Below are positions 1 to 64,000 of a stretch of 64,000 nucleotides of DNA, one piece after another. The position numbers and the translations under genes were made by a program. The DNA comes from an uncultured Gammaproteobacteria bacterium (GTDB lineage: Bacteria > Patescibacteriota > Microgenomatia > CAYQLK01): the NCBI GenBank assembly GCA_964404855.1, contig CAYOLO010000001.1:443009-507008 (forward strand). The letters run 5' to 3'. Within the stretch, counting starts at the first letter, position 1; every line of letters starts with the position of its first letter. The notes under the pieces were generated by a model. The model searched no databases. It was not told where the DNA came from and was given only the letters and a program-made list of their open reading frames with translations.

Positions 1-297
1 ATAGAAGCAGGTCGAGAGGGTGTCGGCGTCGAGATCTGCAATTTGGGTAATGCCGGGAGAGGTATAAATTCTCCCATCGCCAAGGTCCCAGTAGTAGTCG
101 CCGCCCGCGTCGTATGCGTAGACGCTGTCGTATGTACACACGACCTGAACGCCGGCATCGCCGATGTTGTTGTTGTCGACGTCCCCGTTGCGGGGAATCA
201 TGCAGTTCGTGTTCTTGCCGCCGGCGGCCGAGACGGTCGCGGTGGTCATGAGAGCGAGGCAGAAGAGAGTGGTGGCGATCAGAATCAGCTTGCGCAA
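1..297 (-). CDS. Partial (3'-truncated by window edge) secreted hypothetical protein; GC-rich, foreign composition
   Basis: Minus-strand frame reads LRKLILIATTLFCLALMTTATVSA|AGGKNTNCMIPRNGDVDNNNIGDAG..., a classic signal peptide with an AXA cleavage site. Start is TTG at 297 (AGGAG ~12 nt upstream) or ATG at 249. GC ~60% against ~37% for the rest of the window. The ORF tracker missed it because the gene runs off the window. Confidence 0.45.
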   Translation of the reverse strand, partial: MRKLILIATTLFCLALMTTATVSAAGGKNTNCMIPRNGDVDNNNIGDAGVQVVCTYDSVYAYDAGGDYYWDLGDGRIYTSPGITQIADLDADTLSTCFY

Positions 298-678
298 GGT
301 TCTTGGTTACTCCTGTTTTGGTTTGGATGTGAAAGATCGAAGTGTTTCGCCCCCACGGCGTAACAATCGCATGCTTGAGCTAGGTACTTACGGTTAGGTG
401 AGTCTTGGCCAAGCTAGTGCGACCACGAATTATAGGACATAAATCTATATTAATCAATGGTAGATTAAGAGGCTTGTGGTCTAGATGAGATTTAGGATGG
501 TTTTGATGGTTTGAGAATCAAAAAGGATTTTATGGTGACCTCTAACTTTGGCTAGTTGATTGGTTGAGGCAGTAGGAAGTTTGCTCTGGTTCGGATGCCA
601 AACATGATTATCAAAGGTTGGGGTGATGGTACAAATTTTGTTATCAAGGTCACATTTACTATTTAGGGTTTGAATTAT

Positions 679-1152
679 TTAGCTGTTGGGATGAAGTTCT
701 TTGAAAAATTTGCCGACTAAATATTTGGTTAAATGGGAGCCGTGAAATGGTGTAGCTATGGCAATAATTTTTTTGATTTGGGGAGAAACTGGAGAGTGGT
801 TAAGTAGGTGTTTAGCAATTAGGCCGCCTTTGGAGTGAGCAACAATTACAACACCTTGTAGAGAATTGTCGGTGATTATTTTTTCGATGATTTTTGACTG
901 GGTTGGTACTGATTTGAGGTTATGACCGAGTTCTGGAGCGATGTAAACAGGGTGACCTTCAAGTGAAATAGCGTCGCCTAGTTTTTTCATAAAACCCCAT
1001 TTGAGTGTGACTCCTTGGATTAGAATAACTGGATTTTTGCCATTTATGATATGCCCGAGATAGTGTTTGGGTGGTTTGCGATACTGATACATCATTCGCC
1101 AACCGTTGGCCATGTACGCGTAGTCAACTGCCCAGTCTAAAATTTTTCTCAT
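679..1152 (-). CDS. alpha/beta-hydrolase (lipase/esterase-like) protein
   Basis: VIVAHSKGGLIA matches a GXSXG-type nucleophile-elbow variant. Start chosen at MRKILDW (internal ATG) because the longer ORF would overlap rarA. Confidence 0.55.
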   Translation of the reverse strand: MRKILDWAVDYAYMANGWRMMYQYRKPPKHYLGHIINGKNPVILIQGVTLKWGFMKKLGDAISLEGHPVYIAPELGHNLKSVPTQSKIIEKIITDNSLQGVVIVAHSKGGLIAKHLLNHSPVSPQIKKIIAIATPFHGSHLTKYLVGKFFKELHPNS

Positions 1153-1230
1153 AGGGTAACTACAGTTTATCTTATTAAGAGGGTTATTGATTATGGCGAA
1201 TATAACCCGAATATGTGATACGATATCGTC

Positions 1231-2370
1231 ATGATACCTTTGGCAGCCAAGATTCGACCTTCTGATTTGACAGGTTTTGTTGGACAAAATCATCTTGTCG
1301 GACAAGGTAAGCCAATAAGGGTTGCAATCGATAAGAAACATTTATTTTCCTTTGTTTTGTGGGGTCCGCCTGGGGTTGGTAAAACAACTTTGGCGAGAAT
1401 TTATGCCAATTCTTTGGGGGCGGAGATGCATGAGTTGTCAGCTGTGTCAGCTGGTAAGGATGATATTCGCAAAATAATCGGCAAAGATAGCCTTCAAGAA
1501 TCGTTGGCGCCAAAGGTTTTGTTTTTGGATGAAATTCATAGATTTAATAAAAGTCAGCAGGATTTTTTGTTGCCATTTGTGGAGAGTGGAAAACTAACAT
1601 TAATCGGTGCAACGACTGAGAATCCTAGTTTCGAAGTAATACCGGCATTGTTATCAAGGTGCAGGGTTTTTGTCTTGAATGCGCTGTCAGAGAAAGAAAT
1701 GGACGAAATTATTAACCGAACTGGAATTGTAATTGATGATGAGGCGCGAAAATGGCTAATTGCAATGGCTGATGGTGACGGCAGGCAGGCAATTACGATG
1801 CTGGAAAATACTCAAAATTTGTATAAAAAAATTACTGTCGAGAACTTAAAAAAAACTTTGCAAAATAAGTTCTTGCGTTATGACAAAGCAGGTGAGGAAC
1901 ACTACAATACGATTAGTGCTTTTATCAAAAGTATGCGGGCAGGAGACGCGGACGCGGCGATTTATTATTTAGCACGAATGATTGACGCGGGAGAAGATCC
2001 TAAGTTTATAGCGCGTCGAATGGTTATTTTTGCGTCTGAAGATGTGGGACTAGCTGTACCAACGGCATTAGTTATTGCGAACGAAGTCTTTAGAGCTGTT
2101 GAGACGATAGGCTATCCAGAATGTTCAATTAATTTGGTGCACGGGGTTGCTTATTTAGCTAACTGCAAAAAGGATAGAAGTGCTTATGATGCTCTACAAG
2201 AAGCACTGGCAGATGTGAAAAAACTTGGTAATTTGCCAATACCGCTTAAGGTCAGGAATGCGCCGACAAAACTAATGAAAGAAATAGGATATGGGAAAGG
2301 GTATGAAATGTACGGAAAAGAATCGTTACTCCCCGAAGAGTTGAAAGGTAAGAAGTATTTGAAGAAGTAA
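1231..2370 (+). CDS. rarA: replication-associated recombination protein A (RarA/MgsA, AAA+ ATPase)
   Basis: Walker A motif GPPGVGKTTLA, followed by a Walker B/DEIHRF motif and the typical C-terminal MgsA helical domain. Confidence 0.9.
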   Translation: MIPLAAKIRPSDLTGFVGQNHLVGQGKPIRVAIDKKHLFSFVLWGPPGVGKTTLARIYANSLGAEMHELSAVSAGKDDIRKIIGKDSLQESLAPKVLFLDEIHRFNKSQQDFLLPFVESGKLTLIGATTENPSFEVIPALLSRCRVFVLNALSEKEMDEIINRTGIVIDDEARKWLIAMADGDGRQAITMLENTQNLYKKITVENLKKTLQNKFLRYDKAGEEHYNTISAFIKSMRAGDADAAIYYLARMIDAGEDPKFIARRMVIFASEDVGLAVPTALVIANEVFRAVETIGYPECSINLVHGVAYLANCKKDRSAYDALQEALADVKKLGNLPIPLKVRNAPTKLMKEIGYGKGYEMYGKESLLPEELKGKKYLKK

Positions 2371-2690
2371 GGGTATAGTTACTCGCTAAAATTCCTCCAA
2401 AAACTGCGCCAGCATTTTTTGTTGTCAGTTTTAGCTACGTCCTGCGTTTCAGGAGACCTGAAACTAGAAATGTACGGAAAAGAATCGTTACTCCCCGAAG
2501 CGTTGAAAGGCAAGAAGTATTTGAAGAAGTAAGGGTATAGTTACTCGCTAAAATTCCTCCAAAAACTGCGCTCGCTTTTTTGTCGTCGGTTTTAGCTACG
2601 TCCTGCGTTTCAGGAGACCTGAAACTAGAAATGTATGGTAAAGAATCGTTACTTCCCGAAGAGTTGAAAGGTAAGAAGTATTTGAAAAGA
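2308..2690. repeat. Tandem direct repeat, ~162-bp unit x ~2.4 copies, starting inside the last 63 nt of rarA
   Basis: Units begin at 2308, 2470 and 2631 with near-identical sequence (atgtacggaaaagaatcgttactccccgaag...gggtatagttactcgctaaaattcctccaaaaactgcg...gctacgtcctgcgtttcaggagacctgaaactagaa). Each unit carries the hairpin gtttcagg-agac-ctgaaac. Confidence 0.9.
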
Positions 2691-2709
2691 TAACTTTAAT
2701 ACAATATTC

Positions 2710-2997
2710 TCAAATGATGCCGACGTAGTCTATTTTGGGGAAGTCTTTACGAACTTCAGCAAGAAACTTGTCGGATAAAGAGGTTGAATATTTCCCATAA
2801 CCTGTCGATTCGGAGCGAGAAACGAGGAGTTTTTCACTGTTTCTGATCACATCCATAACCTTAGAGCCAATACGGTTGAATTCTTGTTTGTTGACGCTTG
2901 GATTTGCAACGAACGCGTCGTGAATTTTTAAAAACTCATCAAAAAGAGCGCGGTTGTTGTCTACCATTTGTTGGTAGACTTTTTGGTATTTAGTCAT
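2710..2997 (-). CDS. hypothetical small protein
   Basis: 95-aa ORF immediately downstream of, and co-oriented with, the VIT-family gene. No recognisable motif. Confidence 0.45.
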   Translation of the reverse strand: MTKYQKVYQQMVDNNRALFDEFLKIHDAFVANPSVNKQEFNRIGSKVMDVIRNSEKLLVSRSESTGYGKYSTSLSDKFLAEVRKDFPKIDYVGII

Positions 2998-2999
2998 AT

Positions 3000-3494
3000 T
3001 TAGATTTTTAATAGTAATCCCACGGCAATACCGATTGTAGCAGCGATTCCGCCGACTATAAGCATTTCGAGGCCTGAGCGGTTGCGGTTTATTTTAACAA
3101 TTTTTCCTTTGATATAGCCAAGTAAATATAATCCTATAAATGCGCAGATTACAGAAATAAAACCTGCTTCTGGAAGTGGGAAAAACATGATTGGTAAAAC
3201 AGGAATGAGTCCAGCCAGAGCGTAGGAGGCGAACATTATTATTCCGCCAAAGATGAAGTTTTCGGATTTGAGATCGTCCTTTTCTAGTTGGTGGACTGCT
3301 CGCTCGGATAAAAATTCACCAGCACCCATGCTACTTGCTTCGACGGCAATAGTAATAAGAGCTGCTAGCAAAATAAAATCTTTGGTTGGCGAAGCGGCGA
3401 TAAGTCCGACAATCATGCCTGTTGTGGATACAAGTGCATCTTCGACGCCAAATAGTGAGCTACGCAGGTAATCGTCTTCGACAGTTGTAGGCAT
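3000..3494 (-). CDS. VIT1/CCC1-family (DUF125) membrane protein, putative Fe/Mn transporter
   Basis: Hydrophobic multi-TM layout, with an N-terminal LRSSLFGVEDALVSTTGMIVG region typical of the VIT family. Confidence 0.7.
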   Translation of the reverse strand: MPTTVEDDYLRSSLFGVEDALVSTTGMIVGLIAASPTKDFILLAALITIAVEASSMGAGEFLSERAVHQLEKDDLKSENFIFGGIIMFASYALAGLIPVLPIMFFPLPEAGFISVICAFIGLYLLGYIKGKIVKINRNRSGLEMLIVGGIAATIGIAVGLLLKI

Positions 3495-3609
3495 AAGTTT
3501 ATTTTACTCTAAAATGGTTTTAGGAAAAATTTGATTTGTATTTTGGTTGATATAATATTTGTGTTAAGTAACTGTTGAAGTAAAAGTCTGCCTATAAAAA
3601 AGTATAAAA

Positions 3610-5367
3610 ATGCTTGAAAAAGAGGAGGATGTTGGAGCAGTTGGGAGGGTAGAAAATCCTTTAAAGGAAAAAACAGAAACTGAAAGAAAGTTTTTGGTAC
3701 GGGATTTGGGTGAGATAGATTTTGGAAGTTTGGAAGGAGCTGAAATAATTCAAGGATATTTGGCAATTGAAGCAAATGGAGACGAGTTGAGGGTTAGACA
3801 AAAAGGCGAAAAATATTATTTGACCAAGAAAAGTGGTTCGGGGGTAACAAGAGAAGAAGATGAATCAGAAATACCAAGAGAAGAGTTTGAACTACTTTAT
3901 TCACAGACCGAAGGGTTAAGAGTTGAAAAGACTAGATATGTAATTCCACACGGTAATTATTCAATTGAACTTGACGTGTTTGGTGGAAATCTAAAAGGAA
4001 TAATAACTGCGGAAGTCGAGTTTGGGGATGGACAAGATGCGACGGAATTCCAGCCACCATTATGGTTGGGAAGTGATGTAACTGAAAGTGGAGTTTATTC
4101 AAATCAAAAACTTGCCCAGCTGGCTCGTGAATTGGAGTCAGTTTCTGGGGGTCAGGTGGAACGGCAGGATGCTGGGGCGGTGTTTGGACTTCGTGAGGGT
4201 TTGAGTTTGTTGGTTGAGAAAACATCGTTAGATATGGATGTGAACACGGTGGCAGTAACTGCCATTGCAGGTGGTTCGGCTTCGGGCAAAACTAGTAAAG
4301 TTGCAGAAAAACTTGTCCAGGTCTTTAGTGATAAGTCGGCATTACTATCAATGGATGATTACAGTTTGGGTAGCGAGTATGTTAGACAACTAGTCGAGTC
4401 TGGAGAAGATATTAACTATGATATGCCAAGTTATATCGACATTGATTTGCTAGCTAGACATATAGCAATGCTAAAAAAGGGTATTGCGGTATGGACACCA
4501 ATTTTTGACTTTAAAACTGGAGAAACTTCCCCAAAAATGAGACTAGTAGAACCAAAACCTTTGTTGGTGGTCGAAGGATTATTTGCTCTAGATAATCGGA
4601 TTGTAGCTCAAGCGGATACTGGGGTTTTTGTGGATATTAGTATGCATGGGCGAGCGTTAAGGAGATTGTTTAGGGATGTATCGAGGACAAGTATGGTACC
4701 GAACGATATTTTGAAATATTTTGCTGAAGTCGTTGATCCAATGCATGAAAAATATGTTCAAGCAACAATTAGTCAAGCGGATTTGGTAATAGAAAATGAA
4801 TATGATCCAAGTATCGAATCAGGCAATGCCGGAAAAAAGGAGACTCAGATTAAATTTCAGATGACTATGTCTGAGACAGCTTTGTTGGGAATGGGTGCCA
4901 AATTGGTAGGAAGTTTTGATCAAGAGGATAGTTATTTCGAGCCAATAGACCAAAACCTACGAGAACGAGGGGAGAGTGTAAGAATTAGACAAGAGAACGA
5001 TCGAACATTTTTTACATACAAAGGACCAAAAGAAAGTGGTGAGGTTAGAAAAAGAGACAGGTTTGACGCAGAAGTAGATAAGGTTACTGCAGACGTTTTT
5101 GTAAAAAGATATGGAAAATGTGTGATGGAGCTTATTAAAACTCGCAGGGCTTATAAGCTAGGTAATATTAGTGTTGCAATTGATTCTGGGATTTTGAGAA
5201 TGACAGAGGATGGAAGCGAATCTCTGCCAGACCATGTTGAGGTTTGTTTTGATGGTAATGACATAAAAGATAGTGATAGGATGATTCTAGAGGAGTTAGG
5301 ACTTAATATGAGTGATGCAGTTTTGGACTCATATCAAGATTTATTAAGAGGAACAGTGGAACTATGA
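3610..5367 (+). CDS. CYTH domain - uridine kinase/PRK-like P-loop kinase - CYTH domain fusion protein
   Basis: N-terminal EXEXK motif (ETERKFLV) of the CYTH triphosphate-tunnel fold. Central AIAGGSASGKTS P-loop plus MDDYS, as in uridine/phosphoribulokinase. C-terminal second CYTH-like EXK region (ETQIKFQM). Confidence 0.75.
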   Translation: MLEKEEDVGAVGRVENPLKEKTETERKFLVRDLGEIDFGSLEGAEIIQGYLAIEANGDELRVRQKGEKYYLTKKSGSGVTREEDESEIPREEFELLYSQTEGLRVEKTRYVIPHGNYSIELDVFGGNLKGIITAEVEFGDGQDATEFQPPLWLGSDVTESGVYSNQKLAQLARELESVSGGQVERQDAGAVFGLREGLSLLVEKTSLDMDVNTVAVTAIAGGSASGKTSKVAEKLVQVFSDKSALLSMDDYSLGSEYVRQLVESGEDINYDMPSYIDIDLLARHIAMLKKGIAVWTPIFDFKTGETSPKMRLVEPKPLLVVEGLFALDNRIVAQADTGVFVDISMHGRALRRLFRDVSRTSMVPNDILKYFAEVVDPMHEKYVQATISQADLVIENEYDPSIESGNAGKKETQIKFQMTMSETALLGMGAKLVGSFDQEDSYFEPIDQNLRERGESVRIRQENDRTFFTYKGPKESGEVRKRDRFDAEVDKVTADVFVKRYGKCVMELIKTRRAYKLGNISVAIDSGILRMTEDGSESLPDHVEVCFDGNDIKDSDRMILEELGLNMSDAVLDSYQDLLRGTVEL

Positions 5368-5915
5368 GCAAAAAGTCTGTTGGAGTAAAAATTCATCACA
5401 TAAATATTAGACAGAGTATTTCGATAATTTTACTTAAACTAGTGTTGCTTGAGTTGTTGGCAGCTTCAGGGTTTTTGTTTTTGTATTTTAGTTTTAATAA
5501 CGAATTGGTTGTTCAGGGCATGATGGGTTTGTTTGAGAATTTTTTTGGTTGGATATTTTTGTTTCTGGTTTTTGCCAAAATCTATATAACGATTTATATA
5601 ATTCTCGATTGGTTGAATATGTATTACGAGATTAATGGTGAATATATATATACAAGAAAAGGAGTAATTTGGACGACTGAGCAAAAATTCGCAATAGCCA
5701 ACTTTGGAGATGTTACCTTGGAACAAAACTTGATGGGAAGAATTTTTAACTTTGGAAATATTAGGATTTTTGATACTGAGCTAAAACGAGATTTTTTGAT
5801 GTATTTGGTACATAACCCAAATAAATATTACGAAATTTTAAGTTCTATATCGCCATCCGGGGACAAAGAAAAGAAGGTTGTCAGACAAAGGTTTAGTTCT
5901 GAGATAGATTTGTAA
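5364..5915 (+). CDS. membrane protein with bacterial PH (bPH_2/YdbS-like) domain
   Basis: Two N-terminal TM helices, then the YYEINGEYIYTRKGVIWTTEQKFAIANFGDV pattern typical of bPH_2. Start overlaps the upstream stop (ATGA). Confidence 0.6.
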   Translation: MSKKSVGVKIHHINIRQSISIILLKLVLLELLAASGFLFLYFSFNNELVVQGMMGLFENFFGWIFLFLVFAKIYITIYIILDWLNMYYEINGEYIYTRKGVIWTTEQKFAIANFGDVTLEQNLMGRIFNFGNIRIFDTELKRDFLMYLVHNPNKYYEILSSISPSGDKEKKVVRQRFSSEIDL

Positions 5916-5979
5916 AACATAGAGATTAAATTAAAAAATTAGTTGAAATTGTATAAGAATCAGAGTTATATGGAGGTAT

Positions 5980-6786
5980 ATGGAAAATAAAATATCAACC
6001 GATCAGTTAATTAATTTAAAGGGCAAAGTTGCGATTGTAACAGGAGGGGCGGTTGGGATAGGTTTGGGAATTGTGGAGAGGTTAGCAGAAGCGGGAGCGT
6101 CGGTAATGGTAGCGGATTTGAATAAAGAAAATGCGGATAAGGCTGCTATCGAGCTAACTCAAAAAGGACTACTTGTTAAATCTTCGGAATGTGACGTTTC
6201 AAACGAACAAGCTGTAGAAAGTTTGGTGGCTAGTACTGTTACGGAGTTTGGATCTGTAGATATTTTGGTAAATAATGCCGGCATATATCCAAATATTCCT
6301 TTATCAAAAATGAGCACGGAAGATTTTATGCGGGTTATTGAGGTTAATCTTAAGAGTGTTTATCTAACGACTAAGCATGTTTCGGAACAGATGATAAAAC
6401 AAGGTAAGGGTGGCAAAATAATTAATGTGACTTCGATTGATGCGATTCATCCGTCGATGATTGGTCTGGCTCACTATGATGCTTCTAAGCATGGCGTTTG
6501 GGGTTTTACTAAAAACTCCGCTCTTGAGCTGGCTCAACATAAGATTTGGGTTAATGCGATTGCTCCCGGAGGAATTGCAACCCCTGGTGTTCAGGCTGGT
6601 ACAGGCGGCTCGGTTCCACCAGAAGAAATGGCTAAGATGATTGAAGCGTTTATGGCTGGTATCCCGATGCATCGAATGGGAGAACCAGATGAAATTGGCA
6701 AAGTTGCACTATTTTTGGCATCAGATATGTCGTCATATATGACTGGTTCGCAGGTTGTGGTTGACGGTGGTGCTTTGCTTAGTTAA
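5980..6786 (+). CDS. SDR-family NAD(P)-dependent oxidoreductase (FabG-like)
   Basis: TGGAVGIG Rossmann motif, NNAG, and the catalytic Y-x3-K (YDASK). Confidence 0.9.
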   Translation: MENKISTDQLINLKGKVAIVTGGAVGIGLGIVERLAEAGASVMVADLNKENADKAAIELTQKGLLVKSSECDVSNEQAVESLVASTVTEFGSVDILVNNAGIYPNIPLSKMSTEDFMRVIEVNLKSVYLTTKHVSEQMIKQGKGGKIINVTSIDAIHPSMIGLAHYDASKHGVWGFTKNSALELAQHKIWVNAIAPGGIATPGVQAGTGGSVPPEEMAKMIEAFMAGIPMHRMGEPDEIGKVALFLASDMSSYMTGSQVVVDGGALLS

Positions 6787-6835
6787 ACACTAGTACCCAG
6801 AGTAAAATAAATATTTTTCTGTTATAAATAGCGCC

Positions 6836-7915
6836 ATGAATTTAAGTGTTGGACTAGTTGGTTTTCCAAATGTTGGTAAATCAACGCTATTTAATGCGCT
6901 TTTGGGGCGGGTCGTTGCTGATGCGAGCAACTATCCTTTTTGTACGATTGAGCCAAATGTAGGGATAGTTGAGGTTAAAGATAAGCGTCTTGAAATACTA
7001 AAAAAAATTACCGAAGAAACAGAAGGGCTTGATAATGGTTTTAAATTAATTCCAGCTGTAGTCGAATTTGTTGATATTGCCGGCCTTGTACAAGGCGCGT
7101 CAACTGGCGAGGGTTTAGGAAATAAGTTCTTGTCACATATTCGAGAGGTTGATGCGATTGCTTTGGTTTTAAGGGATTTTGCAGACAATAATGTGATTAG
7201 ATCAGGCTCAACTACGCCAAAAGATGATAAAGAAATATTAATGGCAGAACTGGCGATTAAAGATTTAGAAACAGTAACGGAGGCAATCGCCAAACTTGCA
7301 GCAAAAACCAAATCCCCAGCTTTTACAAAAGACGAGAGGGAAAAACTAACAATATTAGAAAAAGTTCAAATTAATCTTAACCAAGGTAATTCGGCGATAT
7401 TAGGTTTGAGTGATGAGGAAAAGTTGGCGATAAAAGAGTTTAGTTTGTTAACAGCTAAACCCGTAATCGAAGTAATAAATTGCGATGAGGTGGATTTGAA
7501 TAAACCACTAGAAACAAATCAAATCAGGTTGTGTGCCAAAACAGAGTTCGAATTAACAGAGCTTAGTGAAGAGGAAAGAGAGATGTTTAAGGAAGACTGG
7601 GTTAATTTGGAAAGTGTTGGGTTGGACGCGTTGATTAACAAGGCTTATGAAGTTTTGGGCTACATCTCCTTTTTTACTGCCGGCCCTAAAGAGGTTAGAG
7701 CTTGGACAATTCCAAACGGGGCAACTGCACCGCAAGCTGCTGGAGTTATTCACACTGATTTTGAAAAGAAATTTATTAGAGCTGATGTGGTTAGTTATGA
7801 TAGTTTTGTTGAGTGCCATGGATACCTTGGTTGTAAGGAAAAAGGGAAATCAAGAATGGAAGGGCGAGACTATATAGTTAGTGACGGAGATTTGATGATT
7901 TTTCATCATAGTTGA
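6836..7915 (+). CDS. ychF: redox-regulated ribosome-binding ATPase YchF
   Basis: N-terminal GLVGFPNVGKSTLFNAL G1 motif and a C-terminal TGS domain. Ends with TGA. Confidence 0.95.
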   Translation: MNLSVGLVGFPNVGKSTLFNALLGRVVADASNYPFCTIEPNVGIVEVKDKRLEILKKITEETEGLDNGFKLIPAVVEFVDIAGLVQGASTGEGLGNKFLSHIREVDAIALVLRDFADNNVIRSGSTTPKDDKEILMAELAIKDLETVTEAIAKLAAKTKSPAFTKDEREKLTILEKVQINLNQGNSAILGLSDEEKLAIKEFSLLTAKPVIEVINCDEVDLNKPLETNQIRLCAKTEFELTELSEEEREMFKEDWVNLESVGLDALINKAYEVLGYISFFTAGPKEVRAWTIPNGATAPQAAGVIHTDFEKKFIRADVVSYDSFVECHGYLGCKEKGKSRMEGRDYIVSDGDLMIFHHS

Positions 7916-7977
7916 ACTGCTAAACTTTTCTTGATATGATGTGCGCCGCTTACATACAAGTCTAATTTTTAAGATAA

Positions 7978-8331
7978 ATGTTATTTAATTACGAACTTAC
8001 ATTGATGACTGCTGGTAGCATAGCTGAGGCAGATTCGAAAAAAGTTATTGAAAAAGTCAAAAAACTTCTTCCAAAAGAAGTAAATATTATTAAAGAAGAT
8101 GATTGGGGTCTTAGGGATTTGGCTTATCACATTGATAAAAACGCCAAAGCTAGAATGGTTCAAGTCCATTTTGTGTCCGAATCATCTCCAATTAAAGATT
8201 TGAATAAAGCTTTGAATATTGAAGAAGGTTTGATGAGATATTTGTTGCTTAAGCACAATCCTGTCAAAGAAGGTAAGGTTGAGCCTGTTGCAAAAAAAGA
8301 AAAAGTAATTTTAAAAAGTTCTAAAAAGTGA
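7978..8331 (+). CDS. rpsF: 30S ribosomal protein S6
   Basis: YELTLM...DWGLRDLAY pattern. Lies in the conserved rpsF-ssb-rpsR arrangement. Confidence 0.85.
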   Translation: MLFNYELTLMTAGSIAEADSKKVIEKVKKLLPKEVNIIKEDDWGLRDLAYHIDKNAKARMVQVHFVSESSPIKDLNKALNIEEGLMRYLLLKHNPVKEGKVEPVAKKEKVILKSSKK

Positions 8332-8369
8332 TAAAGTACTAACAAATTATAAACAACTAAACAAAAAAT

Positions 8370-8942
8370 ATGGCAGCACGCGGTTCTCTCAACAAAGTAA
8401 TGTTAATTGGAAACTTAACTCGCGATCCTGAGCTAAGATATACGCCTCAAGGGAATGCAGTTTGTAGTTTTTCTATTGCAACTAACCGTAGTTGGCAACC
8501 ATCTGAAGGTGGTGAACGTCGTGAAGAGACCGAATTTCATCGTGTAGTTGCTTGGAATAAATTAGGTGAACTATGCTCACAGCTTTTGACTAAAGGACGC
8601 AAGGTCTATGTTGAAGGTCGTTTGCAGACTCGTAACTGGCAGACCGCTGATGGACAAAATCGTCAGACAACTGAAGTAGTGATTACTGATATGAATTTGT
8701 TAGATTCTAGGAAGAATTATGAATCAGCTGGTGGCAACTCAGGAGATGTCGAAGAGTTTGTGACTGAAACTACTGGTGGAGTTGTAGATGATTACAGCCA
8801 ACTTGAGGATGTGACTGTTGAAGAGTTAGACGAAACTCCAGTTGAACTGGTTGACGAAGGCGGAGATGAGCCAGAGAAGCCAACAAAGACCAAAAAAGCC
8901 AAACAGGATGTAGTAGAGTCCGATGATGATTTGCCATTTTAA
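8370..8942 (+). CDS. ssb: single-stranded DNA-binding protein
   Basis: OB fold (NKVMLIGNLTRDPELRYT...FHRVVAW) and an acidic C-terminal DDDLPF tail. Confidence 0.95.
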   Translation: MAARGSLNKVMLIGNLTRDPELRYTPQGNAVCSFSIATNRSWQPSEGGERREETEFHRVVAWNKLGELCSQLLTKGRKVYVEGRLQTRNWQTADGQNRQTTEVVITDMNLLDSRKNYESAGGNSGDVEEFVTETTGGVVDDYSQLEDVTVEELDETPVELVDEGGDEPEKPTKTKKAKQDVVESDDDLPF

Positions 8943-8957
8943 AAAAATAATTAAAAA

Positions 8958-9179
8958 ATGAGACCAAAACCAGAATTTAGAAAGCCATCAAAATCTCCGA
9001 TTACCGATGATAAAGAAATCGTTTGGAGTAATGTTGAGCTTTTGAAAAAATTTGTTTCTGACAGGGGTAAGATATTTCCTGCAGCCAGAAGTGGACTTAC
9101 TGCCAAACAACAGAGACTTTTGACTCGTGCTATAAAGAACGCTCGTTTTATGGCAATGATGTCTTACACTGAAAAGTAA
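8958..9179 (+). CDS. rpsR: 30S ribosomal protein S18
   Basis: TAKQQRLLTRAIKNARFMA motif, directly downstream of ssb. Confidence 0.9.
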   Translation: MRPKPEFRKPSKSPITDDKEIVWSNVELLKKFVSDRGKIFPAARSGLTAKQQRLLTRAIKNARFMAMMSYTEK

Positions 9180-9301
9180 ATATACTTTTTAATACTTCTT
9201 TTAGAAATTTTGCCTCAGGAATTTAGCGATTATTAAGTTTTGGCGGTTAAAATTTCTTTAAAGTTAATGTAGTATAGTAGGAGTTCGTTTTATTGTGAAA
9301 C

Positions 9302-10561
9302 ATGTCTGAAAAGATAAAAAAACTGCCACCAAAGAAACTCTCCCTACATAAGCCAAAAAGTTTTGGCTTGGTCAAATATATATTTTTTATTGCCGTTGTT
9401 TCTCTGCTATCGTTTGTTGCGGGTTATAAAGCTTCAGGTAAAGAGTTACCGACCAAAATTTCTCCAGCTATTAATTCTAGCGAAATAGCGAATAAATCCA
9501 ATGCAAATGGATTGGATTTTGCGAGGTTTTGGGAAGTTTGGGATACATTAAACAAAACTTACTACGATAAGACCAAGATTGATTCAAATAAGATGCTTGA
9601 AGGGGCTATTTCCGGTATGGTTCGTTCTCTTGGTGATCCTTACACCTCATATTTGCCTAAAGAAGATAATCAAGCAATAAACGAGGATTTGGACGGTAGT
9701 TTTGAGGGAGTCGGAATGGAGTTGGGGTATTCAGAAGATCAGCAATTGATTGTTGTTTCTCCAATTGAAAACTCTCCAGCAATTAGAGCAGGCGTTAAAT
9801 CAAAAGATAGAATACTGGCTATTGATGGCGCAGACACTTCTGGAATTACTTTGCCTGAGGCAGTTAAAAAAATTAGAGGAAAATCAGGAACCAAGGTCAG
9901 TCTTAAATTATTAAGCGATGGAGAAATTGTAGCCAAGGATGTTGATTTGCTTAGGGCAACGATTAATATACCTTCTTTGGTGCTTAGTTTTAAAGACGGA
10001 TATGGAATTATTAAGATTAATAAGTTTGGTGAAAAGACTAATAGTGAGTGGGATAAAGCAGTTGGACAAGTTTTGGCTCAAAAATCTAAAGGTCTAATTG
10101 TAGATGTCAGAAATAATCCAGGTGGGTATTTAAATAGCGCTGTTTATCTTGGGTCGGAATTTACAAACGGAACAGTGGTTATTCAAGAAGGGACTGATGG
10201 AGTAAGGAAAAACTATGACTCAGAAAGAACGGGTAAACTAATTGGACTACCAGTTGTTGTTTTGGTCAATGAAGGTTCGGCGTCAGCATCAGAGATACTC
10301 GCTGGGGCAATCAAGGTGCAGGCTAAAGGTAGCTTGGTGGGTCAAAAGTCGTTTGGAAAAGGAACAATTCAAGAAGTGCAAGATTTCGAAAATGGAGCAG
10401 GGCTCCATGTAACAATTGCGAAGTGGTTATTGCCAAATGGTGAGTGGATAAATGGTAAAGGGATTACGCCAGATTACGAGGTTGAGATGACGACTGAGGA
10501 TCTAAAAGCTGAGAAAGATCCGCAACTTGATAAAGCTTTAGAAGTAATAAAATCTAAGTAG
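9302..10561 (+). CDS. ctpA: S41-family carboxyl-terminal processing protease with PDZ domain
   Basis: N-terminal TM anchor, a PDZ domain (SPIENSPAIRAGVKSKDRILAIDG) and the catalytic Ser in VVLVNEGSASASEI. Confidence 0.9.
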   Translation: MSEKIKKLPPKKLSLHKPKSFGLVKYIFFIAVVSLLSFVAGYKASGKELPTKISPAINSSEIANKSNANGLDFARFWEVWDTLNKTYYDKTKIDSNKMLEGAISGMVRSLGDPYTSYLPKEDNQAINEDLDGSFEGVGMELGYSEDQQLIVVSPIENSPAIRAGVKSKDRILAIDGADTSGITLPEAVKKIRGKSGTKVSLKLLSDGEIVAKDVDLLRATINIPSLVLSFKDGYGIIKINKFGEKTNSEWDKAVGQVLAQKSKGLIVDVRNNPGGYLNSAVYLGSEFTNGTVVIQEGTDGVRKNYDSERTGKLIGLPVVVLVNEGSASASEILAGAIKVQAKGSLVGQKSFGKGTIQEVQDFENGAGLHVTIAKWLLPNGEWINGKGITPDYEVEMTTEDLKAEKDPQLDKALEVIKSK

Positions 10562-10564
10562 GTT

Positions 10565-11758
10565 ATGGAAGAAAATATTTCTGAAAATAAACTAAAAAAT
10601 AGATTTAATATTTTATCTTTGCTTAAAAATCCAAGTGCAGTACTGATTGTTGTGGCGTTAGTCATTGTCGGTTTGGTGGTTTATCTGCAGAATTCAGGAC
10701 GGGTTAATTTTAAATCTTCAGAAAATAAACAGTCCAGCGTATCGGAATCTGGGTCAAAAGAGAAAATTAAGGTATTGCCAGAGGAATCTTTGGTTATCGA
10801 CGTAGTCAAACAGACAAGTCCATCGATTGTTTCAATTGTTGTGCAAAGGTCCGGAACTTCGAATCTTTTTTCACCGTTTAGTGGTGGTCAGTCGCAAGAG
10901 TCGGGTATTGGAACAGGGTTTGCTGTTGATAAAAATTTGATTTTGACGAATAAGCATGTGGTTGCGGCCGGCGGTCGTTTTACGGCAGTAGCGAAAGATA
11001 AGGACGGAGAAGAAAAAGAGTATAAAGTGACGGAGATAAATATGGATCCATTTAATGATTTAGCGATATTGAAAATTGAGGAAAATAATTTGGTTCCTTT
11101 GACCTTGGGTGATTCTGAGGGCTTACAGGTTGGCCAGTTGGTTATTGCGGTTGGTAATGCTTTGGGGCAATTTGATAATACCGTCACAACTGGTGTGGTG
11201 TCGGGTCTTGGTCGAGGAATTACAGCATCTGACCCTTTTGAGTCAATTGCTGAACGATTAGATAATCTTATCCAGACTGATGCTGCAATTAATCCTGGTA
11301 ATTCTGGTGGCCCATTACTTAATTCGAGTGGTCAAGTTATCGGAATTAATACAGCTGTGGCTGGGGCGCAAAATATTGGTTTTGCAATACCGATTAATGT
11401 TGCGGTTGAGTTGTTGGACGGATTTAAGCGTGAGGGAGGCAAAATTGTTAGACCTTTTTTGGGTGTGTCTTACACAGTTATAACGAGAGAGGTTGCAATA
11501 CTTAACGAATTACCTGAAGGTATTTATGTTGAATCAGTGGCAATTGATAGTGCGGCGGATAAGGCTGGCCTAGCTGAAGGAGATATTATCACTGCTATTG
11601 ATGGTCAAAAACTTGACGATAAGAATCAATTATCTGAAATAGTCAGAAAGAAAAAGGTTGGAGATACAGTAACGATAAGTTTGTATAGGGATGGGGAAAA
11701 ATCAGAGATGCAGATAAAGCTCGAAGCGGCTCCAGAGGAAGTGACCAGATCGAATTAA
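10565..11758 (+). CDS. htrA: HtrA/DegP-family trypsin-like serine protease with PDZ domain
   Basis: Catalytic triad context TNKHVV / DLAILK / GNSGGPL, with a C-terminal PDZ domain. Confidence 0.9.
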   Translation: MEENISENKLKNRFNILSLLKNPSAVLIVVALVIVGLVVYLQNSGRVNFKSSENKQSSVSESGSKEKIKVLPEESLVIDVVKQTSPSIVSIVVQRSGTSNLFSPFSGGQSQESGIGTGFAVDKNLILTNKHVVAAGGRFTAVAKDKDGEEKEYKVTEINMDPFNDLAILKIEENNLVPLTLGDSEGLQVGQLVIAVGNALGQFDNTVTTGVVSGLGRGITASDPFESIAERLDNLIQTDAAINPGNSGGPLLNSSGQVIGINTAVAGAQNIGFAIPINVAVELLDGFKREGGKIVRPFLGVSYTVITREVAILNELPEGIYVESVAIDSAADKAGLAEGDIITAIDGQKLDDKNQLSEIVRKKKVGDTVTISLYRDGEKSEMQIKLEAAPEEVTRSN

Positions 11759-13104
11759 ATATTTTTAAGTTCTCGTCTGGTAAGTTTTAGTAATATTAGT
11801 TCGATTTTTTCTAAGGTTTTTTCAGCTCTTAAGCCCAAAATTCCACAAATAATTATTACAGCTCCTACTGCAAATAGAACGGTCTGGACTCCGAAAATAT
11901 CTGAAAGTGCACCCGCAGCTAACACAGGTAGAGCGGCAACTATACCCATAACCATAATTTGAGTAGAAAAAACTCTTCCTCTTAGGTTGTTTGGAGTGAG
12001 TTCTTGAAGTAGTGTTTGTGTTGGAATAATTACAAATGAACCTCCGAAGCCAAGAACGATTGAAAAGAATGAAATAAAATATGAAAGTTTTACTGCGCTA
12101 AGAAAATGAACGGGTTTAGAAAAATTAATATCATGTCCGGTTATAAATCCCGCAACCATTGGTGCTAAAACAATCCCAGTTATACCTAGGCCGCTTACAA
12201 AAAATCCTGTTGAAATTAGACTTCTTCTGGGAAGAATAGTGCCAAATTTGCCCACAGAAAGCGCTCCGGTGACCATACCAAGCCCAAGAGGTAGGAGTAG
12301 TACGATACTGGCACCTTCTGCTCTTATTTTTAGGACCTGCTCCATTAGTCCCGGGCCGACAGTGACGACTAGGTTCGCAAGAGCGTTAGCAATAGCCATC
12401 GTAAGAATTGTTGCCCATACATAACGGTTACTGGTTATGAATTTGAGACCTTCGCCGATATGACGATTGGTAAGCTTAACCAAGCTTTGGAGGTTGGTTG
12501 TTTTTTCTCTAGTTGTTTCGTTCGGTAGTGGCGGAAGGAATCTGCGCAGGACAAAACTAATTAGTAAACTTGATGAGCCAAAAATGAAAATTACATTATT
12601 GCCAAATCTGTCAATTATTGGTCCGGCGATGGCGTATCCGCCAATCATTGCACCAAAAAGTGTCATTTGGAATAAAGAATTAGCGGCAAGTAAGTCTTTT
12701 TTGGGAACTAGCATTGGAATAGTTGCGGATTCGGTAGGCTGGAAAAATTGCAATATCGAGTTAAGAACTAGGGTAAGGAGAATTATTTGTATCGGCAAAT
12801 TAATAAAAAGATAGCCAAACATACACAAACCTACGCCAATATCGGTAATTAGCAAGATTTTGCGTCTGTCGAATTTGTCAGCCACTACTCCGGCAAACAT
12901 GGCGAGTAATGTTGATGGAATTAGATTAGTAAGAAGGAAAAGGGCAGAAATTGTGTTGGAGTTGGTTAATCTAAAAAGCGTAACAAGTAATGTAAATGAA
13001 AGCATGTTGTAGGAAATCTGCAGTAGAATTTGGTTGGACCAAATAACAAGGAAGGCGCGATTTTTGAGGACACAAACTAATGAGTTGTCGGTATGACTTT
13101 GCAT
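11755..13104 (-). CDS. MFS transporter
   Basis: 12-TM hydrophobic layout with the MFS signature loop GVVADKFDRRKIL. Confidence 0.85.
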   Translation of the reverse strand: MQSHTDNSLVCVLKNRAFLVIWSNQILLQISYNMLSFTLLVTLFRLTNSNTISALFLLTNLIPSTLLAMFAGVVADKFDRRKILLITDIGVGLCMFGYLFINLPIQIILLTLVLNSILQFFQPTESATIPMLVPKKDLLAANSLFQMTLFGAMIGGYAIAGPIIDRFGNNVIFIFGSSSLLISFVLRRFLPPLPNETTREKTTNLQSLVKLTNRHIGEGLKFITSNRYVWATILTMAIANALANLVVTVGPGLMEQVLKIRAEGASIVLLLPLGLGMVTGALSVGKFGTILPRRSLISTGFFVSGLGITGIVLAPMVAGFITGHDINFSKPVHFLSAVKLSYFISFFSIVLGFGGSFVIIPTQTLLQELTPNNLRGRVFSTQIMVMGIVAALPVLAAGALSDIFGVQTVLFAVGAVIIICGILGLRAEKTLEKIELILLKLTRRELKNI

Positions 13105-13151
13105 ATCAGAGTTGATTATCCGCTGATATGGCTGTTTGGTGCAATAAGGAA

Positions 13152-13160
13152 GGGGGGGGG
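13152..13160. repeat. G9 homopolymeric tract, between prfA stop and MFS gene start
   Basis: Direct observation: aggaaggggggggg. It lies in the 5' region of the MFS gene. Confidence 0.9.
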
Positions 13161-14210
13161 TTAGTTGAGGTTGTCAGACAGGTCTTTGACTATTGGATCT
13201 AAATTACCCGCTAGGATGACTGGTAAGTTGTGCCAGTTTTTTTTGATACGGTGATCGGTCAACCTATCTTGAGGGTAGTTGTATGTACGAATTTTTTCTG
13301 ATCGATCGCCGGTTCCGATTTGGTCTGAACGAGATTTAGCCGTTTCTGCAGCTTGTTTCTCTAATTCTCTTTGATAAAGGCGTGAACGTAAAATTTGTAA
13401 TGCAATTTCTTTGTTTTGGGCTTGTTTGCGTTCGGCTTGAGAGGCAACAACTTCTCCTGTTGGGATATGACGAACACGAACTGCAGTTGAAACTTTGTTG
13501 ACGTTTTGACCACCTGCTCCTCCACTGCGGAAAGTTTCGAATTCTAAGTCTTTTGGGTCAATGTGAAAATCAATGTCGGTAACCTCTGGCATTACTGCAA
13601 CTGTGGCGGTTGAGGTATGAATACGACCAGAACTTTCTGTTGCAGGGACTCTTTGTACTCTGTGGACGCCAGATTCAAAACGGTAAAGTGAATAAACTTC
13701 TGGTCCTGAGATTTTGATAATTGCGTGTTTGAGGTTGCCGATTGCACCTTCATTTATTTCAATTTCTTCGACGATAAAATTATGGAGTTGTGCGAAACGG
13801 GAATACATTTTGAGCAAATCACTGCCGAATATTCCTGCTTCGTCGCCACCAGCGGCAGCTCGAATTTCTATCATGATTGATGGAGAGCTAAAAAGTGCTT
13901 TGTCAGGGGAGGTTTCAAAATTAAGCTTAGTTTTGTTCTCAGTTAATTGATTCAGAAGGGATGTTAGTTCGTCTTTAGCCATTTTAATAATCTCTTCGTC
14001 CTTTTCTGTTTCGATCATTTTCTCTGTGTCGACGATTTTTGCAGCTAAATCCTCGTTTTTTTCTGCTAGTTCAGCAATTGTTCTTAGTCTAGCTATAGTT
14101 GAAGACAGTTCTTTGACTTGGTCTGGGTCGCTAGCAATTTCTGGATCCTCAAGCGATTTTTGCGCACCGTGATATTTGTCGAGTAACTCTGAGATATTTT
14201 GTGTGAGCAT
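13161..14210 (-). CDS. prfA: peptide chain release factor 1
   Basis: GGQ motif ([11 protein letters not shown]) and the RF1-type tripeptide context [17 protein letters not shown] (PxT rather than SPF). Confidence 0.9.
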
Positions 14211-14242
14211 ATTGGAGAGTAAAGAGTAGTCGAGTAAAAGAG

Positions 14243-14545
14243 TTATTTCTTAGACTGAGCTAACATTTCACGAAGAGACATTGGAGAGCTTGAGCGTCTG
14301 ACCTCTTGTTCTTTTTTCTTGACCACTTCTTTTTGGCGAAGTTTGGCTTTTTCTTGAAGTGCCTGGAAACGTTCGACTTTTCCTTGAGTGTCAACGAATT
14401 TCATTTGGCCTGTGAAAAAAGGGTGACATTTTGAGCATATTTCGAGATGGATATCTGACTTGGTTGAGCCAGTGTTCCATGAATTGCCGCAGACACAAGT
14501 GACTTTGGTGTCGGTGTGGTATTTAGGATGCCCTGTAGGTTTCAT
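14243..14545 (-). CDS. rpmE: 50S ribosomal protein L31 (with C-terminal extension)
   Basis: Zinc-ribbon CxCG...[10 protein letters not shown] pattern. prfA-rpmE adjacency is common. Confidence 0.85.
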
Positions 14546-14602
14546 ATGCAGGTTGGAATTCTAGCAGAATATAAGGCTTTATGGCAATAGTAATTGTAGT
14601 CA

Positions 14603-15529
14603 TCAGTGTCTTAAATGAAACTTTCGTAATATATGCATATGTTTAGGGATTGGAAAGTCGGCAATTGTGACACCGAAAAGAATGAAAACTGCACCAGCAT
14701 AAAATATTACATCAAGCCTTTCCTGAAGGATAATCATTGAGGCAATTACCGCAACAATTGGTTGAATATAACCAAAAATAGATTCGAATGAGGTGGTTAG
14801 ATATTTAAGTGAGCTCTCGTACAAAATGTAGGCAAGTATACCCCCAATTAGGGCATCGTAAAGAATAAATAGAGTAATTTTTGTGTTCAGCTGTTGGAGC
14901 CAATTAATACCTGAAACAATGTCGAACATTACAAATGGAAGGCTGGTAAGACTGGCCATAAAAAAAGAAAAGACAATAAGAGTTTGGTAGTTATATTGTT
15001 CAATATATTTTTTGATATAGATTGTATAAAGTGCGATTGTGATATTGCTGGCAAAGAGCAAAACTTGCCCGATTATTTCTGAAGAGCTGAGATCCTTGGG
15101 GTCTAAAAATATAATCATCGTTCCACCGAGTGCGATCATTGAACCAATTACTGTTATTTTTCTGATTTTCTCCTTAACAATTAGCATTGAAAGAAAGATA
15201 GTAACAATTGGAAAAAGGGCAAAGATTACGGCGGCGGTTGAAGCTTCTGTTCGCTGCAAGCCGGAATAAGTAAGCAGGTTGGAGGCGGCAGGACCAAGAA
15301 AAGTAATAAAAAGGATTTTGGGAAGGTGTTTGCGGTCAACGGATTTTAGATAACCTTTGAAGTAATAGATTGGGGTAATTATCAGTAAGGCTAAAGAAAA
15401 ACGCAGAAAAATAAATGTGTACGGCGGAATTGTTTCAACGACCGTTTTAGCAATAGGTGTACCAATGCCAAAAAAGACAAAACTCATTATTGCGCTAACT
15501 ACAGCGATTTTGGGCAGGTGCTTATGCAT
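14603..15529 (-). CDS. EamA/DMT-family permease
   Basis: 10-TM protein with the duplicated EamA architecture. Confidence 0.8.
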   Translation of the reverse strand: MHKHLPKIAVVSAIMSFVFFGIGTPIAKTVVETIPPYTFIFLRFSLALLIITPIYYFKGYLKSVDRKHLPKILFITFLGPAASNLLTYSGLQRTEASTAAVIFALFPIVTIFLSMLIVKEKIRKITVIGSMIALGGTMIIFLDPKDLSSSEIIGQVLLFASNITIALYTIYIKKYIEQYNYQTLIVFSFFMASLTSLPFVMFDIVSGINWLQQLNTKITLFILYDALIGGILAYILYESSLKYLTTSFESIFGYIQPIVAVIASMIILQERLDVIFYAGAVFILFGVTIADFPIPKHMHILRKFHLRH

Positions 15530-15531
15530 TT

Positions 15532-16812
15532 TTACTTTTTATTTAAACGTTTTATTTGGTTAAGAATTGCGCCTTTTCTATCCGTGGTTTGGTGTCCGCT
15601 ATTTAGGTCGCGTAGTGTGTATTTGTCCTCAGATAATTCTTTGTCTCCAACTATTAACAGTAAATTAAACTCGTTTTTGACTCCATAAGATAATATATCG
15701 CGCATCTGTGACATTTGTGGGTAAAAACTGGTAATTAGACTTGGGTTTTTCTCTCGAATTTTTTGTGAGATCGCTAAAGTTTTGGGTAAGGCGTTGTCGG
15801 ATAGGGGAGCAATTAAAAGTTTTTTGTGAAGGTTAAGGTTTTTGGGATAGAGGTCGTATTTTTCAAGCAGGTTACCAATAACTACATCTCCCATGCCAAA
15901 ACCAACACCTGTCAGTTTGCGCTCTGAAAATTGACCAACAAGGTTGTCGTAACGGCCGCCGCCAGCGACAGCTCGAGAGTTAATATCAGTTGGAAATACT
16001 TCAAAAACCGTGGAAGTGTAATAATCTAAGCCCCGAACGATTTTGTGGTCAATTACTATGTAGTCCTGCAATTTAAGGGATTTAAGATTGTTAAAAAGTA
16101 CTTTTAAGTTACCAGAAAGTGTAGTGTTTGCGGAGTTTAGATAATCAATAAAGCCTTCGATATCTTTAGCTTTGGGGTAATTTTGTTTAATGTCCGCAAT
16201 TGTACTGGCTGAGCCGACTTTGGGTAGTCTATCGATGGATTTGAGGATTAAAGCCTGGTCTTTGGGTTCGATTCCTGTTTGTTTTTCGATATCGGATTGT
16301 AAATCTTTTTTGTCGTTTAAGTGAACCTTTATTTTGTCAGGACCAAGGCCAATTTTTTGAAAAAAGGTACAAAGTACTGCAATACAGTCAGTGTCGGATA
16401 TTGGCTGGTCGCTGCCAATGACATCGACATTCCATTGAAAATGTTCTCTTAATCGACCCGACTGAGGTTTTTCGTATCGCCAAAGAACTGGAATTGAAAA
16501 CCATTTAATAGGAAAACTAAGATCGTTTTGGTTACCAGCTATCATTCGAGCGAGCACTGGTGTCATTTCTGGGCGGAGGGTGACCTCACGATCGCCACGA
16601 TCTTTGAACCTGTAGGATTGCTCGTCGACGAGTTCTGAGCTGGTTTTGGTTTTGTAGGTTTCGATACTTTCTAGAACTGGGGAGTCGTATTGTTCGAAGC
16701 CAAAACTGGTTGCTGATGCGATCATTTGATCAAATAACCACTGTCTTTTGGCAAAGTTATTAGGAATAAAATCGCGCGCGCCTTTGACTGGTTGTAGATC
16801 GGTTTTTTTCAT
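15532..16812 (-). CDS. hisS: histidyl-tRNA synthetase
   Basis: Class II aaRS motifs (REVTLRPEMTP, WRYEKPQSGRLREHFQ) and a C-terminal anticodon-binding domain. Confidence 0.9.
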   Translation of the reverse strand: MKKTDLQPVKGARDFIPNNFAKRQWLFDQMIASATSFGFEQYDSPVLESIETYKTKTSSELVDEQSYRFKDRGDREVTLRPEMTPVLARMIAGNQNDLSFPIKWFSIPVLWRYEKPQSGRLREHFQWNVDVIGSDQPISDTDCIAVLCTFFQKIGLGPDKIKVHLNDKKDLQSDIEKQTGIEPKDQALILKSIDRLPKVGSASTIADIKQNYPKAKDIEGFIDYLNSANTTLSGNLKVLFNNLKSLKLQDYIVIDHKIVRGLDYYTSTVFEVFPTDINSRAVAGGGRYDNLVGQFSERKLTGVGFGMGDVVIGNLLEKYDLYPKNLNLHKKLLIAPLSDNALPKTLAISQKIREKNPSLITSFYPQMSQMRDILSYGVKNEFNLLLIVGDKELSEDKYTLRDLNSGHQTTDRKGAILNQIKRLNKK

Positions 16813-17747
16813 TACTGAAGACTCAATACATTTCTTACGATAAGGTTACCATAGCTATTGGCGGTGGCGTAAAAGAGGATTTTTTGACCTTTTTGCGGAG
16901 CTGTAAATGGATTATTGTTTATAGTGGCGTTTTTGTCCCAATAATATTTCGTTTTATTGTCTTTTAGGGTAAAAGTTTCTCTTTTAGTATCGACAGCAGA
17001 TATTTCTCCTGATTTGAGGCTGGTTGCAACTTTAGGCAATGGATCTTTGTTGGCGTAAGAAATTAGTTTTTGTGTAGTTTGTACCGAATCATTAACCACT
17101 CCAAAACCGATTACAATATCATCGACCTCGAGTCTTTCGACGTCTTTGAGTCCTTGGTCCTTATTGCCGTCGTTTTCTTCACGAGGATTAACAAATTCGA
17201 AGCTAGTGTTATTGTCGGTAGCTAGAGTAAAACTATTTCCACTAATTAGACTTTTTAACTCCACATTACCTCCGAGAGTAGAAATAACTTTGCCAAAAAT
17301 CGCAATTTCTTTGTTATTCGATTCAGTTTCCGTGCGGTAGTAAACAAATGAGACCTCTTTGGTGGTGGAATAATCGGAAGGATCGATTTGTGTAAGAGTA
17401 AAAATGTTAGCACCGAGATTAAGGTTAAGCGTGGTTTTGGCAACCATATTGGTTGGAGTAAGCTGCAAAATCAGATCTTCCTTATTGGTAATTAAATTAA
17501 TGTTTTTTTCGTCAAGGTTTTTTATTTCGACTTCAATTGATTCTGTACTGACCGAATGACCACTATCTGGAGTAAAATCTTCAATTTCTTTGGAGGGAGC
17601 AAAGATGTTAGTAGTCGAGTCAATAATATTTTGAGGTATTTGAGTAATTTTTTGATTACGTACCCAAAATCCCGAAATAATAAGTCCAATTATGGTAAAT
17701 AATAGTAAAAAGAAAAGAATAGGTAAGGCTTTTGCAAACAATTTCAT
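16812..17747 (-). CDS. hypothetical membrane-anchored/secreted protein
   Basis: N-terminal TM/signal segment, then a Thr/Asn-rich low-complexity body. Overlaps the hisS start by 1 nt (operon). Confidence 0.5.
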   Translation of the reverse strand: MKLFAKALPILFFLLLFTIIGLIISGFWVRNQKITQIPQNIIDSTTNIFAPSKEIEDFTPDSGHSVSTESIEVEIKNLDEKNINLITNKEDLILQLTPTNMVAKTTLNLNLGANIFTLTQIDPSDYSTTKEVSFVYYRTETESNNKEIAIFGKVISTLGGNVELKSLISGNSFTLATDNNTSFEFVNPREENDGNKDQGLKDVERLEVDDIVIGFGVVNDSVQTTQKLISYANKDPLPKVATSLKSGEISAVDTKRETFTLKDNKTKYYWDKNATINNNPFTAPQKGQKILFYATANSYGNLIVRNVLSLQ

Positions 17748-17820
17748 TAATCTAATTCTACCAAAGCTAAATTATGTTATTATAGTTTTCTGTTAATAAC
17801 CAAATAATCCATAGAGAAAT

Positions 17821-18477
17821 ATGTCAGACATTATTTTTAACGGCCACTCCTGTTTTACTATCAAATCAAATAATGGTCAGACGATTGTGATTGATCCATT
17901 TGATTCAGAATCAACCGGTCTTAAGTTGCCAAAGCTAACGGCTGATTTGGTATTGGCTACTCATTCTCACTCAGATCACAGCAATTTTGGTGGAGTTGTT
18001 GGAGTTACTGGAGAGGTTTTTAAGATTATAGGGCCAGGAGAATATGAGGTTGGCGGAACACTTATTCGTGGAGTTAATAGTTACCATGACGAAAGTAAGG
18101 GTAGCGAAAGAGGAAGAAATACTATTTATGTAATTAATGTTGATGGGGTGAATATTTGTCATTTAGGTGATCTTGGTCAAAAGAAATTAACCGAAACTCA
18201 ACTTGAGGACATTGGCGATGTTGATGTACTAATGATTCCAGTTGGAGGAGTTTTTACAATTGATGCAAAAGATGCGGTTGAGGTGATTGCGCAAATTGAA
18301 CCAAAAATCGTAATTCCTATGCATTTTAAAGAAGAAGGTTTGAAGTACGATCTTGGACAATTAGATGAGTTTGTCAAACAGATGGGGCATCCAGGTGGTG
18401 AGCCAACCAAAAAATTGTCTGTCAAAAAGGACAGATTGCCTGAAGAACTTCAGGTTATTGTAATGGAGCGCTCTTAA
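17821..18477 (+). CDS. MBL-fold metallo-hydrolase (UPF0173-like)
   Basis: HSHSDHS (HxHxDH) zinc-binding motif. Confidence 0.8.
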   Translation: MSDIIFNGHSCFTIKSNNGQTIVIDPFDSESTGLKLPKLTADLVLATHSHSDHSNFGGVVGVTGEVFKIIGPGEYEVGGTLIRGVNSYHDESKGSERGRNTIYVINVDGVNICHLGDLGQKKLTETQLEDIGDVDVLMIPVGGVFTIDAKDAVEVIAQIEPKIVIPMHFKEEGLKYDLGQLDEFVKQMGHPGGEPTKKLSVKKDRLPEELQVIVMERS

Positions 18478-18553
18478 GAATTTTTATTCGCTCTATTTAC
18501 AAAAAATACCAAACGAACAATAATACTTTTCCAATAAATAAAAAGGTGTTTTT

Positions 18554-19897
18554 ATGTCAAAAGTAGATGATTTGCGACTACCTCCGCACAATCTAGACGC
18601 TGAAAAAAGCGTAATCGGCGCGTTACTAATCGACAAGGACGCTGTTTCTGAGGTGGCGGAATTTTTGAGGCCAAATCATTTTTATAGAGAAGGACACGGA
18701 GATATTTTTGAGGCCATTCTTGATTTATTTGAGAAAAGAGAGCCGGTTGATTTAATTACTTTATCCGAACAGTTAAAAAAGAAAAAACATTTTGAGAAAG
18801 CCGGCGGTGCATCATATTTAGCAGAGCTTGCAAGTTTTGTACCTACATCGGTGCATGTTGTGAAGTATGCCCAAATTGTTAAAGACCACGCAATTAAAAG
18901 GCAGTTAATCGGAACGGCTAATAAGTTATCGGAGCTGAGTTTTTCTGAGTCAGGTGATGTTCATGATATTTTGGATGCGGCTGAACAAGAAATTTTTGGT
19001 ATTTCTCAAGCCCACCTAAAACAGAATTTTGTACATGTAAAAACAGTTTTGACCGAAAGCTTTGACAGACTTGAAGAATTATCGAGAAGTAAGGGTGTGT
19101 TTAGAGGTGTAGCTACTGGTTTTAGCGATTTGGATAAGATTCTTTCAGGAATGCAAAAATCTAATCTTTTAATACTTGCTGCTAGACCTGGTATTGGAAA
19201 AACTTCGTTTGCACTTAATATTGCTCAGTTTGCGGCTGTAAAGAAAAATGTACCAGTTGGGATATTCAGCCTTGAAATGAGCAAAGAAGAATTAATGGAT
19301 AGGGTTTTGGCGCACGAATCAGGTGTGAATGCGTCGAGAATCAAAAATGGAGATTTGGATGATGCAGCTTATGAGAGTTTGAGTATGGCAATGGGAAGGT
19401 TAGCTGAAGCGCCACTTTATATTGACGATACACCGGCGCTTTCAATTATGGAAATGAGGACAAAAGCTAGAAGATTACAGATTGAAAATGGGCTACAGTT
19501 ATTAATTGTTGATTATTTACAGCTAGCTAAAGGGCGTAATTTGGAGAATAGAGTGCAGGAGATTTCGGAAATATCACAAGGATTAAAAAACTTGGCTCGC
19601 GAGTTAAATATTCCAGTGCTAGCTTTGTCGCAGTTATCTCGTGCAGTTGAACAAAGAGGATCGAAACAGCCACAACTGTCAGACTTGCGTGAGTCTGGAG
19701 CAATTGAACAAGATGCTGATGTGGTTATGTTTATTTACCGAGACGATCAGGACGAGGACAATGGTCAGAGATCAAAAGAGATTTTGGCAAAATTAACAAT
19801 AGCTAAACATCGTAATGGACCTACAGGTGAAATTGACTTAGTCTTTATTGGTGAAAAAGTGGCTTTCTTCCCGAGGGATAAAAGACAGAGTAATTAG
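18554..19897 (+). CDS. dnaB: replicative DNA helicase DnaB
   Basis: Begins with the N-terminal DnaB domain. Walker A ARPGIGKTSFALN and a RecA-like core. Confidence 0.95.
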   Translation: MSKVDDLRLPPHNLDAEKSVIGALLIDKDAVSEVAEFLRPNHFYREGHGDIFEAILDLFEKREPVDLITLSEQLKKKKHFEKAGGASYLAELASFVPTSVHVVKYAQIVKDHAIKRQLIGTANKLSELSFSESGDVHDILDAAEQEIFGISQAHLKQNFVHVKTVLTESFDRLEELSRSKGVFRGVATGFSDLDKILSGMQKSNLLILAARPGIGKTSFALNIAQFAAVKKNVPVGIFSLEMSKEELMDRVLAHESGVNASRIKNGDLDDAAYESLSMAMGRLAEAPLYIDDTPALSIMEMRTKARRLQIENGLQLLIVDYLQLAKGRNLENRVQEISEISQGLKNLARELNIPVLALSQLSRAVEQRGSKQPQLSDLRESGAIEQDADVVMFIYRDDQDEDNGQRSKEILAKLTIAKHRNGPTGEIDLVFIGEKVAFFPRDKRQSN

Positions 19898-19955
19898 GAA
19901 TTCGAGAAGTTTTTGGATATAATCTTGCGGCGAAGCTAAGTGATTTTTGTATTAT

Positions 19956-20039
19956 GCCGGGGTGGCGGAATTGGTAGACGCGCACGTCTCAAACACGTGT
20001 GAAAGCAATTTCATGTGGGTTCAAGTCCCACTCCCGGCA
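19956..20039 (+). tRNA. tRNA-Leu (anticodon CAA), class II with long variable arm
   Basis: GCCGGGG acceptor stem, D-loop AATTGGTAG, anticodon loop CTCAAAC, long variable arm, T-arm GTGGG-TTCAAGT-CCCAC. CCA is not encoded. Confidence 0.85.
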
Positions 20040-20222
20040 CATCGTTGAAATGAGCTTGATAGTAGGGAGTTTAGACGAAGTCCATTTTTCCTAAATTGGG
20101 AGCAATAAATTATTTAGTTCAAGTTTTTTTATTTCTATTTATCACAATCGTATCGACAGCTATAGGCTATTGTAGTAGTATTTGTGGCTAGCACTTTAAG
20201 CAAAGGAAGGTAGAAACTACAA

Positions 20223-21056
20223 ATGCCTGTACTTCTAGACGAAGGCAAAGACAGGATCATTGTCGCGCTTGATACTCAAAAGGTCCCCGAAGTTTCCCGT
20301 TTGGTTCAACTGCTTGCGCCCCATGTGGGGATGTTCAAGGCAGGCTTCGAGTTGACCAACGCGGTTGGAACCGCAAGGGCTCTACGGGCGATCAAGGTAA
20401 ACGGCGGGAAGGATTTCGCGGATGTCAAATTCCACGATATTCCCCCAACCGTTCTCAAGGCTGTTCAGGCAGTGGCGGGCTTCGGTCCTCATTTTCTGAA
20501 CATGCATATTCAGTCAGGTGATGCGGCGATGCAGGGTGCGGTTGCTCAAAAGGGCAACAGCTTACTGCTTGGCGTGTCAATTCTGACCTCTCTCGACCCT
20601 CAAGAGGTTCTTGAGATGTTTGTCGAGCCGTTTATTGCAATGACAGGACACGACTACGAGTACGGTCAGGCCATGGCAACAGACAGCGAAGACGCGGAAC
20701 TCGCCAAGCACGCTGTAGAGTTGCGTACTGAGTACATGAACAGGTTGGTTTTGGGCCTTGCTGAGAAAGCAGCCCGAAACGGTCTCGACGGCCTCATCTG
20801 TTCACCGCTCGAGCTCAGGTATCTCAAAGAACACGGCTCGGAAGCAGTGCATAACCTTATCAAGGTTGTGCCTGGTATCCGCATGCCGAATTCAGACGCT
20901 GACGACCAACAAAGGGTGGGAACGCCCTACCAGACAATTATTGACGGGGCAGACTACCTTGTGGTCGGGAGACCGATTCTCACTGCAGCAGATCCCGTTG
21001 CAGCTGCTCAAGCGATTGCGGCAGAGATTGACCGCGCGCTTGACGACATGGACTGA
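20223..21056 (+). CDS. pyrF: orotidine 5'-phosphate decarboxylase (long/type 2 form)
   Basis: IVALD and K..FHDIP motifs. GC ~55% island. Confidence 0.85.
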   Translation: MPVLLDEGKDRIIVALDTQKVPEVSRLVQLLAPHVGMFKAGFELTNAVGTARALRAIKVNGGKDFADVKFHDIPPTVLKAVQAVAGFGPHFLNMHIQSGDAAMQGAVAQKGNSLLLGVSILTSLDPQEVLEMFVEPFIAMTGHDYEYGQAMATDSEDAELAKHAVELRTEYMNRLVLGLAEKAARNGLDGLICSPLELRYLKEHGSEAVHNLIKVVPGIRMPNSDADDQQRVGTPYQTIIDGADYLVVGRPILTAADPVAAAQAIAAEIDRALDDMD

Positions 21057-21084
21057 AACAAGGGAGGGCAAAGTAGGTACGACA

Positions 21085-21744
21085 ATGCCAAGCGAAGAGA
21101 GAGTTGTTCGCACGATTCTCGAAAAATCAGGTGGGCTAATGATTGGGGGACACTTCGTGTTGTCCGACCAAAAGCACACTGATCGATATGTCGAGAAGAC
21201 ACGATTTTTGCGCCGCGTCGACTATCTCCAGATTCTGGCAGATATGATTGCCAAGGCGTACAGCAAAAAGAACATCGAAGTCGTGATTGCTCCCGCGGTC
21301 GGAGGTATCGGACTGGCAGCAATTGTTGCTTTTAGGATGATGCAGGCTGGTTATGGAGCAGCGGCAGAAATCCAATGGGGGTACGCTGAGCCTGTTCGCG
21401 ATAAGGACGGCGAGCTTATCCTCTACGAACTAAAGCGCGGATTCGCGCAGATGGTCGAAGGCAAAAGAGTACTGGTGGTTGAAGATGTAATCACCACAGG
21501 CAGGTCTGCTGCTCTGGTGGTCAAGGCAGTTCGAGCCAACGACGGCAACGTCGTAGGTTTGAGTGCAATCATCAACCGTGGAAGAGTAACGTCGCTTGAC
21601 GTTGGTCATCCGGGGTATTTCAAGCCTCTTCTGACCATCGACCTTCCGGTTTTTGAGCCTCAAAATTGTGAACTCTGCAAGTTCAATATCCCTGTTAATC
21701 AGGAGTTTGGACACGGAAGAGAGTTCATGCTCGGCAGGATTTAA
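21085..21744 (+). CDS. pyrE: orotate phosphoribosyltransferase
   Basis: PRTase PRPP-binding motif VLVVEDVITTGRS. Start placed at MPSEER; the longer ORF overlaps pyrF out of frame. Confidence 0.8.
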   Translation: MPSEERVVRTILEKSGGLMIGGHFVLSDQKHTDRYVEKTRFLRRVDYLQILADMIAKAYSKKNIEVVIAPAVGGIGLAAIVAFRMMQAGYGAAAEIQWGYAEPVRDKDGELILYELKRGFAQMVEGKRVLVVEDVITTGRSAALVVKAVRANDGNVVGLSAIINRGRVTSLDVGHPGYFKPLLTIDLPVFEPQNCELCKFNIPVNQEFGHGREFMLGRI

Positions 21745-21777
21745 GACCAAACAAGGTAAAAGGAGGAATTTACGAAA

Positions 21778-22062
21778 ATGGCTCAACCAAGCAGAAAAAT
21801 CGGACGAGCCACATGTGTGAGTTGCGGGTTTACTGACCTGCACTCCTTCTTTCAGCTACTACGTGGTGAGGACCCAAAATGTCCTGACTGCAAATCAACC
21901 AACGTGGCTGAAGGTGAGCCTGATCTTAGGTGTACTGGCTGTGGGCAAACTACTGTTCCGCGCAGACACCGACTGAACATGGCAGTTGCGCCTCTACGGT
22001 GCGTGGGTTGTGGATCGGATTCGTTTGAGGCTGTGCCAAAAGTGCCAGCGGGATACATTTAA
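21778..22062 (+). CDS. zinc-ribbon (multi CxxC) hypothetical protein
   Basis: Three CxxC pairs (CVSCG, CPDC, CTGCG, CVGCG). GC-rich, in the same island as pyrFE. Confidence 0.5.
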   Translation: MAQPSRKIGRATCVSCGFTDLHSFFQLLRGEDPKCPDCKSTNVAEGEPDLRCTGCGQTTVPRRHRLNMAVAPLRCVGCGSDSFEAVPKVPAGYI

Positions 22063-22102
22063 GCTCTTGGACAAAACTGAGGGCTTAAGAATAGTCAGGT
22101 AA

Positions 22103-22157
22103 CGGAGAGCGCCTGAAAAAATCGGTTGTCAAAAACCGAAAAGCTCTCCATTTTTTA
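22103..22157 (+). terminator. intrinsic terminator after pyrF-pyrE-Zn-ribbon unit
   Basis: Nested stem cggagagc...(tcggtt-gtcaaa-aaccga)...gctctcc followed by ATTTTTT. Confidence 0.5.
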
Positions 22158-22204
22158 TACCTAAAATTTGTAAATAGAGTCTATATTTGTTATTTTTGTC
22201 GCTT

Positions 22205-22768
22205 ATGGTCAAACCAGTCACAGAATTAAAAAAAGGAATTGTTTTCAGGGAAGACGGCGAATTGTGGATCGTTGAGAATTACGAACACATTAAAGTTGCC
22301 AGAGGATCGGGGACAATTAAAGTTAAAGCACAAAGTATGAGGTCTGAAGCGATTACAGAAAAATCCTTTATGACTGGAGCTAGGGTTGATATTGTTGATG
22401 TTTTCAAGAAAAAAGCCACTTATCTGTACAGAGAAGCTAATAAGTATTTTTTTATGGATACGGAAAATTTTGAGAACTACGAGATTGACGGTCAAATGAT
22501 TAGTAGTGCGAAGTTCCTAAAAGATGGAATGGAAGTACGAGTGTTAATTGATGATAGGAATGAAATCGTTGGGTTGGAATTGCCAAAAAATGAGATTTAT
22601 AAAATAACCGAAACCGCAGTTGGTGTTAAAGGAAATACGGTTTCAAACACCAACAAAAAGGCAATTCTGGAAAATGGAGTCGAAGTTAGTGTGCCTTTAT
22701 TCGTGAACACTGGGGACGTTGTAAAAATTGACACACGAACTGGTGGATATCTTGAGCGTGTAAAATAG
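22205..22768 (+). CDS. efp: elongation factor P
   Basis: MVKPVTELKKG N-terminus and the three-domain EF-P layout. Confidence 0.85.
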   Translation: MVKPVTELKKGIVFREDGELWIVENYEHIKVARGSGTIKVKAQSMRSEAITEKSFMTGARVDIVDVFKKKATYLYREANKYFFMDTENFENYEIDGQMISSAKFLKDGMEVRVLIDDRNEIVGLELPKNEIYKITETAVGVKGNTVSNTNKKAILENGVEVSVPLFVNTGDVVKIDTRTGGYLERVK

Positions 22769-22793
22769 CTTTGCGTTAAAATTAAGATTAATT

Positions 22794-23759
22794 ATGTATC
22801 CGATTTTTTATTCATTTGGAGATTTTTCTGTTTACACATGGGGAGTAATGCTGGCGATTGCGGTATTGGGAGGGGTGTTTATTTTTTGGAAATCAGCAAT
22901 TAAAGATGATTATGACCCAGAAGAAGCAATAGATATTGCTGTTGCAAGTTTGGTGGGAGGAATTTTTGGGGCAAGACTGGTTTGGATTTTGATGAACTTT
23001 GGCGATTTCGGGACGAATTTTATTAAGTGGATTTTGATTAATAGATTTTCTGGGTTGGATTTTTGGGGAGGTATTTTTGGAGCTGTTATTTTGGGAGGAT
23101 TTGTTGCCAGACGAAAAAAGTGGAAACTACTTAGAACATTGGATTTTGCTGCAGTTCCATTATATTTTGGTGCAATTTGGGTTTGGATAGGACATTTCTT
23201 TAATGGTTCGGCTTATGGTAATACGACTGATTGGACGATTGGTGTTTTGGCTCCTGGATTGGTAGGCAAGCGACACCCTGTTCAGCTATACGCAGTAGTT
23301 TTGTTTATTCTTTGTTACTTTTTTTATAAAGCCTTTGCCAAAAAAAGACGGTTTGCAGGTGCGAAAATCTTATTTAGTTTGGTGTCGGTTGCGGTGGTGA
23401 TTTTTGTAACTGATTACTTTAGGGCCGAGAGGAGCTTGAGTTTAAAGCTTATTAGTTTTACACAGCTTGAAGCGTTGGGGTCGATCTTGATTTTGGTAGT
23501 TTGGGGATATTGGGTTTCGGGTAGGAATGTTTTATCGGATTTTAAAAGTATTTTGAAATTTTTTAGAGGCATAATTGTCGGAACAGGCAATTTTTTCTTA
23601 TCGACTAGATATCGTAAGAAAATTTCGAAGAAGTTTTTTAGGTCTCCAGCAAAAATTGGCCAAAAAGCCATGAATAATAGTTTTGAATTGAAAAGCAGAA
23701 TTGTTTGGAAACTCACACACTTAAGAAGTACAAAAAAATATCGAAGTAAGAAAAAGTGA
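22794..23759 (+). CDS. lgt: prolipoprotein diacylglyceryl transferase (with Lys-rich C-terminal tail)
   Basis: Lgt N-terminal pattern FSFGDFSVYTWGVM...GGIFGARL in a multi-TM protein. Confidence 0.85.
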   Translation: MYPIFYSFGDFSVYTWGVMLAIAVLGGVFIFWKSAIKDDYDPEEAIDIAVASLVGGIFGARLVWILMNFGDFGTNFIKWILINRFSGLDFWGGIFGAVILGGFVARRKKWKLLRTLDFAAVPLYFGAIWVWIGHFFNGSAYGNTTDWTIGVLAPGLVGKRHPVQLYAVVLFILCYFFYKAFAKKRRFAGAKILFSLVSVAVVIFVTDYFRAERSLSLKLISFTQLEALGSILILVVWGYWVSGRNVLSDFKSILKFFRGIIVGTGNFFLSTRYRKKISKKFFRSPAKIGQKAMNNSFELKSRIVWKLTHLRSTKKYRSKKK

Positions 23760-24214
23760 AAAACTTTAAGTTTTTCGGAAAAGAATTTTGGTTAACGGTT
23801 TTTTTGGTAATTGGAATTGTTTTGGTGGACCGGATAAGCAAGGAGATAGTGTGGAATGAATTACGGGAACAGATTGTTTGGAATAATGGAATTAGTCTAG
23901 GTTTTTTGGCAACTAATGACTTATCGAGCAAGATAGTATTACAGATAGTTATTTGTTTAGCAGTGTTTGGGTTTTTGTATTGGTTGGTTTCGGAGTTTAA
24001 GAAAAAAGATAAAAATTACTTTGTAATATTGCCACTGGGAATGGTTGTCGCTGGTGGAGTGAGTAATTTAATTGATCGGATGCTTTGGGGAAGTGTGATG
24101 GATTTTATACCATTTTTTGATTTGTGGACGTTTAATATTGCGGATTTTTCGATTAGTGTCGGGGTGATTTTGCTACTCGTAAATAAATTAATTTATGATT
24201 TCTGGAGACGTTAA
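23756..24214 (+). CDS. lspA: lipoprotein signal peptidase II
   Basis: GGVSNLIDR and FNIADFSISVG motifs. Overlaps lgt by 4 nt. Confidence 0.85.
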   Translation: MKNFKFFGKEFWLTVFLVIGIVLVDRISKEIVWNELREQIVWNNGISLGFLATNDLSSKIVLQIVICLAVFGFLYWLVSEFKKKDKNYFVILPLGMVVAGGVSNLIDRMLWGSVMDFIPFFDLWTFNIADFSISVGVILLLVNKLIYDFWRR

Positions 24215-24965
24215 AGTTTTACATGAGGACGAGGAGTTGCTGGTTATAGAGAAGCCATTTGGTTTGGTGGTAAACCGTGCGGATTCCACAAAAACCAAAA
24301 CTCTGCAAGAAATTTTGGAAGAGTATTTTGAATACGAAGAATTTAGTGGACCAGGTAAACGAGCTGGAATTGTTCATAGGTTAGATAAAGATACGAGCGG
24401 GGTGATGCTAGTGGCAAAGTCTGAAAAGTCGATGGCAAATTTACAGTTACAGTTTAAAAATCGAGAAGTAACAAAGACATATACGGCTCTAACGCATGGT
24501 TTTACAAAGCCAGAATTTAAAGTATTACTTAGTTTGGCTAGATCGAAAGCGAATCGGCTGAGATATTCAACTAATAATGATGGCAGAGAAGCAGAAACTG
24601 GTTTTGTAACCAAAGCGTATTATCAAGTGAGCCCTGTTGAGTCGCTGACTATTAAAAAAAGATTGTCCAAGGATTTTTGGACAAGTTACGATAGATTTAG
24701 TTTAGTTGAAGCATATCCTAAGACTGGTCGTACACATCAGATACGAGTGCATTTGCATAGTGTTTTTGCACCAATTGTGAGTGATGAAATTTATGGTGGT
24801 AGAAAGTGGCTAAGGGTAGACCGCCTTTGGGCGCAGAGAATGTTCTTGCATGCCTCAAAAATTAGTTTTAAACATCCCAAGTCCGGTAAGGTGGTGGAAT
24901 TTAAGTCCGAACTGCCTAGTGAATTGAAAGGGATTTTGGAGAAATTAGTTAAGGTTGAAGTTTGA
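24195..24965 (+). CDS. RluA-family pseudouridine synthase
   Basis: Catalytic HRLDKDTSG motif. Confidence 0.85.
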   Translation: MISGDVKVLHEDEELLVIEKPFGLVVNRADSTKTKTLQEILEEYFEYEEFSGPGKRAGIVHRLDKDTSGVMLVAKSEKSMANLQLQFKNREVTKTYTALTHGFTKPEFKVLLSLARSKANRLRYSTNNDGREAETGFVTKAYYQVSPVESLTIKKRLSKDFWTSYDRFSLVEAYPKTGRTHQIRVHLHSVFAPIVSDEIYGGRKWLRVDRLWAQRMFLHASKISFKHPKSGKVVEFKSELPSELKGILEKLVKVEV

Positions 24966-25033
24966 TTTCCTAGAAACTAATAATAGAAAGAGGGTCTGCA
25001 AATAATATTTTTTGTATTTGCGGAAATTTTTAT

Positions 25034-26098
25034 ATGCAAAAACTTGGCAAGGTCAAAATAAAGAAAACATCAGAGCTGACTAAAAAAAGAAAGAGGAATC
25101 GCACGATTTTTTTTGTGGTACTGGTTTTATTTACACTAGCTTTAGTAAATGGAATTTTTAAGTTTGTTAAGTTAAGCGACTATGTATCAAGACCAATAGA
25201 TGGAACAGACAAAAAGGTCTCAGGACGGTCTTGGAGCGCAGATAGGATTATTACAGTGGCCATTGACTCAAATCCAGTAGTTATGGCGGTTTTTGACCCT
25301 TCTACGGGCAAGGTTGGGGTGATTTCTATGCCAAGAGATACGTACAGTGTCGTACCTTCGGATCTTGGATTATATCCAGTTTATTCAATTAGGGAGTTAG
25401 GGGAACTAAAAGGTGTGCCAAGTGGTGAATTGTTTGAAAATACTTTGTCTAACTTTATAAATGCGCCAGTGGAGAGATATTTGTTTTTTTCAGAGAAAGA
25501 AGTTGTTTTGGGACAAGCTAAGCACGAAATTATTGGAAAAATAAGAAATGCTTTTTCGATACAAAATTTAATTACGGCACCATTTAAGGTGAACAAAAAA
25601 GAATTGATTACAAATCTTAGCTGGTCTGAATCACTTAAGTTGTGGTGGTTTGCAAGAGGGGTGCGAAGTGATAGGTTCGAGTATTATGATCTTAGCCAAA
25701 ATGGGGTTATTTCAGAAATTATTTTAGCCGATGGTACTCAGGCATATGGAGCTGATGAGGTGGGAGTTGCGGATTTTACAAGGAAAGTTTTTACAGAAGA
25801 CAAAATATTGAAGGAGAAGTTAAAGATAGAGATTTTAAACGGAACTGATTCGCCAGGCAGGGGCAACAAAATTGCAAATATTTTGGACAATATTGGTTGT
25901 GATGTGGTTCGAGTAGGTAATTACACTGGTGAAAGACTTGAGAAAACGACAATTAATTTGAGTAAAGATAGTGAGAGCAGTTTGACGATTGAAAGGTTGG
26001 AGGAAATATTGGATGCAAAAGGGGTGAGTAGCGATTTCGCAGGTCGTGATGTTGACATCACGATTGTTCTAGGTCAAGATATTCTGAAAAGATTTTAG
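25034..26098 (+). CDS. LCP (LytR-CpsA-Psr) family protein with LytR_C domain
   Basis: N-terminal TM, an LCP core (VAIDSN...VISMPRDTY), and a C-terminal LytR_C-like segment. Confidence 0.7.
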   Translation: MQKLGKVKIKKTSELTKKRKRNRTIFFVVLVLFTLALVNGIFKFVKLSDYVSRPIDGTDKKVSGRSWSADRIITVAIDSNPVVMAVFDPSTGKVGVISMPRDTYSVVPSDLGLYPVYSIRELGELKGVPSGELFENTLSNFINAPVERYLFFSEKEVVLGQAKHEIIGKIRNAFSIQNLITAPFKVNKKELITNLSWSESLKLWWFARGVRSDRFEYYDLSQNGVISEIILADGTQAYGADEVGVADFTRKVFTEDKILKEKLKIEILNGTDSPGRGNKIANILDNIGCDVVRVGNYTGERLEKTTINLSKDSESSLTIERLEEILDAKGVSSDFAGRDVDITIVLGQDILKRF

Positions 26099-26111
26099 CT
26101 TTAATATACAT

Positions 26112-26528
26112 ATGATGTTTAGTGTTTGGATAGTTGCAGCAGTTTCAGTTTTTGTTATCTCGCTAATTGTGGCGATTGTAAGTGTTGAAAAGGAAAAGAA
26201 AGACGAACCAGAAACCGAGGATTTGCCTGATCGTGGAGATGCGACATTGCTCTCAAGGTCTATCGAGTCGCCAGTTTTAGGCCACGGTCAGGTGCGCGAG
26301 CAGGTAGCACCGCAAAACAATGTGGAAATGTTAGATGATACGAAACACACTCATAACGAAATAACCTCAGATAAATTGGTGAACGAACAATTATTGCCAG
26401 AAATTCAAAAGTTTGAAAATTTGGAAAAAGCTGATGAAGATGTCGATGAAATAATTCCTAGATATATAGAAGAAGAGATGAACGATAAGGAACAGTCAAG
26501 GAAGCTGGCTGGCGAAGTAGATCTTTAG
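26112..26528 (+). CDS. hypothetical single-pass membrane protein, acidic C-terminus
   Basis: N-terminal TM helix followed by a charged tail. Confidence 0.4.
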   Translation: MMFSVWIVAAVSVFVISLIVAIVSVEKEKKDEPETEDLPDRGDATLLSRSIESPVLGHGQVREQVAPQNNVEMLDDTKHTHNEITSDKLVNEQLLPEIQKFENLEKADEDVDEIIPRYIEEEMNDKEQSRKLAGEVDL

Positions 26529-26535
26529 ATATTTT

Positions 26536-27171
26536 TTACGCGGTAAAAGATGGGAGATTGGCCAACGATTTGGCGCGGGTTATTTCGAATAAGATAACCT
26601 GAACTTCTTTTTGGGTAACAGATTTGATACAGCATTCAAAAGTATTTCCAGCCGTAATGAGTTTAAGAAGTTTGAACGATAGATCATCAGGCAAGTTACC
26701 AACGTGTTTGTTGTCATAGGTGCAGAGTTCAATTGAGTGTTTTTTTGGGGAAATTTTGAGCTTGTCACCAGAAGCTAGTTTTGAAAGTAAATTCTGGTCA
26801 CCGATTTTGACTAAAGTAACAACCTTGGTTTTGCCTGGTTCTGAGGCTAATTTTTGAAATAATTCGCGAAAATTTTGCTTGTCTCCTTCAAGTGTTGGTG
26901 TTTTTTGGTCAGAGGATAATCGGTTGAGACGAGTAAGGTTCTTTTTGGCAATGACATTGAAACCATCAAGATCGGTAACTGATTTGTATGTTTGGCGAGA
27001 TTTGGTAATATTGCCGGTTTCAAAATATGCTCTAGCTAGCCTGTTAAGAGTTTCGATGTGATTAGGATTATTTTTTAGGATTTTCTTGTTTATCTCAATT
27101 GCCAGCTCCCAGTTATAGTCGAGTGCGGCTGAGACGGCTTGTCCTTCAAGCGTTTTATCCTCGTTAGTCAT
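26536..27171 (-). CDS. hypothetical protein with N-terminal TPR-like helical repeat
   Basis: Helical repeats in YNWELAIEINKKILKNNPNHIETLNRLARAYFETG. No catalytic motif recognised. Confidence 0.45.
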   Translation of the reverse strand: MTNEDKTLEGQAVSAALDYNWELAIEINKKILKNNPNHIETLNRLARAYFETGNITKSRQTYKSVTDLDGFNVIAKKNLTRLNRLSSDQKTPTLEGDKQNFRELFQKLASEPGKTKVVTLVKIGDQNLLSKLASGDKLKISPKKHSIELCTYDNKHVGNLPDDLSFKLLKLITAGNTFECCIKSVTQKEVQVILFEITRAKSLANLPSFTA

Positions 27172-27305
27172 TAAGAGATAGAGTATATTGAATAAAAAAT
27201 AAATGTCAATTTTTTTGAGAAACTAGCTACGAGGTTTAACTTTGACAAAAATATAATAATGAACTTTAATTTAGCACTATCTAAACAAAAAACTTATAAA
27301 TAAAA

Positions 27306-28058
27306 ATGTCCGGACACAGTAAATGGTCAACAATTAAAAGGCAAAAGGGGGCAAACGACGCCAAAAGAGGTGCGGTTTTTACCCGACTTGCTAATGCAAT
27401 TATGATTGCCGTTAAGGAAGGTGGTGGGGGAGATCCGGAATCAAATTTTCGTCTTAGGCTGGTACTTGACCAAGCAAGAGCGGCCAACTTGCCCAAGGAT
27501 AATATCTCAAGAGCTATTGATAAAGCTTTAGGTAAGGGTGGTGGACCAGCCTTGGAAAGTATAATTTATGAAGGATATGCACCCAATGCGGTAGCTATTT
27601 TAGTTGAAACAATTACCGATAATCGCAATCGAACTGCTGGTGAGGTAAAAAGTACGATTGAAAAAGCGGGAGGAAGTTTAGGTGGCCCTGGAACTACACT
27701 GTGGATGTTTGAGAAGAAGGGTGTAATTGAGGTTCAAACAGACGGTGAAGATGTTGATGAGTTTTTTTTGAAGGTGGCAGATTTTGGGGCTGACGATGTT
27801 GTTGTAATCGACAAGAACTCTGTTCAAGTTATAACCAAACAGACTGATTTGAAAAAGGTTGAAGACCAGCTAAGGGAGGATGGTTATAATGTTATTTCAG
27901 CTGATTTTGATTACGTTGCTAAGAACTCAACTCATATAGAAGATGCTGACAAGATAAAATCAGTTTTGGGTTTGATTGAAAAACTTGAGGATTTGGGAGA
28001 TGTGGTTAAAGTAAGTTCAAATTTGGACGTACCCGATTCGTTTTACGAATCTTTGTAA
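27306..28058 (+). CDS. yebC: YebC/PmpR-family transcriptional regulator
   Basis: MSGHSKWSTIKRQKG N-terminal signature. Confidence 0.9.
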   Translation: MSGHSKWSTIKRQKGANDAKRGAVFTRLANAIMIAVKEGGGGDPESNFRLRLVLDQARAANLPKDNISRAIDKALGKGGGPALESIIYEGYAPNAVAILVETITDNRNRTAGEVKSTIEKAGGSLGGPGTTLWMFEKKGVIEVQTDGEDVDEFFLKVADFGADDVVVIDKNSVQVITKQTDLKKVEDQLREDGYNVISADFDYVAKNSTHIEDADKIKSVLGLIEKLEDLGDVVKVSSNLDVPDSFYESL

Positions 28059-28077
28059 AAGGTAAGAAAAAATTTTA

Positions 28078-28623
28078 ATGCAAGATTTAATTATTGGGAT
28101 TGACCCTGGAACAGCAACAACAGGTTTTGGTGTATTGGATGTGACTTCGGGGCTGCCAAGATTAATCGAGTATGGATGTATATCTACGCCGAAAAATCTA
28201 CAGATGCCGGACAGGTTGTTAATGCTATCGATGGGATTGGATGATCTTTTTGGAAAATATATGCCCCAAGCGGTGGTTATCGAAAATTTGTTTTTTGGGG
28301 TCAATGCCAAAACAGCAATTACAGTTGGTCAGGGCAGGGGGGTGGTTTTGGTAACTGCGGCTAAATATGGCTTGCCGTGTTTTGAATATCAAGGTTTATC
28401 AATCAAAAAAGAAATTACAGGTAGTGGTAAGGCGGACAAAATAATGATTCAGGACGCGGTGGCAAAAATTCTTAATGTTAAAGCTTGGGAAAAACCAGTT
28501 CAAGGTTATTTGGATGATGCTGTTGATGCTCTGGCGATTGGGTTATTCCATTACCGTCAAATTAATCCAAATGATGAAGGTTTGGAAGTGAAAAAAGAAA
28601 AAAAGCCAAAGAAAAAGAAATGA
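28078..28623 (+). CDS. ruvC: crossover junction endodeoxyribonuclease RuvC
   Basis: IIGIDPGTATTGFGV N-terminus. Lies in the classical yebC-ruvC pair. Confidence 0.9.
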   Translation: MQDLIIGIDPGTATTGFGVLDVTSGLPRLIEYGCISTPKNLQMPDRLLMLSMGLDDLFGKYMPQAVVIENLFFGVNAKTAITVGQGRGVVLVTAAKYGLPCFEYQGLSIKKEITGSGKADKIMIQDAVAKILNVKAWEKPVQGYLDDAVDALAIGLFHYRQINPNDEGLEVKKEKKPKKKK

Positions 28624-29477
28624 GACTTTTTAAGCGAAAATCTACTAAAATCAAAAATCCAATGGCGGTTAGGACCAGTAAGGTGGGGGTTGCGGAAAAA
28701 CTTGTGATTTCAAAAAGACAGATTTTGGTCTTTTTTTCAATCTTAATGACCGGCGGTTTGACTGTGTCTTTATTGTCCGAAGGTAGAAGTTTGTATTTGC
28801 TTTCACTGCTTTTGGCTATTGCAGCAGGGCTTGTGACTGTTTGGGTTTTAAGAAAAGATTTGGCGGGTATTAAGTATTTTGTATTGCCGATTTTGCCTTT
28901 TTTCTTTACTTTTGCAATGGCGTTATTTTTTCAACTACTGCCGGAGAGGTGGTTAACGCGTTTACCATTTATGGCCGTGTATGGGGTTTCGATTTATTTA
29001 ATATTTCTTAATCAGAATGTTTACAATATTGCAGCAATTAGAACAATTGCACTACTTAGGGCAGCACACTCTGTGGGCTTACTGTTTACGCTTATATCGG
29101 TTTTTATTATCAGTAATGTCACATTCTCTCTTAGGTTTAATTTTGTGATTCTGACAGTGATTCTGACGGTTATTTGTGGGCTGATGATTTTTCAGACTCT
29201 TTGGTCTTTTGAATTGGAGGATTTGTTAACCAAAAGATTACTTAAGATGACTTTGGTACTTGGGTTAATAGTTGGACAGGTAGTACTAACTCTTTCTTTT
29301 TGGCCAGCGGAGCCGACTGTCTCTGCGATTGTGGTGACTACCGCTGTTTATGTTTTATTAGGACTAAGTCAAGCATATTATGCTGACAGGTTGTTTAGGA
29401 GAACGGCGATTGAATATATTTCGCTTGGTGTGGGAGTATTTTTGTTATTGTTTTTGACGACAAGTTGGATAGAATAG
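28620..29477 (+). CDS. hypothetical polytopic membrane protein
   Basis: About 8 predicted TM segments. Start overlaps the ruvC stop (ATGA). Confidence 0.5.
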   Translation: MRLFKRKSTKIKNPMAVRTSKVGVAEKLVISKRQILVFFSILMTGGLTVSLLSEGRSLYLLSLLLAIAAGLVTVWVLRKDLAGIKYFVLPILPFFFTFAMALFFQLLPERWLTRLPFMAVYGVSIYLIFLNQNVYNIAAIRTIALLRAAHSVGLLFTLISVFIISNVTFSLRFNFVILTVILTVICGLMIFQTLWSFELEDLLTKRLLKMTLVLGLIVGQVVLTLSFWPAEPTVSAIVVTTAVYVLLGLSQAYYADRLFRRTAIEYISLGVGVFLLLFLTTSWIE

Positions 29478-29701
29478 GGGACAAAATTTAGCTACGAATT
29501 GAAGCTATAATACGGTATCAGTTATTACCCACTAATTAAACCTATAGTATATTAAGTAATAATCAATAAAAAAGGAAAGAAAGATTAGTAAATTATTTAA
29601 TAAATATGGTAACAAAAGCCAAAAGATAAAAGTAAATAGAGGAGTAATTAAAAAAGAGAAATTAGCTTCGAGAATAGAGAAATGTGATATAGTTTGATAC
29701 A

Positions 29702-29733
29702 GTGTGAAAACTCGTGAAAATCGTCGTGAAAAC
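29702..29733. promoter_or_regulatory. three direct repeats of CGTGAAAA at 10-12 bp spacing
   Basis: Direct observation: gtgtgaaaactcgtgaaaatcgtcgtgaaaac, in an AT-rich spacer. Confidence 0.5.
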
Positions 29734-29771
29734 TTAATACCAGTCAAGGGCGGGGAGTGATAGTCATAAAA

Positions 29772-29780
29772 TGTGGATAA
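29772..29780 (-). promoter_or_regulatory. perfect DnaA-box 9-mer (TTATCCACA on minus strand)
   Basis: tgtggataa on the plus strand. Only this one perfect copy was seen in the region. Confidence 0.4.
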
Positions 29781-30075
29781 CTTAGTTTTAGTCTCATCTT
29801 TTGAGTAGCGTTAGCTAATAAGTTAGTAATGCGCACCACTCTTTTAGCTTTGAATATTTGAGAATAGCTTATTGTAATAGTCTAAATTGCGACGTTAATA
29901 CTTCATATTATATTCAGTAATATTTCATATTATAGGGTCGTTTTGGGCATAAATAGAGTGAGCGTTTTTGGGGCGGTGTAGGGCTAAATTTAGTGATCAC
30001 TTAGTAAGTGAATAGCACAAATATAGTTAACTAAATACCTAAGATAATCAGTACACCCCACTAAGGTCTAGAGCA

Positions 30076-30100
30076 GAAAAATGATATGTCGTACAATATA
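30076..30100. repeat. copy 1 of a 24-nt element AAAAATGATAYGTCGYACAATAT
   Basis: 22/24 identity with copy 2 at 30777-30803. A degenerate third echo follows (tgcgacgtaaaatat). Confidence 0.8.
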
Positions 30101-30472
30101 ACTTTTGCGACGTAAAATATAAAAATGGAGTGGGGTTGTAAGGACAAAAAATATAAGAATTAGTAAATTATTAAAAAATATTTTTTTAAAAATAATGATC
30201 TAGTTTGATTTAACCCCCTATGGATGGGTCTAATTATTTGATTGATTTGATATGGTTTGTTATCTTAACCCCATTTTGGTGAATTTTTGCGGTATATATG
30301 CGGTTATCGGCTATAAATATTAAATATTAATGATAGATTACCCTACCCAACTAATAAAAAGCCGTTTTAGGGCCAATTAGAGGGTTTTAGCCTCAATATA
30401 TCGATATTTTATGGCTAAAGTGGTATAAGTGACATTTAGATTAAGTGAACATTAAATATTTGGAGGCAGTTC

Positions 30473-30694
30473 TTGTTTATCTTAAGAATCTTTTCAGATG
30501 TCAAAGGTTTTCTGACAAGACTATCCTTAATAAGATTGGTGGTTTTGTTGGGGCTGACTTTTTCAGTCTTTGTGAGCTTAGTGGTTTGGGTCTGGACTCA
30601 AGATCCGACTTGGGCATACGTAACACTGGTACTTTTGGCTTTTGCATGGGCGGCTTTTGGTACCTCTGTTGCGCAGATTTCTCGGACCGATTGA
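30473..30694 (+). CDS. possible small 2-TM membrane protein (73 aa)
   Basis: Hydrophobic ORF lying between the two 24-nt repeat copies. No SD. Weak. Confidence 0.3.
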   Translation: MFILRIFSDVKGFLTRLSLIRLVVLLGLTFSVFVSLVVWVWTQDPTWAYVTLVLLAFAWAAFGTSVAQISRTD

Positions 30695-30776
30695 GTCCTT
30701 TAATTGTTTCTCGCCGGTTTTTCAATCCTTACTCATTAGTACCTAATGAATTGGGGTTTGGACAACCGGCTTTTTC

Positions 30777-30803
30777 TTAAAAATGATACGTCGCACAATA
30801 TGT
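30777..30803. repeat. copy 2 of the 24-nt element, ~15 nt upstream of the recombinase start codon
   Basis: Sequence is aaaaatgatacgtcgcacaatatg. Contains a TACAAT-like hexamer and a CACA-ATAT-GTG partial palindrome. Confidence 0.8.
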
Positions 30804-30817
30804 GATAGAGTGGTTAT

Positions 30818-31792
30818 ATGGACACTGTTCAAAAACCATTGAAGGAAAAATCTGATAAGTTTGGAAAAGAGATTAAGGAATTTTTGGAGTATTTGGAAGT
30901 TGAGCGTAATGTCTCTCCCCTCACCCTACGAGATTATAAACATTATTTGGAAGTTTTTGCTAATTGGGCAAATGAAAATAATATTAGTGAGATTGAGAGT
31001 GTTGATATTAAGCAGATAAGGTCTTTTCGCTTGTTTTTGTCGAGAAAGTTGACACAGGATGGTGAGCCAATCAAAAAAATAACCCAGAATTACTACGTAA
31101 TCGCGCTGCGAGCCATGCTTAGGTTCTTGATTAAGAATGATAGGCAGGTTATTTCGCCCGATAAGATTGAGCTTGGTAAACAAGAAGGTAGGCAAGTTAA
31201 GTTCTTGACTCAAGATCACTTAAATCGATTACTGAACAGTCCGAATGTGAACGACTTAAGTGGGCTACGTGATAAAGCTATTTTGGAAATGCTATTTTCG
31301 ACAGGTTTACGAGTTTCGGAGATGGTTAGCTTGGATCGTGATTCGATTGATCTTAACTCTGGAGAATTTGGTGTTATGGGTAAAGGAAGAAGAGTTCGGG
31401 TGGTGTTTTTGTCGCCCGATTCAGCTACTTGGGTGGCAAGGTATCTTAATGCTCGTGATGATCATTATGAGCCGTTATTTGTAAGATATAAAGGTAAAAA
31501 ATCTATTGTGGATGACGATGAAAGTCATAGATTAACTTCAAGAAGTATTCAGAGAATTGTTGAGGGTTATGTAAAAAAAGCACAATTGCCAATTAAAGCT
31601 ACGCCACACACCTTAAGACATTCATTTGCAACTGATTTACTTAATAATGGGGCTGATATCAGAAGTGTTCAGGAGATGTTGGGACACAAAAATATTGCCA
31701 CAACTCAGATCTATACTCATGTGACGAATAGACAACTAAGAGAGGTTCATCAGGCTTTTCATGGTCGTAAAAAGGATAAATTAGATGAGTAA
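30818..31792 (+). CDS. tyrosine site-specific recombinase, XerC/XerD family
   Basis: N-terminal SAM-like core-binding domain (FLEYLEVERNVSPLTLRDYKHYL). C-terminal catalytic R...HTLRHSFAT...GHKNIATTQIYTH with the Tyr nucleophile. Confidence 0.85.
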   Translation: MDTVQKPLKEKSDKFGKEIKEFLEYLEVERNVSPLTLRDYKHYLEVFANWANENNISEIESVDIKQIRSFRLFLSRKLTQDGEPIKKITQNYYVIALRAMLRFLIKNDRQVISPDKIELGKQEGRQVKFLTQDHLNRLLNSPNVNDLSGLRDKAILEMLFSTGLRVSEMVSLDRDSIDLNSGEFGVMGKGRRVRVVFLSPDSATWVARYLNARDDHYEPLFVRYKGKKSIVDDDESHRLTSRSIQRIVEGYVKKAQLPIKATPHTLRHSFATDLLNNGADIRSVQEMLGHKNIATTQIYTHVTNRQLREVHQAFHGRKKDKLDE

Positions 31793-31842
31793 CTTAAGAA
31801 GGAGCCCGCAATAATTAAATTGCGGGCAGGTGATGAAAACGT

Positions 31843-32274
31843 TCACAGGAGCTTGATTTGGCAGGTGATTAGCAGCGGTAAAAAGAGTAAATCTTCCTGC
31901 TGCCAAATTAGATGCCGATATCTTAGACTCCTGGTTGCCTCTTGCAAAAGAGGAATTGCAATTTCTGGCTGACTTGAGATGTCTTTACCATAATCGACTT
32001 CGATTGCCCGAGGGGTTGTGAGGTCGTAACTTAGCTCGGCGATCCAGAAGCTGGGCTTGTTGGGGTTAGTGGCAACTGGTCTACCGTCTGAGTGAAGTAG
32101 TCTAGGTCTGTTGCGAATTAGGACTGTGCTTGTGCCGCGTCGGTTATTGGTGTTGGTAAAAAAAGCCAACCTTTTTGCCGCAGGATTGGCGCTAAGGAGG
32201 ATTTGAGCGAGATTTTCGAGCTCGCTACTTTTTGCAGCGGGTTTGGAAAATACCACTTTATATTTTCTCCTCAC
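31843..32274 (-). CDS. hypothetical protein
   Basis: 143-aa ORF. No motif recognised. Confidence 0.45.
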   Translation of the reverse strand: MRRKYKVVFSKPAAKSSELENLAQILLSANPAAKRLAFFTNTNNRRGTSTVLIRNRPRLLHSDGRPVATNPNKPSFWIAELSYDLTTPRAIEVDYGKDISSQPEIAIPLLQEATRSLRYRHLIWQQEDLLFLPLLITCQIKLL

Positions 32275-32339
32275 AAGAGAACAAGGGTTTTACTACCGGT
32301 TAAGGTGCAGAGTTATATTAACAAAAAAATGAGAAAAAA

Positions 32340-33107
32340 TTACAAGGTTTTGTAGGTAAGCGTGACTGAGAGTTTGATTTCTCCGCTTCCAGGATTAATG
32401 TCTGTTTGAGCTACCGCTGGTTCACTTCCGCCAATTCCAGATTTGAGCGAGTTGGCATCGTAGGAGTGAAGGTAGGAGTCGGAACCTTGTTCATATTCAC
32501 TGTAATAAATTATCTTGCCTAAAGAAATTCCTGCAGTTTTTGAAGTGATTTCGGCTTGTCTTTTGGCATTTTCAACCGCTAGTTCGCGTGCTTGATCGAG
32601 CGCTTTTTGGCGGTCCTTGAGACTAAACTGTAGATTATTTATGGTATTGAGTCCTCCTGCAGTTCCCGCATCAATTACTTCGCCGACTTTGTTAAGTTCT
32701 GTGACTTTGATATTGAGGGTGATATTGACGGTATAGTCTTTGATTGCCCTATTTGTAGATGTGTAATCGTAGTTGGGGTTAATGTTGTAGCTTACGGTTT
32801 TGATGTCTTCGTTTTTAATACCAAGACTTTTGAGGGAAGCTTTAACGGTCTCAATTTGGGTGTTGGCTTTGGTTTGGGCTGATTTGACACTGGTGTCATT
32901 AATAATAATACCGAGTGAAATTTCGGCTTGGTCTGGAGCAACTGCGACAATTCCTTCGCCTGTTACGGAAAAATCAGTAGAGATTGATTGGGTGGTGTGA
33001 AGAACTGGGGCGAGTTTGGTTTGAAATACCCCAACAATTAAAAGGACAGTAAAAGTAATTATAAATATAGGTCGTGAGCTATTTATTAGAAACTGTTTGA
33101 TATTCAT
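32340..33107 (-). CDS. SIMPL-domain (DUF541/YggE-like) periplasmic protein
   Basis: N-terminal TM anchor, then the two-lobed SIMPL pattern (EGIVAVAPDQAEISLGI ... ITLNIKVT ... INPGSGEIKLSVTLTY). Confidence 0.75.
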   Translation of the reverse strand: MNIKQFLINSSRPIFIITFTVLLIVGVFQTKLAPVLHTTQSISTDFSVTGEGIVAVAPDQAEISLGIIINDTSVKSAQTKANTQIETVKASLKSLGIKNEDIKTVSYNINPNYDYTSTNRAIKDYTVNITLNIKVTELNKVGEVIDAGTAGGLNTINNLQFSLKDRQKALDQARELAVENAKRQAEITSKTAGISLGKIIYYSEYEQGSDSYLHSYDANSLKSGIGGSEPAVAQTDINPGSGEIKLSVTLTYKTL

Positions 33108-33130
33108 AAGGTAATTGTAGCAAATTGAGG

Positions 33131-33167
33131 TAAAAAAAAGCCTCCGCTGCGGTTAAGCAACGAAGGC
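33131..33167 (-). terminator. intrinsic terminator (minus strand) ending the GC-rich ncRNA candidate
   Basis: On the minus strand: 12-bp stem agccttcgttgc-ttaacc-gcagcggaggct followed by TTTTTTTT. Confidence 0.7.
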
Positions 33168-33922
33168 TGTAATTGGTTGGCAGGGCCGCAATCACGTGTA
33201 GTGACAACGGCCCAAGTGGCGGGGTAGTATTTTCCGATTGACCGGCGGTGCTCGCAATTGAGCCGTGCCCATCAAACGGGGTTCACACTCCCCTAGGTTT
33301 TGCCTCCATAGCTTGGAGGTGGCTGCCCTACTTTTACGTCGGGGCGGACGGGCGGCCTAAAATGCGGCGGCCGATTGTCGTGACGAGACTGTGGCCTCGG
33401 CACGGGCCAGCCTAATTCGCGGGTGGCCTTCACTAGTGCCAGTTCGGCACAGCAAAACTTCGGGGAGCGCGAGCTGGTTGCCCGCGCTCCTTGCGGTCTC
33501 GGAAAACCCCCGAGACAAGGCAAAAAAAAGGACAGGCATGGCTAAGCTTGGGGTTTGATTTACAATGTGGGTACCGGATTCTCATGCGCTGAGATTCAGG
33601 CCTGAACACAGTGCTCGTCTTACCTTTTAGCAGGAAGAGGCCTCATTTCTCGTTAGTTCCCCCAGAGGGCAGAGGGGTCGCTGCAGAGTTAATAAGGTCG
33701 GCAACTTGCTTTTTCTCCCTTGTCGTGACCATGGCGCATCCTGCCCCGTTCCCCTTTTCCCCATTATGGGTAGGTGGTTCTTAGGCACGAAAGCCTTCGA
33801 ACTCCAGAGGGAGACGCTTCGAAGCGTTTAAGCTAAAACGCTACCAAGTGTTTCCCTCTAGATTGGGACAAAATGTCACTGTCGTAATATTTTTTATATG
33901 TGCGCAGTTAGTAAATAACTGT
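33131..33922 (-). ncRNA. candidate large structured ncRNA (~790 nt, GC ~58%, no ORF), class unassigned
   Basis: Lies between a perfect consensus promoter and an intrinsic terminator. Strong local GC excess in an AT-rich genome, as for rRNA/tRNA. Many stable hairpins (e.g. cctccaagctatggagg, gtctcgg-N7-ccgagac). The small ORFs in the region are GC artefacts. Confidence 0.55.
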
Positions 33923-33929
33923 GGAGAAC

Positions 33930-33958
33930 ATTATACACATTATTGGTCAATATGTCAA
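33930..33958 (-). promoter_or_regulatory. consensus sigma70 promoter TTGACA-N17-TATAAT (minus strand)
   Basis: Plus strand attata (33930-33935) ... tgtcaa (33953-33958), which is TTGACAtattgaccaataatgtgTATAAT on the minus strand. Confidence 0.75.
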
Positions 33959-34023
33959 GTACTATAGGTTCTCGCTTTAGTTATTCGAAAAAGGCTTGGG
34001 TCCCCCACTTTTTCTCTAACTAA

Positions 34024-34056
34024 AAGCTACAAGCCTGCGTTTTGGGAAACCCAAAA
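34024..34056. repeat. copy of AGCTAC-N-CCTGCG + hairpin motif (gttttggg-aaa-cccaaaac)
   Basis: agctacaagcctgcgttttgggaaacccaaaac. Related copies at 2426-2470, 2587-2631 and 34064-34126. Confidence 0.6.
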
Positions 34057-34177
34057 CTAGAGACAGTTTGCGCTACGTCCTGCGCAGAGAATTAATTAAA
34101 TAAGTTAATTCTCTCGTTGAGACAGGAGGCCTGATGCTAGGGGCTAATTATTTTGGTCATCAAGGAATATTTAACGG

Positions 34178-36799
34178 CTACCCTCGAGGTTTGAGTTTAG
34201 GAGTTTCGTCAGTTTTTTCTTTCGACTCCCCTGCCTTTCTTGGTTGTTTTGGTTTTGTGCTGTTTGATTTGGTGGAAAGTTTGCCTGAGGAGACTGTTTT
34301 ACCTTTTTTGTTGGTACTTGGGTTGTCACCTTCTTCTTCTTTGGCAATAGTAGTTGCGGCCGAAACAGTATCGCCACTCTTACTAAATCTCATCAAAGTT
34401 ACGCCTTGTGTGTCTCGGCCGAGTTTTGGGATGTTTTTGAGAGGAAGTCTAATAATTTGACCTTTTTTGGAGGTCAGTACCAGTGATTCGTCTTGAGCGT
34501 TAATTAGTTCAGCTGAAACGATTTTGCCTGTTTTGGCAGTAATATTTGCAGCTTTTACTCCTTTGCCTCCCCTACCCTGCATTGTCCATGCTGTGGCAAG
34601 TGATTTTTTACCAAAACCGTTTTCGGTGACAATTAGAAGTTCGTCTTTGTCGTTGTCGACGTGTCCAACGGTCAGTCCAATGACTGATCCTCCGACTTTG
34701 AGGTTAATACCGCGGACACCACGTGTGTCGCGAGCTGTGGAGCGGATGTTTTTCTCGTTAAATTTAATGGATTGGCCATTATCAGAGACAATTAGGATGT
34801 AGTCGGACCCACTGGTCAGTTTGGCCCAGCGTAGTTCATCACCATTGTCGAGGTTAATAGCAATAATGCCTGTTTTTCTGATGTTGCTGAATTTTTCAAT
34901 TGCGGTTTTTTTGACCACACCTTTTTTGGTTACTAGCAAAATATTGGCATCTAGGGGTGTTGTTTTGGCAATTGGAAGGATTGAGAGGATTTCTTCTCTT
35001 TGCTCAATATCGATAAGGTTAATGATGGCTTGGCCTTTGGCGACTCTAGAGCTTTCTGGAACCTCGTATGTTTTGAGTTGGAAAACTCGACCCCTGTTAG
35101 TAAAGAACATTAGCGAATCGTGAGTTTGACAGCGAATCAGATGTGAAACCACATCTTCTTCTTTGGTGGTGATACCGCTAACACCCTTACCGCCACGGCG
35201 CTGGGTTTTGAAGGTGCTTGGAAGCTGGCGTTTGATGTAACCAGTTTGAGTGATTGTGACAATGGTTGGTTCGTTGGCAACTAAGTCCTCTTCAGAAAAT
35301 TCACCAATTTTGTTTTTAACAATCTTTGTGCGCCTAGCGTCACCGTATTTTTCTTTGATTTCTAGTAGTTCATTCTTAGCAACAAGAAGGATTTTTTCTG
35401 GATGAGCAAGTAAATCTTCTAGATAAGCGATTATTTCGCGAACCTGTTTGAGCTCCTCTTCGATTTTGAGTCTTTCTAGAGCTGCAAGTCTTCTGAGCTG
35501 CATGTCTAAGATTGCTATAGCTTGAAGTTCGGATAGTTTGAACTTGGTCATTAATTGACCTTTGGCCGTATCGGCGTCGGGGGCGGCGCGAATTATGCGA
35601 ATGACTTCATCAATGTTATCAACCGCGATTTTGAGTCCTTCGAGAATGTGTTCGCGGGCCTTTGCGGCTTTGAGGTCAAATTCGCTACGCTTGGTAATGA
35701 TGTTTTGGCGGTGTTTGATAAACTCTGACAGCATAATATTAAGCGTCATTGTTTGAGGCACACCATCAATAAGACCAACAGCGTTAACAGAGAAGTTTTG
35801 CTGCATAGCAGTTAGTTTGAATAGGTTGTTGAGTGTTGATTGGGGTTTGGCATCGCGCCTTAGTTCGATGGTAATACGCATGCCTTTGCGGTCTGAGTCG
35901 TCGCGAAGATCAGCAATACCTTGAATCTTTTTGTTGCGAACAAGATCAGCCATTCTTTGGATTAAAACAGACTTGTTAACTTGATAAGGGAGTTCGGTGA
36001 TAATGATTTGGAATTTGCCATTTTTGCGTTCTTCAATATCGGCTTTGGCTCTAGTAATGATTCTGCCGCGACCTGTCGCGTAAGCGGCTGTAATTTCTGC
36101 TTGGTCGTAAATAATTCCGCCGGTTGGGAAGTCTGGACCTTTGATAAATCGAAGTAAGTCTTCAACTGAAGCTTCGGGATTGTCGATTAGGTGTACAGTT
36201 GCGTCAATCACTTCCGACAAGTTGTGTGGCGGAATTGAAGTCGCCATACCGACGGCAATACCGTTGACACCGTTAAGTAAAAGATTAGGAATAACAGAAG
36301 GTAAAAGATTAGGCTCTTTGAGTGTACCGTCGAAATTGTCGCCCCAGGTGACTGTGTCTTTGTCCATATCGCGAAGTAGTTCGCTAGCGATTGCCGACAT
36401 ACGACATTCTGTGTACCTCATAGCGGCCGCTCTATCTCCGTCGACAGAACCGAAGTTACCCTGACCGTCAATTAGCGGGTAACGCAAGGAGAAATCCTGA
36501 GCCATTCTGACTAGAGCTTCATAAACAGGACTATCTCCGTGTGGGTGGTATTTACCAAGCACTTCTCCGACAACCTTGGCACATTTTGAGTAGTGTGCAG
36601 TATGACTTAGGCCGACTTTGTACATGGCATAAATAATGCGTCTCTGAACTGGCTTAAGCCCATCTCTAACATCAGGTAAAGCGCGAGCGACAATAACACT
36701 CATTGCATAGTCGAGGTATGAGCGCTTCATTTCAGCGACAATGCCACTTTGAATGACTTGTCCAATGTAGTTAATATCAGTAACGACGTTTTCTGCCAT
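34178..36799 (-). CDS. gyrA: DNA gyrase subunit A (with Lys-rich C-terminal tail)
   Basis: Active-site region AAMRYTE, a GyrA-box-containing CTD with beta-pinwheel repeats, 873 aa. Confidence 0.95.
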
Positions 36800-36820
36800 A
36801 TTTGTTAGTTATTATTAAAT

Positions 36821-36860
36821 ATCAGGGGTTGCCATCTTCGCGTGGCTTTGAAGATCAGCC
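36821..36860. repeat. duplicate of the last ~40 nt of gyrB (including a stop codon) lying in the gyrB-gyrA spacer
   Basis: atcaggggttgccatcttcgcgtggctttgaagatcagcc versus atcaagagttgccattttcgcgtggctttgaatgaatc at 36939-36975 (true gyrB end, ...HAKMATLDI*). Confidence 0.8.
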
Positions 36861-36935
36861 AAACATTTTGCTTTCGCAAAAGTTCCCTGATATTCAATTC
36901 TATAAATATTTTTTTCTTTTTTTCTCATTTGTTGT

Positions 36936-38936
<2,001 letters not shown>

Positions 38937-39022
38937 CTAGCATAGGCCTTAGCTTTAAGGCAAATTGACAATAAAAAAGACCCGAATTCGATTAAGAATG
39001 CGGGTCTGAGTGGCGGGCGACT

Positions 39023-39544
39023 TTAGTGGATTTGGCGTCTCCACGGTTTGTTCCGAACGGCTTCGTGAATGAACTGGGCTTGTTCGGGAATCATGTCGTT
39101 TGGCAGGTGGCTAACACCGAAGAACTGTCCGACGGATGGGGTTCCACTAGTCAGCGCGATGTGGATTAGTGACAGCCCGACTCCGCGGGCGACCCTGTGG
39201 AAATGGTAGCCGGTAAAGGTCAGATGTGTGATCTCTAGCCACTGAAGTTCGTCGTCGAGTAGTCTTTTGATGGCTACACCGAGATCGTTACCACGGAATG
39301 TGACATCGCTTGCGCGTAGCATGGTGCCGGGGATGTGCCACAGGTTGGGAAAGTAAGGATCATCCACTTCCCTTTTCGACATCAAGACTTGGTCTTCGTG
39401 GCGTGCGTTTGCGTTGAAAATTACAAGCTCGACGTACGGTAGTGCCATGGTTTCGGCGATGGCATTGAAGACTGGAATTGGCAGAAGTTTTCCTTCGAAG
39501 CTTTTGAGGTACTCTGCAACCTCGGTTGGGTTTTGGACACTCAA
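39023..39544 (-). CDS. hypothetical protein, possibly a degenerate Nudix-fold protein; GC-rich
   Basis: LWHIPGTMLRASDVTFRGNDLGVAIKRLLDDELQ resembles a Nudix box lacking the catalytic glutamates. GC ~52% against ~37% background. Confidence 0.35.
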   Translation of the reverse strand: MSVQNPTEVAEYLKSFEGKLLPIPVFNAIAETMALPYVELVIFNANARHEDQVLMSKREVDDPYFPNLWHIPGTMLRASDVTFRGNDLGVAIKRLLDDELQWLEITHLTFTGYHFHRVARGVGLSLIHIALTSGTPSVGQFFGVSHLPNDMIPEQAQFIHEAVRNKPWRRQIH

Positions 39545-39607
39545 AATCTACCTCACTTGAATTCTTAATGTACTGAAGGTGGATTCTACCATACTATGGG
39601 ATATAAT

Positions 39608-40297
39608 TCAATCAGTTTTGGTGGACTTTACCACTTGATCAAGGGCAATAATAATATTGTCGAGAATTAGTCGGCTTTTTACATTAATCTTAATAAGGCT
39701 ATTAATATCTAAAAGTGATTTGGCTAGAAAAAGTTCGCTTTTATTAAGGTAGGGTTTACTTAGTGTGATCTGTAGATCTTTTATTAAGACTTTAAGCTCG
39801 GGTTCTTTAGCTTTGTCGAGTTGCATCAGTTTTTGACCTAGGCTTAGTTCAGTTGAAGATATTTGGCTGATAAAGGCATCTATAGATATTGCATCAGTTT
39901 TTGATGTGGGTTTAGTATGAAAATTAATTGTAATGACGCGAGAAAGAATAGTTGGAAGAATGTTGTTTTTTGTTTCTGAAAGGAGAATTATTAGTGTCGA
40001 AAGCGGAGGCTCTTCTAAAATTTTCAGCAAACTATTTTGAGCTTCTGTGGAAGCATTTGTGAAGTTCTCGATTAGTATTACTTTGTTTTTTGAAAATAAT
40101 GGACTGAGTGAGGATTTTTTGATTATTAATCTTGAATCTTCGATGGAAAATTCCTTAACCGGTGTAATTCGGATAAAGTCTTGGCTTTTTAGGTCGAGGT
40201 TGATACCAAGGTCTGAAAGGATTTGTTGGAGTTGACTGTCCTCTTTTTGTCCGATTAATAGATAAGGTTGATAGTGAGTGTGTTTTTGTTTTTCCAT
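39608..40297 (-). CDS. holB: DNA polymerase III delta' subunit (short form)
   Basis: AQNSLLKILEEPP and TILSR motifs of the clamp-loader delta' subunit. Confidence 0.8.
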   Translation of the reverse strand: MEKQKHTHYQPYLLIGQKEDSQLQQILSDLGINLDLKSQDFIRITPVKEFSIEDSRLIIKKSSLSPLFSKNKVILIENFTNASTEAQNSLLKILEEPPLSTLIILLSETKNNILPTILSRVITINFHTKPTSKTDAISIDAFISQISSTELSLGQKLMQLDKAKEPELKVLIKDLQITLSKPYLNKSELFLAKSLLDINSLIKINVKSRLILDNIIIALDQVVKSTKTD

Positions 40298-40462
40298 TAA
40301 TAAATATTTTTTATAGCCTTTACAGGCTAGTTGGTGTTGACACGCAAGTCAGCTATGAAGGATATTATATGTTAAGAGGTTAAAGGTTTACTTAGAAGTT
40401 GCCAAAATAAGGCCAATATAAAAGTAGCTTCGAAATAAGGGTAAAACTAACCAACAAAACAT

Positions 40463-42220
40463 ATGCCTGCACCTGCCCCAAATGTAGTTGGAGTGACGCA
40501 ATCAGCTCCAGCTAAGACGCTTACGACAATCGAAGACGTTCTGTTAGATCAGAATGTTTTGAAGAAGAAAGATTATGATCAAGTTAAGCTTGAAGTAGTA
40601 TCCACCGGTAAAAAAGTTGAGGATTTATTAATTGAAAAGAATTTAGTTACTGATCAGCAGATAGCCGAAGCTAAATCGATTCTTTTTGGTGTGCCATATG
40701 TGCAGATTGCTGGGAAAACTATATCCCCTGATGTTTTAACACTTATTCCCGAACAAGTTGCCAAACAGTACGGCATTATTCCATTTGAAAGACACTTAAA
40801 TGACTTATGGGTGGCTCTTGATGACCCACTAAATCTCCAGGTCGTGAAGTTTTTGGAACAGAAGACCAATATGGGAATCAAAGTCTTTTTGTCAGGACAT
40901 AATGAAATAAAGGACGCAATTGAACTGACTTATTCTCAAAGTTTGACTGGTGATATTGGTGAAGTCTTAAAAGAAGCAAACACTAGCGTACTAGCTAGTG
41001 AATCAGGAGTAACTAAGGTCAAAGCCGAAACTCTCTATAACGCACCAATAGCAAAAGTTGTTTCGCAACTACTTGAATATGGAATAAAAATCAAAGCCTC
41101 TGATGTTCACATTGAGCCAATGGAGGACAAGGTTAGGATTAGGTATAGAATCGATGGAATTTTGCATGAAAAGCTGATTTTGCCAAAAAAAGTTCACGAG
41201 GCAATTGTCGCGCGTATTAAGATTTTGGCTAAACTTAAAATTGACGAAAAACGTCTTCCTCAGGACGGAAGATTTGATTTTGAAAGCGGACAGGAAGCGG
41301 TTGATTTGCGTGTATCTAGTTTGCCGACGACTTGGGGAGAAAAGGTAGTAATGAGGTTACTTAAAAAATCCGGTGGCATCCCTACTCTTTCGGAGTTGGG
41401 ATTACGAGGAACGGCGTTAAAAAATGTTGAAATGCAGCTTACTAGACCACATGGGGTTATGTTAATTACTGGTCCAACTGGTTCAGGTAAAACGACGACA
41501 CTATATTCAGCCTTGGCTAGGCTAAATACTGCGAAGGTAAATATTTTGACGCTTGAAGATCCTGTTGAGTATCAAATTGCGGGCGTAAATCAGGTTCAGA
41601 TTAATACGCTTGCAGGGTTAACTTTTGCTTCGGGATTAAGATCTTTTTTGAGACAAGACCCAAATATCATTATGGTTGGAGAAATTCGTGATGAAGAAAC
41701 GGCTGATTTGGCTGTACAGGCGGCATTAACTGGGCATATGGTTTTTTCAACGGTTCACACAAATAACGCTTCTGGTGCTTTGCCGAGACTGCTTGATATG
41801 AAGATTGAGCCTTATTTGATTGCTAGCTCGATTACGGCCGTAATTGGACAAAGAGTTGTAAGGAAGATTTGTGTGACCTGCAGAGAAAAATATGTCCCAG
41901 TGCCAGAAATCGTTACTGATATTAAAGGTGTTCTGGGAAGATTACTTGACACACAAATAGCACAAGGACAGATGTCTCTTTATCGAGGTAAGGGTTGTGA
42001 GGAGTGTAATGGAACCGGTTATCTCGGAAGGATTGGAATTTATGAAGTTTTGATTTTAAATGAAAAGATAGGAAGATTAATTTTGGAACGCGAAACAAGT
42101 GAAGCTTTGGAAAGACAGGCAATCGAAGACGGTATGATAACAATGAAACAAGATGGGTATTTAAAAGTGGTTGAGGGCATAACCACGATAGAAGAAGTTT
42201 TGAGGGTGGCTCAGGAATAA
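40463..42220 (+). CDS. pilB: type IV pilus assembly ATPase PilB (GspE family)
   Basis: T2SSE_N domain, Walker A GPTGSGKTTTL, and a CxxC...CxxC tetracysteine motif. Confidence 0.9.
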   Translation: MPAPAPNVVGVTQSAPAKTLTTIEDVLLDQNVLKKKDYDQVKLEVVSTGKKVEDLLIEKNLVTDQQIAEAKSILFGVPYVQIAGKTISPDVLTLIPEQVAKQYGIIPFERHLNDLWVALDDPLNLQVVKFLEQKTNMGIKVFLSGHNEIKDAIELTYSQSLTGDIGEVLKEANTSVLASESGVTKVKAETLYNAPIAKVVSQLLEYGIKIKASDVHIEPMEDKVRIRYRIDGILHEKLILPKKVHEAIVARIKILAKLKIDEKRLPQDGRFDFESGQEAVDLRVSSLPTTWGEKVVMRLLKKSGGIPTLSELGLRGTALKNVEMQLTRPHGVMLITGPTGSGKTTTLYSALARLNTAKVNILTLEDPVEYQIAGVNQVQINTLAGLTFASGLRSFLRQDPNIIMVGEIRDEETADLAVQAALTGHMVFSTVHTNNASGALPRLLDMKIEPYLIASSITAVIGQRVVRKICVTCREKYVPVPEIVTDIKGVLGRLLDTQIAQGQMSLYRGKGCEECNGTGYLGRIGIYEVLILNEKIGRLILERETSEALERQAIEDGMITMKQDGYLKVVEGITTIEEVLRVAQE

Positions 42221-42266
42221 TATGTTAAAACGAATTAAAAGTTTAATTAAAGAAAGGAAAAATTAG

Positions 42267-43325
42267 GTGACTATTCAACAACTTTTAGAGACGGTTATTA
42301 AAAAAGATGCAAGCGATTTGCATTTGGTTGTCGGCCAGCCGCCAATGTATCGAGTCGATGGTGATTTGACGGCGATTCCTGGGGAAGACATTTTGTCGTT
42401 AGAAGCTGCCCAGACACTTATTTTTGACCTACTTACTTCTGAACAAAAAGAGCTGATTTTGGTTAACAAGGAATTGGATTTTTCTTTTGGACTTGGTGAT
42501 GTAGCTAGATTTAGAGTTAATGCTTATTACCAAAAAGGTTATTTGTCAGCCTCTTTGAGGTTGATTCCTTCAAATATTAAGACTATTGAGGATTTGCAAC
42601 TGCCAAAGAGTTTGCATAATTTTGCCAAAATGAGACAAGGCTTTGTTCTAGTAACCGGACCAACTGGTCACGGAAAATCTACAACATTAGCTTCGATTAT
42701 TAATGAAATTAATCTCGAAAACCCGATGCATATTTTGACAATTGAAGATCCAATTGAATATGTGTATCCAAGAGGCAGAGCTTTGGTTTCTCAGAGAGAG
42801 TTGCATCTTGATACTCACTCTTGGGATATTGCGCTAAGGTCAGCCTTAAGAGAAGATCCAAACGTGGTTTTGGTCGGAGAAATGCGAGATTATGAAACGA
42901 TTGCGGCGGCCTTAACGATTGCTGAAACAGGTCACTTGGTTTTTGCGACACTGCACACGAACTCTGCTTCGCAGACAATTGACAGAATTGTCGATGTTTT
43001 CCCTGAAAATCAACAAGAACAGGTCAGAATACAGCTAAGTAACACTCTGGCTGGAATTGTTTCTCAAAGACTGATGCCAGCTTTAGGTGGAGGAAGAGTG
43101 CCGGCGGTTGAGATTTTGATTGGAACTCCAGCTATTAGAAACCTGATTCGTGAAGGAAAGACTCATCAGATTGATTCTGCCTTGCAGACTTCTAGTGAAC
43201 AAGGAATGGTAACTCTTGATGCTTCGCTTGCAACTTTAATTAAGTCTGGTCGAATTTCAGAAGAAGTTGGACTCTCCTACTCTACAAGACCAGATCAATT
43301 AATGAGATTAGTTAGAGGAGTCTAA
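42267..43325 (+). CDS. pilT: type IV pilus retraction ATPase PilT
   Basis: GPTGHGKSTTLAS Walker A. 352 aa with no N-terminal extension, typical of PilT. Confidence 0.9.
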   Translation: MTIQQLLETVIKKDASDLHLVVGQPPMYRVDGDLTAIPGEDILSLEAAQTLIFDLLTSEQKELILVNKELDFSFGLGDVARFRVNAYYQKGYLSASLRLIPSNIKTIEDLQLPKSLHNFAKMRQGFVLVTGPTGHGKSTTLASIINEINLENPMHILTIEDPIEYVYPRGRALVSQRELHLDTHSWDIALRSALREDPNVVLVGEMRDYETIAAALTIAETGHLVFATLHTNSASQTIDRIVDVFPENQQEQVRIQLSNTLAGIVSQRLMPALGGGRVPAVEILIGTPAIRNLIREGKTHQIDSALQTSSEQGMVTLDASLATLIKSGRISEEVGLSYSTRPDQLMRLVRGV

Positions 43326-43334
43326 AAAACATAA

Positions 43335-44546
43335 ATGGCAAACTTTTTATATACAGCTAAAGCGGTAAACGGTGATACGGTCAAGGGTTCCGTTGAGGCT
43401 AGTAATGTTGATCAGGCGTTAAACGTTATTAGACAAAACAACTTAACTCCAATAACGATTACGGAAAATAAAAAGGGTATGTTTAATAACCTTTCGTTTG
43501 GTAACTTGTTTGGCAAAGTAAGTGAGGGTGATGTGGCGATTTTTACTCGACAATTATCCAGTATGGTTAACGCGGGATTACCTTTTGCGGAGAGTATGAA
43601 TATTCTCAAAAAACAGACGAAAAATGCGCATTTTGCAGAAGTACTGGATCAGGTTGGTAAAGATGTTGAAGGTGGAACTAGTCTTGGTGGGGCAATGGCA
43701 AAGCATCCGGATGTATTTGGGCGAGTTTATATTAATTTGGTCAAGGCTGGTGAGGCTGGAGGTGTGATAGATAAAATTTTCTTAAGACTTGCAGACTCTC
43801 TGGAAAAATCCAGAAGTTTTCATAGTAAAGTAAAAGGCGCTTTGCTGTATCCGGTGATTCTTTTGGTTTTGATGTTTGTCGTAATGTTTGTGATGATGGT
43901 CTTTGTTATTCCTAAGCTTGCTGACTTATATAAAGATATTGACGCTTCCCTTCCCTTGCCAACTTTGATTTTGATTGGAATTTCTGACTTTTTTGTGAAT
44001 TTTTGGTATCTGATTATCGGCGGAATTATAGGACTCATTATGTTCTACAGATACTGGGGTAACACCGAAGCTGGAAGAGCTGTTTTTGATGATTTGAAGC
44101 TAAAAATACCGGTTTTTGGTAGAATTAATAGAGGTATTATTTTGGTCGAATTTACAAGAACCTTAGGATTATTATTAGAAGCTGGGGTACCGATTATTGA
44201 ATCACTTAGAGTTAGTACAGGTATTGTAAATAACGTTAATTACGAGAAATCATTACTGCTTTCGATAGATAAAATAGAAAAAGGAGCTCAGCTTTATGAT
44301 CAGATTGAGGAGTCAGAAATTTTCCCTCCGATAGTGTCACAAATGGTCAAAGTTGGAGAAGAGACGGGTAAGTTGGATGATGTTTTGAATAGACTGGCTA
44401 ATTATTTTGAGAACGAAGCTGACCAATTAGTCAAAAATGTGACGACGGCTTTGGAGCCATTTATTTTAGTAATTCTAGGTCTTGGTGTGGGGTTACTTGT
44501 TATTTCGATTATTCTGCCTATCTACAATCTTACAAGCAAATTTTAA
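43335..44546 (+). CDS. pilC: type IV pilus platform protein PilC (GspF family)
   Basis: Two T2SSF repeats and three TM segments. Confidence 0.9.
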   Translation: MANFLYTAKAVNGDTVKGSVEASNVDQALNVIRQNNLTPITITENKKGMFNNLSFGNLFGKVSEGDVAIFTRQLSSMVNAGLPFAESMNILKKQTKNAHFAEVLDQVGKDVEGGTSLGGAMAKHPDVFGRVYINLVKAGEAGGVIDKIFLRLADSLEKSRSFHSKVKGALLYPVILLVLMFVVMFVMMVFVIPKLADLYKDIDASLPLPTLILIGISDFFVNFWYLIIGGIIGLIMFYRYWGNTEAGRAVFDDLKLKIPVFGRINRGIILVEFTRTLGLLLEAGVPIIESLRVSTGIVNNVNYEKSLLLSIDKIEKGAQLYDQIEESEIFPPIVSQMVKVGEETGKLDDVLNRLANYFENEADQLVKNVTTALEPFILVILGLGVGLLVISIILPIYNLTSKF

Positions 44547-44569
44547 ACATTCTTGAAGGGGGGTGAAAT

Positions 44570-45136
44570 ATTATTAACAAACTAATTAAGAAACAAATTC
44601 AAAGAGGTTTTACACTTATCGAGCTATTGGTCACAATTGCGATTATTGGAGTGCTAGCCGGTGTCGTTTTGATTGCAATCGACCCAGCTAAGCAGATTCA
44701 GCGTGCAAGTGATGCTGGAAAGAAATCAGATATTTCACAGATTGCTGGTGCACTAGAGGCATATGGTGTTTCGCATAACGCTGTATATATTATAGGTGTA
44801 ACCGGATCGCTATCTGGTGGTGTTGAGGGTGCAGCTAGTGCCGGAACTTGGGATGCCACTTTGGTTACATCAGGTGAGATCAAAAATGTGCGTGATCAGG
44901 CTGTAGTCTATGACTCAACAGCAACAGGATTGACATTTAGAGTTTATCGCGCTTTAGCTGCCACCCAGTTGGCCTGGGAGGAAGGCTCTAATGATCAAAC
45001 TGCTGGTGGAGCAACAACAACTTGTAACGCAGCTTATCCAGGTGGATCAGCCGCTGTGTACTATGTCTATGACACGACTGCAGGTAAGCCATATTGGCAT
45101 TGCCACGCGTCAGGAACTGCTCCTACTGCTTTATAA
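44570..45136 (+). CDS. type IV (pre)pilin, probable major pilin paralog 1
   Basis: Class III signal: ...KKQIQRG|FTLIELLVTIAIIGVLAG. The in-frame TGA at 44564 leaves only ATT/TTG starts; ATT at 44570 sits behind a GAAGGGGGG SD-like run. Confidence 0.75.
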   Translation: MINKLIKKQIQRGFTLIELLVTIAIIGVLAGVVLIAIDPAKQIQRASDAGKKSDISQIAGALEAYGVSHNAVYIIGVTGSLSGGVEGAASAGTWDATLVTSGEIKNVRDQAVVYDSTATGLTFRVYRALAATQLAWEEGSNDQTAGGATTTCNAAYPGGSAAVYYVYDTTAGKPYWHCHASGTAPTAL

Positions 45137-45231
45137 GCATGTGTAGAAAACTGCCCGAACATTCTTATTGGCTCAATACAAATCGGTTGCAAACGGTTTG
45201 GCTTATGAGCCATTAAGGGTCGGGAAAAAAT

Positions 45232-45828
45232 ATGAGAGACAAAGGATTTACTTTAATTGAATTGTTGGTAACGATTACGCTACTTGGTGTGCTTTCGGGG
45301 ATCGCTTTTACTTTGATTGATCCCGCTTCTCAAGTTGCCAGAGCAAAAGACAATAGTATTAAAGCTGAAATTAATCAAATTGCTGGAGCAATGGAGGCTT
45401 ACGGAGCTGAGAATAATGGTAGGTATGTTGTAGGCGTAACGACTGCACCAGCAAACCCAGGAACATTATCTGCTCCAAATGAGGGCTGTGCAGGGACTGC
45501 TGGAATTTGTCCGAGCGGAATTGCTGAAAACAGAGGATGGGATGAGCTACTCGTGGCTTCAAAAATTGTCAAAAATGTCAAAAATCAAAATATCGTTTAT
45601 GACTCAGATGGTAATGGGTCGAGATTCAGATTGTATGCCCTACTAAATGCGACAAAGATTGAGGGAGCAAAGGGTCAATTGGATACTATGAATTCCCCGA
45701 CTTGTAATTCTGGTACTTATGTATACGGGGATAATGCTGAAGTTTATTATGTTTATGACTCATTACTTCAGTTAACTTATTGGTGGTGTACTTCTGCTGG
45801 ACCAGTTTGGCCACGTCCAAGCTTATAA
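45232..45828 (+). CDS. type IV (pre)pilin, major pilin paralog 2
   Basis: MRDKG|FTLIELLVTITLLGVLSG. Shares the EINQIAGAMEAYG core with the upstream paralog. Confidence 0.85.
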   Translation: MRDKGFTLIELLVTITLLGVLSGIAFTLIDPASQVARAKDNSIKAEINQIAGAMEAYGAENNGRYVVGVTTAPANPGTLSAPNEGCAGTAGICPSGIAENRGWDELLVASKIVKNVKNQNIVYDSDGNGSRFRLYALLNATKIEGAKGQLDTMNSPTCNSGTYVYGDNAEVYYVYDSLLQLTYWWCTSAGPVWPRPSL

Positions 45829-45884
45829 AAATTTATTTACTTTCTCACTATTTAATATATTACGGCTATAATTTTTAGATACTT

Positions 45885-46655
45885 ATGGAAATAGTTATTT
45901 TTTTACTTTTTGCGTTTGTTTTTGGCCTTGTGATGGCAAGTTTTTTTGGTTCGCTATCTTATAGGTTAGAAACTGATAAAAAATACTTACTCAAAAAAAG
46001 ATCATTTTGTCCAAGCTGTAAACATGTTTTGAGTTATAAAGATTTGATACCTTTATTTAGTTATTTATCAGTAGGTGGTAAGTGCAGGTATTGCAAGAAA
46101 AAAATATCTTTTTCATATCCGATTTCTGAAATAACAGTTGGTGTTTTGTGGGTGTTTTTTGCTTATGGATTATGGTCACATCCAACTTTATGGAGTAATC
46201 AGCTGATTATTCTGAATGTTTTACTTTTATTGGTTTTGAGTTTTTTAACAGCCATCGATATTTTTTACTATATTTTGCCCCACGAGTTAAATGTGCTTGC
46301 TTTGGTGGTTTTACTGATAATTAATAATTTTGATTTCTCCCCTTTTCGTTTGTGGGGGGTAGTTGTTGCAGTTGGTTTCTTTTTATTACTGTGGGTAATT
46401 ACAAAGTTTAAAGGGATTGGTCTTGGGGATGTGGGTTTGGCGGTTTGGATGGGGTACGGTTTGGGACTGCCTGTAATTATTTTGGGGTTAATGCTTTCGT
46501 TTATTTATGGAGCAGTTTTTGGAGTTGGGCTGATGGTTAAAAACAAAAAAGGTATTAAGCAAGCTGTTCCTTTTGGTCCGTTTTTGGTTTTTGGATTTGT
46601 GACAGCTTGGTTTTGGGGAGAAATTATTCTGAAATGGTATGTTTCAAATCTTTAA
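45885..46655 (+). CDS. pilD: prepilin peptidase (A24 family)
   Basis: N-terminal zinc-binding CPSC...CRYC, the catalytic Asp region GLGDVGL, and about 8 TM segments. Confidence 0.85.
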   Translation: MEIVIFLLFAFVFGLVMASFFGSLSYRLETDKKYLLKKRSFCPSCKHVLSYKDLIPLFSYLSVGGKCRYCKKKISFSYPISEITVGVLWVFFAYGLWSHPTLWSNQLIILNVLLLLVLSFLTAIDIFYYILPHELNVLALVVLLIINNFDFSPFRLWGVVVAVGFFLLLWVITKFKGIGLGDVGLAVWMGYGLGLPVIILGLMLSFIYGAVFGVGLMVKNKKGIKQAVPFGPFLVFGFVTAWFWGEIILKWYVSNL

Positions 46656-46709
46656 TATAAGTAAATGATTTGCACAAACACTAAGGGTAAACATAATATT
46701 AAGTAAGTA

Positions 46710-47303
46710 ATGCAACGATACCTGCCTAAATACAAAAAAGGATATTCGATAATTGAGCTTTTGGTGGTTGTGGTAATTATGGGTTTTTTGGCCGCACTGG
46801 TTATTCCTTCCTTTAGTAATTTTCAACAAGACCAAGATCTTAAGTTATCAGCTGAGGAAATGAAGGCTAATATTCGCTTAGCCCAAAGCAGGTCTTTGTC
46901 TGGATCGAAAGGAACGACTTGTAACGCAACAGATACATTACTGGGTTGGTATTTTGCGATTCAATCCGGGGCTTCCCAGAATACATACAGTATTGCTGGA
47001 GCTTGTCGAAGTGTGACAAATACGGTAACACCTTTTAATACCGAGCTTAAATCGACCAAAAATTCCAAAGTCGTGATAAGTAGTGTAAGAATCGACGGTG
47101 TAGCTCAACCAAGCCAGATTTTTGGACTTTTTGCACCAGTTAACGGAAAAATTAGTTATTACCCAATTAACTTTGCGTCAATTCCAGTTATTGCAACTCA
47201 GCAAGTTGAGATAACATTAACGAATAATAGTATTTCTGATCCAACTGATAATACACAAAGAGTCATAATAACTAGATCAGGAGAAGTTTATGTTACGAAA
47301 TAA
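46710..47303 (+). CDS. minor pilin/pseudopilin with prepilin N-terminus
   Basis: KKG|YSIIELLVVVVIMGFLAA. Confidence 0.75.
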   Translation: MQRYLPKYKKGYSIIELLVVVVIMGFLAALVIPSFSNFQQDQDLKLSAEEMKANIRLAQSRSLSGSKGTTCNATDTLLGWYFAIQSGASQNTYSIAGACRSVTNTVTPFNTELKSTKNSKVVISSVRIDGVAQPSQIFGLFAPVNGKISYYPINFASIPVIATQQVEITLTNNSISDPTDNTQRVIITRSGEVYVTK

Positions 47304-47856
47304 AACAAATAGCAAAGTAAATAGTGGGCAAACATTAATTGAGGTTTTGATTGCGTCAGCGATTGTGGTTTTGATTTCTGTCTCACTTATTTCCGCCTCA
47401 CTAATTTCTGTGAAAGATTCTAAGTTTTCGCAAAACCAATCAATAGCGGCTGAGTTAACCCAAAAGATGGTTGAGGAGGTTAGGGCTGAAAGAGATAGAA
47501 GGATTACAGCTGATGATTGGGCTGGTTTCTTTGCCTTAGCTAGTGGGTCGTCTGCTTGTTATGGATATTCGGGATCTCCGGCTAATTTTAATTTAACTGC
47601 GGCAGTTTCTTGTGCATCGGCTTCGGTGCCTGTGGTGATTGAAAATGTAGAATTCTATCCTTTAACTAGAATTCAAGAGCTTGATACTAATCAAGGACCA
47701 TATGCCGTTTGCGTATTTTCGACTGTTAGGTTTAATGACAGTACTGGCGCTAGGTATTCAAAAAAGAAGACAATTTTGACTGATTGGACTCAAGGAGGGC
47801 TGACTTATGTAGCAGCTGATGAGACAAGTTGCGAGACTGGAGATTTTAGTTTTTAG
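47290..47856 (+). CDS. minor pilin/pseudopilin
   Basis: SGQ|TLIEVLIASAIVV. Overlaps the upstream gene by 14 nt. Confidence 0.7.
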   Translation: MLRNKTNSKVNSGQTLIEVLIASAIVVLISVSLISASLISVKDSKFSQNQSIAAELTQKMVEEVRAERDRRITADDWAGFFALASGSSACYGYSGSPANFNLTAAVSCASASVPVVIENVEFYPLTRIQELDTNQGPYAVCVFSTVRFNDSTGARYSKKKTILTDWTQGGLTYVAADETSCETGDFSF

Positions 47857-47859
47857 TTT

Positions 47860-48405
47860 ATGAAAAAAATAAGTAAAAAGGGATTTACAATTGTTGAGGT
47901 TTTGGTCGTTATGGCTATTCTGGGCGTGGTATTAACTGCTGGTACTTCGGTTTTTATTTCAACGATTTCTACAAGTAATAAAACACAGGCGCAGATTAAT
48001 GTTAAGGAAGCCGGTAGAAATGCCTCTGAACAGATAACGAGAAAGATTCAGGCAGCACGTGGTTTGGTTCAGGTTTCTTCGACACAGGTATCAGTGATTG
48101 ATGGCGATGGAATAAGTTCGCTACTAACATGTATTAACGGTACGGCTGCGACAAATGGTAGGTTAGAAATTACTAACGCGGGTCTTGCTACTGGCTTAAC
48201 CTTTTATGATCCGGCAGATAATACCAAAGGTGTAAATATAACTGGATGTGATTTTCAAGTGGTTAACGGGACTAGCGGCAAAGAGCCCCCAGCTCTTCAA
48301 TACACATTTAATGTTAGTCAGCCGGTTGGTGCTCCCACAAGGCCGGAATATCAAGCTAGTATAAAAATAGAATCTTCGGTTGTTTCGAGAACATATGAGT
48401 TCTAG
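47860..48405 (+). CDS. minor pilin/pseudopilin
   Basis: KKG|FTIVEVLVVMAILGVV. Confidence 0.75.
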   Translation: MKKISKKGFTIVEVLVVMAILGVVLTAGTSVFISTISTSNKTQAQINVKEAGRNASEQITRKIQAARGLVQVSSTQVSVIDGDGISSLLTCINGTAATNGRLEITNAGLATGLTFYDPADNTKGVNITGCDFQVVNGTSGKEPPALQYTFNVSQPVGAPTRPEYQASIKIESSVVSRTYEF

Positions 48406-48432
48406 ATTTGACATTAAATAGTATTAACTACT

Positions 48433-49338
48433 ATGCTGAAAATATACCTAAGAAACATGCCCAAAAAACTTAATTCCCAAGGACAAATTTTAATCGTCGT
48501 ACTTTTGATAATGGTCGTAGCACTTGCAATTGGTTTGTCGGTTGCAACTAGATCGCTGACTAACTTAAGGGTATCCACTCAGTCAGAATTTTCTCAACGA
48601 GCTTTTAGTGCGGCTGAGGCAGGAATCGAAAAAGCCTTAGGTAGTGGAAATGCTAATTTTGCTGATAATTTTACTGTCGATGTCGGTGGTAGCTCGGTTG
48701 CGGTTGATGTGACAAGTCAGAGTTTGGCATATGTAGAAAGTGTTTTGGCTAGTGGCGGTGTACAAGAAATTAAAGTTGATACACAAGCGCCTCAAAACAG
48801 AACTGCAACAAGCATTGTGTTGTATTGGGGTAATAATGCAACAGGATCTGACGAGAGAACTAATGTTCCTTCGATTGAATACACACTAGTGGATGTTGAT
48901 GGGTCAGGGAATGTGATTATTCCACCTAATGTTGGTTCGGTTCGTGGAAAAGCCGCGATGAATCCGCCTGGGTCAACGCGCGCAAATGGGTTTTTGGCAG
49001 GAACTACGCCAGCGTCGGGGTTTACTTCCCCAGGTGGTAAGTCATTCCAGGCTAAAACTGAAATATTCCTTAACGCTAATACAAAAATTGTCAGAATCAG
49101 AGCAATTTATAATACCGCCACGATTTATGTGGAAAGCGGTACTTCTTCAATTAATGCTAGTCCGGCTATTATTCCTGAACAGGTCGATATAACCGTCTCA
49201 AAGGCAAAAGTGCCAATTGGAGAAGAAGGTGGTCAAAGTAATCTTACGAGGGCTGTTCAAGTGGTAAAAAGTAAGCCAGCATTGCCAGCGATATTTGATT
49301 ATGTGCTATTCGGCGCAAACGGTATTATTAAACAGTAG
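48433..49338 (+). CDS. PilX-like pilus assembly protein (N-terminal pilin-like TM)
   Basis: SQGQILIVVLLIMVVALAIGLSV followed by a secreted domain. Its position inside the pilus cluster supports the call. Confidence 0.5.
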   Translation: MLKIYLRNMPKKLNSQGQILIVVLLIMVVALAIGLSVATRSLTNLRVSTQSEFSQRAFSAAEAGIEKALGSGNANFADNFTVDVGGSSVAVDVTSQSLAYVESVLASGGVQEIKVDTQAPQNRTATSIVLYWGNNATGSDERTNVPSIEYTLVDVDGSGNVIIPPNVGSVRGKAAMNPPGSTRANGFLAGTTPASGFTSPGGKSFQAKTEIFLNANTKIVRIRAIYNTATIYVESGTSSINASPAIIPEQVDITVSKAKVPIGEEGGQSNLTRAVQVVKSKPALPAIFDYVLFGANGIIKQ

Positions 49339-49386
49339 GTTTTTACTGGTAGGAAAGATTTTTTCATAACAAGTATAGTTAAGTTA

Positions 49387-50406
49387 ATGGCTAATAATAT
49401 TTGTGTTGGTCTCGATATCTCAAACTCTGCTGTTAAAGTAATTGCTTTAACTATGGACAAGCCTCAAAAGTTATCAGGTTGGGGCAAAGTTGATTTGCCG
49501 TCAGGAATTAACCCGCTGTCCGAAGCTCCAGAACATACTGCTCCACTTGTTGAAAGTATTAAAAAACTATTTTCTGCCTCGAAGGTACAAAAAGACAATG
49601 TGTATTTGTCATTACCTGAGTCGCAGGTTTTTAGTCGTATTATTGAGATGCCTAATTTGACCGAAAGAGAGTTGTCGTCGGCCATTAAATGGGAAGCTGA
49701 ACAGTATTTACCTTTTCCAATAAAAGATGTTTCGATTACTTGGGAAGTAGTTTCCCGTCCTGAAAATCCAGCAGAAAAAATGAAAGTTTTTTTGGTAGCT
49801 GCTCCGCTTAAAATTGTGAACCATTTTTTTGATGTCTGCACGCATGCTGGTTTAAAAATTGCTTCGATGGAAAGTGAGGGAACAGCCTCAGCAAGAATAG
49901 CTGCTCCTCCTGGTTCCCCTGTTACTTTAGGTGTTTCGTTAAAAGAAGATGGTGCTGATTTTTTCGTTTTTCGTGAAGGAAAAACAACTTATTCGAGATC
50001 GATTACAACTGGGGCAAGAGCTTTGACCAGAGCCTTAGTAGCTGAGCTTGGTTTAAATGAGGCTCAGGCTGTCGAATATCGTGACGCTTATGGTTTACTT
50101 AAAGATCAAATGGAGGGAAAAATTGCAGCAACCATAGCACCAGTATTTGAGTTGATTGTTTCTGAAATTGGTCGAACAGTAGCACTAGCTACAGCGACAG
50201 AGCCGCTGTTTCCTGTTAGGAGAATCAGTTTGTTTGGCCCTGGGGCGTCATTACCGGGGCTTACACAATATTTGACAGAAAGACTTAGTTTGGAGGCCGA
50301 AATAACTGATCCGTTTGTGCAAGTCGACTCAGCAAATATTCCGCAAGACTTGGCAAAAATCAGGAGTATTTTTGTTACACCAGCGGGCCTTGCTCTACGA
50401 AGCTGA
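49387..50406 (+). CDS. pilM: type IV pilus assembly protein PilM (actin-like ATPase)
   Basis: GLDISNSAVKVIAL phosphate-1 motif, 339 aa. Confidence 0.85.
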   Translation: MANNICVGLDISNSAVKVIALTMDKPQKLSGWGKVDLPSGINPLSEAPEHTAPLVESIKKLFSASKVQKDNVYLSLPESQVFSRIIEMPNLTERELSSAIKWEAEQYLPFPIKDVSITWEVVSRPENPAEKMKVFLVAAPLKIVNHFFDVCTHAGLKIASMESEGTASARIAAPPGSPVTLGVSLKEDGADFFVFREGKTTYSRSITTGARALTRALVAELGLNEAQAVEYRDAYGLLKDQMEGKIAATIAPVFELIVSEIGRTVALATATEPLFPVRRISLFGPGASLPGLTQYLTERLSLEAEITDPFVQVDSANIPQDLAKIRSIFVTPAGLALRS

Positions 50407-50443
50407 AGTTGTATATGATAGAGATATTAATAATTAATTAACA

Positions 50444-50989
50444 ATGTCCGACATTAACTTGCTGCCCCAAGATATACAGGCGGCGCAATCAAGAAAAGCT
50501 TCTCCGGTACAAAAAATAGTCATAGGATTATTGGTTGTTTTGGCAATATTTATTGCTATTATTTTTGGTGCGAGTTTTTATGTTAATGGTCAACTGGGAA
50601 CCTTAGCCTCTAAGGCAAAGACCTTAGAAGATCAGATTGTTTCTAAACAAGCAACTGAGTCGAAATTATTAGTCAGGAATGAAAAAGCAATTGCTGTTCG
50701 AAATGTTTTAGCTCAGAGAATAGACTATGTAGGAATATTTAGAACGCTAAAAAGTATTTTGCCCGATGGAGTTAAGTTTACAGATTTTAGTTTTAAAGAA
50801 GGTAATTCAATCACGATTAATGGTAAGGCTCTATCGGCTCAAGATCTTTCGACATTTACCACACTACTTCTAGATCCTTCTAAGGGTGGAAAAATGTTTA
50901 GTGATGTTAACTTGAGTTCAATTCAGGGTCGTGAAGATGGCAGTTTTGATTTTACAGTTAGTGCTATCGTAAAAGTCGTAGGTAAATAA
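50444..50989 (+). CDS. pilN: type IV pilus assembly protein PilN
   Basis: INLLPQ N-terminal motif followed by a single TM. Confidence 0.75.
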   Translation: MSDINLLPQDIQAAQSRKASPVQKIVIGLLVVLAIFIAIIFGASFYVNGQLGTLASKAKTLEDQIVSKQATESKLLVRNEKAIAVRNVLAQRIDYVGIFRTLKSILPDGVKFTDFSFKEGNSITINGKALSAQDLSTFTTLLLDPSKGGKMFSDVNLSSIQGREDGSFDFTVSAIVKVVGK

Positions 50990-50990
50990 T

Positions 50991-51815
50991 ATGGAATTTG
51001 GAAACAGTATAAATAATAGTCCAATAATAAAGACAGAAGCTAAAAGAGCTAAAGGTTTGCTGATTCCTGCTATGGCGCTATTGGTGATGCTGGTTGTTTT
51101 GTTTACAATCGGAATTCCAAAGCTAACTGAAACAGCTAATTTGTTCAATAGTATTTCACAAGCAAATACCGACTTGAAAAATTTGGAAGATAAAAATAAA
51201 GTTTTGGCATCGGAAAATGCTTCACAATTACAAAGCGATATTTCGCTACTCAATTCCGCAGTTCCTTCCTCGAAAGATGCCATTGGGTTGGTGTCTGGAA
51301 TGCAAAGACTGGCTGCTGAGAACGGGCTTATTATGCAGACAATTCAGGTTGCACCAGGCAAGCTTAGATATGTTCAAAAAGAATCTTCGGGATCAGCAGT
51401 AATTGTTCCTGTTTCTGAACAGACCGCAGCAGAGGTTACAGCTGATGAGATTGTTGCACCTACTGGTTCGAAAGTGGTTGAAGGTGTTGAAACCTTTGAT
51501 TTTCAGGCGACTATGACTGGGCCGTATGTTCAAGTGGAACAGTTTTTGGCTGCATTTCCATTGACATTAAGGCTAATTGATCTTAATCAGATAAATATTT
51601 CAACTGAGGGTGACGCTTCTTTAGGGCTAGTCAGGGTATTAGTGTCAGGTGTTGCCTATTACAAAACCTTGCCTGCAACCTTGCCTGATCCAAAATTGGA
51701 GATTACTAAATTAACTAAAGAACAGATTGATGCGATTGCCAAAATAAAAGGATACCGAGTGGTCTCTACCCTGCCAGATCTTAAATCGACGGGTTCGGTT
51801 GAAAATCCGTTCTAG
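50991..51815 (+). CDS. PilO-like pilus assembly protein
   Basis: N-terminal TM plus a coiled coil, positioned after pilM-pilN. Confidence 0.5.
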   Translation: MEFGNSINNSPIIKTEAKRAKGLLIPAMALLVMLVVLFTIGIPKLTETANLFNSISQANTDLKNLEDKNKVLASENASQLQSDISLLNSAVPSSKDAIGLVSGMQRLAAENGLIMQTIQVAPGKLRYVQKESSGSAVIVPVSEQTAAEVTADEIVAPTGSKVVEGVETFDFQATMTGPYVQVEQFLAAFPLTLRLIDLNQINISTEGDASLGLVRVLVSGVAYYKTLPATLPDPKLEITKLTKEQIDAIAKIKGYRVVSTLPDLKSTGSVENPF

Positions 51816-51930
51816 TTTTTTAAGTGTATTTAAAATTCTCAATAAATTTGTAAATAATTTGTCCTATAGTATTTGATTTTATGCCTAATTTGTGATATAA
51901 TTAGGATATATTAAGTTACGGAGTTGCACT

Positions 51931-52134
51931 TTGGACCAAGAACTTATTGAACAGGTTGAGGCTTTTGTTGCCATGTTTGGCGAATTCGATTCGTCAGATG
52001 CTGAGTTTTCTCACCACGAAGCAGGCTTCCTGAGGCTAGTGCTAACCGAGCGGGCTAGCGAGTTGCCAGAAGAGCTGTTGGCATCCCTTCGCAAGATTGT
52101 GGCCGACCGACAGGTTCGCTTTCACACTCGATAA
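51931..52134 (+). CDS. small hypothetical protein (67 aa), GC-rich
   Basis: TTG start with an ACGGAG SD 7 nt upstream. A TGaTATAAT extended -10 at ~51885. GC ~50%. Confidence 0.4.
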   Translation: MDQELIEQVEAFVAMFGEFDSSDAEFSHHEAGFLRLVLTERASELPEELLASLRKIVADRQVRFHTR

Positions 52135-52161
52135 TTCAGTTTTTTCCCGTTTTAAGTAAAA

Positions 52162-52806
52162 CTAAAGCGGGATTTTTTTACGGTTTTTTTGGCGATACTC
52201 CCCTATCGCCTTATGGTGTCCACTAAAAAGAATTTCTGGAACTTTTTGACCACCAAAATCAGATGGTTCTGTATAAAGAGGGGTTTCGGTTAGGTTGCCT
52301 TGAAAGGTTTCGTCAATTAATGAGTCTGGGTTGAGTACATCTGGTAGTAGTCTGGTAACCGAGTCCAGCATTGAAAGGGCTGCAGTTTCGCCGCCAGTTG
52401 TTATGTAGTCGCCAATTGAAATTACCCGATCAACTAGTTCATAAATTCTGTAATCAAATCCTTGATAGTGCCCGCAGATAAGTGTAATTGAAGGTTTTTG
52501 AGATAAATTAGTTGCGGTATTCTGAGTGTAAGTGTCGCCTTTTGGGCAAAGTAGAATTGTTTCGGTTTTGGGGTCATCTGAGCGAATTTTTTTAATAGCA
52601 CGGTCAACGACATCTACTCTTAAGACCATCCCACCACCACCACCGTATGGTTTGCCGTCAACGCTTTTTCTGTCACCGACACCAAAATCTCTGAGATTAT
52701 AAATATTTATTTCGACTAAGCTATTTTTGACTGCCCTGCCGATTATTGAGGTTTGAATATAGGTATTAAAAATTTCGGGAAATAAGGTCAAAACATTGAT
52801 TGTCAT
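52162..52806 (-). CDS. trmD: tRNA (guanine37-N1)-methyltransferase
   Basis: INVLTLFPEIF N-terminus and the SPOUT knot motifs. Confidence 0.9.
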   Translation of the reverse strand: MTINVLTLFPEIFNTYIQTSIIGRAVKNSLVEINIYNLRDFGVGDRKSVDGKPYGGGGGMVLRVDVVDRAIKKIRSDDPKTETILLCPKGDTYTQNTATNLSQKPSITLICGHYQGFDYRIYELVDRVISIGDYITTGGETAALSMLDSVTRLLPDVLNPDSLIDETFQGNLTETPLYTEPSDFGGQKVPEILFSGHHKAIGEYRQKNRKKIPL

Positions 52807-52842
52807 AGGTATTTTGATTGTAAGCTAATTTAAGGGGGGAAA

Positions 52843-53073
52843 TCAGGCAGCAACTTCAACTCTGCAGTATGTGCCCTGCTGAGTAGCTAAAATGCCTACC
52901 AACGAGCGAATAGAGCGGATAATGCGGCCATTCTTGCCGATTACCTGGCCAACATCTTCTTGGTGAACAGTAATTGTGAGTTTGGTCTCGCCTTCTGTGG
53001 TTTCTTCTGCAACTTCTACTGATTCTGGGTGGTCGACGATTGATTCAAGAATAAAAAGAACGAAATCTTTCAT
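52843..53073 (-). CDS. KH-domain RNA-binding protein (YlqC/UPF0109)
   Basis: VIGKNGRIIRSIRSL KH motif. Sits between rpsP and trmD as in many bacteria. Confidence 0.75.
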   Translation of the reverse strand: MKDFVLFILESIVDHPESVEVAEETTEGETKLTITVHQEDVGQVIGKNGRIIRSIRSLVGILATQQGTYCRVEVAA

Positions 53074-53300
53074 TATTTGGCCATTAATGATCTAACTGTT
53101 GGTGATAGTTGGGCGCCTTTTTTAACCCAAGCTTCGATTAGGTCTTTTTTGAGCTCAATTGAAGCAGGTTTAGTTTTTGGATCGTAAGTACCGAGGTTTT
53201 CGATGTATTTACCATCTCTTGGGCCGCGAGAATCGATTGCTACGACGCGGTAGCTAGGGCTTCCTCTTTTGCCTGTTCTAGTTAGTCTGATTTTTACCAT
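53073..53300 (-). CDS. rpsP: 30S ribosomal protein S16
   Basis: MVKIRLTRTGKRGSPSYRVV N-terminus. Confidence 0.9.
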   Translation of the reverse strand: MVKIRLTRTGKRGSPSYRVVAIDSRGPRDGKYIENLGTYDPKTKPASIELKKDLIEAWVKKGAQLSPTVRSLMAK

Positions 53301-53381
53301 AAGATTTTTCTAAATATAGATTTATGTTCAAGCAGATTATACTGGCTAATAAAGACGTGTCAAGCTTGATGATGTTTTTAG

Positions 53382-54116
53382 TTATTTTTCAATTAGCTTG
53401 TTAAGGGCAGCTTTGGCGGCATCCTGTTGGGCTTCTTGCTTGCTGTTGCCAATACCAGTACCAGAAACGAGGCGATTAATCATGACTTCGACGGTAAAAG
53501 TTTTGGCGTGATCGGGTCCGCTTTCGGATACGGTTTTATAAAATGGAGAACTTTTGAAACGTTTTTGGACAATTTCTTGTAATCTGCTTTTGGGGTCAAG
53601 TAGCGAACTTTCGAGGTCACTCGATGGACCTTTAAGTAATGTACGGAAGATGAATTTTTTGGAGGCGAGCATGCCAAGATCAAGGAAAATTGCTCCAAGC
53701 ACTGCCTCGTAAGTATTGGCAAGAATTGATTTGGTTTTTGTCCCACCTCTTTCGTGCTCGCCTTTGGATAAAAACAAAAACTTAGCCAAATCAAGTTGGG
53801 TTGTCATATCGGCAAGACTTTCGGTTCTAACAAGAACTGAACGGTAGTGAGTAAGTATTCCCTCCTTTTGGTCGGGATAAGTAAGATAGAGGTGTTCAGA
53901 CACAATTAAAGATAAAACGCTGTCGCCAAGGAATTCTAGTCTTTCGTTGTCGTGCGTAAAAACAGTGTCTGGGGCCGATACTTCGTTTAGATATGATCTG
54001 TGGACAAAAGCGTTGGCAAGAAGTTTTGGGTTTTTGAATTTAACGTTAAGGGCTTTTTCTGCTAGCGCAATTGGGAAGTTATCAAAAAGTAGCTCTGTAT
54101 TGGATTTTTTGGTCAC
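53382..54116 (-). CDS. rnc: ribonuclease III
   Basis: NERLEFLGDSVL catalytic signature and a C-terminal dsRBD. Start placed at an internal GTG (uncertain); the longer ORF has an implausible N-terminal extension. Confidence 0.8.
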   Translation of the reverse strand: MTKKSNTELLFDNFPIALAEKALNVKFKNPKLLANAFVHRSYLNEVSAPDTVFTHDNERLEFLGDSVLSLIVSEHLYLTYPDQKEGILTHYRSVLVRTESLADMTTQLDLAKFLFLSKGEHERGGTKTKSILANTYEAVLGAIFLDLGMLASKKFIFRTLLKGPSSDLESSLLDPKSRLQEIVQKRFKSSPFYKTVSESGPDHAKTFTVEVMINRLVSGTGIGNSKQEAQQDAAKAALNKLIEK

Positions 54117-54129
54117 AATTAAAAATATT

Positions 54130-54362
54130 TTATAGTTTGTCTTCGACTTCGGTTGCAAGGTCGTGGACAGTATTAACCAGTTCAATGTCGGTGTGTGATA
54201 GGTCAATGTCAAATTCTTCTTCAAGGGCCGCAACAGTGTCTCTGATTTCTAGCTCTGAGAGGTTGAGGTCAATCCTTAGGTCAGAAGATTCAGTTACATC
54301 TTCTAATAGATTGCCTGTGGTTTCTGCAACGGTTTTGATGACTTGTGTAATAGTTTCCATAT
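54130..54362 (-). CDS. acpP: acyl carrier protein
   Basis: DLNLSELEIRDTVAALEEEF matches the ACP DSL/phosphopantetheine-site helix. Start at METITQ. Confidence 0.7.
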
Positions 54363-54407
54363 GTCTATTTGGTATCTTACAAGAAAAAAATATCAAAAAA
54401 CAACCCT

Positions 54408-54809
54408 TTATTCTGCTTTGGGTTCTGTTTCTGCTTCTGTGGCGGACTCTGGTTGGGGTATTTCTTTAACAACGGAGCCTAAAACGCCATTAATAAACGA
54501 GCTGGTATGTTCGTTGCCGAATTCTTTGCCTAGCTCAATTGCTTCGTCAATTACAACTTTTTGAGGTTGGCTTTTGTCGATTATTAGTTCATAAACTGCA
54601 AGTCGCAAAACTGCTAAGTCGATTTTTGAAATTTGCTCTATTGGCCAAGCGGGGGCATTTTTGGCAATTTCTAGGTCTATTTCAGTAATTGAACTGGTGA
54701 TTGGTAGGATTTCGGAAAAGTCTGCTTGATTGTGATCAAATTCATAAGCAAAAAGCATTCTGACAAGCTTAATGCGATGTTTGTGGCGTGGGTCAGTTTT
54801 GGATTTCAT
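54408..54809 (-). CDS. nusB: transcription antitermination factor NusB
   Basis: KHRIKLVRMLFAYEF...IDEAIELGKEFG NusB fold pattern. Confidence 0.85.
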   Translation of the reverse strand: MKSKTDPRHKHRIKLVRMLFAYEFDHNQADFSEILPITSSITEIDLEIAKNAPAWPIEQISKIDLAVLRLAVYELIIDKSQPQKVVIDEAIELGKEFGNEHTSSFINGVLGSVVKEIPQPESATEAETEPKAE

Positions 54810-54865
54810 AAATACTAACTTTATTTAAGATTATACCTAAATAAGTAGTAAGTCGTTAGCTTGTT

Positions 54866-55033
54866 TTAGTAACTGCGAGTTTTGTAAGTATTGCAGCTCG
54901 GGCAAATTCGGTGTGGAAGTTTTGGTGAATTACAGTTTTTGCACGAAACAGTTCGGACGCTTGCAACACTTAGGGTTGCTCGTCTTTTGCCTTGTCGGAC
55001 TTTAGATAGATGTTTTTTTGGTACTGGTGCCAT
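54866..55033 (-). CDS. rpmF: 50S ribosomal protein L32
   Basis: 55-aa ORF MAPVPKKHLSKVRQGKRRATLSV...CKNCNSPKLPHRICPSCNTYKTRS, the L32 zinc ribbon. Absent from the ORF track because it is under 60 aa. Confidence 0.8.
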   Translation of the reverse strand: MAPVPKKHLSKVRQGKRRATLSVASVRTVSCKNCNSPKLPHRICPSCNTYKTRSY

Positions 55034-55140
55034 TTATTTAATTTGTTATTTAAGCCTGCGAATTATATACAGAGGTAATTTTTAAGTCAACATAAAAAAA
55101 TCCCCCACAAGTTTTAACGCTTGCGGGGGGATGGTTGTGG

Positions 55141-55479
55141 TCAGATAGTGAGTCTGATGAGAGTATCCATGGCTTCAGCAAGAAGCGCTTTGTTGGCTTC
55201 TCCAAGACGGCTGTTTTTTTCGAGCAGTCGAAGCTTGTTGGCTACAACATGGTCAATAATCAGGCGGACGCATTCGGGATCGCGACGATTGGGAGTTTCC
55301 AGACAGTGAGCCAACTCCCTATCGAGGTCGCGGACGTCAGGAGTGCTTTGATCGGTTGGGGTGGTCTTCACGCCTTTCCCTCCCTTTTTTTCCTTTTTGG
55401 ATTTTTTCGACTTAGACAATTCAATTACTCCTATGTAAGGTGCGATTTCTGACGGGAATTTTAGACCAAATGAAACCAA
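55141..55479 (-). CDS. hypothetical protein with Lys-rich N-terminal segment
   Basis: 112-aa ORF. KSKKSKKEKKGGKGVK followed by a helical C-terminal half. No motif recognised. Confidence 0.4.
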   Translation of the reverse strand: MVSFGLKFPSEIAPYIGVIELSKSKKSKKEKKGGKGVKTTPTDQSTPDVRDLDRELAHCLETPNRRDPECVRLIIDHVVANKLRLLEKNSRLGEANKALLAEAMDTLIRLTI

Positions 55480-55505
55480 TATTCAATACTAGAGGATATA
55501 AACTA

Positions 55506-57512
55506 TTAATCGATTGGATCCGGTGTGGCAAACGATTGTAAATACTCTTTGATATAAGGATTGGTGAGTTCTGGATCGGCAAGTAAGATTTTGTCTGCGA
55601 TATTAGAGGCTTTTTTTATTTCTTCAATTGATGATAGATCAGCGATTTTGAAGTTACCTTTACCGTGTTGCAGGTAGCCATATGTTTCGCCGGCACCTCT
55701 GGTTTTAAGATCAAGTAGGGCAAGCTTGCCGCCGTCGTGTTCACTTACGAAGTGTTTAAGTCGTTGTGAGTCGGTTTTGTCTTTGGAATGAAACAAAAAA
55801 CAGAACGCTTCTTGTCCCCGTCTACCAATACGGCCTCTAAGTTGATGAAGTTGAGATAGACCAAATCTTTCGGAAGAGCTAATAACAAGAATTGAAAGGT
55901 CGGGAATGTCGATACCAACCTCAACAACTGGTGTAGACACCAGAATAGAGCCTGGGCTACTTGCAAAATCAGATAGAATTTGATCTTTTTCAGCAGATTT
56001 AAGCTTGCCGTGAAGTAAAAAGACCTTTTGAGCGCCGAAGTATTTATCTACTTCTAGAAATAGTTTTTTGACGGACTCAATCTCTCCCATAGTTGTTTCA
56101 GACTCTTCAATAATTGGTGCAATAAATAGTGCACTGTTGCCTTTTTTTAACTCGCTTTCAATAAATTTGTATGCTTTTGGTTTTTGGCTTGAGGTCAGAA
56201 TATGGCTTGCAACCTTGCGATGTCCTTTTGGAAAAGATTTGATTTGGCTAAGGTCAACATCACCATAAATAGTAAGAGCAATGGTTCTAGGAATTGGGGT
56301 TGCAGTTAGTGAAAGAAAATGAGGGTAAATATTTTTGCGCGCGCCGAGACCAAATATTTTGGATCTTTGATTAACGCCGAAGCGGTGCTGTTCGTCGACG
56401 ATGACAAGGCCAACCTTATTTTTCTTAAAGTGTTCTAAAGCTTTTTTTTCAAGGAGTGCGTGTGTGCCAATCGTAATATCTTTGCCCCAGATTTTTTTGC
56501 TGCCGGTAAAAATACCGATATCAAGATTGGGGAAAAACTTTTGTAGTGAGCTAAGGTGCTGGTTGGCTAAGATTTCGGTTGGAGCAAGAATTATTGTTTG
56601 TAGGTCGTTACTTGCAGTAATTGCTCCAGCGATTCCTGCAACAATGGTTTTCCCAGAGCCCACGTCACCTTGAATAATGCGGTTGGCCGGTTCGGCTTTT
56701 TTGAAGTCAACAACAATATCCTCAATAGCTTGGAGTTGATCATCGGTTAGGGTTAGAGATAGATTTTTGAGAATATTTGCTACAGGAAAGCTTTTGTACT
56801 TATTAGTCAAAAGTTTTTTTTGCCATTTTTTGCGTCTTAAACTATTAGCAAGACGGACTAGAACAACCTCATCGACAGCAAGTCTTTTTTTAGCCTTTTC
56901 TACCAAAGTTAAGTCTTCGGGGTTGTGAATAATTTCTAGTGATTGGAAAAGGTCTAAAGTTTTGTCGTCTAAATAATTTTTAATGAAGTCTAGTTTGGAA
57001 AAATTAATATCTGAGTGAAGGATTTTTTGGATATTCTTACTGAAGAACTTGTTGGTAAGTCCTGAGGTTAAGGGGTAAATTGTCGAAAATTTTGAAACCT
57101 CTTCTTCAATGGGACTAAAACTAGGATTAGTAATTGAGATTTGGTTACGGTAAGCGGTTAGTTTGCCATAAAAATAATAAGACTGATTTTTTTTAAGTTC
57201 GGCTGTTATATATGGAGGACCAAAGAACATAAATGTTTTGCGAACCTTGCCATCGAAAACCGTAACTGCGGTTAAGTTGCGCCCCGTTCTGGCTCTTAGG
57301 AAGGCCTTACTGATAACAGTTGCGCGAGTAGTTATTTCTTCATCAAGGTGTGCGTCAAACTCGTGGAGTGAAATGGTTTGAGAGAAGTCGTTGTATCTTT
57401 TGGGTAGGTGGAAAAGCAGGTCGCGGACGGTAAATATTTTAAGCCTTGCTAGTTTATCAGCACTTTTGTCGCCGATACCAGAAACGGTCGCGACTGAATC
57501 AGAGAGTTGCAT
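55506..57512 (-). CDS. recG: ATP-dependent DNA helicase RecG
   Basis: Wedge domain, then an SF2 helicase (DVGSGKT Walker A, DEQHRFG, and the QLRGRIGR motif VI). Confidence 0.9.
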   Translation of the reverse strand: MQLSDSVATVSGIGDKSADKLARLKIFTVRDLLFHLPKRYNDFSQTISLHEFDAHLDEEITTRATVISKAFLRARTGRNLTAVTVFDGKVRKTFMFFGPPYITAELKKNQSYYFYGKLTAYRNQISITNPSFSPIEEEVSKFSTIYPLTSGLTNKFFSKNIQKILHSDINFSKLDFIKNYLDDKTLDLFQSLEIIHNPEDLTLVEKAKKRLAVDEVVLVRLANSLRRKKWQKKLLTNKYKSFPVANILKNLSLTLTDDQLQAIEDIVVDFKKAEPANRIIQGDVGSGKTIVAGIAGAITASNDLQTIILAPTEILANQHLSSLQKFFPNLDIGIFTGSKKIWGKDITIGTHALLEKKALEHFKKNKVGLVIVDEQHRFGVNQRSKIFGLGARKNIYPHFLSLTATPIPRTIALTIYGDVDLSQIKSFPKGHRKVASHILTSSQKPKAYKFIESELKKGNSALFIAPIIEESETTMGEIESVKKLFLEVDKYFGAQKVFLLHGKLKSAEKDQILSDFASSPGSILVSTPVVEVGIDIPDLSILVISSSERFGLSQLHQLRGRIGRRGQEAFCFLFHSKDKTDSQRLKHFVSEHDGGKLALLDLKTRGAGETYGYLQHGKGNFKIADLSSIEEIKKASNIADKILLADPELTNPYIKEYLQSFATPDPID

Positions 57513-57545
57513 AAGTAAATGGAATTATAAGCTTTTGAGGCAAAA

Positions 57546-57683
57546 CTAGGAGTAAGCTAAGGGCAAAAGGATTGAGGAGAGAATAATGATTACTCCAGCA
57601 ATTAGAGCTAAGATTTTGGCTACTAATTTAAAATGCTTTTTGCGTGGAAGTAGCTTGCGAGGTTTAACTGTTATTTTTTTCAT
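57546..57683 (-). CDS. possible small single-TM protein (45 aa)
   Basis: MKKITVKPRKLLPRKKHFKLVAKILALIAGVIIILSSILLPLAYS. Very short ORF with no SD. Confidence 0.25.
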   Translation of the reverse strand: MKKITVKPRKLLPRKKHFKLVAKILALIAGVIIILSSILLPLAYS

Positions 57684-57783
57684 TCTCTTTATTTTATTTT
57701 TCGTGTTTCACGAAAAGCAAGGTGTAGCGAAAACTGAATGAAATTATACAAGAGGTATTAATTTTATGAATTTTCGCGAGCAC

Positions 57784-58932
57784 TTATTTTTCAATTTTAA
57801 TTTTTCTCCCCTTTTTTTTAAGGGAAATCGTTATTTCATTTTTGTTACCGATAATATTGCCAATAGGTTCGAATGGGTTATTAAATATCTTATCGTCAAT
57901 GTAGACTCCTTCTGATATTTTTCTCTTGGCATCAGAATTTGATTCTGCGATTGCTGTTCCAGCTATGACACTAGATAGTGTGGCATTAACAGAAGCGTCT
58001 GGAAATTTGGCTGAAAGTGATATTTTTTGACTAACAAAATCTTGTAAGTTGCCTGGTTCTAGGTCTGGATAGATTTTGGAAATATAGTATTCAGCGAGTT
58101 CTGTATAGTTGGGATTATTTTGAAATTGATTTATTTTCTCTTTTTCCCAATCTGTTGCACCTTCTGCGTAAGCAATCAGTAGTTTATTTGGAATCTTGCT
58201 TACTTTGTCTCGAATGTCTGCTGGGGTATCAGAAATTGCAATCATATTGCCAGTGGTTTTGCCGGCTTTTTCGCCTTTTTCATCCACTAATAATCGATTG
58301 GTTAGAACGAATTTTTCTTTGTTGTTTTTTTTGCGCATTAGTTCTTTGCCAATTAACATATTGAAGGTTTGGTCAGCTCCGCCAAGTTCTAGATCGATAT
58401 TAAGTTTGTCACTGTCGATTGCCTGCATAATTGGATACATAAGCTCAGACATAGCCAGAGACGAACCTTTTTTTAGTCTTTCTTGAAATAAATCTCTTTC
58501 AATGATTTGGGCGTGAGTGAAAAAACTTAAGTACTCAAGCATTTCAGAGAGGTCCATTTTGTCTAGCCACTCAGAGTTGTATTTGATGTGATCATCGTCT
58601 ACTTCTGGAAAGAAAAGTCTGATTTGTCTGACGTAGTCGGAGGCATTTTCTTTGACTTGGTCGATGGTGAGTTTGGTGCGGGTTTCTGCTTTATCTGGAT
58701 CACCAATGCGGGCAGTAAAGGTGCCAATTACCACAAAAACATCGTGTCCGAGTAGGTGAAATGCGCGAAGTTTTAAAAGATTAACTACATGACCAAGGTG
58801 GAGTGTGTTGCCAGTTGGGTCGAAGCCGCAGTAGATGCGAAGTTTTCTGGTATCAAGTGCGGTTTTGAGCGAGTCGTTATCAGGATATATTTTGTCGACC
58901 CCGCGGGTTAAAACTTCGTCTAGGCTTTGCAT
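57784..58932 (-). CDS. tyrS: tyrosyl-tRNA synthetase
   Basis: HIGH-class motif (TGNTLHLGHVV), KAGKT (KMSKS-like) and a C-terminal S4 domain. Start taken at MQSLDEV; an alternative start 14 codons upstream at 58974. Confidence 0.85.
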   Translation of the reverse strand: MQSLDEVLTRGVDKIYPDNDSLKTALDTRKLRIYCGFDPTGNTLHLGHVVNLLKLRAFHLLGHDVFVVIGTFTARIGDPDKAETRTKLTIDQVKENASDYVRQIRLFFPEVDDDHIKYNSEWLDKMDLSEMLEYLSFFTHAQIIERDLFQERLKKGSSLAMSELMYPIMQAIDSDKLNIDLELGGADQTFNMLIGKELMRKKNNKEKFVLTNRLLVDEKGEKAGKTTGNMIAISDTPADIRDKVSKIPNKLLIAYAEGATDWEKEKINQFQNNPNYTELAEYYISKIYPDLEPGNLQDFVSQKISLSAKFPDASVNATLSSVIAGTAIAESNSDAKRKISEGVYIDDKIFNNPFEPIGNIIGNKNEITISLKKKGRKIKIEK

Positions 58933-58988
58933 GGCTTTTATTTTTACATAAATACAGGCTAATTCCAAATACATTAGTACTTGTCGAT

Positions 58989-61622
58989 TTGTTTACGGCG
59001 AACTGGATTGTTAGAATAATAAGGATGTTGAAGGTTCCACAGTCTTCTGGTCATAAAAGACCAGTCTATTTTTCCGGCACAACTAAAAGATTACTTTTTT
59101 CGCGTAAAAGCAAAAAGGCCAAACTTGTGGCGTTTGCAACGACCGCTTTGATAGCAGGTTTGGTTGTAATGATTGTTTTTATCGGAATTCTTTTTGCAAT
59201 TGTTTCAAGGAGTTTGCCCTCGCCGACAAAACTTACAGAAAGGGATCAAGAGTTGTCGACGAAGATTCTGGACAGAAATGGCAAGCTTCTTTATGACGTT
59301 TATGGCAACGAAAACAGGTCACTCGTTGAGCTAAAGAGTCTCCCGCCATATGTTCCACAAGCATCGATTGCAATTGAAGACCAGAATTTTTATAAACACG
59401 GAGGTTTTAGTCCGGTTGGTTTTATTCGTGGTTTTGTAAAAACTGTGTTTTTTGGTGACACTCAGGGTGGTTCGACGATTACTCAACAGTTGGTTAAAAA
59501 AGCCTTATTAACTGATGAGCAGACTTTGACACGTAAGTTTAAGGAATTTATTTTGGCTGTTCAAATCGAGGGAAAATACTCCAAAGATGAAATACTGCAG
59601 ATCTATCTTAATGAGATTCCATACGGTGGTACTGCTTCTGGAATTGAAGCTGCTGCGCAGTTATATTTTGGTAAAACCTCAAAAGATTTAACTCTTACCG
59701 AAGCAGTAATTTTGGCTGGACTTCCTCAGAGGCCGACATATCTGTCGCCTTTTGGTCAGAACCCAACTGCATATATTGATAGGTCAAAAGATGTAGCAAG
59801 AAGGATGCGAGAGGATAATTACATTACCAAAGAACAAGAAGAGCAGATTGTATCAGAACTACCCAGTGTGGTTTTTGCGAAATCAAACGAAACCTTCAAA
59901 GCTCCACATTTCGTTTTTTATATTCGTGAACAGTTAGAACAAGAGTACGGCGAATCAGTTGTGCAATCTGGAGGTTTAAAAGTTACGACGAGTTTGGATT
60001 TGGATTTGCAGGAAGAAGCTCAAAAAATCGTATATGACGAGGTAACCAAGCTTGCCGATCTTAATGCTACCAACGGTGCTGCGGTAGTGACTGATCCAAA
60101 AAATGGTGAGATTTTGGCAATGATTGGTTCGAAAGATTATTTTGATGAAGAGTATGACGGTAAATATAATGTTGCAACAGCTTTAAGACAACCAGGGTCT
60201 TCAATTAAGCCTGTGACATATGCAACCGCAATAGAGGAGGGTGTGCCATCTAGCACTGTGATTATGGATACACCGACGGAGTTCCCTGGTGGGGCCGGAC
60301 AGCCACCCTACAAGCCTGTGAACTACGATAGTAAGTTTCATGGCCCAACTCAGCTTAGATTTGCTTTAGCTAACTCTTATAATATTCCCGCCGTTAAGTT
60401 ACTAGCTATGGTTGGCGTAAAAAGCATGCTACAGACAGCCTACGACATGGGGCTTTCGACTCTTGAGCCGACGAATGAGAACATGAAACGATTTGGATTG
60501 TCAGTTACCTTAGGAGGTGGCGAAGTTAAGTTAATTGATATGACCACGGCTTTTGGAGTATTTGCTAATGGTGGTCGTAGACAAGAACCTGTTTCGATAT
60601 TAAAAATTGAAGACCGTAAAGGCAAAACACTTAAAGAAAATAAACCTAAAGAAGGGCCAAAAGTTCTAAGTGAAGAAACCTCATTTATTATTTCTCATTT
60701 CTTGTTAGACAATTCTGCGAGGTCATCGGCTTTTGGTGCTGGATCAAGCTTGGTAGTGCCAGGAAAGACTGTTTCAGTCAAAACCGGTACAACGGATGAC
60801 AAGCGCGATAACTGGACGATTGGATACACACCATCAGTCGTTGTGGGCGTTTGGGTTGGTAACAATGACAATAGTGCGATGAATCCTAAGATTTCTTCAG
60901 GACTAACAGGAGCTTCCCCAATTTGGAATAAAATCATGAGTTATGCTTTAAAAGACAAAAAAAGTGAAGATTTTAAGGTGCCTTCAAATGTGACCTCTCA
61001 AGTAATTGATGCAATTGGTGGTGGTAAGCCTTGTCGGGATTTTGCAACGAGAGCTGAATATTTTGTAAAAGGCACAGAACCTTCGGAAGATTGTTTGAAG
61101 TTTAAGAAGGTAAAGGTAAGTAAATCTACGGGCAAACTTGCTAACGACTTGGAGATAGCTAAGGGTGAATATGACGAAAAAGAGTATTTTGTTTTTAACG
61201 AAGAGGATCCGATTTCGACGGACGGTAAGAATCGTTGGCAAGAAGGAATTAATGCTTGGGCGGCGACCCAAACCGATGAAAGATATCGTCCTCCAACAGA
61301 GAATTCTGATGGTAAATCATCTGTTTCTGATACGGATGTGATTCTTGATATGGATAGACCAAGGGACAAAGATCAAGTTGAGTTGAAGGTCACGATTAAG
61401 GCTAAGGTTACGGTTAAAGACGATAGTAATGTTGAAAAGTGTGAATTGTATATCGATGACAATAAAGTCAAAACAAATCAAGGCTTAAGCCCTGAGTTTG
61501 AGTATCTATTTACTGATGGTCAAAAAGGTAAACATAAGATTAGAGTGGCATGTAATCTCAAAAACGGTGGTGTTGGTAGCAAAGAGATAAATGTGTCTGT
61601 TGGCCAACCTTGGGTGGATTAG
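58989..61622 (+). CDS. class A penicillin-binding protein (PBP1A, transglycosylase/transpeptidase) with C-terminal extension
   Basis: GT51 motifs EDQNFYKHGG and GGSTITQQ. Transpeptidase SSIK, SYN and KTGT motifs. About 200 aa of extra C-terminal domain. Confidence 0.9.
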   Translation: MFTANWIVRIIRMLKVPQSSGHKRPVYFSGTTKRLLFSRKSKKAKLVAFATTALIAGLVVMIVFIGILFAIVSRSLPSPTKLTERDQELSTKILDRNGKLLYDVYGNENRSLVELKSLPPYVPQASIAIEDQNFYKHGGFSPVGFIRGFVKTVFFGDTQGGSTITQQLVKKALLTDEQTLTRKFKEFILAVQIEGKYSKDEILQIYLNEIPYGGTASGIEAAAQLYFGKTSKDLTLTEAVILAGLPQRPTYLSPFGQNPTAYIDRSKDVARRMREDNYITKEQEEQIVSELPSVVFAKSNETFKAPHFVFYIREQLEQEYGESVVQSGGLKVTTSLDLDLQEEAQKIVYDEVTKLADLNATNGAAVVTDPKNGEILAMIGSKDYFDEEYDGKYNVATALRQPGSSIKPVTYATAIEEGVPSSTVIMDTPTEFPGGAGQPPYKPVNYDSKFHGPTQLRFALANSYNIPAVKLLAMVGVKSMLQTAYDMGLSTLEPTNENMKRFGLSVTLGGGEVKLIDMTTAFGVFANGGRRQEPVSILKIEDRKGKTLKENKPKEGPKVLSEETSFIISHFLLDNSARSSAFGAGSSLVVPGKTVSVKTGTTDDKRDNWTIGYTPSVVVGVWVGNNDNSAMNPKISSGLTGASPIWNKIMSYALKDKKSEDFKVPSNVTSQVIDAIGGGKPCRDFATRAEYFVKGTEPSEDCLKFKKVKVSKSTGKLANDLEIAKGEYDEKEYFVFNEEDPISTDGKNRWQEGINAWAATQTDERYRPPTENSDGKSSVSDTDVILDMDRPRDKDQVELKVTIKAKVTVKDDSNVEKCELYIDDNKVKTNQGLSPEFEYLFTDGQKGKHKIRVACNLKNGGVGSKEINVSVGQPWVD

Positions 61623-61655
61623 TTTTCCTAACAATAATAAACAAAATATTTTTGG

Positions 61656-61690
61656 CAAGAAAAAAGGCCGGAGCTTTGTGGGCTCCGGCC
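61656..61690 (-). terminator. intrinsic terminator (minus strand; stem also usable on plus strand)
   Basis: ggccggagc-tttgtgg-gctccggcc. On the minus strand it is followed by TTTTTTCTT; on the plus strand only by TT. Confidence 0.7.
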
Positions 61691-62308
61691 TTAACGGCGG
61701 AATTGGCGAATTTGTTTTCTGTCGCTTCGCCGGCTACGACTTTTCTTTAAGTCCCTGTAACGCTGGGCAGCGGTGAGGCGTTATACCGTGTCGCGACTAA
61801 TGGCCTGGCGTTCAGGCCTGCGCTGCATGATTACTCTCCTCTCTTAACCCTTTACCGTGCTTATGGGATTGCCTTTAAGGTTGTCTCCTTGAAATAAGAA
61901 AGAAAACAACATTTTGGGCTACACGGAAGGTGAAGTCCGAGTCGGGCGACGTTTCTTGACTGACGGTCGCCTACGCTTGCCCTCATTTCGGTAGAGGGCT
62001 TTTTGAAGGGGGCTGATCCACTTCTTGTTGCAGATTGCTTATAGGGCTTACTGCAAGGTTGAAGCTAAACAGCCTGACAGAATCAGACATCCATATGTGG
62101 TCGTGCTCCTTTTACTGCCCTTGGTTTTTTCTGCCGCGCATTTGGTGCGGGATTACCTTGGGCGGTTTGGTCGATGAGGTCACGAAAAAAATGGAGTCCT
62201 CGGCCACCTTCTATTGGCTTGTTACAGACCAGAAGGATTTGGCGGCCTCATGTCCTTATTACCTCCACGTAATATGAAAGAACTATGAACAGCAATTAAG
62301 CTATCCAT
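61656..62308 (-). ncRNA. candidate large structured ncRNA (~650 nt, GC ~55%, no ORF), class unassigned
   Basis: Bounded by a perfect consensus promoter and an intrinsic terminator on the minus strand. GC-rich in an AT-rich genome. Contains an internal hairpin+T5 (61979-62004, plus-strand sense). Confidence 0.55.
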
Positions 62309-62315
62309 TGCGATA

Positions 62316-62344
62316 ATTATACCCTATAGTTATATATATGTCAA
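62316..62344 (-). promoter_or_regulatory. consensus sigma70 promoter TTGACA-N17-TATAAT (minus strand)
   Basis: Plus strand attata (62316-62321) ... tgtcaa (62339-62344), which is TTGACAtatatataactatagggTATAAT on the minus strand. Confidence 0.75.
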
Positions 62345-62387
62345 GGGTGTTTAGTCTGGGGATTTTGGTTTAAAAAAGACCCTAGAA

Positions 62388-64000
62388 CTATTTAAAGTTA
62401 TTGGTGATTTTTGTTTTTATCTCTGTTGCCTCTTCTTTGGTAATGGTTTTTTTGCTGTCTCTAAGTTCGATTTTGAAAGTGTGAGCGATTTTGGTTTTTT
62501 TGGTAAAACCTTCAATGTAACTAATGTTTGTGATTTTTGGACTAATCTTTAATATTTTTGAAACTATTTGACCCACCTTGGTGTTGATTGGCGTTTCTAG
62601 TGTAATGTCTTCAAAGGTTGGAGGATAAGTTGGAATCGGTGTAAATGATACTTTGGGTTTGGCGACTTTAATGATGTTTATGGTGTCAATTATGGCAAAA
62701 AAACCAAGGTTATGAGATTTTTTAACCACGCCGAGTGTTACTAATTCTAATTTATTAGATAGGTATTTTACGGACTGATCCGTGTCGAACTCGCTATTTT
62801 GATTGTCGAATGAAATTGTAAATTTAATGCCAAGTCTAAAGAGAATTTGTTCAATTAGTCCTTTAAATTCTGAGACTGAGAAAGTGTTTGTAAACAAACA
62901 AAATTGCATTTTTTCTAAAGGAAGTGGAGATAATTTTTGAGAAATATAAATATTGGCCAGTTCGAACAGACTAAAGCGGGGTGTGTATTTTAGATTAAGT
63001 TCGACTGTTTGTGACATTGATGGCAGTAAACTGGGTCGCATACACATGTTTTCGCTAATAGGGTTGGTGATTTTGACGGTTTTGTTCTCTGGTGTTCCTG
63101 TTTGTTCGAGAAGTTCTTTGGAAATAATCGGGCTGTTATAGACCTCGTTAAATTTGTGCTTTATAAGGATTTTTTTAATTATTTCTTCAATTACGAATTG
63201 AGGTTGCTTGGGAGTGATTTTTTCTAATTGAGGAGGAAGCGTTGATGGTAGTTTGTGGTAGCCATAAATTCGCGCGATTTCCTCAATTAAGTCTTGCTCT
63301 ATCTCCATGTCTGCTGATCTGTGAGATGGAATTGTGCTTAGGTATTTTTTGGTGGTTTTTTGAAAGCTGGTGTTGATTTGAAGGCCGTTTAAAATCCTAA
63401 CGACGATTTTGGGACTGATTTCTATACCGAGGTATTTTTCTAAAAGTTTATGATTAAGACTAACTGTTTTGGCTTTGTTTGGTGTTGGATAAATGTCAAT
63501 TAAATCGCTAGCGATGCGACTTTTCGGTGAGAGTTTTGACAAAAGTTTAATTGATCTATCAAGAACCTTGATTGACTGTTCGGAATCAATGCCTTTTTCA
63601 AAAAGTGTGGCGGCTTGAGTGCGGTGAGCAAGTTTGAGTGAAGTTGATCTAATTCTTTTGGGGTTATAAACGGCTGAAGTTAATAAAATTCTTGTGGTTT
63701 GTGAGGTAATTTGAGAATTTTCTCCACCCATAATGCCAGCTAAATCAATGATTCTTTTGGTGTCGCGAATAATGATTGAGCCAACTGGTAGTGAGTGTTC
63801 TTTACCATCAAGTGTTGTCATTTTTTCTCCATTTCGACTTAGTTCGACACTGGCAGTTTGGCCAACAATAGAGTCGTAGTCAAAAGCGTGCATTGGTTGG
63901 CCAGTTTCTATCATAATGTAATTGGTAAGGTCTACTAGATTGTTGATTGGTCTTATTCCGACGTTTTCTAGTCGTTTAGCTATTTTGAGTGGAGATTTTT
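62388..64000 (-). CDS. pheT: phenylalanyl-tRNA synthetase beta subunit, 5'-partial (continues beyond window end)
   Basis: B3/B4 region (IETGQPMHAFDYD), B5, and the C-terminal catalytic-like and anticodon-binding domains. The in-frame sequence continues upstream of the listed Met to the window edge. Confidence 0.85.
   Translation of the reverse strand, partial: KSPLKIAKRLENVGIRPINNLVDLTNYIMIETGQPMHAFDYDSIVGQTASVELSRNGEKMTTLDGKEHSLPVGSIIIRDTKRIIDLAGIMGGENSQITSQTTRILLTSAVYNPKRIRSTSLKLAHRTQAATLFEKGIDSEQSIKVLDRSIKLLSKLSPKSRIASDLIDIYPTPNKAKTVSLNHKLLEKYLGIEISPKIVVRILNGLQINTSFQKTTKKYLSTIPSHRSADMEIEQDLIEEIARIYGYHKLPSTLPPQLEKITPKQPQFVIEEIIKKILIKHKFNEVYNSPIISKELLEQTGTPENKTVKITNPISENMCMRPSLLPSMSQTVELNLKYTPRFSLFELANIYISQKLSPLPLEKMQFCLFTNTFSVSEFKGLIEQILFRLGIKFTISFDNQNSEFDTDQSVKYLSNKLELVTLGVVKKSHNLGFFAIIDTINIIKVAKPKVSFTPIPTYPPTFEDITLETPINTKVGQIVSKILKISPKITNISYIEGFTKKTKIAHTFKIELRDSKKTITKEEATEIKTKITNNFK

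Follow-up and report, generated by a model that had tools for sequence, protein, structure and literature searches.

The classical, FtsK-guided dif site lies at the terminus of the chromosome as it is defined by GC skew. In archaea, XerA works independently of FtsK, the dif site often lies elsewhere than opposite the origin, and some genomes carry a xerA/dif module; it has been suggested that a module of a site and a gene may be a hallmark of Xer systems with a single recombinase (PMC5357621). The XerS/difSL and XerH/difH systems combine one recombinase with a near-palindromic site that has A-tracts beside its spacer and is linked to the recombinase gene (PMC1914069, PMC5357621). The locus described here resembles them in each of these respects. 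It lies within a 64-kb stretch of DNA (the window), which comes from a lineage of Patescibacteria (CPR) of the Microgenomates type and in which one XerC/D-family recombinase gene is seen. The lineage occurs, for example, in samples ERZ27275237 and SRR32217597. No description of Xer/dif in Patescibacteria was found in the searchable literature.

A reading of the sequence alone (the original prediction) had proposed that a 24-nt direct repeat brackets a 0.7-kb cassette next to a Xer-family gene, either as a dif-like site with a mini-cassette ending in a pseudo-dif or as a duplicated promoter. The analysis below argues that the phylum's dif is probably a 28-bp site, that copy 1 of the repeat consists of the left arm of this site and its flank, that copy 2 is a lone arm at the xer promoter, and that the segment between them has been inherited vertically.

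Architecture of the site and the linked recombinase gene

The features of the locus are collected in Table 1. The predicted repeat exists as a 23-nt sequence, AAAAATGATAYGTCGYACAATAT, whose two copies are identical at 21 of 23 positions; the boundaries first given to it were 1-2 nt too wide, and the likeness between the copies stops at the final base of the 23-mer. Only these two matches with up to three mismatches are found in the window, with 0 expected (100 shuffles). The repeat had been taken for the site itself, but the core is a palindrome to which copy 1 contributes no more than its 3' 14 nt and which is completed by TTTTGCGACGT. This stretch had been described as a degenerate third echo of the repeat, but it pairs in inverted orientation with the 3' half of copy 1 and does not echo it directly. 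Copy 2 has three of the six spacer bases (TAT) in common with copy 1 and no right arm; its end and the xer ATG are 16 nt apart, where the original prediction gave about 15 nt.

Table 1. Features of the dif-like site, the repeat pair and the xer gene (positions within the window)
Feature	Position	Strand	Remarks
dif-like core site, ATGTCGTACAA TATAAC TTTTGCGACGT, 28 bp	30086..30113	+	11-6-11 imperfect palindrome
arms of dif-like site	left 30086-30096, spacer (6 bp) 30097-30102, right 30103-30113	+	8/11 identical as inverted repeats
direct repeat copy 1, AAAAATGATATGTCGTACAATAT	30077..30099	+	A/T-rich flank, left arm and first 3 spacer nt
conserved non-coding block (TTGCGGTATATATGCGGTTA ... GATTACCCTACCC ... 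TTTTAGCCTC...)	30283..30436	+	upstream of small gene
small-gene expression signals	30421..30466	+	extended -10 TGGTATAAG (30421-30429), ribosome-binding site GGAGG (30462-30466)
small gene, 73-aa protein	30473..30694	+	two hydrophobic stretches, TTG start, no Pfam match
intrinsic terminator of small gene	30713..30778	+	long hairpin then T-tract, stops where copy 2 starts
direct repeat copy 2, AAAAATGATACGTCGCACAATAT	30779..30801	+	kept in relatives
lone left-arm half-site, ACGTCGCACAA	30788..30798	+	no right arm; 19 nt upstream of xer ATG
xer, 324-aa XerC/XerD-family tyrosine recombinase	30818..31792	+	PF00589 and PF02899

The 52 distant sites described below were combined into a position weight matrix, by which the core site scores 44.7, the maximum being 47.2. 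When the window is scanned with this matrix at a threshold of 12, the site and its own reverse complement are the only matches, and five shuffled sequences give none; copy 2 stays below this threshold as a full site and has no inverted partner. Among genus-level relatives the 28 bp are unchanged. Compared with what we take to be the generic, degenerate dif consensus of bacteria, the site matches at 21 of 28 positions (10 of 11 in the left arm and 7 of 11 in the right arm). A score of 21 against this presumed consensus is reached by 6 of the approximately 64,000 plus-strand 28-mers of the window, and 22 is reached by none on either strand.

Several other identities for the motif were considered. 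A sigma-54 promoter, a LexA box, parS and a DnaA box differ from it in spacing and sequence, and a literature search on LexA gave nothing relevant to it. The G-rich motif GGAGAAGTGG, located 25-35 nt past the site, was rejected as a KOPS/SRS-like element because it points away from the site. An Rfam search of 29400-30900 with E values up to 5 returned no match. A full-text literature search with the motif string recovered only primers and unrelated matches, and collections of cultured phages and plasmids contained no meaningful match to the site.

The product of the adjacent gene matches the Phage_integrase family (PF00589, 1.4e-43) as well as the SAM-like N-domain. Against the NCBIfam models it scores 252.9 bits for XerC and 245.8 bits for XerD, each under the equivalog cut-off, 209.9 for XerA (cut-off 220) and 131.5 for XerS (cut-off 267), and no match to an XerH model was obtained. 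The nearest solved structure is that of E. coli XerD (1a0p, 5.6e-41), and the catalytic residues R165, K189, H264, R267, H290, and Y299 are unchanged in 16 homologues. Judged by its sequence, Xer is thus a competent recombinase that is equidistant from XerC and XerD. A tblastn search of the 64-kb window found no xer paralogue.

The original prediction had suggested GC skew as a means of placing the locus relative to the terminus. The skew is positive over the whole 64 kb, about 30 kb on each side of the site. Three other Microgenomates loci with 10-kb flanks likewise show no lasting change of sign, with a dip to about 0 over a minus-strand gyrA/gyrB cluster. The site thus lies away from the terminus as GC skew defines it, no switch of sign being present there. 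(It should be noted that over the short flanks of xer-linked loci the skew averages +0.15 to the left and +0.03 to the right, and that it drops at the site in most metagenome loci; these short-flank drops are only suggestive, because minus-strand genes explain the drop in the xer-linked loci.)

The site across Patescibacteria and at prophage junctions

Insight into the breadth of this arrangement comes from 80 distant Patescibacteria xer loci, whose Xer proteins are only 50-60% identical. In 52 of them, one site per locus is present upstream of xer, always with the 11-6-11 geometry. The distance from site to gene ranges from 0.06 to 3.6 kb, and the orientation is that of xer in 49 cases. The other 28 loci have no site within 4 kb of xer. 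The consensus is AYGTCGYACAA-N6-TTTTRCGACRT. Position 5 of the arms varies independently, being C or T in the left arm (44/12) and G or A in the right arm (28/28), and combinations of C with A are common; this fits two protein-bound DNA half-sites and not an RNA hairpin. An RNA hairpin or the start of a non-coding RNA at copy 1 was rejected on the same grounds. Linkage to xer is lineage-specific, since of the 29 metagenome matches whose downstream flank extends for 4 kb or more, 18 have no xer nearby. Prophage junctions apart, two full sites are not seen in any locus or window examined. Matches to the site are also found in viral sequences; a rough estimate from database size predicts about 100 by chance, but their spacers depart strongly from randomness, most matches having T at position 10, and a chance origin was rejected.

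An indication of what the site does comes from Saccharibacteria, a group with genetically tractable members (PMC10633639), where it is not linked to xer. In very close relatives, recognized by an identical flanking host protein, the site is empty in two contigs and occupied in three others, each time by a different filamentous prophage of 5.3-6 kb. These prophages have genes for Rep G2P and Zot and no integrase. Each has at one end a hybrid site, composed of the host's left arm and spacer with a degenerate right arm, and at the other end a full site, so that the order at the integrated elements is hybrid, prophage, full; four further loci have the same hybrid/full junctions. At the empty site, genes converge and the GC skew goes from +0.04 to -0.17. 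Crossover within the site is therefore documented, by the empty and occupied alleles and the hybrid junctions, at sites homologous to that of the present genome rather than at the latter. Because a position between a full and a hybrid site is the pattern of Xer-exploiting elements, the 28-bp site is read as a dif-type Xer target.

A second subject of interest is the lone arm in copy 2. In 24 of 67 distant loci, lone plus-strand arms are found within 350 nt upstream of xer; the background rate being 0.004 per 350 nt, this is an enrichment of about 90-fold. Across the distant loci the arm is placed upstream of the -35, directly against a TTGAC -35-like box; in the window it comes after a -10-like box and before the ribosome-binding site, just behind a promoter-like TGGACA-17-AATGAT (30759-30787). 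(A promoter scan of the window gave 9 matches, with 9.0 expected from shuffles.) Most likely, the lone arm would be bound by Xer to regulate its own gene. The idea of autoregulation is drawn from the position of the arm, which varies between the distant relatives and the window.

The sequences show how the site is built, that it is conserved and occurs once in the window, that it is linked to xer, and that prophages integrate at it in Saccharibacteria; we infer that Xer may bind and cut it, that dimers of this chromosome may be resolved there, and that the lone arm may be autoregulatory. Each of the near-identical arms would bind one Xer monomer, two sites would then synapse, and strand exchange across the 6-bp spacer would resolve chromosome dimers. 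Copy 2 is a further left arm, on its own, that covers the xer promoter and 5' leader; the binding of Xer there would most likely tune xer transcription.

The 0.7-kb segment and the alternative readings

The 702-bp segment between the copies contains, as predicted, the ORF for a 73-aa protein. This small membrane protein is kept in relatives L011, L012, and L015, with the motif WxWTQ(D/N) in common, and is frameshifted in L016; among 5.8 billion proteins it has only three clusters, all from this clade. Its expression signals are conserved, GGTATAAGT being unchanged in all relatives and TTGGAGG being present in the window, L002, and L012. The terminator has a folding energy of -27.7 kcal/mol (z = -5.2, 200 shuffles); the ends of its stem, GCCGG...CCGGC, are conserved, and in L016 a paired change gives GCCGA...TCGGC. 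The non-coding block upstream of the small gene is near-invariant in relatives whose Xer is 86-97% identical and is probably regulatory; a structured RNA in this block was rejected, because the alignment fold has no covariation support (covariation term +0.96). Further downstream, a GC-rich RNA at 33.1-33.9 kb presumably resembles RNase P, an identity that Rfam did not confirm, short segments included.

The segment and both repeats are present in every relative found with an Xer 86-97% identical. In other genera, different genes occupy the slot that runs from the full site to the xer-proximal arm, the synteny being otherwise conserved; these genes encode an amino-acid kinase, a glycosyltransferase, a radical SAM protein, a nucleotidase, and a pilin-like protein, and no mobile-element domain was found among them. 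On these sequence comparisons, the 0.7-kb segment is not mobile and appears to be ordinary, vertically inherited DNA.

These results bear directly on the proposal that the segment is a mini-cassette of the IMEX or dif-module type, integrated by Xer between a dif and a pseudo-dif and still excisable. The repeats are indeed direct, one of them lies within a genuine Xer-type site, the content of the slot differs between genera within conserved synteny, and true Xer-exploiting prophages occupy the site elsewhere in the phylum. However, comparison of homologous loci, which the original prediction had named as a check, with invariable presence of the cassette as the refuting outcome, finds the segment, the repeats and the small gene wherever Xer is 86-97% identical; the 73-aa protein is known from this clade and context only, and the slot genes elsewhere are ordinary. 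Copy 2 is a single arm with half of the spacer. In addition, the order of full site, cargo and lone left arm reverses that at the prophages; one crossover at the present full site cannot produce the arrangement in the window. This reading is highly improbable, and the pseudo-dif-flanked cassette is abandoned here. That the 23-mer is only a duplicated promoter or operator, a cis-regulatory element bound by RNA polymerase or a regulator for a transcript that begins near 30100 and for xer, with no recombination at this locus, is very unlikely. Both copies do occupy promoter-like positions, TACAAT lying within copy 1 and copy 2 following the TGGACA-17-AATGAT, and in many distant loci the left arm comes immediately after a TATA(A/T)AT-like box; purine motifs of the GAGTGG type occur downstream of both copies, and the locus is not at the terminus. 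Against this, the core is a recombinase arm within an 11-6-11 recombinase-site geometry, and the 28-bp palindrome is the crossover site of the integrase-less Saccharibacteria prophages. With two copies in 64 kb the element is not a generic promoter motif: it does not recur at many promoters, its position relative to -35 and -10 differs by lineage (upstream of the -35, not at the -10, in distant loci), and promoter matches in the window are no commoner than in shuffles.

A different possibility is that the site is a genuine Xer-binding site but that dimers are resolved at a second copy at the true terminus, the site and arm next to xer having only a regulatory role for that gene or offering a secondary target. 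The lack of a skew switch at four Microgenomates loci, the presence of one at the xer-unlinked Saccharibacteria site, and the many metagenome sites away from xer are compatible with such a division. Nevertheless, it is judged quite unlikely, as prophage junctions are the only places with two full sites among the loci and windows examined, and the near-perfect conservation of arms and spacer length at phylum distance exceeds that usual for a simple operator. Moreover, single-recombinase systems typically keep dif beside the gene, and archaeal XerA acts without FtsK at a dif away from 180 degrees (PMC5357621). The preferred reading, a phylum-wide 28-bp dif, also admits a more far-reaching version, which is speculative and rather doubtful: the only dif of Microgenomates may have moved off the terminus into a mid-replichore xer-dif module, in which Xer reads the lone arm to set its own level and the slot acts as an Xer-dependent hotspot of gene capture. 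If true, the relocated dif would make dimer resolution independent of terminus-directed FtsK translocation, as with archaeal XerA, and the hotspot would explain why slot content differs between genera.

Patescibacteria are a very large, mostly uncultured group with tiny genomes, whose chromosome biology is almost unknown. For these genomes the 28-bp consensus offers a marker for termini, for assembly checks and for integrated filamentous prophages, and the locus offers a testable case, in bacteria, of a single-Xer module whose action may take place off the terminus. In the window, what looked like a mobile cassette becomes ordinary, vertically inherited DNA.

Comparison with known Xer systems

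The part of the original prediction that stands is the dif-like site: one adjoins a single Xer-family gene, as in XerS/difSL and XerH/difH, and elsewhere in the phylum it is used by Xer-exploiting prophages. The present system nevertheless differs from those two. Its Xer belongs to neither family, being XerC/D-like and 324 aa long rather than about 355 aa, and its site is 28 bp (11-6-11) instead of 31 bp with an 11-bp centre. In addition, the site is 0.7 kb from xer in the window and 0.06-3.6 kb in relatives, with intervening genes allowed, the Microgenomates loci examined are off the GC-skew switch, and the xer promoter has a lone arm in addition.

The canonical XerCD/dif of E. coli and B. 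subtilis has the same length and 11-6-11 arrangement and the same CGCAnAA core in the left arm, as in GGTGCGCATAA; against what we take to be the B. subtilis dif, the window site is identical at 17 of 28 positions. The Saccharibacteria site is likewise canonical: it lies between converging genes where the skew switches, and filamentous phages hijack it. In contrast, both arms of the window site are XerC-type-like, one recombinase gene is seen in the 64-kb window, and the site is mid-replichore. Archaeal XerA/dif also joins a single recombinase to a 28-bp site, and the window's Xer scores near the XerA cut-off; it remains under it, and the lineage is bacterial. The IMEX elements CTXphi, VGJphi, and TLCphi are matched by the Saccharibacteria prophages, in which there is no integrase, a full site is paired with a hybrid site that has a degenerate outer arm, and occupancy is polymorphic, whereas the segment in the window has no phage genes, is fixed in its clade, and has its sites in the wrong order. 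An Xer gene with a dif-like site belongs to the known Xer/dif kind; what is new is the example from Patescibacteria.

The repeat pair and a 28-bp dif-like palindrome

The 23-mer AAAAATGATAYGTCGYACAATAT occurs as two direct copies, identical at 21/23 positions, and the ATG of the tyrosine recombinase gene xer lies 16 nt past the end of copy 2; to this extent the original prediction, a repeat pair next to a recombinase gene, described the locus correctly. Allowing up to three mismatches, only these two copies are present in the 64-kb window, and none appears in 100 shuffles. What had been taken for a third, degenerate direct repeat is actually an inverted partner. When the 1.3-kb stretch is aligned across six relatives, copy 1 together with the next 14 nt forms an invariant block, ATGATATGTCGTACAATATAACTTTTGCGACGT, and the core of copy 2, GTCGCACAAT, is likewise kept.

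The nature of this block is seen in 80 distant xer loci fetched from species-representative genomes, where the 10-mer GTCGYACAAT recurs in two forms, a full palindrome and a lone left arm. Of the 80 loci, 52 contain a single copy of the full pattern GTCGYACAA-N6-TTTTRCGAC at 0.06-3.6 kb upstream of xer, and 49 of these copies are oriented like xer. With its conserved flanking bases, the site reads A-Y-GTCGYACAA / T-N4-C / TTTTRCGAC-R-T, an 11-6-11 arrangement of 28 bp. Scored with a matrix derived from the distant sites, the window site reaches 44.7 of 47.2 and is the sole match in the 64 kb; it agrees at 21/28 positions with the generic bacterial dif consensus, and nothing in the window matches better. 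Within the distant sites, arm position 5 varies independently on the left and right, and mismatched C+A pairs are common, which argues that the constraint is on two protein half-sites in DNA and rules out an RNA stem as the source of the palindrome. The earlier dif-like reading was right in kind and wrong in anatomy: the site is a 28-bp palindrome of which copy 2 holds a lone arm only. This site adds a new member, specific to the phylum, to the Xer/dif family; no description of Xer/dif in Patescibacteria was found in the literature searched.

The recombinase, the lone arm, and the intervening segment

The catalytic set of Xer (R165, K189, H264, R267, H290, Y299) is complete and invariant in 16 homologues. 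The protein scores about the same against XerC (252.9 bits) as against XerD (245.8 bits) and stays under every curated cut-off, including those of the XerA (209.9; cut-off 220) and XerS (131.5; cut-off 267) models; among solved structures, E. coli XerD is the closest, and homologues of ~60% identity come from Microgenomates-type Patescibacteria such as Curtissbacteria, Shapirobacteria, Levybacteria and Woesebacteria. There is no xer paralogue in the 64-kb window, and the presence of one gene alongside near-identical arms points to a single-recombinase system, a type for which linkage of gene and site in one module has been described as a possible hallmark (PMC5357621; PMC1914069).

Copy 2 has no full-site score on the matrix. 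In 24/67 distant loci the 350 nt upstream of xer contain a plus-strand lone arm, a roughly 90-fold enrichment over a background of 0.004 per 350 nt. The arm of the distant loci is immediately adjacent to a TTGAC -35-like box; in the window's genus it is positioned between a -10-like AATGAT, a match not above shuffle expectation, and the ribosome-binding site. We infer autoregulation of xer, in which Xer would bind this lone arm.

The alternative, that the repeats bound an IMEX-like mobile cassette, is unsupported. All the relatives found with Xer 86-97% identical carry the whole 0.7-kb segment. Furthermore, one crossover at the full site as it now stands cannot yield a downstream site that keeps the left arm and loses the right, so copy 2 is not its product, and real prophage junctions run in the opposite order (hybrid first, full last) to the full site, segment, and lone arm of the window. 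The segment is not mobile on any visible timescale. Relatives conserve its 73-aa ORF at the protein level, and the ORF is known only from this clade. The segment's conserved non-coding block has no covariation support for RNA structure. In a near-identical strain with an identical Xer (L001, 9650-9665 versus window 30430-30472), ~45 nt including the GGAGG ribosome-binding site of the 73-aa gene are missing, placing the -10 box almost directly before the TTG start; the mRNA could then be leaderless, or the difference could be an assembly variant. The gene is frameshifted in another relative, L016.

Gene order is retained where Xer is 86-97% identical and in outline where it is ~60% identical; in more distant genera the space separating the full site from xer is taken up by other, ordinary genes. 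In L346-L348 (other Microgenomates) and the distant loci, this slot holds 0-4 unrelated genes that differ by genus (amino-acid kinase, glycosyltransferase/zeta-toxin-like kinase fusion, radical SAM, nucleotidase, pilin-like, Trans_reg_C) between conserved flanks (TPR, YebC, RuvC, DUF5656 ... xer, gyrA, gyrB). With low probability, the slot could on this account be a hotspot for insertion over long timescales.

Features of the xer locus and its surroundings
Feature	Position	Strand	Detail
YebC, RuvC, DUF5656 membrane protein			first in local gene order
Upstream non-coding block	29694-29782		~300 nt upstream of dif-like site
TGTGGATAA	29771-29779		perfect complement of DnaA-box consensus
1.34-kb stretch			after DUF5656 gene, before xer; 73-aa ORF sole clear gene
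Copy 1	30077-30099
Full site	30086-30113
Inverted partner	30103-30113
Purine-rich motif GGAGTGGGG	30126-30134
A/T-rich stretch			0.7-kb segment
Conserved non-coding block	30283-30436		close relatives
Extended -10 box TGGTATAAG, GGAGG ribosome-binding site			upstream of 73-aa ORF
73-aa ORF	30473-30694		TTG start
Strong hairpin, T-tract	30713-30778		-27.7 kcal/mol, z = -5.2
Copy 2	30779-30801
xer	30818-31792		324 aa
143-aa ORF, SIMPL-domain gene		minus	after xer
GC-rich, ORF-poor gap	33132-33958	minus	SIMPL-domain gene to gyrA
Region containing gap	33125-34120		996 nt; folding z-score -8.9
gyrA, gyrB		minus	after GC-rich gap
tRNA-Leu(CAA)	19956-20040
GC 0.50 island	20001-22000		just after tRNA; genome ~38% GC
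328-aa ORF	20758-21744		within island

Several other features lie nearby. The upstream block, which contains GTGATATAGTTTGATAYAG, three GTGAAAA repeats, and GGGCGGGGAGTGA, is invariant in relatives with Xer 86-97% identical; it has no skew switch and so is not an obvious origin. The purine-rich motif lies 25-35 nt downstream of the full site, and GGGAGAAGTGG or CAGGGGTGG is seen at a similar distance past the right arm in many distant and viral loci, followed in Microgenomates by a long T-rich tract; the motif is similar to those that orient FtsK/SpoIIIE, yet it is directed away from the site. The GC-rich gap is a candidate undescribed structured RNA. It has a conserved minus-strand promoter (TTGACA / TGTGTATAAT, invariant in 5 relatives) and then ~790 conserved nt ending in a hairpin and T8 terminator; a T-run inside this stretch, near 33500, may divide it into two RNAs. 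No Rfam family matched, short segments included, and Rfam did not bear out a likeness to RNase P RNA. Distant Microgenomates lack the gap (SIMPL-to-gyrA distance 47 nt in L346). The GC 0.50 island, which likewise gave no Rfam match, may be horizontally acquired DNA beside a tRNA.

Prophages at the site and its place in the replichore

A pattern scan of viral contigs gave at least 120 matches, and among those listed the spacers are strongly non-random. At least 23 are filamentous-phage-like, with Zot and Rep G2P genes, and none of these contains a match to the window's Xer. Four longer contigs (L149, L178, L211, L214) carry two direct sites 5.3-5.9 kb apart, one full and the other a hybrid that shares its left arm and spacer but has a degenerate right arm; phage genes lie inside the pair and host genes, which are those of Saccharibacteria, outside. 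Among contigs chosen for encoding an identical flanking host protein (L337-L341), the site is empty in L338 and L339, and three different prophages occupy exactly that position in L337, L340, and L341, with the hybrid site first, then the prophage, and the full site last in each case. These filamentous, integrase-less prophages (5.3-6 kb; no integrase domain in their gene lists) are inserted between a DUF3048 gene and a murG/ftsW cluster. Empty and occupied alleles with hybrid junctions are the textbook signature of elements exploiting Xer at dif. Prophages of oral TM7 have been reported with no recombinase mentioned (PMC7739484); the contigs described here look like Xer-exploiting inoviruses of Patescibacteria.

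At the empty Saccharibacteria site, genes converge and GC skew passes from +0.04 to -0.17. In contrast, skew across the window is +0.08 to +0.37, remains +0.12 to +0.19 over the minus-strand genes at 11.8-17.7 kb, and falls to about zero only over gyrA/gyrB; the skew profile is alike in three other Microgenomates loci with 10-kb flanks. With no switch in any of these, the skew speaks against a terminus at this locus, and the xer-linked site is mid-replichore in this lineage, unlike the Saccharibacteria site. Both this off-terminus location and the lone arm near the xer promoter merit testing. Possibly a second site is present elsewhere in the genome; it is also possible that dimer resolution here would not need a terminus location, for which archaeal XerA provides a precedent (PMC5357621).

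Follow-up and report, generated by a model that had tools for sequence, protein, structure and literature searches.

Large RNAs of bacteria and of Patescibacteria

Very few bacterial non-coding RNAs both exceed about 500 nt and adopt a complex conserved fold. They are the rRNAs, RNase P RNA, tmRNA, group I/II introns, OLE, GOLLD, ROOL and HEARO, and each of them proved biochemically unusual. Several carry clear hallmarks. The P4 helix of RNase P RNA is formed by CR-I (GGAAAGUCC...) and CR-V (ACAGAANCCGGCUUA), with a conserved bulged U and A; tmRNA combines a tRNA-like domain (acceptor and T arm, CCA end) with a tag reading frame; group I and II introns have a core of P3-P9 or domains I-VI, interrupt a host gene and often encode an ORF. 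Patescibacteria (CPR) have genomes of ~1 Mb with few regulators, and their RNA biology is poorly known. Our literature search for large Patescibacteria non-coding RNAs found none other than diverged RNase P RNAs and group I introns. RNase P RNAs below the Rfam thresholds, with helices missing or extended, were reported in 10 of 35 complete CPR genomes, and such RNAs may score very low in covariance-model searches (Lui et al. 2021; PMC8172020). Group I introns are described as common in Patescibacteria (PMC13011429).

A predicted transcription unit between gyrA and the SIMPL gene

Here we analyze a locus in a 64,000-nucleotide stretch of Patescibacteria DNA (the window). Its minus strand, from 33958 to 33131, probably constitutes an independent gene that encodes a ~790-nt non-coding RNA and extends from a consensus promoter to a strong terminator. 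We assign this full explanation a probability of roughly 0.6, which is a compromise between our high confidence that this is a non-coding RNA gene of a new family and a much more tentative view of its product as a trans-acting scaffold or RNP.

The sigma-70 promoter (TTGACA-17 nt-TATAAT; 33958..33930) matches the consensus at 12 of 12 positions, as the preliminary description of the locus had noted. Exact matches to this pattern occur at only two sites in the window, counting both strands, with none expected from 100 shuffles. The slightly relaxed pattern TTGAC[AT]-N17-TA[TC]A[AC]T is present in all 12 homologous copies, and both hexamers are invariant in our alignment (A1). From the position of the -10 box, transcription would start at ~33921-33925. 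At the other end, the intrinsic terminator (33131..33168) consists of a stem of 12 pairs, seven of them G-C, with a 6-nt loop (33168..33139), followed by T8 (33138..33131). The stem (helix 32) is 94.5% paired among homologues, with compensatory double changes in 8 of its 12 pairs. The terminator lies upstream of the SIMPL gene (PF04402; 33107..32340, minus strand), a neighbour that is not part of the RNA.

The predicted transcript (33131-33925, ~795 nt) has a GC content of 54.0%, against 39.8% in the window; the contrast reported initially was real, although its figures (58% and 37%) were somewhat overstated. GC content is higher in the 3' half than in the 5' half (59% vs 48.9%) and peaks at 64% over 200 nt, making the locus the GC-richest stretch of the window. 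The many strong hairpins noted at first are in keeping with the MFE z-scores, -8.9 for the minus strand and -4.8 for the plus strand.

Other candidate regions of the window were also inspected. The GC-rich island at 20-22 kb was rejected as an RNA, as it corresponds to pyrF and a phosphoribosyltransferase gene, and so was the GC-rich segment at 39.0-39.5 kb, which reads as an ordinary ORF of 173 aa ending at a terminator. Another unit bounded by a promoter and a terminator, ~650 nt long, was observed at 62344..61655.

Conserved secondary structure and a pseudoknot

The proposed structure includes 181 pairs and is supported by eight distinct sequences from six lineages. Across these, 89.8% of pairs are maintained, compared with 40-48% when the partners are slid, a percentage that is inflated, as is the G-U excess given below, because the structure was derived and tested on one alignment. 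Compensatory double changes were found in 55 pairs; shuffles gave 29±3.5 and slid partners 15-21, and none of 500 shuffles attained 55. G-U cells outnumber A-C cells (104 vs 33), which favours the minus strand of the window as the RNA strand. Compensatory pairs, transcription signals of its own and the lack of a conserved ORF are what a structured non-coding RNA gene generally presents, and we consider it very likely, on comparative sequence evidence, that the locus is a genuine gene of this kind belonging to a new family.

At or just after the predicted transcription start, the 5' hairpin H0 (CAGUUA-UUUAC-UAACUG; helix 1, 33905..33921) has six pairs, three with compensatory double changes, and is 97.9% paired. 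It precedes a single-stranded stretch, (C)GCACAUAUAAAAA (33891..33904), that is nearly invariant in all lineages. The long hairpin H1 (helix 3, 33803..33862) combines invariant internal-loop sequences (GGGAAACACUUGG and AAGCGUCUCCC) with a variable tip; eight of its 24 pairs show double changes, and it is 93.8% paired. The next segment (33751..33798; helices 4-6) contains a variable hairpin followed by one bearing the conserved GGAAAAGGGG, and here the sequence differs per lineage while pairing is maintained.

The core domain (33530..33746) is a multi-helix junction closed by a long-range stack of GGGCAGG-(AUGCGC)-CAUGGU (33746..33728) with GCCAUG-CCUGUCC (33542..33530). The two closing helices (7 and 8) are 100% paired and include three compensatory pairs. 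An alternative, P1-like closing helix (GACAG/CUGUC) was rejected, as it is GGGCAGG/CCUGUCC that co-varies (GAGCAGG/CCUGCUC in L099). The stack encloses a long arm of variable length, a helix formed by GCUAAAAGGU and ACCCCAAGC, and the hairpin CUCA-GCGCA-UGAG (helix 17, 33581..33593). Compensatory changes were also found in helices 13-16, including a flip from GG/CC to CC/GG in L088.

The bulge between the closing helices (AUGCGC, 33734..33739) provides the 5' strand of a pseudoknot whose 3' strand is the loop of helix 17 (33589..33585). Three co-varying states were observed, UGCGC/GCGCA, UGCGU/ACGCA (L088 and L099) and UGUGC/GCACA (L100), amounting to two independent compensatory changes. The interaction is 100% paired, against 2.5-77% for slid partners, and it was found again independently by an unbiased scan for helix stacks.

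A linker (U8, 33522..33529) that is U-rich in all lineages, its U-run being interrupted in L100, L088 and L104, connects the core to the 3' domains. Together with the following GCC it may pair with GGCAAAA at about 33302-33310 (helix 18); we consider this pairing tentative, as the helix is only 75% paired, with four double changes. The multi-hairpin domain that follows (33302..33521; helices 19-26) is variable and consists of lineage-specific hairpins: two of them (33464-33521) occur only in the lineage of the window and in L088, and L100 lacks most of the domain. The 3' subdomain (33221..33293; helices 27-30), found in all six lineages, is an irregular rod that extends from GGGGAGUGU to AUACUACCCC with a tip hairpin GCUC-AAUUGC-GAGC; four of the nine pairs of helix 27 have double changes. 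A last variable hairpin (33183-33214) differs in sequence in every lineage. Just before the terminator lies a conserved single-stranded C/A-rich stretch, CCAACCAA(C) (33169-33182), which includes CCAACCAAC, conserved in five of the six lineages. The complement of CCAACCAAC has 28 matches in the window, against 17±4 expected, and these are scattered, with no meaningful enrichment or positioning.

Distribution and evolution

Homologues were found in six deep lineages of one CPR/Patescibacteria clade, always between gyrA and the SIMPL gene and with one copy per locus. Searches with nhmmer identified full-length homologues in L081-83, L087, L088/89/91, L096/97, L099, L100/108/110, L104 and L107/109, and the family amounts to about 15 contigs, all from this clade, across all collections searched. 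As far as these collections go, the family appears to be confined to one tight Patescibacteria clade, with the qualification that the collection scans required exact motif matches, which divergent relatives elsewhere could escape. No matches were obtained in motif scans of IMG/VR, in INPHARED phages or in PLSDB plasmids, and a phage or plasmid association like that of GOLLD and ROOL was rejected.

Between lineages the RNA is 55-66% identical, while the four-fold synonymous sites of gyrA from these genomes are 35-45% identical (about 39%), that is, saturated, which points to purifying selection on the RNA. The gyrA genes themselves are 88-93% identical. Peripheral hairpins have been gained and lost between lineages as whole units. 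In the L092-95 lineage the promoter and ~680 nt have been deleted, and the last ~110 nt remain directly after the gyrA stop codon; this loss suggests an accessory, not an essential, function for the RNA. Where gyrA and SIMPL are likewise syntenic in more distant relatives, the spacer measures only 80 nt. A search for gyrA synteny in 185k species genomes yielded 80 loci, of which one was a 98% relative on a contig too short and the rest were at most 60% identical; nhmmer, run with single sequences and with a profile, found no copy of the RNA in these loci, nor did any of them have a long GC-rich spacer after gyrA.

In four of the six lineages (L088, L096, L099 and L100), a separate promoter-to-terminator element of 330-550 nt lies between the RNA and the SIMPL gene. 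We found no relatedness among the RNA, this adjacent element and the unit at 62344..61655 of the window.

Comparison with known RNA families

We searched Rfam 15 with 1401 nt of the window locus, 1311 nt of L099 and the 271-nt core, and obtained no match at gathering scores or at E<=10, a threshold that listed matches down to about 9-12 bits. The RNase P models gave nothing even at that level in two lineages, whether the core or the entire RNA was searched, and Rfam identified no RNase P RNA elsewhere in the 64-kb window. No tmRNA was predicted by ARAGORN in the window and nine homologous loci, nor by the Rfam model. SRP RNA and 6S RNA had no model match at E<=10, and neither gathering scores nor E<=10 gave a covariance-model match to OLE, GOLLD, ROOL, HEARO or raiA. 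Group I and II intron models also lacked matches; the locus, flanked by intact genes and equipped with a promoter and terminator of its own, contains no ORF for a reverse transcriptase or homing endonuclease. On these Rfam and ARAGORN negatives, tmRNA, SRP RNA, 6S RNA and introns were rejected, in line with the earlier statement that RNase P, tmRNA and SRP signals were lacking. The preliminary description had presented a promoter-to-terminator bounded, structured, non-coding RNA of unassigned class. This characterization is supported: the Rfam searches left the RNA unassigned, the locus is kept in related genomes with strong compensatory covariation, and none of the refutations tested applied.

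Among known RNAs, OLE, GOLLD and ROOL are similar in several respects: a length of 600-800 nt, a stand-alone gene, covarying helices and junctions, a pseudoknot, a restricted phylogenetic range and a genomic context that does not reveal function. The comparison first drawn with these RNAs thus holds for size and kind but not for homology, as no sequence or structure similarity was found (Rfam, E<=10). Moreover, those RNAs occur in Firmicutes or phages, whereas the present RNA is found in Patescibacteria, is not located beside tRNAs or prophage genes and has no oapA-like partner gene. The raiA motif and HEARO (the IscB omega RNA) are likewise structured bacterial non-coding RNAs, larger than riboswitches and first recognised by comparative genomics; however, they are 200-350 nt long and tied to raiA and iscB, no such gene is linked to this locus, and they gave no Rfam match. 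With 6S and Ms1 RNA it would share, as predicted here, the character of an abundant trans-acting RNA expressed from a strong promoter, but it lacks their long rod with a central bubble, is four times longer and has no Rfam 6S match.

Alternative explanations

The RNA could be the RNase P RNA of this clade, highly diverged, with a 3' extension and escaping Rfam, as is documented for CPR genomes (PMC8172020). As in RNase P RNA, long-range helices close a conserved core, and the set of peripheral helices changes between lineages; the core helices are nested in a P1-P2-P3-P4-like order; similar short words are present (GGGCAGGAUGCGCC, GGUAAGAC, CCCCAAGCUUA); and the window has no other RNase P RNA that Rfam can find. 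Six such words are co-linear, but the idea they prompted was rejected: the covarying pairing contradicts P4, Rfam gave nothing for the core, and the alignment to M1 RNA was no better than with shuffles. GGAAAAGGGG forms the 3' side of a local hairpin, and the CR-V-like ACCCCAAGC pairs with GCUAAAAGGU in two covarying 3-bp helices around an internal loop, its place being taken in L088 by GGUUAUGG, without any C-run; a canonical CR-I/CR-V P4 is therefore lacking, and the helix in the equivalent position encloses only about 70 nt. The echoes of RNase P mentioned in the preliminary description proved to be at chance level: Smith-Waterman scores against E. coli M1 RNA, for which an approximate sequence was used, were 23-29, versus 25-27±3.5 for shuffles, and one local alignment to the same approximate sequence scored 27 (shuffles, 26.2±3.6). 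The bulge finds its pseudoknot partner within the core and not in a hairpin of the P17 type beyond it. With the empty Rfam core searches, the deletion at this locus in the L092 lineage, and an identity of 55-66% where gyrA is 88-93% identical, far faster than housekeeping RNAs evolve, it would greatly surprise us if this were RNase P RNA. We consider it just as implausible that the RNA is a giant cis-regulatory leader, resembling an attenuator or riboswitch, that governs SIMPL through the terminator. The RNA is always upstream of SIMPL; in L087 and the lineage of the window the two share a strand, and about 25-35 nt separate the end of the terminator from the SIMPL start codon. However, the element with its own promoter and terminator that intervenes in L088, L096, L099 and L100 indicates that the RNA is independent of SIMPL: it does not stand directly before the gene, free of an intervening promoter, in all members. 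SIMPL is also present without the RNA in the L092 lineage and in more distant relatives (L111), the window has a TACAAT -10 box between the terminator and the SIMPL ATG, no alternative anti-terminator pairing was seen, and a length of 600-800 nt is, to our knowledge, far beyond that of known leaders.

The GC content of the locus, its insertion in a spacer that is only 80 nt long in more distant relatives, its variable length and its loss in one lineage are features that foreign or selfish DNA (a GC-rich insertion, a degenerating intron or a mobile element), left over or carried along without a cellular function, might also display, the apparent structure then stemming from GC richness and ancestry; group I introns, moreover, are common in Patescibacteria (PMC13011429). 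Such an origin is very improbable in view of the consensus promoter and terminator, intact in six lineages despite saturated synonymous sites, of compensatory changes far above both controls and of the co-varying pseudoknot. At the locus we found no flanking repeats, transposase, reverse transcriptase, intron models or host exons, the phage, plasmid and viral collections searched gave no copies, and there is only one copy per locus. A division into two RNAs, one of ~400 nt ending at the internal U8 (33529..33522) and a separate or processed 3' RNA of ~390 nt, appears improbable. The U8 does lie directly 3' of the 13-bp closing stack, and the 5' and 3' parts differ in evolutionary rate, the latter being much reduced in L100; but the 3' part is not preceded by a promoter-like site, the closing stack, which spans ~200 nt, does not resemble a canonical terminator hairpin, three lineages have an interrupted U-run, and the run and GCC may instead pair within the 3' part (helix 18). 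Finally, the sense strand has ORFs of 53-76 aa, the longest in the locus being 76 aa, which could encode one or more small proteins. We regard this as exceedingly improbable: no ORF is conserved among the homologues, as positions, frames and lengths vary by lineage and differ even for L104 and L109, two copies that are ~100% identical; indels have the size of hairpins, not of codons; and substitutions within stems are compensatory. The earlier view that no credible ORF is present thus stands.

Proposed role and significance

The reading that we prefer is a single structured non-coding RNA transcribed from its own promoter. From 5' to 3' it would comprise the 5' hairpin, the long conserved hairpin, the core junction, the U-rich linker, the variable domain, the 3' rod, the single-stranded CCAACCAAC and the terminator, with the core junction closed by the 13-bp long-range stack and locked by the bulge-loop pseudoknot. 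Such an RNA would be abundant, stable and folded, and would most likely act in trans through its conserved pseudoknotted core, whose invariant unpaired nucleotides would belong to the working part. The core would most likely offer a platform to which a protein or ligand binds, and might possibly be a catalytic centre; the variable domains would be peripheral and dispensable, like those of RNase P or group I/II RNAs. The more specific proposal of a trans-acting scaffold or RNP is possible but tentative, and somewhat less than an even chance seems appropriate for it. The locus offers no candidate for a partner protein, as the neighbours are housekeeping genes (yebC, ruvC, DUF5656, xerC, SIMPL, gyrA/B, holB and pilB). 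The narrow range, fast evolution and loss in one lineage would also be compatible with a selfish or decaying element.

Our verdict is that the locus represents the putative founding member of a new family of large structured non-coding RNAs, one that has not been catalogued before and is narrowly distributed. Its importance is tempered by this distribution and by its apparent dispensability in one sublineage; however, keeping a strongly promoted RNA gene of ~800 nt in a reduced genome suggests a real balance of cost and benefit. With the unit at 62344..61655 and the element beside the RNA in relatives, two further unassigned RNA-like units are found nearby. We would entertain, as a doubtful but consequential possibility, that a new class of large functional RNA is represented here, either a ribozyme or an architectural RNA that assembles with itself or forms an RNP, that this class is specific to a lineage of ultra-small Patescibacteria, and that its gene is only one of several unrelated large non-coding RNA genes carried by their reduced genomes. 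If this were true, a repertoire of large structured RNAs would lie hidden in CPR bacteria, retained in the face of extreme genome reduction.

Transcription signals and composition of the locus

The RNA locus occupies the minus strand between gyrA and a gene for a SIMPL/PF04402 protein, which lies immediately 3' (ORF 33107..32340). Both transcription signals named in the preliminary description were recovered: a sigma-70 promoter, TTGACA-17-TATAAT, matching the consensus at 12/12 positions (33958..33930), and, upstream of the SIMPL gene, a terminator whose 12-pair hairpin (33168..33139) runs into T8 (33138..33131). Counting both strands, the exact promoter occurs twice in the whole window, against an expectation of 0 from 100 shuffles. 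The ~795 nt between the two signals have a GC content of 54.0% (window, 39.8%), rising to 59% in the 3' half and to 64% in 200-nt peaks, the highest in the window; the contrast described earlier is thus real, its figures (58% against 37%) being slightly generous. Window positions 1-300, at ~60% GC, are as GC-rich as the RNA; they lie at the window edge, where ORFs running off the end are unlisted. As had been claimed, the locus holds no credible ORF: the longest is 76 aa, and the ORFs of the homologues described below agree neither in position nor in frame, a difference that extends to L104 and L109 despite their near identity. Compared with shuffles, the minus strand folds much more stably (z = -8.9), the plus strand giving a less extreme z = -4.8.

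Directly after the terminator (region 33105-33130, minus strand), the window lineage has a TACAAT -10-like box (33119..33114) just 6 nt 5' of the SIMPL ATG (33107..33105), so that the SIMPL mRNA may here be leaderless, or translation may depend on transcripts that read through the terminator.

Distribution and conservation

The window gyrA is 98% identical to that of one short MAG contig, the next best being a Woykebacteria MAG at 60%, which places the organism among the Patescibacteria/CPR; for the SIMPL protein, eight close clusters at 65-96% identity are followed by a fall to 43%. The order gyrB, gyrA, spacer, SIMPL, xerC, DUF5656, ruvC, yebC is kept on the contigs of relatives, where nhmmer searches of the spacer yielded homologues of the RNA over its full length in L081-83, L087, L088/89/91, L096/97, L099 and L100 (handles denote loci of relatives). 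When 241 million metagenome records were scanned for motifs, the only additions were L104, L107/109 and L110 (L108 and L100 being one contig), along with five chance matches. All true cases place the RNA between gyrA and SIMPL, with housekeeping genes as neighbours, and it was absent from the viral, phage and plasmid collections searched. Within the collections searched, the RNA is restricted to one CPR clade, where six deep lineages carry it, establishing the conservation in relatives that had been proposed as a check.

Between these lineages, gyrA proteins are 88-93% identical and gyrA DNA 76-80%, while the RNA is 55-66% identical over its whole length, and is thus evolving faster than gyrA DNA. 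Because this identity persists where four-fold synonymous sites of gyrA are saturated (35-45% identical) and the spacer 5' of the promoter is unalignable, the RNA is under purifying selection. The promoter is retained in 12/12 copies.

Structure and covariation

The alignment shows a predicted pseudoknotted core that is conserved, surrounded by a variable periphery. From the 5' end, a hairpin (33921-33905) is followed by an invariant GCACAUAUAAAA (33904-33891), a long hairpin, H1, with invariant internal loops (33862-33803), and two small hairpins (33798-33751). The core domain (33746-33530) is closed by GGGCAGG-(AUGCGC)-CAUGGU paired with GCCAUG-CCUGUCC, a stack that is 100% paired and in which CAYGG/CCRUG co-varies. 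The core contains a long arm of variable length, capped in its short versions by a GCAA tetraloop; a helix, GCUAAAAGGU/ACCCCAAGC, with a flip from GG/CC to CC/GG in L088; and a hairpin, CUCA-GCGCA-UGAG, whose loop is complementary to the 6-nt bulge between the closing helices. Bulge and loop of this pseudoknot co-vary through three states: five sequences carry UGCGC/GCGCA, L088 and L099 carry UGCGU/ACGCA, and L100 carries UGUGC/GCACA. They are 100% paired, with two compensatory positions, and the pseudoknot was also retrieved independently when perfect co-varying stacks were sought in an unbiased way. A U-rich linker (33529-33522) leads to a variable multi-hairpin domain (33521-33302), of which two hairpins are limited to the window lineage and L088 and the bulk is missing in L100. 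A conserved rod (33293-33221) and a variable hairpin followed by a single-stranded CCAACCAA(C) (33214-33169) precede the terminator (33168-33131).

Covariation, another check proposed earlier, was measured on the RNAalifold consensus of 181 pairs for the eight distinct sequences. Both-sided changes occur in 55 pairs; column shuffling gave 29±3.5 such pairs, and sliding the partners 15-21. Paired cells amount to 89.8%, against 40-48% with 3' partners slid by 1-3 columns, and 104 G-U cells compare with 33 A-C cells, an excess that fits the minus strand as the functional one; as the structure was predicted from the same alignment and strand, both the proportion of paired cells and the surplus of G-U are inflated, the compensatory counts far less so. 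On every measure, 0/500 shuffles matched the observed value.

Relation to known RNAs and to SIMPL

In the Rfam scan suggested in the preliminary description, tRNA-Leu was the sole match in the whole window to Rfam 15 at gathering thresholds, and seven homologous loci gave none. At E<=10, only noise (terminator look-alikes and miRNA-like hairpins) came back from stretches of 1401 nt in the window and 1311 nt in the L099 homologue, and from the 271-nt core by itself. ARAGORN called no tmRNA in the window or the homologous loci, and a literature search found no description of the RNA.

RNase P RNAs of CPR bacteria can be so diverged that they score under the Rfam thresholds (PMC8172020), and the RNA could be such a diverged form, having RNase-P-like words in the right order and a nested helix order in the core resembling P1-P2-P3-P4. 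We consider this very improbable. The search with the 271-nt core listed matches as weak as 9-12 bits, and no RNase P model attained even that; local alignment to E. coli M1 RNA scored 23-29, against 25-27±3.5 for dinucleotide shuffles. The CR-I-like GGAAAAGGGG is located in a local hairpin, and the CR-V-like ACCCCAAGC pairs and co-varies with GCUAAAAGGU, L088 lacking the C-run there. Moreover, the RNA changes more quickly than a housekeeping RNA should, and one lineage has deleted its gene from this locus.

Adjacency to SIMPL raises the prospect of a leader of that gene, which has little chance of being correct, since in L088, L096, L099 and L100 a different element of 330-550 nt separates the two (L099:3480-3998; L100:824-1321; L096:4666-5000; L088:4640-5000; also L092:4640-5000). 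This element, absent from the window, has its own TTGAC(A/T)-17-TAnAAT promoter, a terminator of its own that is clear in L099 and L100, and an invariant motif, CUACCUCUCCAGUCG; neither Rfam (E<=10 in L099, gathering thresholds elsewhere) nor the tmRNA search recognised it.

The deletion was found in L092-95, the lineage closest to L088 (gyrA 97.6% identical), which lost the promoter and ~680 nt of the RNA. The last ~110 nt, comprising the last hairpin, the C/A-rich stretch and the terminator, stand straight after the gyrA stop codon (L092:4535-4650, and likewise in L093-L095), where this remnant is now the predicted gyrA terminator. In more distant relatives that share the gene order, gyrA and SIMPL are only 80 nt apart, and no comparable spacer was seen in the other CPR genomes examined. 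On these grounds the RNA gene is a lineage-specific acquisition that most descendants have long kept and one has lost.

Other regions of the window

The only other perfect TTGACA-17-TATAAT promoter (62344..62316) opens a minus-strand unit, 61655-62344, with ~650 nt after the promoter, no ORF >80 aa, 46.5% GC, an MFE z-score of -4.4, and an 11-bp hairpin plus T6 at ~61700-61660. It had no Rfam match at E<=10, no similarity to the large RNA and no counterpart in the loci compared, and has the appearance of another large ncRNA gene, unrelated to the first.

The DUF5656 gene and a 73-aa ORF/xerC flank a gap of ~1 kb (29477-30473) that has no ORF >=150 aa and a GC content of 26-33% at 30000-30400. 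Gaps of similar size occupy the same place in L088, L092, L096 and L099; the region may represent a replication origin or some further non-coding element.

Right after tRNA-Leu(CAA) begins a 50%-GC island (19956-21744) carrying the OMP decarboxylase gene (pyrF) and an overlapping phosphoribosyltransferase ORF. The composition of the island is suggestive of horizontal acquisition beside the tRNA. L112, a relative, instead has pyrF together with a PRTase gene directly 5' of SIMPL.

Identity and possible function

Transcription signals, covariation, and the lack of a conserved ORF or Rfam family uphold the earlier reading of a structured transcript bounded by promoter and terminator, and together show that the locus encodes a predicted non-coding RNA of ~600-800 nt, separately transcribed. 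We file it, outside every Rfam 15 family, as a new family of large structured bacterial ncRNA, of the same kind as the few others, OLE, GOLLD, ROOL and raiA (themselves of unknown function), but with no homology to them. RNase P, group I/II introns and rRNA expansion segments likewise combine a conserved core with peripheral helices gained and lost, in contrast to base-pairing sRNAs and riboswitches. The RNA would act in trans as a stable folded molecule, the core and the invariant unpaired stretches AUGYGY, CGACAWGG, GUGUUCAG, GYACCCAC and GCUUA possibly forming a specific binding or catalytic surface. Since it was lost in one lineage and is absent from sister groups, we infer that its function is accessory. 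Two further unassigned promoter-to-terminator units nearby suggest that these reduced genomes may harbour more large RNAs that have gone unnoticed.

Follow-up and report, generated by a model that had tools for sequence, protein, structure and literature searches.

A predicted clade-restricted structured RNA gene between pheT and a convergent PBP1A gene in Curtissbacteria-like bacteria

The locus lies in a 64-kb window (the whole stretch of DNA analyzed) from an uncultured, ultra-small bacterium of the CPR/Patescibacteria, between pheT, which extends past the window end and had been named as its neighbor in the original prediction, and the gene of a class A PBP (PBP1A; 58989–61622, plus strand), which is convergent with it. 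The perfect consensus promoter proposed for the minus strand is present (Table 1). The exact consensus has only two matches in the 64 kb, here and at locus 1 (33930–33958), and both stand before ORF-free, GC-rich loci; with up to one mismatch allowed, the pattern has four matches in the window, where 0.65 are expected. At the opposite end of the locus, a GC-rich stem is followed by T6 as described previously, but the stem is 11 bp long (8 G-C pairs, 61692–61664) and not 9 bp. The body had been described as free of open reading frames and, indeed, no ORF longer than 80 aa is found across the region and none is conserved. Its GC content is elevated (0.50, compared to ~0.39 for the surroundings and the genome), but closer to 50% than to the 55% claimed. 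The RNA-sense strand contains more C than G, which is unusual in structured RNA and counts against such a reading. The start of the predicted transcript was placed ~7 nt past the −10 element and its end at the U-run of the terminator; a profile HMM built from eight homologues spans 62309–61660. We read the locus as a probable clade-restricted, independently transcribed structured non-coding RNA (ncRNA) gene of a previously undescribed family.

Table 1. Predicted features of the ncRNA locus, in window positions. Sequences are given in the sense of the strand listed.
Feature	Position	Strand	Remarks
Sigma-70-type promoter	62316–62344	−	TTGACA-N17-TATAAT, 12/12 consensus match
−35 element TTGACA	62339–62344	−	17-nt spacer to −10 element
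−10 element TATAAT	62316–62321	−	
3′ half of spacer, TATAGGG	62322–62328	−	conserved
Predicted transcript, ~650 nt	61660–62309	−	from promoter and terminator positions
P1, 5′-terminal hairpin AUGGAUAGC-UUAAUU-GCUGUUCAU	62285–62308	−	same position in 8/8 variants
Conserved joiner CUUUCAUAUUA...GGAGG	62262–62280	−	aligned in all variants
Expansion domain	62110–62261	−	long variants only (window, L087/L220, L241, L242)
Core motif GGAG-N-AUGGAUG (GGAGCACGACCACAUAUGGAUG)	62088–62109	−	AUGG(A/C)UG in 8/8 variants
Variable central domain, stacked hairpins	61840–62088	−	length and content differ by lineage
Central hairpin GUCUGA-UUCUG-UCAGGC	62072–62088	−	
Central hairpin GCCCUC-N9-GAGGGC	61979–61999	−	the plus-strand "hairpin+T5" noted earlier
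Central hairpin GGCGAC-N15-GUCGCC	61945–61971	−	
Shine-Dalgarno-like GGAG, 7-nt spacer, AUG	61826–61839	−	GGAG-N7-8-AUG invariant in 8/8; spacer sequence varies
P-alpha: AGCGC, hairpin GGCCUG-AACGC-CAGGCC, internal loop AUUAGU, CGCGACAC, GG	61786–61824	−	
C-rich strand GCCUCAC	61773–61779	−	RNAalifold pairing in long variants
P-beta hairpin CGCU-GCCC-AGCG	61761–61772	−	
H-type pseudoknot	61705–61740	−	stem 1 GUCG (61737–61740) with CGAC (61721–61724)
Pseudoknot stem 2	61726–61731, 61705–61710	−	loop GGCGAA with downstream UUCGCC
Intrinsic terminator AAGGCCGGAGC-CCACAAA-GCUCCGGCCUU + U6	61660–61692	−	kept in 8/8 variants
PBP-sense terminator-like element	61721–61748	+	antisense of pseudoknot stem 1, then TTTTCTTT

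Homologues are present in eight lineages, all from a single small clade of Curtissbacteria-like Patescibacteria, always in the arrangement pheT, RNA, convergent PBP1A, and range in length from 251 nt (L246, the minimal form) to 746 nt. The promoter and terminator have the same orientation in all eight. The −35 element is invariant, the −10 element reads TATAAT, TACAAT or TAAAAT, and TATAGG precedes it; the terminator stem displays an A-U to U-A swap among variants (GGAGC/GCUCC vs GGUGC/GCACC). The search for homologues was sequence-based, combining single-sequence, 8-sequence profile, core-pattern and BLAST searches. Sister Curtissbacteria have no such RNA at the site, where PBP and pheT abut without a gap, and it is absent from the other Patescibacteria examined; by profile search it is single-copy in the window and across 246 loci. 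Of the 29 matches to a 20-base core pattern in a metagenome scan, L220 is the only true one, the rest being chance matches in high-GC DNA, and none of the more than 120 matches of a loose core pattern in viral contigs was confirmed by the profile search. No match to phages or plasmids was found by BLAST, and no distant homologue by the metagenome core-pattern and profile searches. The predicted ncRNA gene is probably genuine, yet narrowly distributed.

Comparison across relatives, which the original prediction had named as a check, indicates purifying selection over the whole ncRNA body. Its identity to L220 is 0.92–0.94, compared to 0.74–0.77 at third codon positions of the flanking genes (Fisher p 5e-21). 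The corresponding values are 0.77 and 0.57–0.60 for L241, and 0.60 and 0.40–0.46 for L242. Overall, the body diverges 3–4 times more slowly than neighboring third codon positions. In the 3′ ~100 nt, some of the conservation might be due to the PBP 3′ UTR or terminator and not to the ncRNA.

The variants share a ~250-nt core consisting of the 5′ hairpin, the AUGGAUG motif, the P-alpha hairpin flanked by AGCGC and CGCGACAC, the H-type pseudoknot, and the terminator. Whole lineage-specific helical modules are inserted between these elements, giving rise to the observed range of lengths. The stem of P1 occurs in different versions (UAGC/GCUG, GCAG/CUGC, GACU/AGUC, CGGU/ACCG, ACGG/CCGU), with all four counted pairs changing on both sides, and includes G-U pairs, which would become A-C on the opposite strand. 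The joiner that follows reads CUUUAACAUUAUU..GGGAGG in the short variants. The expansion domain contains a hairpin (GGCCGCC..CCUUCU..AGAAGG..GGUGGCC, 62202–62247) whose helix is kept in L242 with a changed sequence (AUCCUC/GAGGAU); the domain is absent in L244, L001, L081 and L246. Two stems of the central domain become GCCCG/CGGGC and GUGGC/GCCAC in L241.

One of the central hairpins bears on a possible split of the locus into two RNAs. The plus-strand hairpin GCCCTC-N9-GAGGGC followed by T5 (61979–62004) is present when read directly; an automated scan missed it because of its 9-nt loop. In the RNA sense, it is a helix within a lineage-specific insertion, with a covarying stem that reads GCCCUC/GAGGGC in the window but GCCCG/CGGGC in L241, where the plus-strand T-run is interrupted. 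The short variants lack the element altogether, and the proposed split is not borne out.

Toward the 3′ end, the P-alpha stem occurs in six versions, all of them paired (GGCCUG/CAGGCC, GGUCC/GGACC, CGGAAG/CUUCCG, GGUCUG/CAGACC, CGGCC/GGCCG, GGCAU/AUGCC), beside the invariant CGCGACAC (61788–61795). The C-rich strand that follows may, tentatively, pair over a long range with AUGAGGC (62245–62251) and form the 3′ side of that helix. This predicted helix has equivalents in L081 (GGGAGG/CCCUCC) and L001 (GGGAG/CUCCC), and an A-C to G-U double change is seen between the window and L087; no clear equivalent is present in L246. P-beta is replaced by GGCC-UGCUC-GGCC in L001 and L081, and is absent in L246.

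Both stems of the pseudoknot, whose A-rich loop 3 is AGAAAACAAA, vary with pairing maintained. Stem 1 is GUCG/CGAC, GGUC/GACC or GAGUC/GACUC, and stem 2 is GGCGAA/UUCGCC, GACGAA/UUCGUC, GACGGA/UCCGUC, GGCGG/CCGCC, GACA/UGUC or GACG/CGUC; the second of these, found in L087, represents a compensatory pair relative to the window. MAFFT alignments left the whole pseudoknot out of register; stem 2 was also recovered from plain MAFFT alignments. For the 5′ and central parts there are two candidate folds: the purine-rich GGGAGG/UGAGGC strand may pair with the C-rich strand after CGCGACAC or, in the second scheme, the two AUG-containing segments may pair with each other. Neither scheme fits all eight variants.

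A conserved secondary structure with compensatory changes is supported by the curated helices and by MAFFT/RNAalifold. In the curated alignment, 17 of the 25 pairs change on both sides and 100% of cells are paired, which is matched by none of 500 shuffles; the helices were aligned by hand, which biases this comparison towards pairing. Uncurated MAFFT/RNAalifold runs show the same helices. Covariation statistics are weak due to the small number of sequence variants (eight) from one narrow clade. The fold of the window sequence is more stable than shuffled sequences on the minus strand (z = −4.5) and nearly equally so on the plus strand (z = −4.0), which counts against our reading. For the 251-nt minimal form, the z-scores are −4.1 for the RNA and −2.75 for its antisense.

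The locus shows generic features of an independently transcribed structured ncRNA gene, namely its own conserved promoter and terminator (8/8), covarying helices, and purifying selection. Searches against Rfam 15 were carried out with the entire window, with each of the two loci and with seven homologous ones, using the gathering score as well as E≤10 with permissive filters. As the original prediction had anticipated for a novel RNA, cmscan identified no tmRNA, RNase P RNA or other family for the locus or its homologues; at E≤10, the matches obtained were all to terminator-like or miRNA models and are attributed to chance. Covariance models of RNase P RNA (types A and B), which comprise the P4 helix and CR-I to CR-V, did not match the locus, locus 1 or the minimal homologue at either setting, and those of OLE, ROOL, GOLLD, HEARO and raiA gave no match at E≤10. 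ARAGORN detected no tmRNA in the window, and the ncRNA contains no tRNA-like domain. In every variant, its 5′ end folds locally into P1 and is not paired with the 3′ end, and its internal ORFs vary in length and frame (AUG-UAG in three lineages), unlike a tag frame. 6S RNA is a rod of ~180 nt that has a large central bubble and whose ends pair with each other; the ncRNA has no Rfam match to it, is 251–746 nt long, and has unpaired termini (a 5′ hairpin and a 3′ terminator). A sponge of the CsrB/RsmZ type, which would be many-fold enriched for GGA / A(N)GGA in its hairpin loops, is not indicated, since 7 of the 8 variants contain no more GGA than expected from shuffles, nor is a riboswitch or cis-regulatory leader, as only the convergent PBP 3′ end lies beyond the terminator in all lineages.

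We propose that the ncRNA would work as a folded molecule. Most likely, it is a stable protein-binding or scaffold RNA, recognized through its invariant internal-loop and single-stranded motifs, and it probably acts neither by coding nor by long-range base pairing to a target. A search of the examined loci for the complement of CGCGACAC gave nothing consistent. As a side effect or a second function, its last ~90 nt would match, in antisense, the 3′ end of PBP1A transcripts that read through, and co-transcription could therefore couple both by duplex formation or transcriptional collision. It is conceivable, although we hold this only tentatively, that it represents the first of a new class of large, modular, structured RNAs specific to one CPR lineage and a stable RNP component like OLE or ROOL, kept by selection in a genome of ~1 Mb and transcribed from one of its strongest promoters. 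As such, it may associate with the ribosome through the invariant GGAG-N7-AUG; alternatively, it may be a sensor whose pseudoknot and terminator set antisense transcription into the peptidoglycan synthase gene.

The closest known systems include the large orphan structured ncRNAs of bacteria, namely OLE, ROOL, GOLLD and raiA-motif RNA. Like the ncRNA, these are stand-alone genes of several hundred nucleotides with their own promoter and terminator, many covarying helices, A-rich linkers, and a few invariant internal-loop motifs. They also share a GC content well above that of an AT-rich genome, a restricted range, and a genomic context that does not reveal the function. The ncRNA differs by its occurrence in Patescibacteria, its far narrower range (eight lineages), and its threefold variation in size by module insertion. 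OLE has the associated proteins OapA/B/C, and ROOL and GOLLD have a tRNA or prophage neighborhood; the ncRNA has neither associated protein genes nor such a neighborhood. It would resemble tmRNA (SsrA) in being an abundant, stable RNA with an H-type pseudoknot, A-rich linkers and a short internal reading frame, but lacks the tRNA-like acceptor/T-arm, a conserved tag frame, and paired 5′ and 3′ ends. H-type pseudoknots with an A-rich loop 3 are known from preQ1-I and SAM-II riboswitch cores, telomerase, and viral frameshift elements. Here, too, the loop of a local hairpin pairs downstream across a 7–10-nt A-rich strand and both stems covary; however, the ncRNA has no downstream sense gene, shiftable coding frame or Rfam riboswitch match, and its pseudoknot is one module in a much larger RNA.

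CPR/Patescibacteria genomes are ~1 Mb in size with little spare DNA and, to our knowledge, almost nothing is known about their ncRNAs apart from the universal ones. A 0.25–0.75-kb ncRNA gene that is under purifying selection, driven by a consensus promoter, and located in a cluster of translation and cell-wall housekeeping genes suggests a function of importance to the bacteria that carry it. Its known range is a single small clade, in which the insertion of whole helices into a fixed core offers a small-scale picture of how structured RNAs grow. The 251-nt version of L246 is tractable for structure probing and pull-downs.

A main role in the control of PBP1A appears unlikely, but is the best of the alternatives. 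The ncRNA would then be a cis-antisense or convergent-transcription regulator, acting by pairing or collision with PBP transcripts that enter the locus, with a structured body that provides stability or senses a signal setting terminator read-through into PBP. The two genes are always convergent, and 35–60 nt separate the ncRNA terminator from the PBP stop codon. Ahead of the ncRNA gene, PBP lacks a terminator of its own, and the first PBP-sense hairpin with a T-run, ~100 nt beyond its stop codon, is the antisense of pseudoknot stem 1; an equivalent was flagged in L001 and L081. This position implies an antisense overlap of ~90 nt between the two predicted transcripts. The placement of a pseudoknot directly upstream of the terminator is similar to that in the expression platform of a riboswitch, and PBP is unusually conserved in the clade (87–99% aa identity, compared to 51–95% for pheT). 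However, the overlap accounts for ~90 nt of a 250–750-nt RNA, and selection and covariation span the whole body. The A-run that creates the PBP-sense terminator is present in six of the eight lineages and missing in L244 and L246, no antiterminator pairing with the ncRNA terminator stem was found, and the constant synteny may simply reflect vertical descent in a narrow clade. Antisense RNAs of convergent genes are known from excludon-type loci and from the B12-riboswitch-controlled AspocR of Listeria. They share with the ncRNA a strongly promoted (here predicted) transcript, a 3′ end overlapping the 3′ UTR of the gene, and structure just before the terminator, but the overlap here is short and most of the conserved RNA lies outside it.

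It is more doubtful still that the locus is an mRNA or a ribosome-binding RNA, in which GGAG-N7-AUG and GGGAGG...AUGGAUG are true initiation sites of micro-ORFs or "start-stops" and ribosome occupancy itself might be the function. All eight variants keep the GGAG, the AUG and the distance of 7–8 nt between them unchanged, with a spacer of varying sequence, and the first codons past AUGGAUG show some third-position changes (GCA/GCG/GCU, ACC/ACU). The peptides, however, are not conserved: ORFs started at AUGGAUG give MDV*, MDAST*, MDAPTSLVV* and others, and GGAG-N7-AUG yields MQRRPERQ.. as opposed to AUG-UAG in L244, L081 and L246, with no peptide conserved there. Indels, mostly of 1–2 nt, shift the frame even between close relatives (10 of the 11 relative to L087 are not multiples of 3). 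Furthermore, 13–15 nt separate the upstream Shine-Dalgarno-like motif from its AUG, GGAG is no more frequent than in shuffles, and plausible pairing partners exist within the ncRNA for the purine-rich segments and for those with AUG. A small-protein mRNA or type I toxin is likewise rejected, since neither strand carries a conserved ORF. Homology between the antisense ORFs called in L081 and L001 does not extend past the conserved nucleotide block, and tblastn detected no similarity of the locus to proteins encoded after PBP in other Curtissbacteria.

A non-functional relic, such as foreign DNA in decay or the remains of a gene or mobile element, inserted between pheT and PBP with a fortuitous promoter, is already disfavored and very improbable. 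The locus is an insertion relative to sister lineages, its GC content exceeds that of the genome, its length varies greatly among lineages, and another higher-GC island, probably acquired, occurs elsewhere in the window. Against this stand the slow evolution of the body relative to synonymous-like sites, the compensatory changes, and the retention of promoter and terminator in 8/8 lineages. A MITE or IS remnant is rejected: the element is single-copy, with no terminal or flanking repeats, target duplications or protein remnants found, and no match among phages, plasmids or viral contigs.

Least probable of all is a highly divergent tmRNA, RNase P RNA, 6S or SRP RNA missed by standard models: the locus carries the window's strongest kind of promoter and encodes a seemingly stable, structured RNA with A-rich linkers and a pseudoknot, and none of these four was found elsewhere in the 64 kb, but the Rfam results, the missing tRNA-like domain, the local 5′ hairpin and the threefold length variation argue against it, as does the absence from sister Curtissbacteria and of distant homologues, since a universal RNA would not be restricted to one clade.

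Locus 1 (33139–33958; body at 33.1–33.9 kb) had been suggested as a paralogue. Single-sequence and 8-sequence profile searches match its promoter only, which does not support paralogy, and CGCGACAC and AUGGAUG do not occur in its body. Its neighbors are gyrB and gyrA, and an RNA-guided system at this site was rejected. Of the "promoter flavor" said to be shared, the consensus hexamers plus CTTGACATAT are common to both loci, but the conserved TATAGG of the spacer is missing in locus 1. The promoter-plus-terminator architecture is the same at the two loci, as originally described, and the nearest other match to CGCGACAC is located at 34725, within gyrA.

Locus 2, the predicted non-coding RNA gene studied here, occupies the intergenic region between two convergent genes, those of a class A penicillin-binding protein (PBP) and pheT. 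The original prediction of a GC-rich, ORF-free stretch bounded by a promoter and a terminator holds as a whole, with two small corrections. The minus-strand promoter matches the consensus exactly, and the ~650-nt body lacks ORFs (the longest is 80 aa) and exceeds the genome in GC (~39%), but at about 50% rather than 55%; the terminator is present, with a stem of 11 bp instead of 9. The hairpin followed by T5 on the plus strand is also there as described. Only two exact consensus promoters occur in the 64-kb window, that of locus 2 and that of locus 1, while a scan allowing one mismatch gives four matches against 0.65 expected. Both strands of the region fold better than shuffled sequences (z of −4.5 for the minus and −4.0 for the plus strand). 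The RNA is assigned to the minus strand because promoter and terminator keep the same orientation in all lineages, the 5′ hairpin P1 has G-U pairs, the linkers are A-rich (the opposite strand would read as a run of hairpin and U-run terminators), and the minimal form folds more strongly in the sense direction (z −4.1 versus −2.75).

Features of locus 2, its neighbors and other elements of the window
Feature	Position	Strand	Remarks
PBP gene	58989-61622	plus	left neighbor of locus 2
Intergenic region	61623-62387		
Locus 2 terminator (core element 9)	61692-61664	minus	11-bp hairpin, 8 GC, then T6
H-type pseudoknot (core element 8)	61705-61740		
First PBP-sense hairpin and T-run	61721-61748	plus	antisense of pseudoknot stem 1
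Hairpin P-beta (core element 7)			
C-rich strand (core element 6)			
Core element 5	61786-61839		GGAG-N7-8-AUG-N-AGCGC, hairpin P-alpha, (A/G)UAAGN-CGCGACAC-(G/A)G
Hairpin and T5	61979-62004	plus	
Central helix domain (core element 4)			variable
Heptamer (core element 3)			AUGG(A/C)UG
Joiner (core element 2)			CUUU(A/C)A.AUUAU..GGGAGG, conserved
P1, 5′ hairpin (core element 1)	62285-62308		
Locus 2 promoter	62344-62316	minus	TTGACA-N17-TATAAT
pheT	62388 to past window end	minus	right neighbor of locus 2
Locus 1	33139-33958	minus	~785 nt, ORF-free, GC up to 59%
Locus 1 promoter	33958-33930	minus	exact consensus
Locus 1 terminator	33168-33139	minus	12-bp hairpin and T8
~45-nt element, three copies	~2432-2470, ~2592-2632, ~34015-34058	plus	
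Tandem duplication, ~162-nt unit	2340-2700		about 2.2 copies
MgsA-type AAA+ ATPase gene	1231-2370		
tRNA-Leu	19956-20040		
GC block	20223-22060		49-54% GC
GC-rich start of window	1-400		56% GC; 106-aa ORF at 43-363

The named relatives of the window PBP are Candidatus Curtissbacteria (55–59% identity), which places the organism as a Curtissbacteria-like member of Patescibacteria. By pheT identity, a small clade stands at 55% or more, with all others at 40% or less. Every fetched member of this clade has pheT, a gap of 400–870 nt and a convergent PBP, and in each gap an ORF-free body lies between a promoter and a terminator of unchanged orientation. The eight distinct variants measure ~650 nt in the window, 648 nt in L087 (identical to L088, nearly so to L220), 746 nt in L241, 578 nt in L242 and L243, 480 nt in L244, 360 nt in L001, 401 nt in L081 and L245, and 251 nt in L246 (nearly identical to L239). 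In more distant Curtissbacteria (L082, L083, L089), PBP and pheT abut or overlap, and other Patescibacteria have no gap after pheT. A core-pattern scan recovered L220 alone from JGI metagenomes and no real homologue from viral sequences, and searching the window and 2.6 Mb of retrieved loci with a profile HMM built from all eight variants brought up no further copy. These results make the RNA gene an insertion that is single-copy and confined to this clade. Protein identity across the clade (L001, L081, L241–L246) is 87–99% for PBP and 51–95% for the adjacent pheT (58989-61622 versus 62388-64000), a disparity in rate that is unusual for neighboring housekeeping genes. The records of L001 (CAYGIG010000002.1) and L003 are titled 'uncultured Gammaproteobacteria' but are probably mislabelled, since both gene content and nearest relatives point to Patescibacteria.

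The anatomy of the RNA was derived from an alignment of the eight variants, with the core defined by the minimal 251-nt form. In longer forms, insertions of whole hairpin modules follow the CUUU..GGAGG joiner and AUGGAUG. L244 has a further insertion, where an expansion of ~70 nt (7320-7400) replaces the 5–8-nt loop of P-alpha, so even the most conserved module takes insertions. In the predicted pseudoknot, the stem 1 loop reaches across an A-rich strand to pair with bases 7–10 nt downstream. Covariation is seen in P-alpha (six versions of the stem) and in pseudoknot stem 1 (three versions); stem 2 also has six versions, including a G-C/A-U exchange between the window and L087, which are 92–94% identical, and the terminator stem an A-U/U-A swap. 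In a hand-curated helix-strand alignment, picked by eye and thus leaning towards the proposed structure, pairing is complete (196 of 196 cells), both sides change in 17 of the 25 pairs, and none of 500 shuffles matches this. P-alpha, stem 2 and the terminator also emerge, with compensatory changes, from plain MAFFT and RNAalifold, and every proposed helix survives the ~11 substitutions that separate the window from L087 in the 3′ domain. The purine-rich strand may in addition pair with the C-rich strand (GGGAGG/CCCUCC in L081, GGGAG/CUCCC in L001, UGAGGC/GCCUCA in the window group), a candidate helix that is not clear in L246.

We considered that locus 2 might be a relic. Between the window and L220, the RNA body is 92–94% identical (Fisher p = 5e-21), compared with 77% and 74% at third codon positions of PBP (99% identical as protein) and pheT, and 79% in the untranscribed stretch from the PBP gene to the terminator. 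The order is unchanged in more distant relatives, where the values for RNA and third codon positions are 0.77 and 0.57–0.60 for L241, and 0.60 and 0.40–0.46 for L242. Ten of 11 indels between the window and L087 are of 1–2 nt. Ribosome binding at GGAG-N7-AUG was considered as well; ORFs at the two conserved SD-like/AUG sites span 0–24 codons and encode no conserved peptide, and in three lineages an AUG is directly followed by UAG. Opposite-strand ORFs called in L001 and L081 have nothing in common beyond the conserved nucleotide block. The slow divergence of the body, the small indels and the lack of a conserved ORF or peptide are evidence, at the sequence level, that locus 2 is functional and non-coding.

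A divergent housekeeping RNA was a further possibility, and the Rfam check relates locus 2 to no known family, tmRNA and RNase P included. At gathering score, the sole Rfam 15 match in the window is the tRNA-Leu; loosening the search to E≤10 and permissive filters added only chance matches to terminator-like sRNA and miRNA models for either locus and for the minimal homologue, and seven homologous loci (98 kb) yielded tRNAs and nothing else. ARAGORN found no tmRNA, phage and plasmid collections gave no match to locus 2, the gene has no terminal repeats, and no publication describing an RNA of this kind in CPR bacteria came up in a literature search. Judged from these searches, the putative RNA is a new family of a known kind, the large orphan structured bacterial ncRNAs, and its known range is very narrow.

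The gene would produce a stable folded RNA from its own strong promoter. The conserved parts are helices, kept by compensation, and a handful of motifs in loops or junctions that do not vary, in a fold that accommodates inserted modules. Such conservation is typical of RNAs that a protein or RNP partner recognizes as three-dimensional objects, and atypical of base-pairing sRNAs and mRNAs. Together with the tolerance of modules, it favors a protein-binding or scaffold role. PBP has no terminator of its own ahead of the RNA gene; the first hairpin and T-run in its sense lie ~100 nt past its stop, so the two transcripts should overlap by ~90 nt. This overlap might couple the fate of the PBP mRNA to the RNA, compatible with a protein-binding or scaffold role. 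Two of the eight lineages, however, lack the PBP-sense terminator-like feature.

Locus 1 shares the promoter- and terminator-bounded architecture of locus 2, as originally noted, and lies directly downstream of gyrB-gyrA, as locus 2 does of pheS-pheT. The suggested paralogy found no support, with sequence and profile searches matching over the promoter only. Locus 1 has no Rfam match and is probably a second novel ncRNA, unrelated to locus 2.

Not all GC-rich patches of the window are non-coding, as genes for OMP decarboxylase, a phosphoribosyltransferase and a small Cys-rich protein make up the block immediately after tRNA-Leu, which has the look of an acquired island rather than of an RNA. 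The GC-rich start of the window has no Rfam match, and its ORF no Pfam match. A repeated element of ~45 nt (AGCTAC-N3-CCTGCGTTT-hairpin-AAACTAG) has a covarying stem (CAGG/CCTG, TGGG/CCCA, TGTG/CACA). It resembles a CRISPR repeat in its start (GTTTTAGCTAC) and end (GAAAC), but is not part of an array. The unit of the tandem duplication comprises this element and the last ~30 nt of the ATPase gene. One copy of the element lies just upstream of the locus 1 promoter, and the copy in L001 (11649-11707, minus strand) lies between pheT and the RNA promoter.
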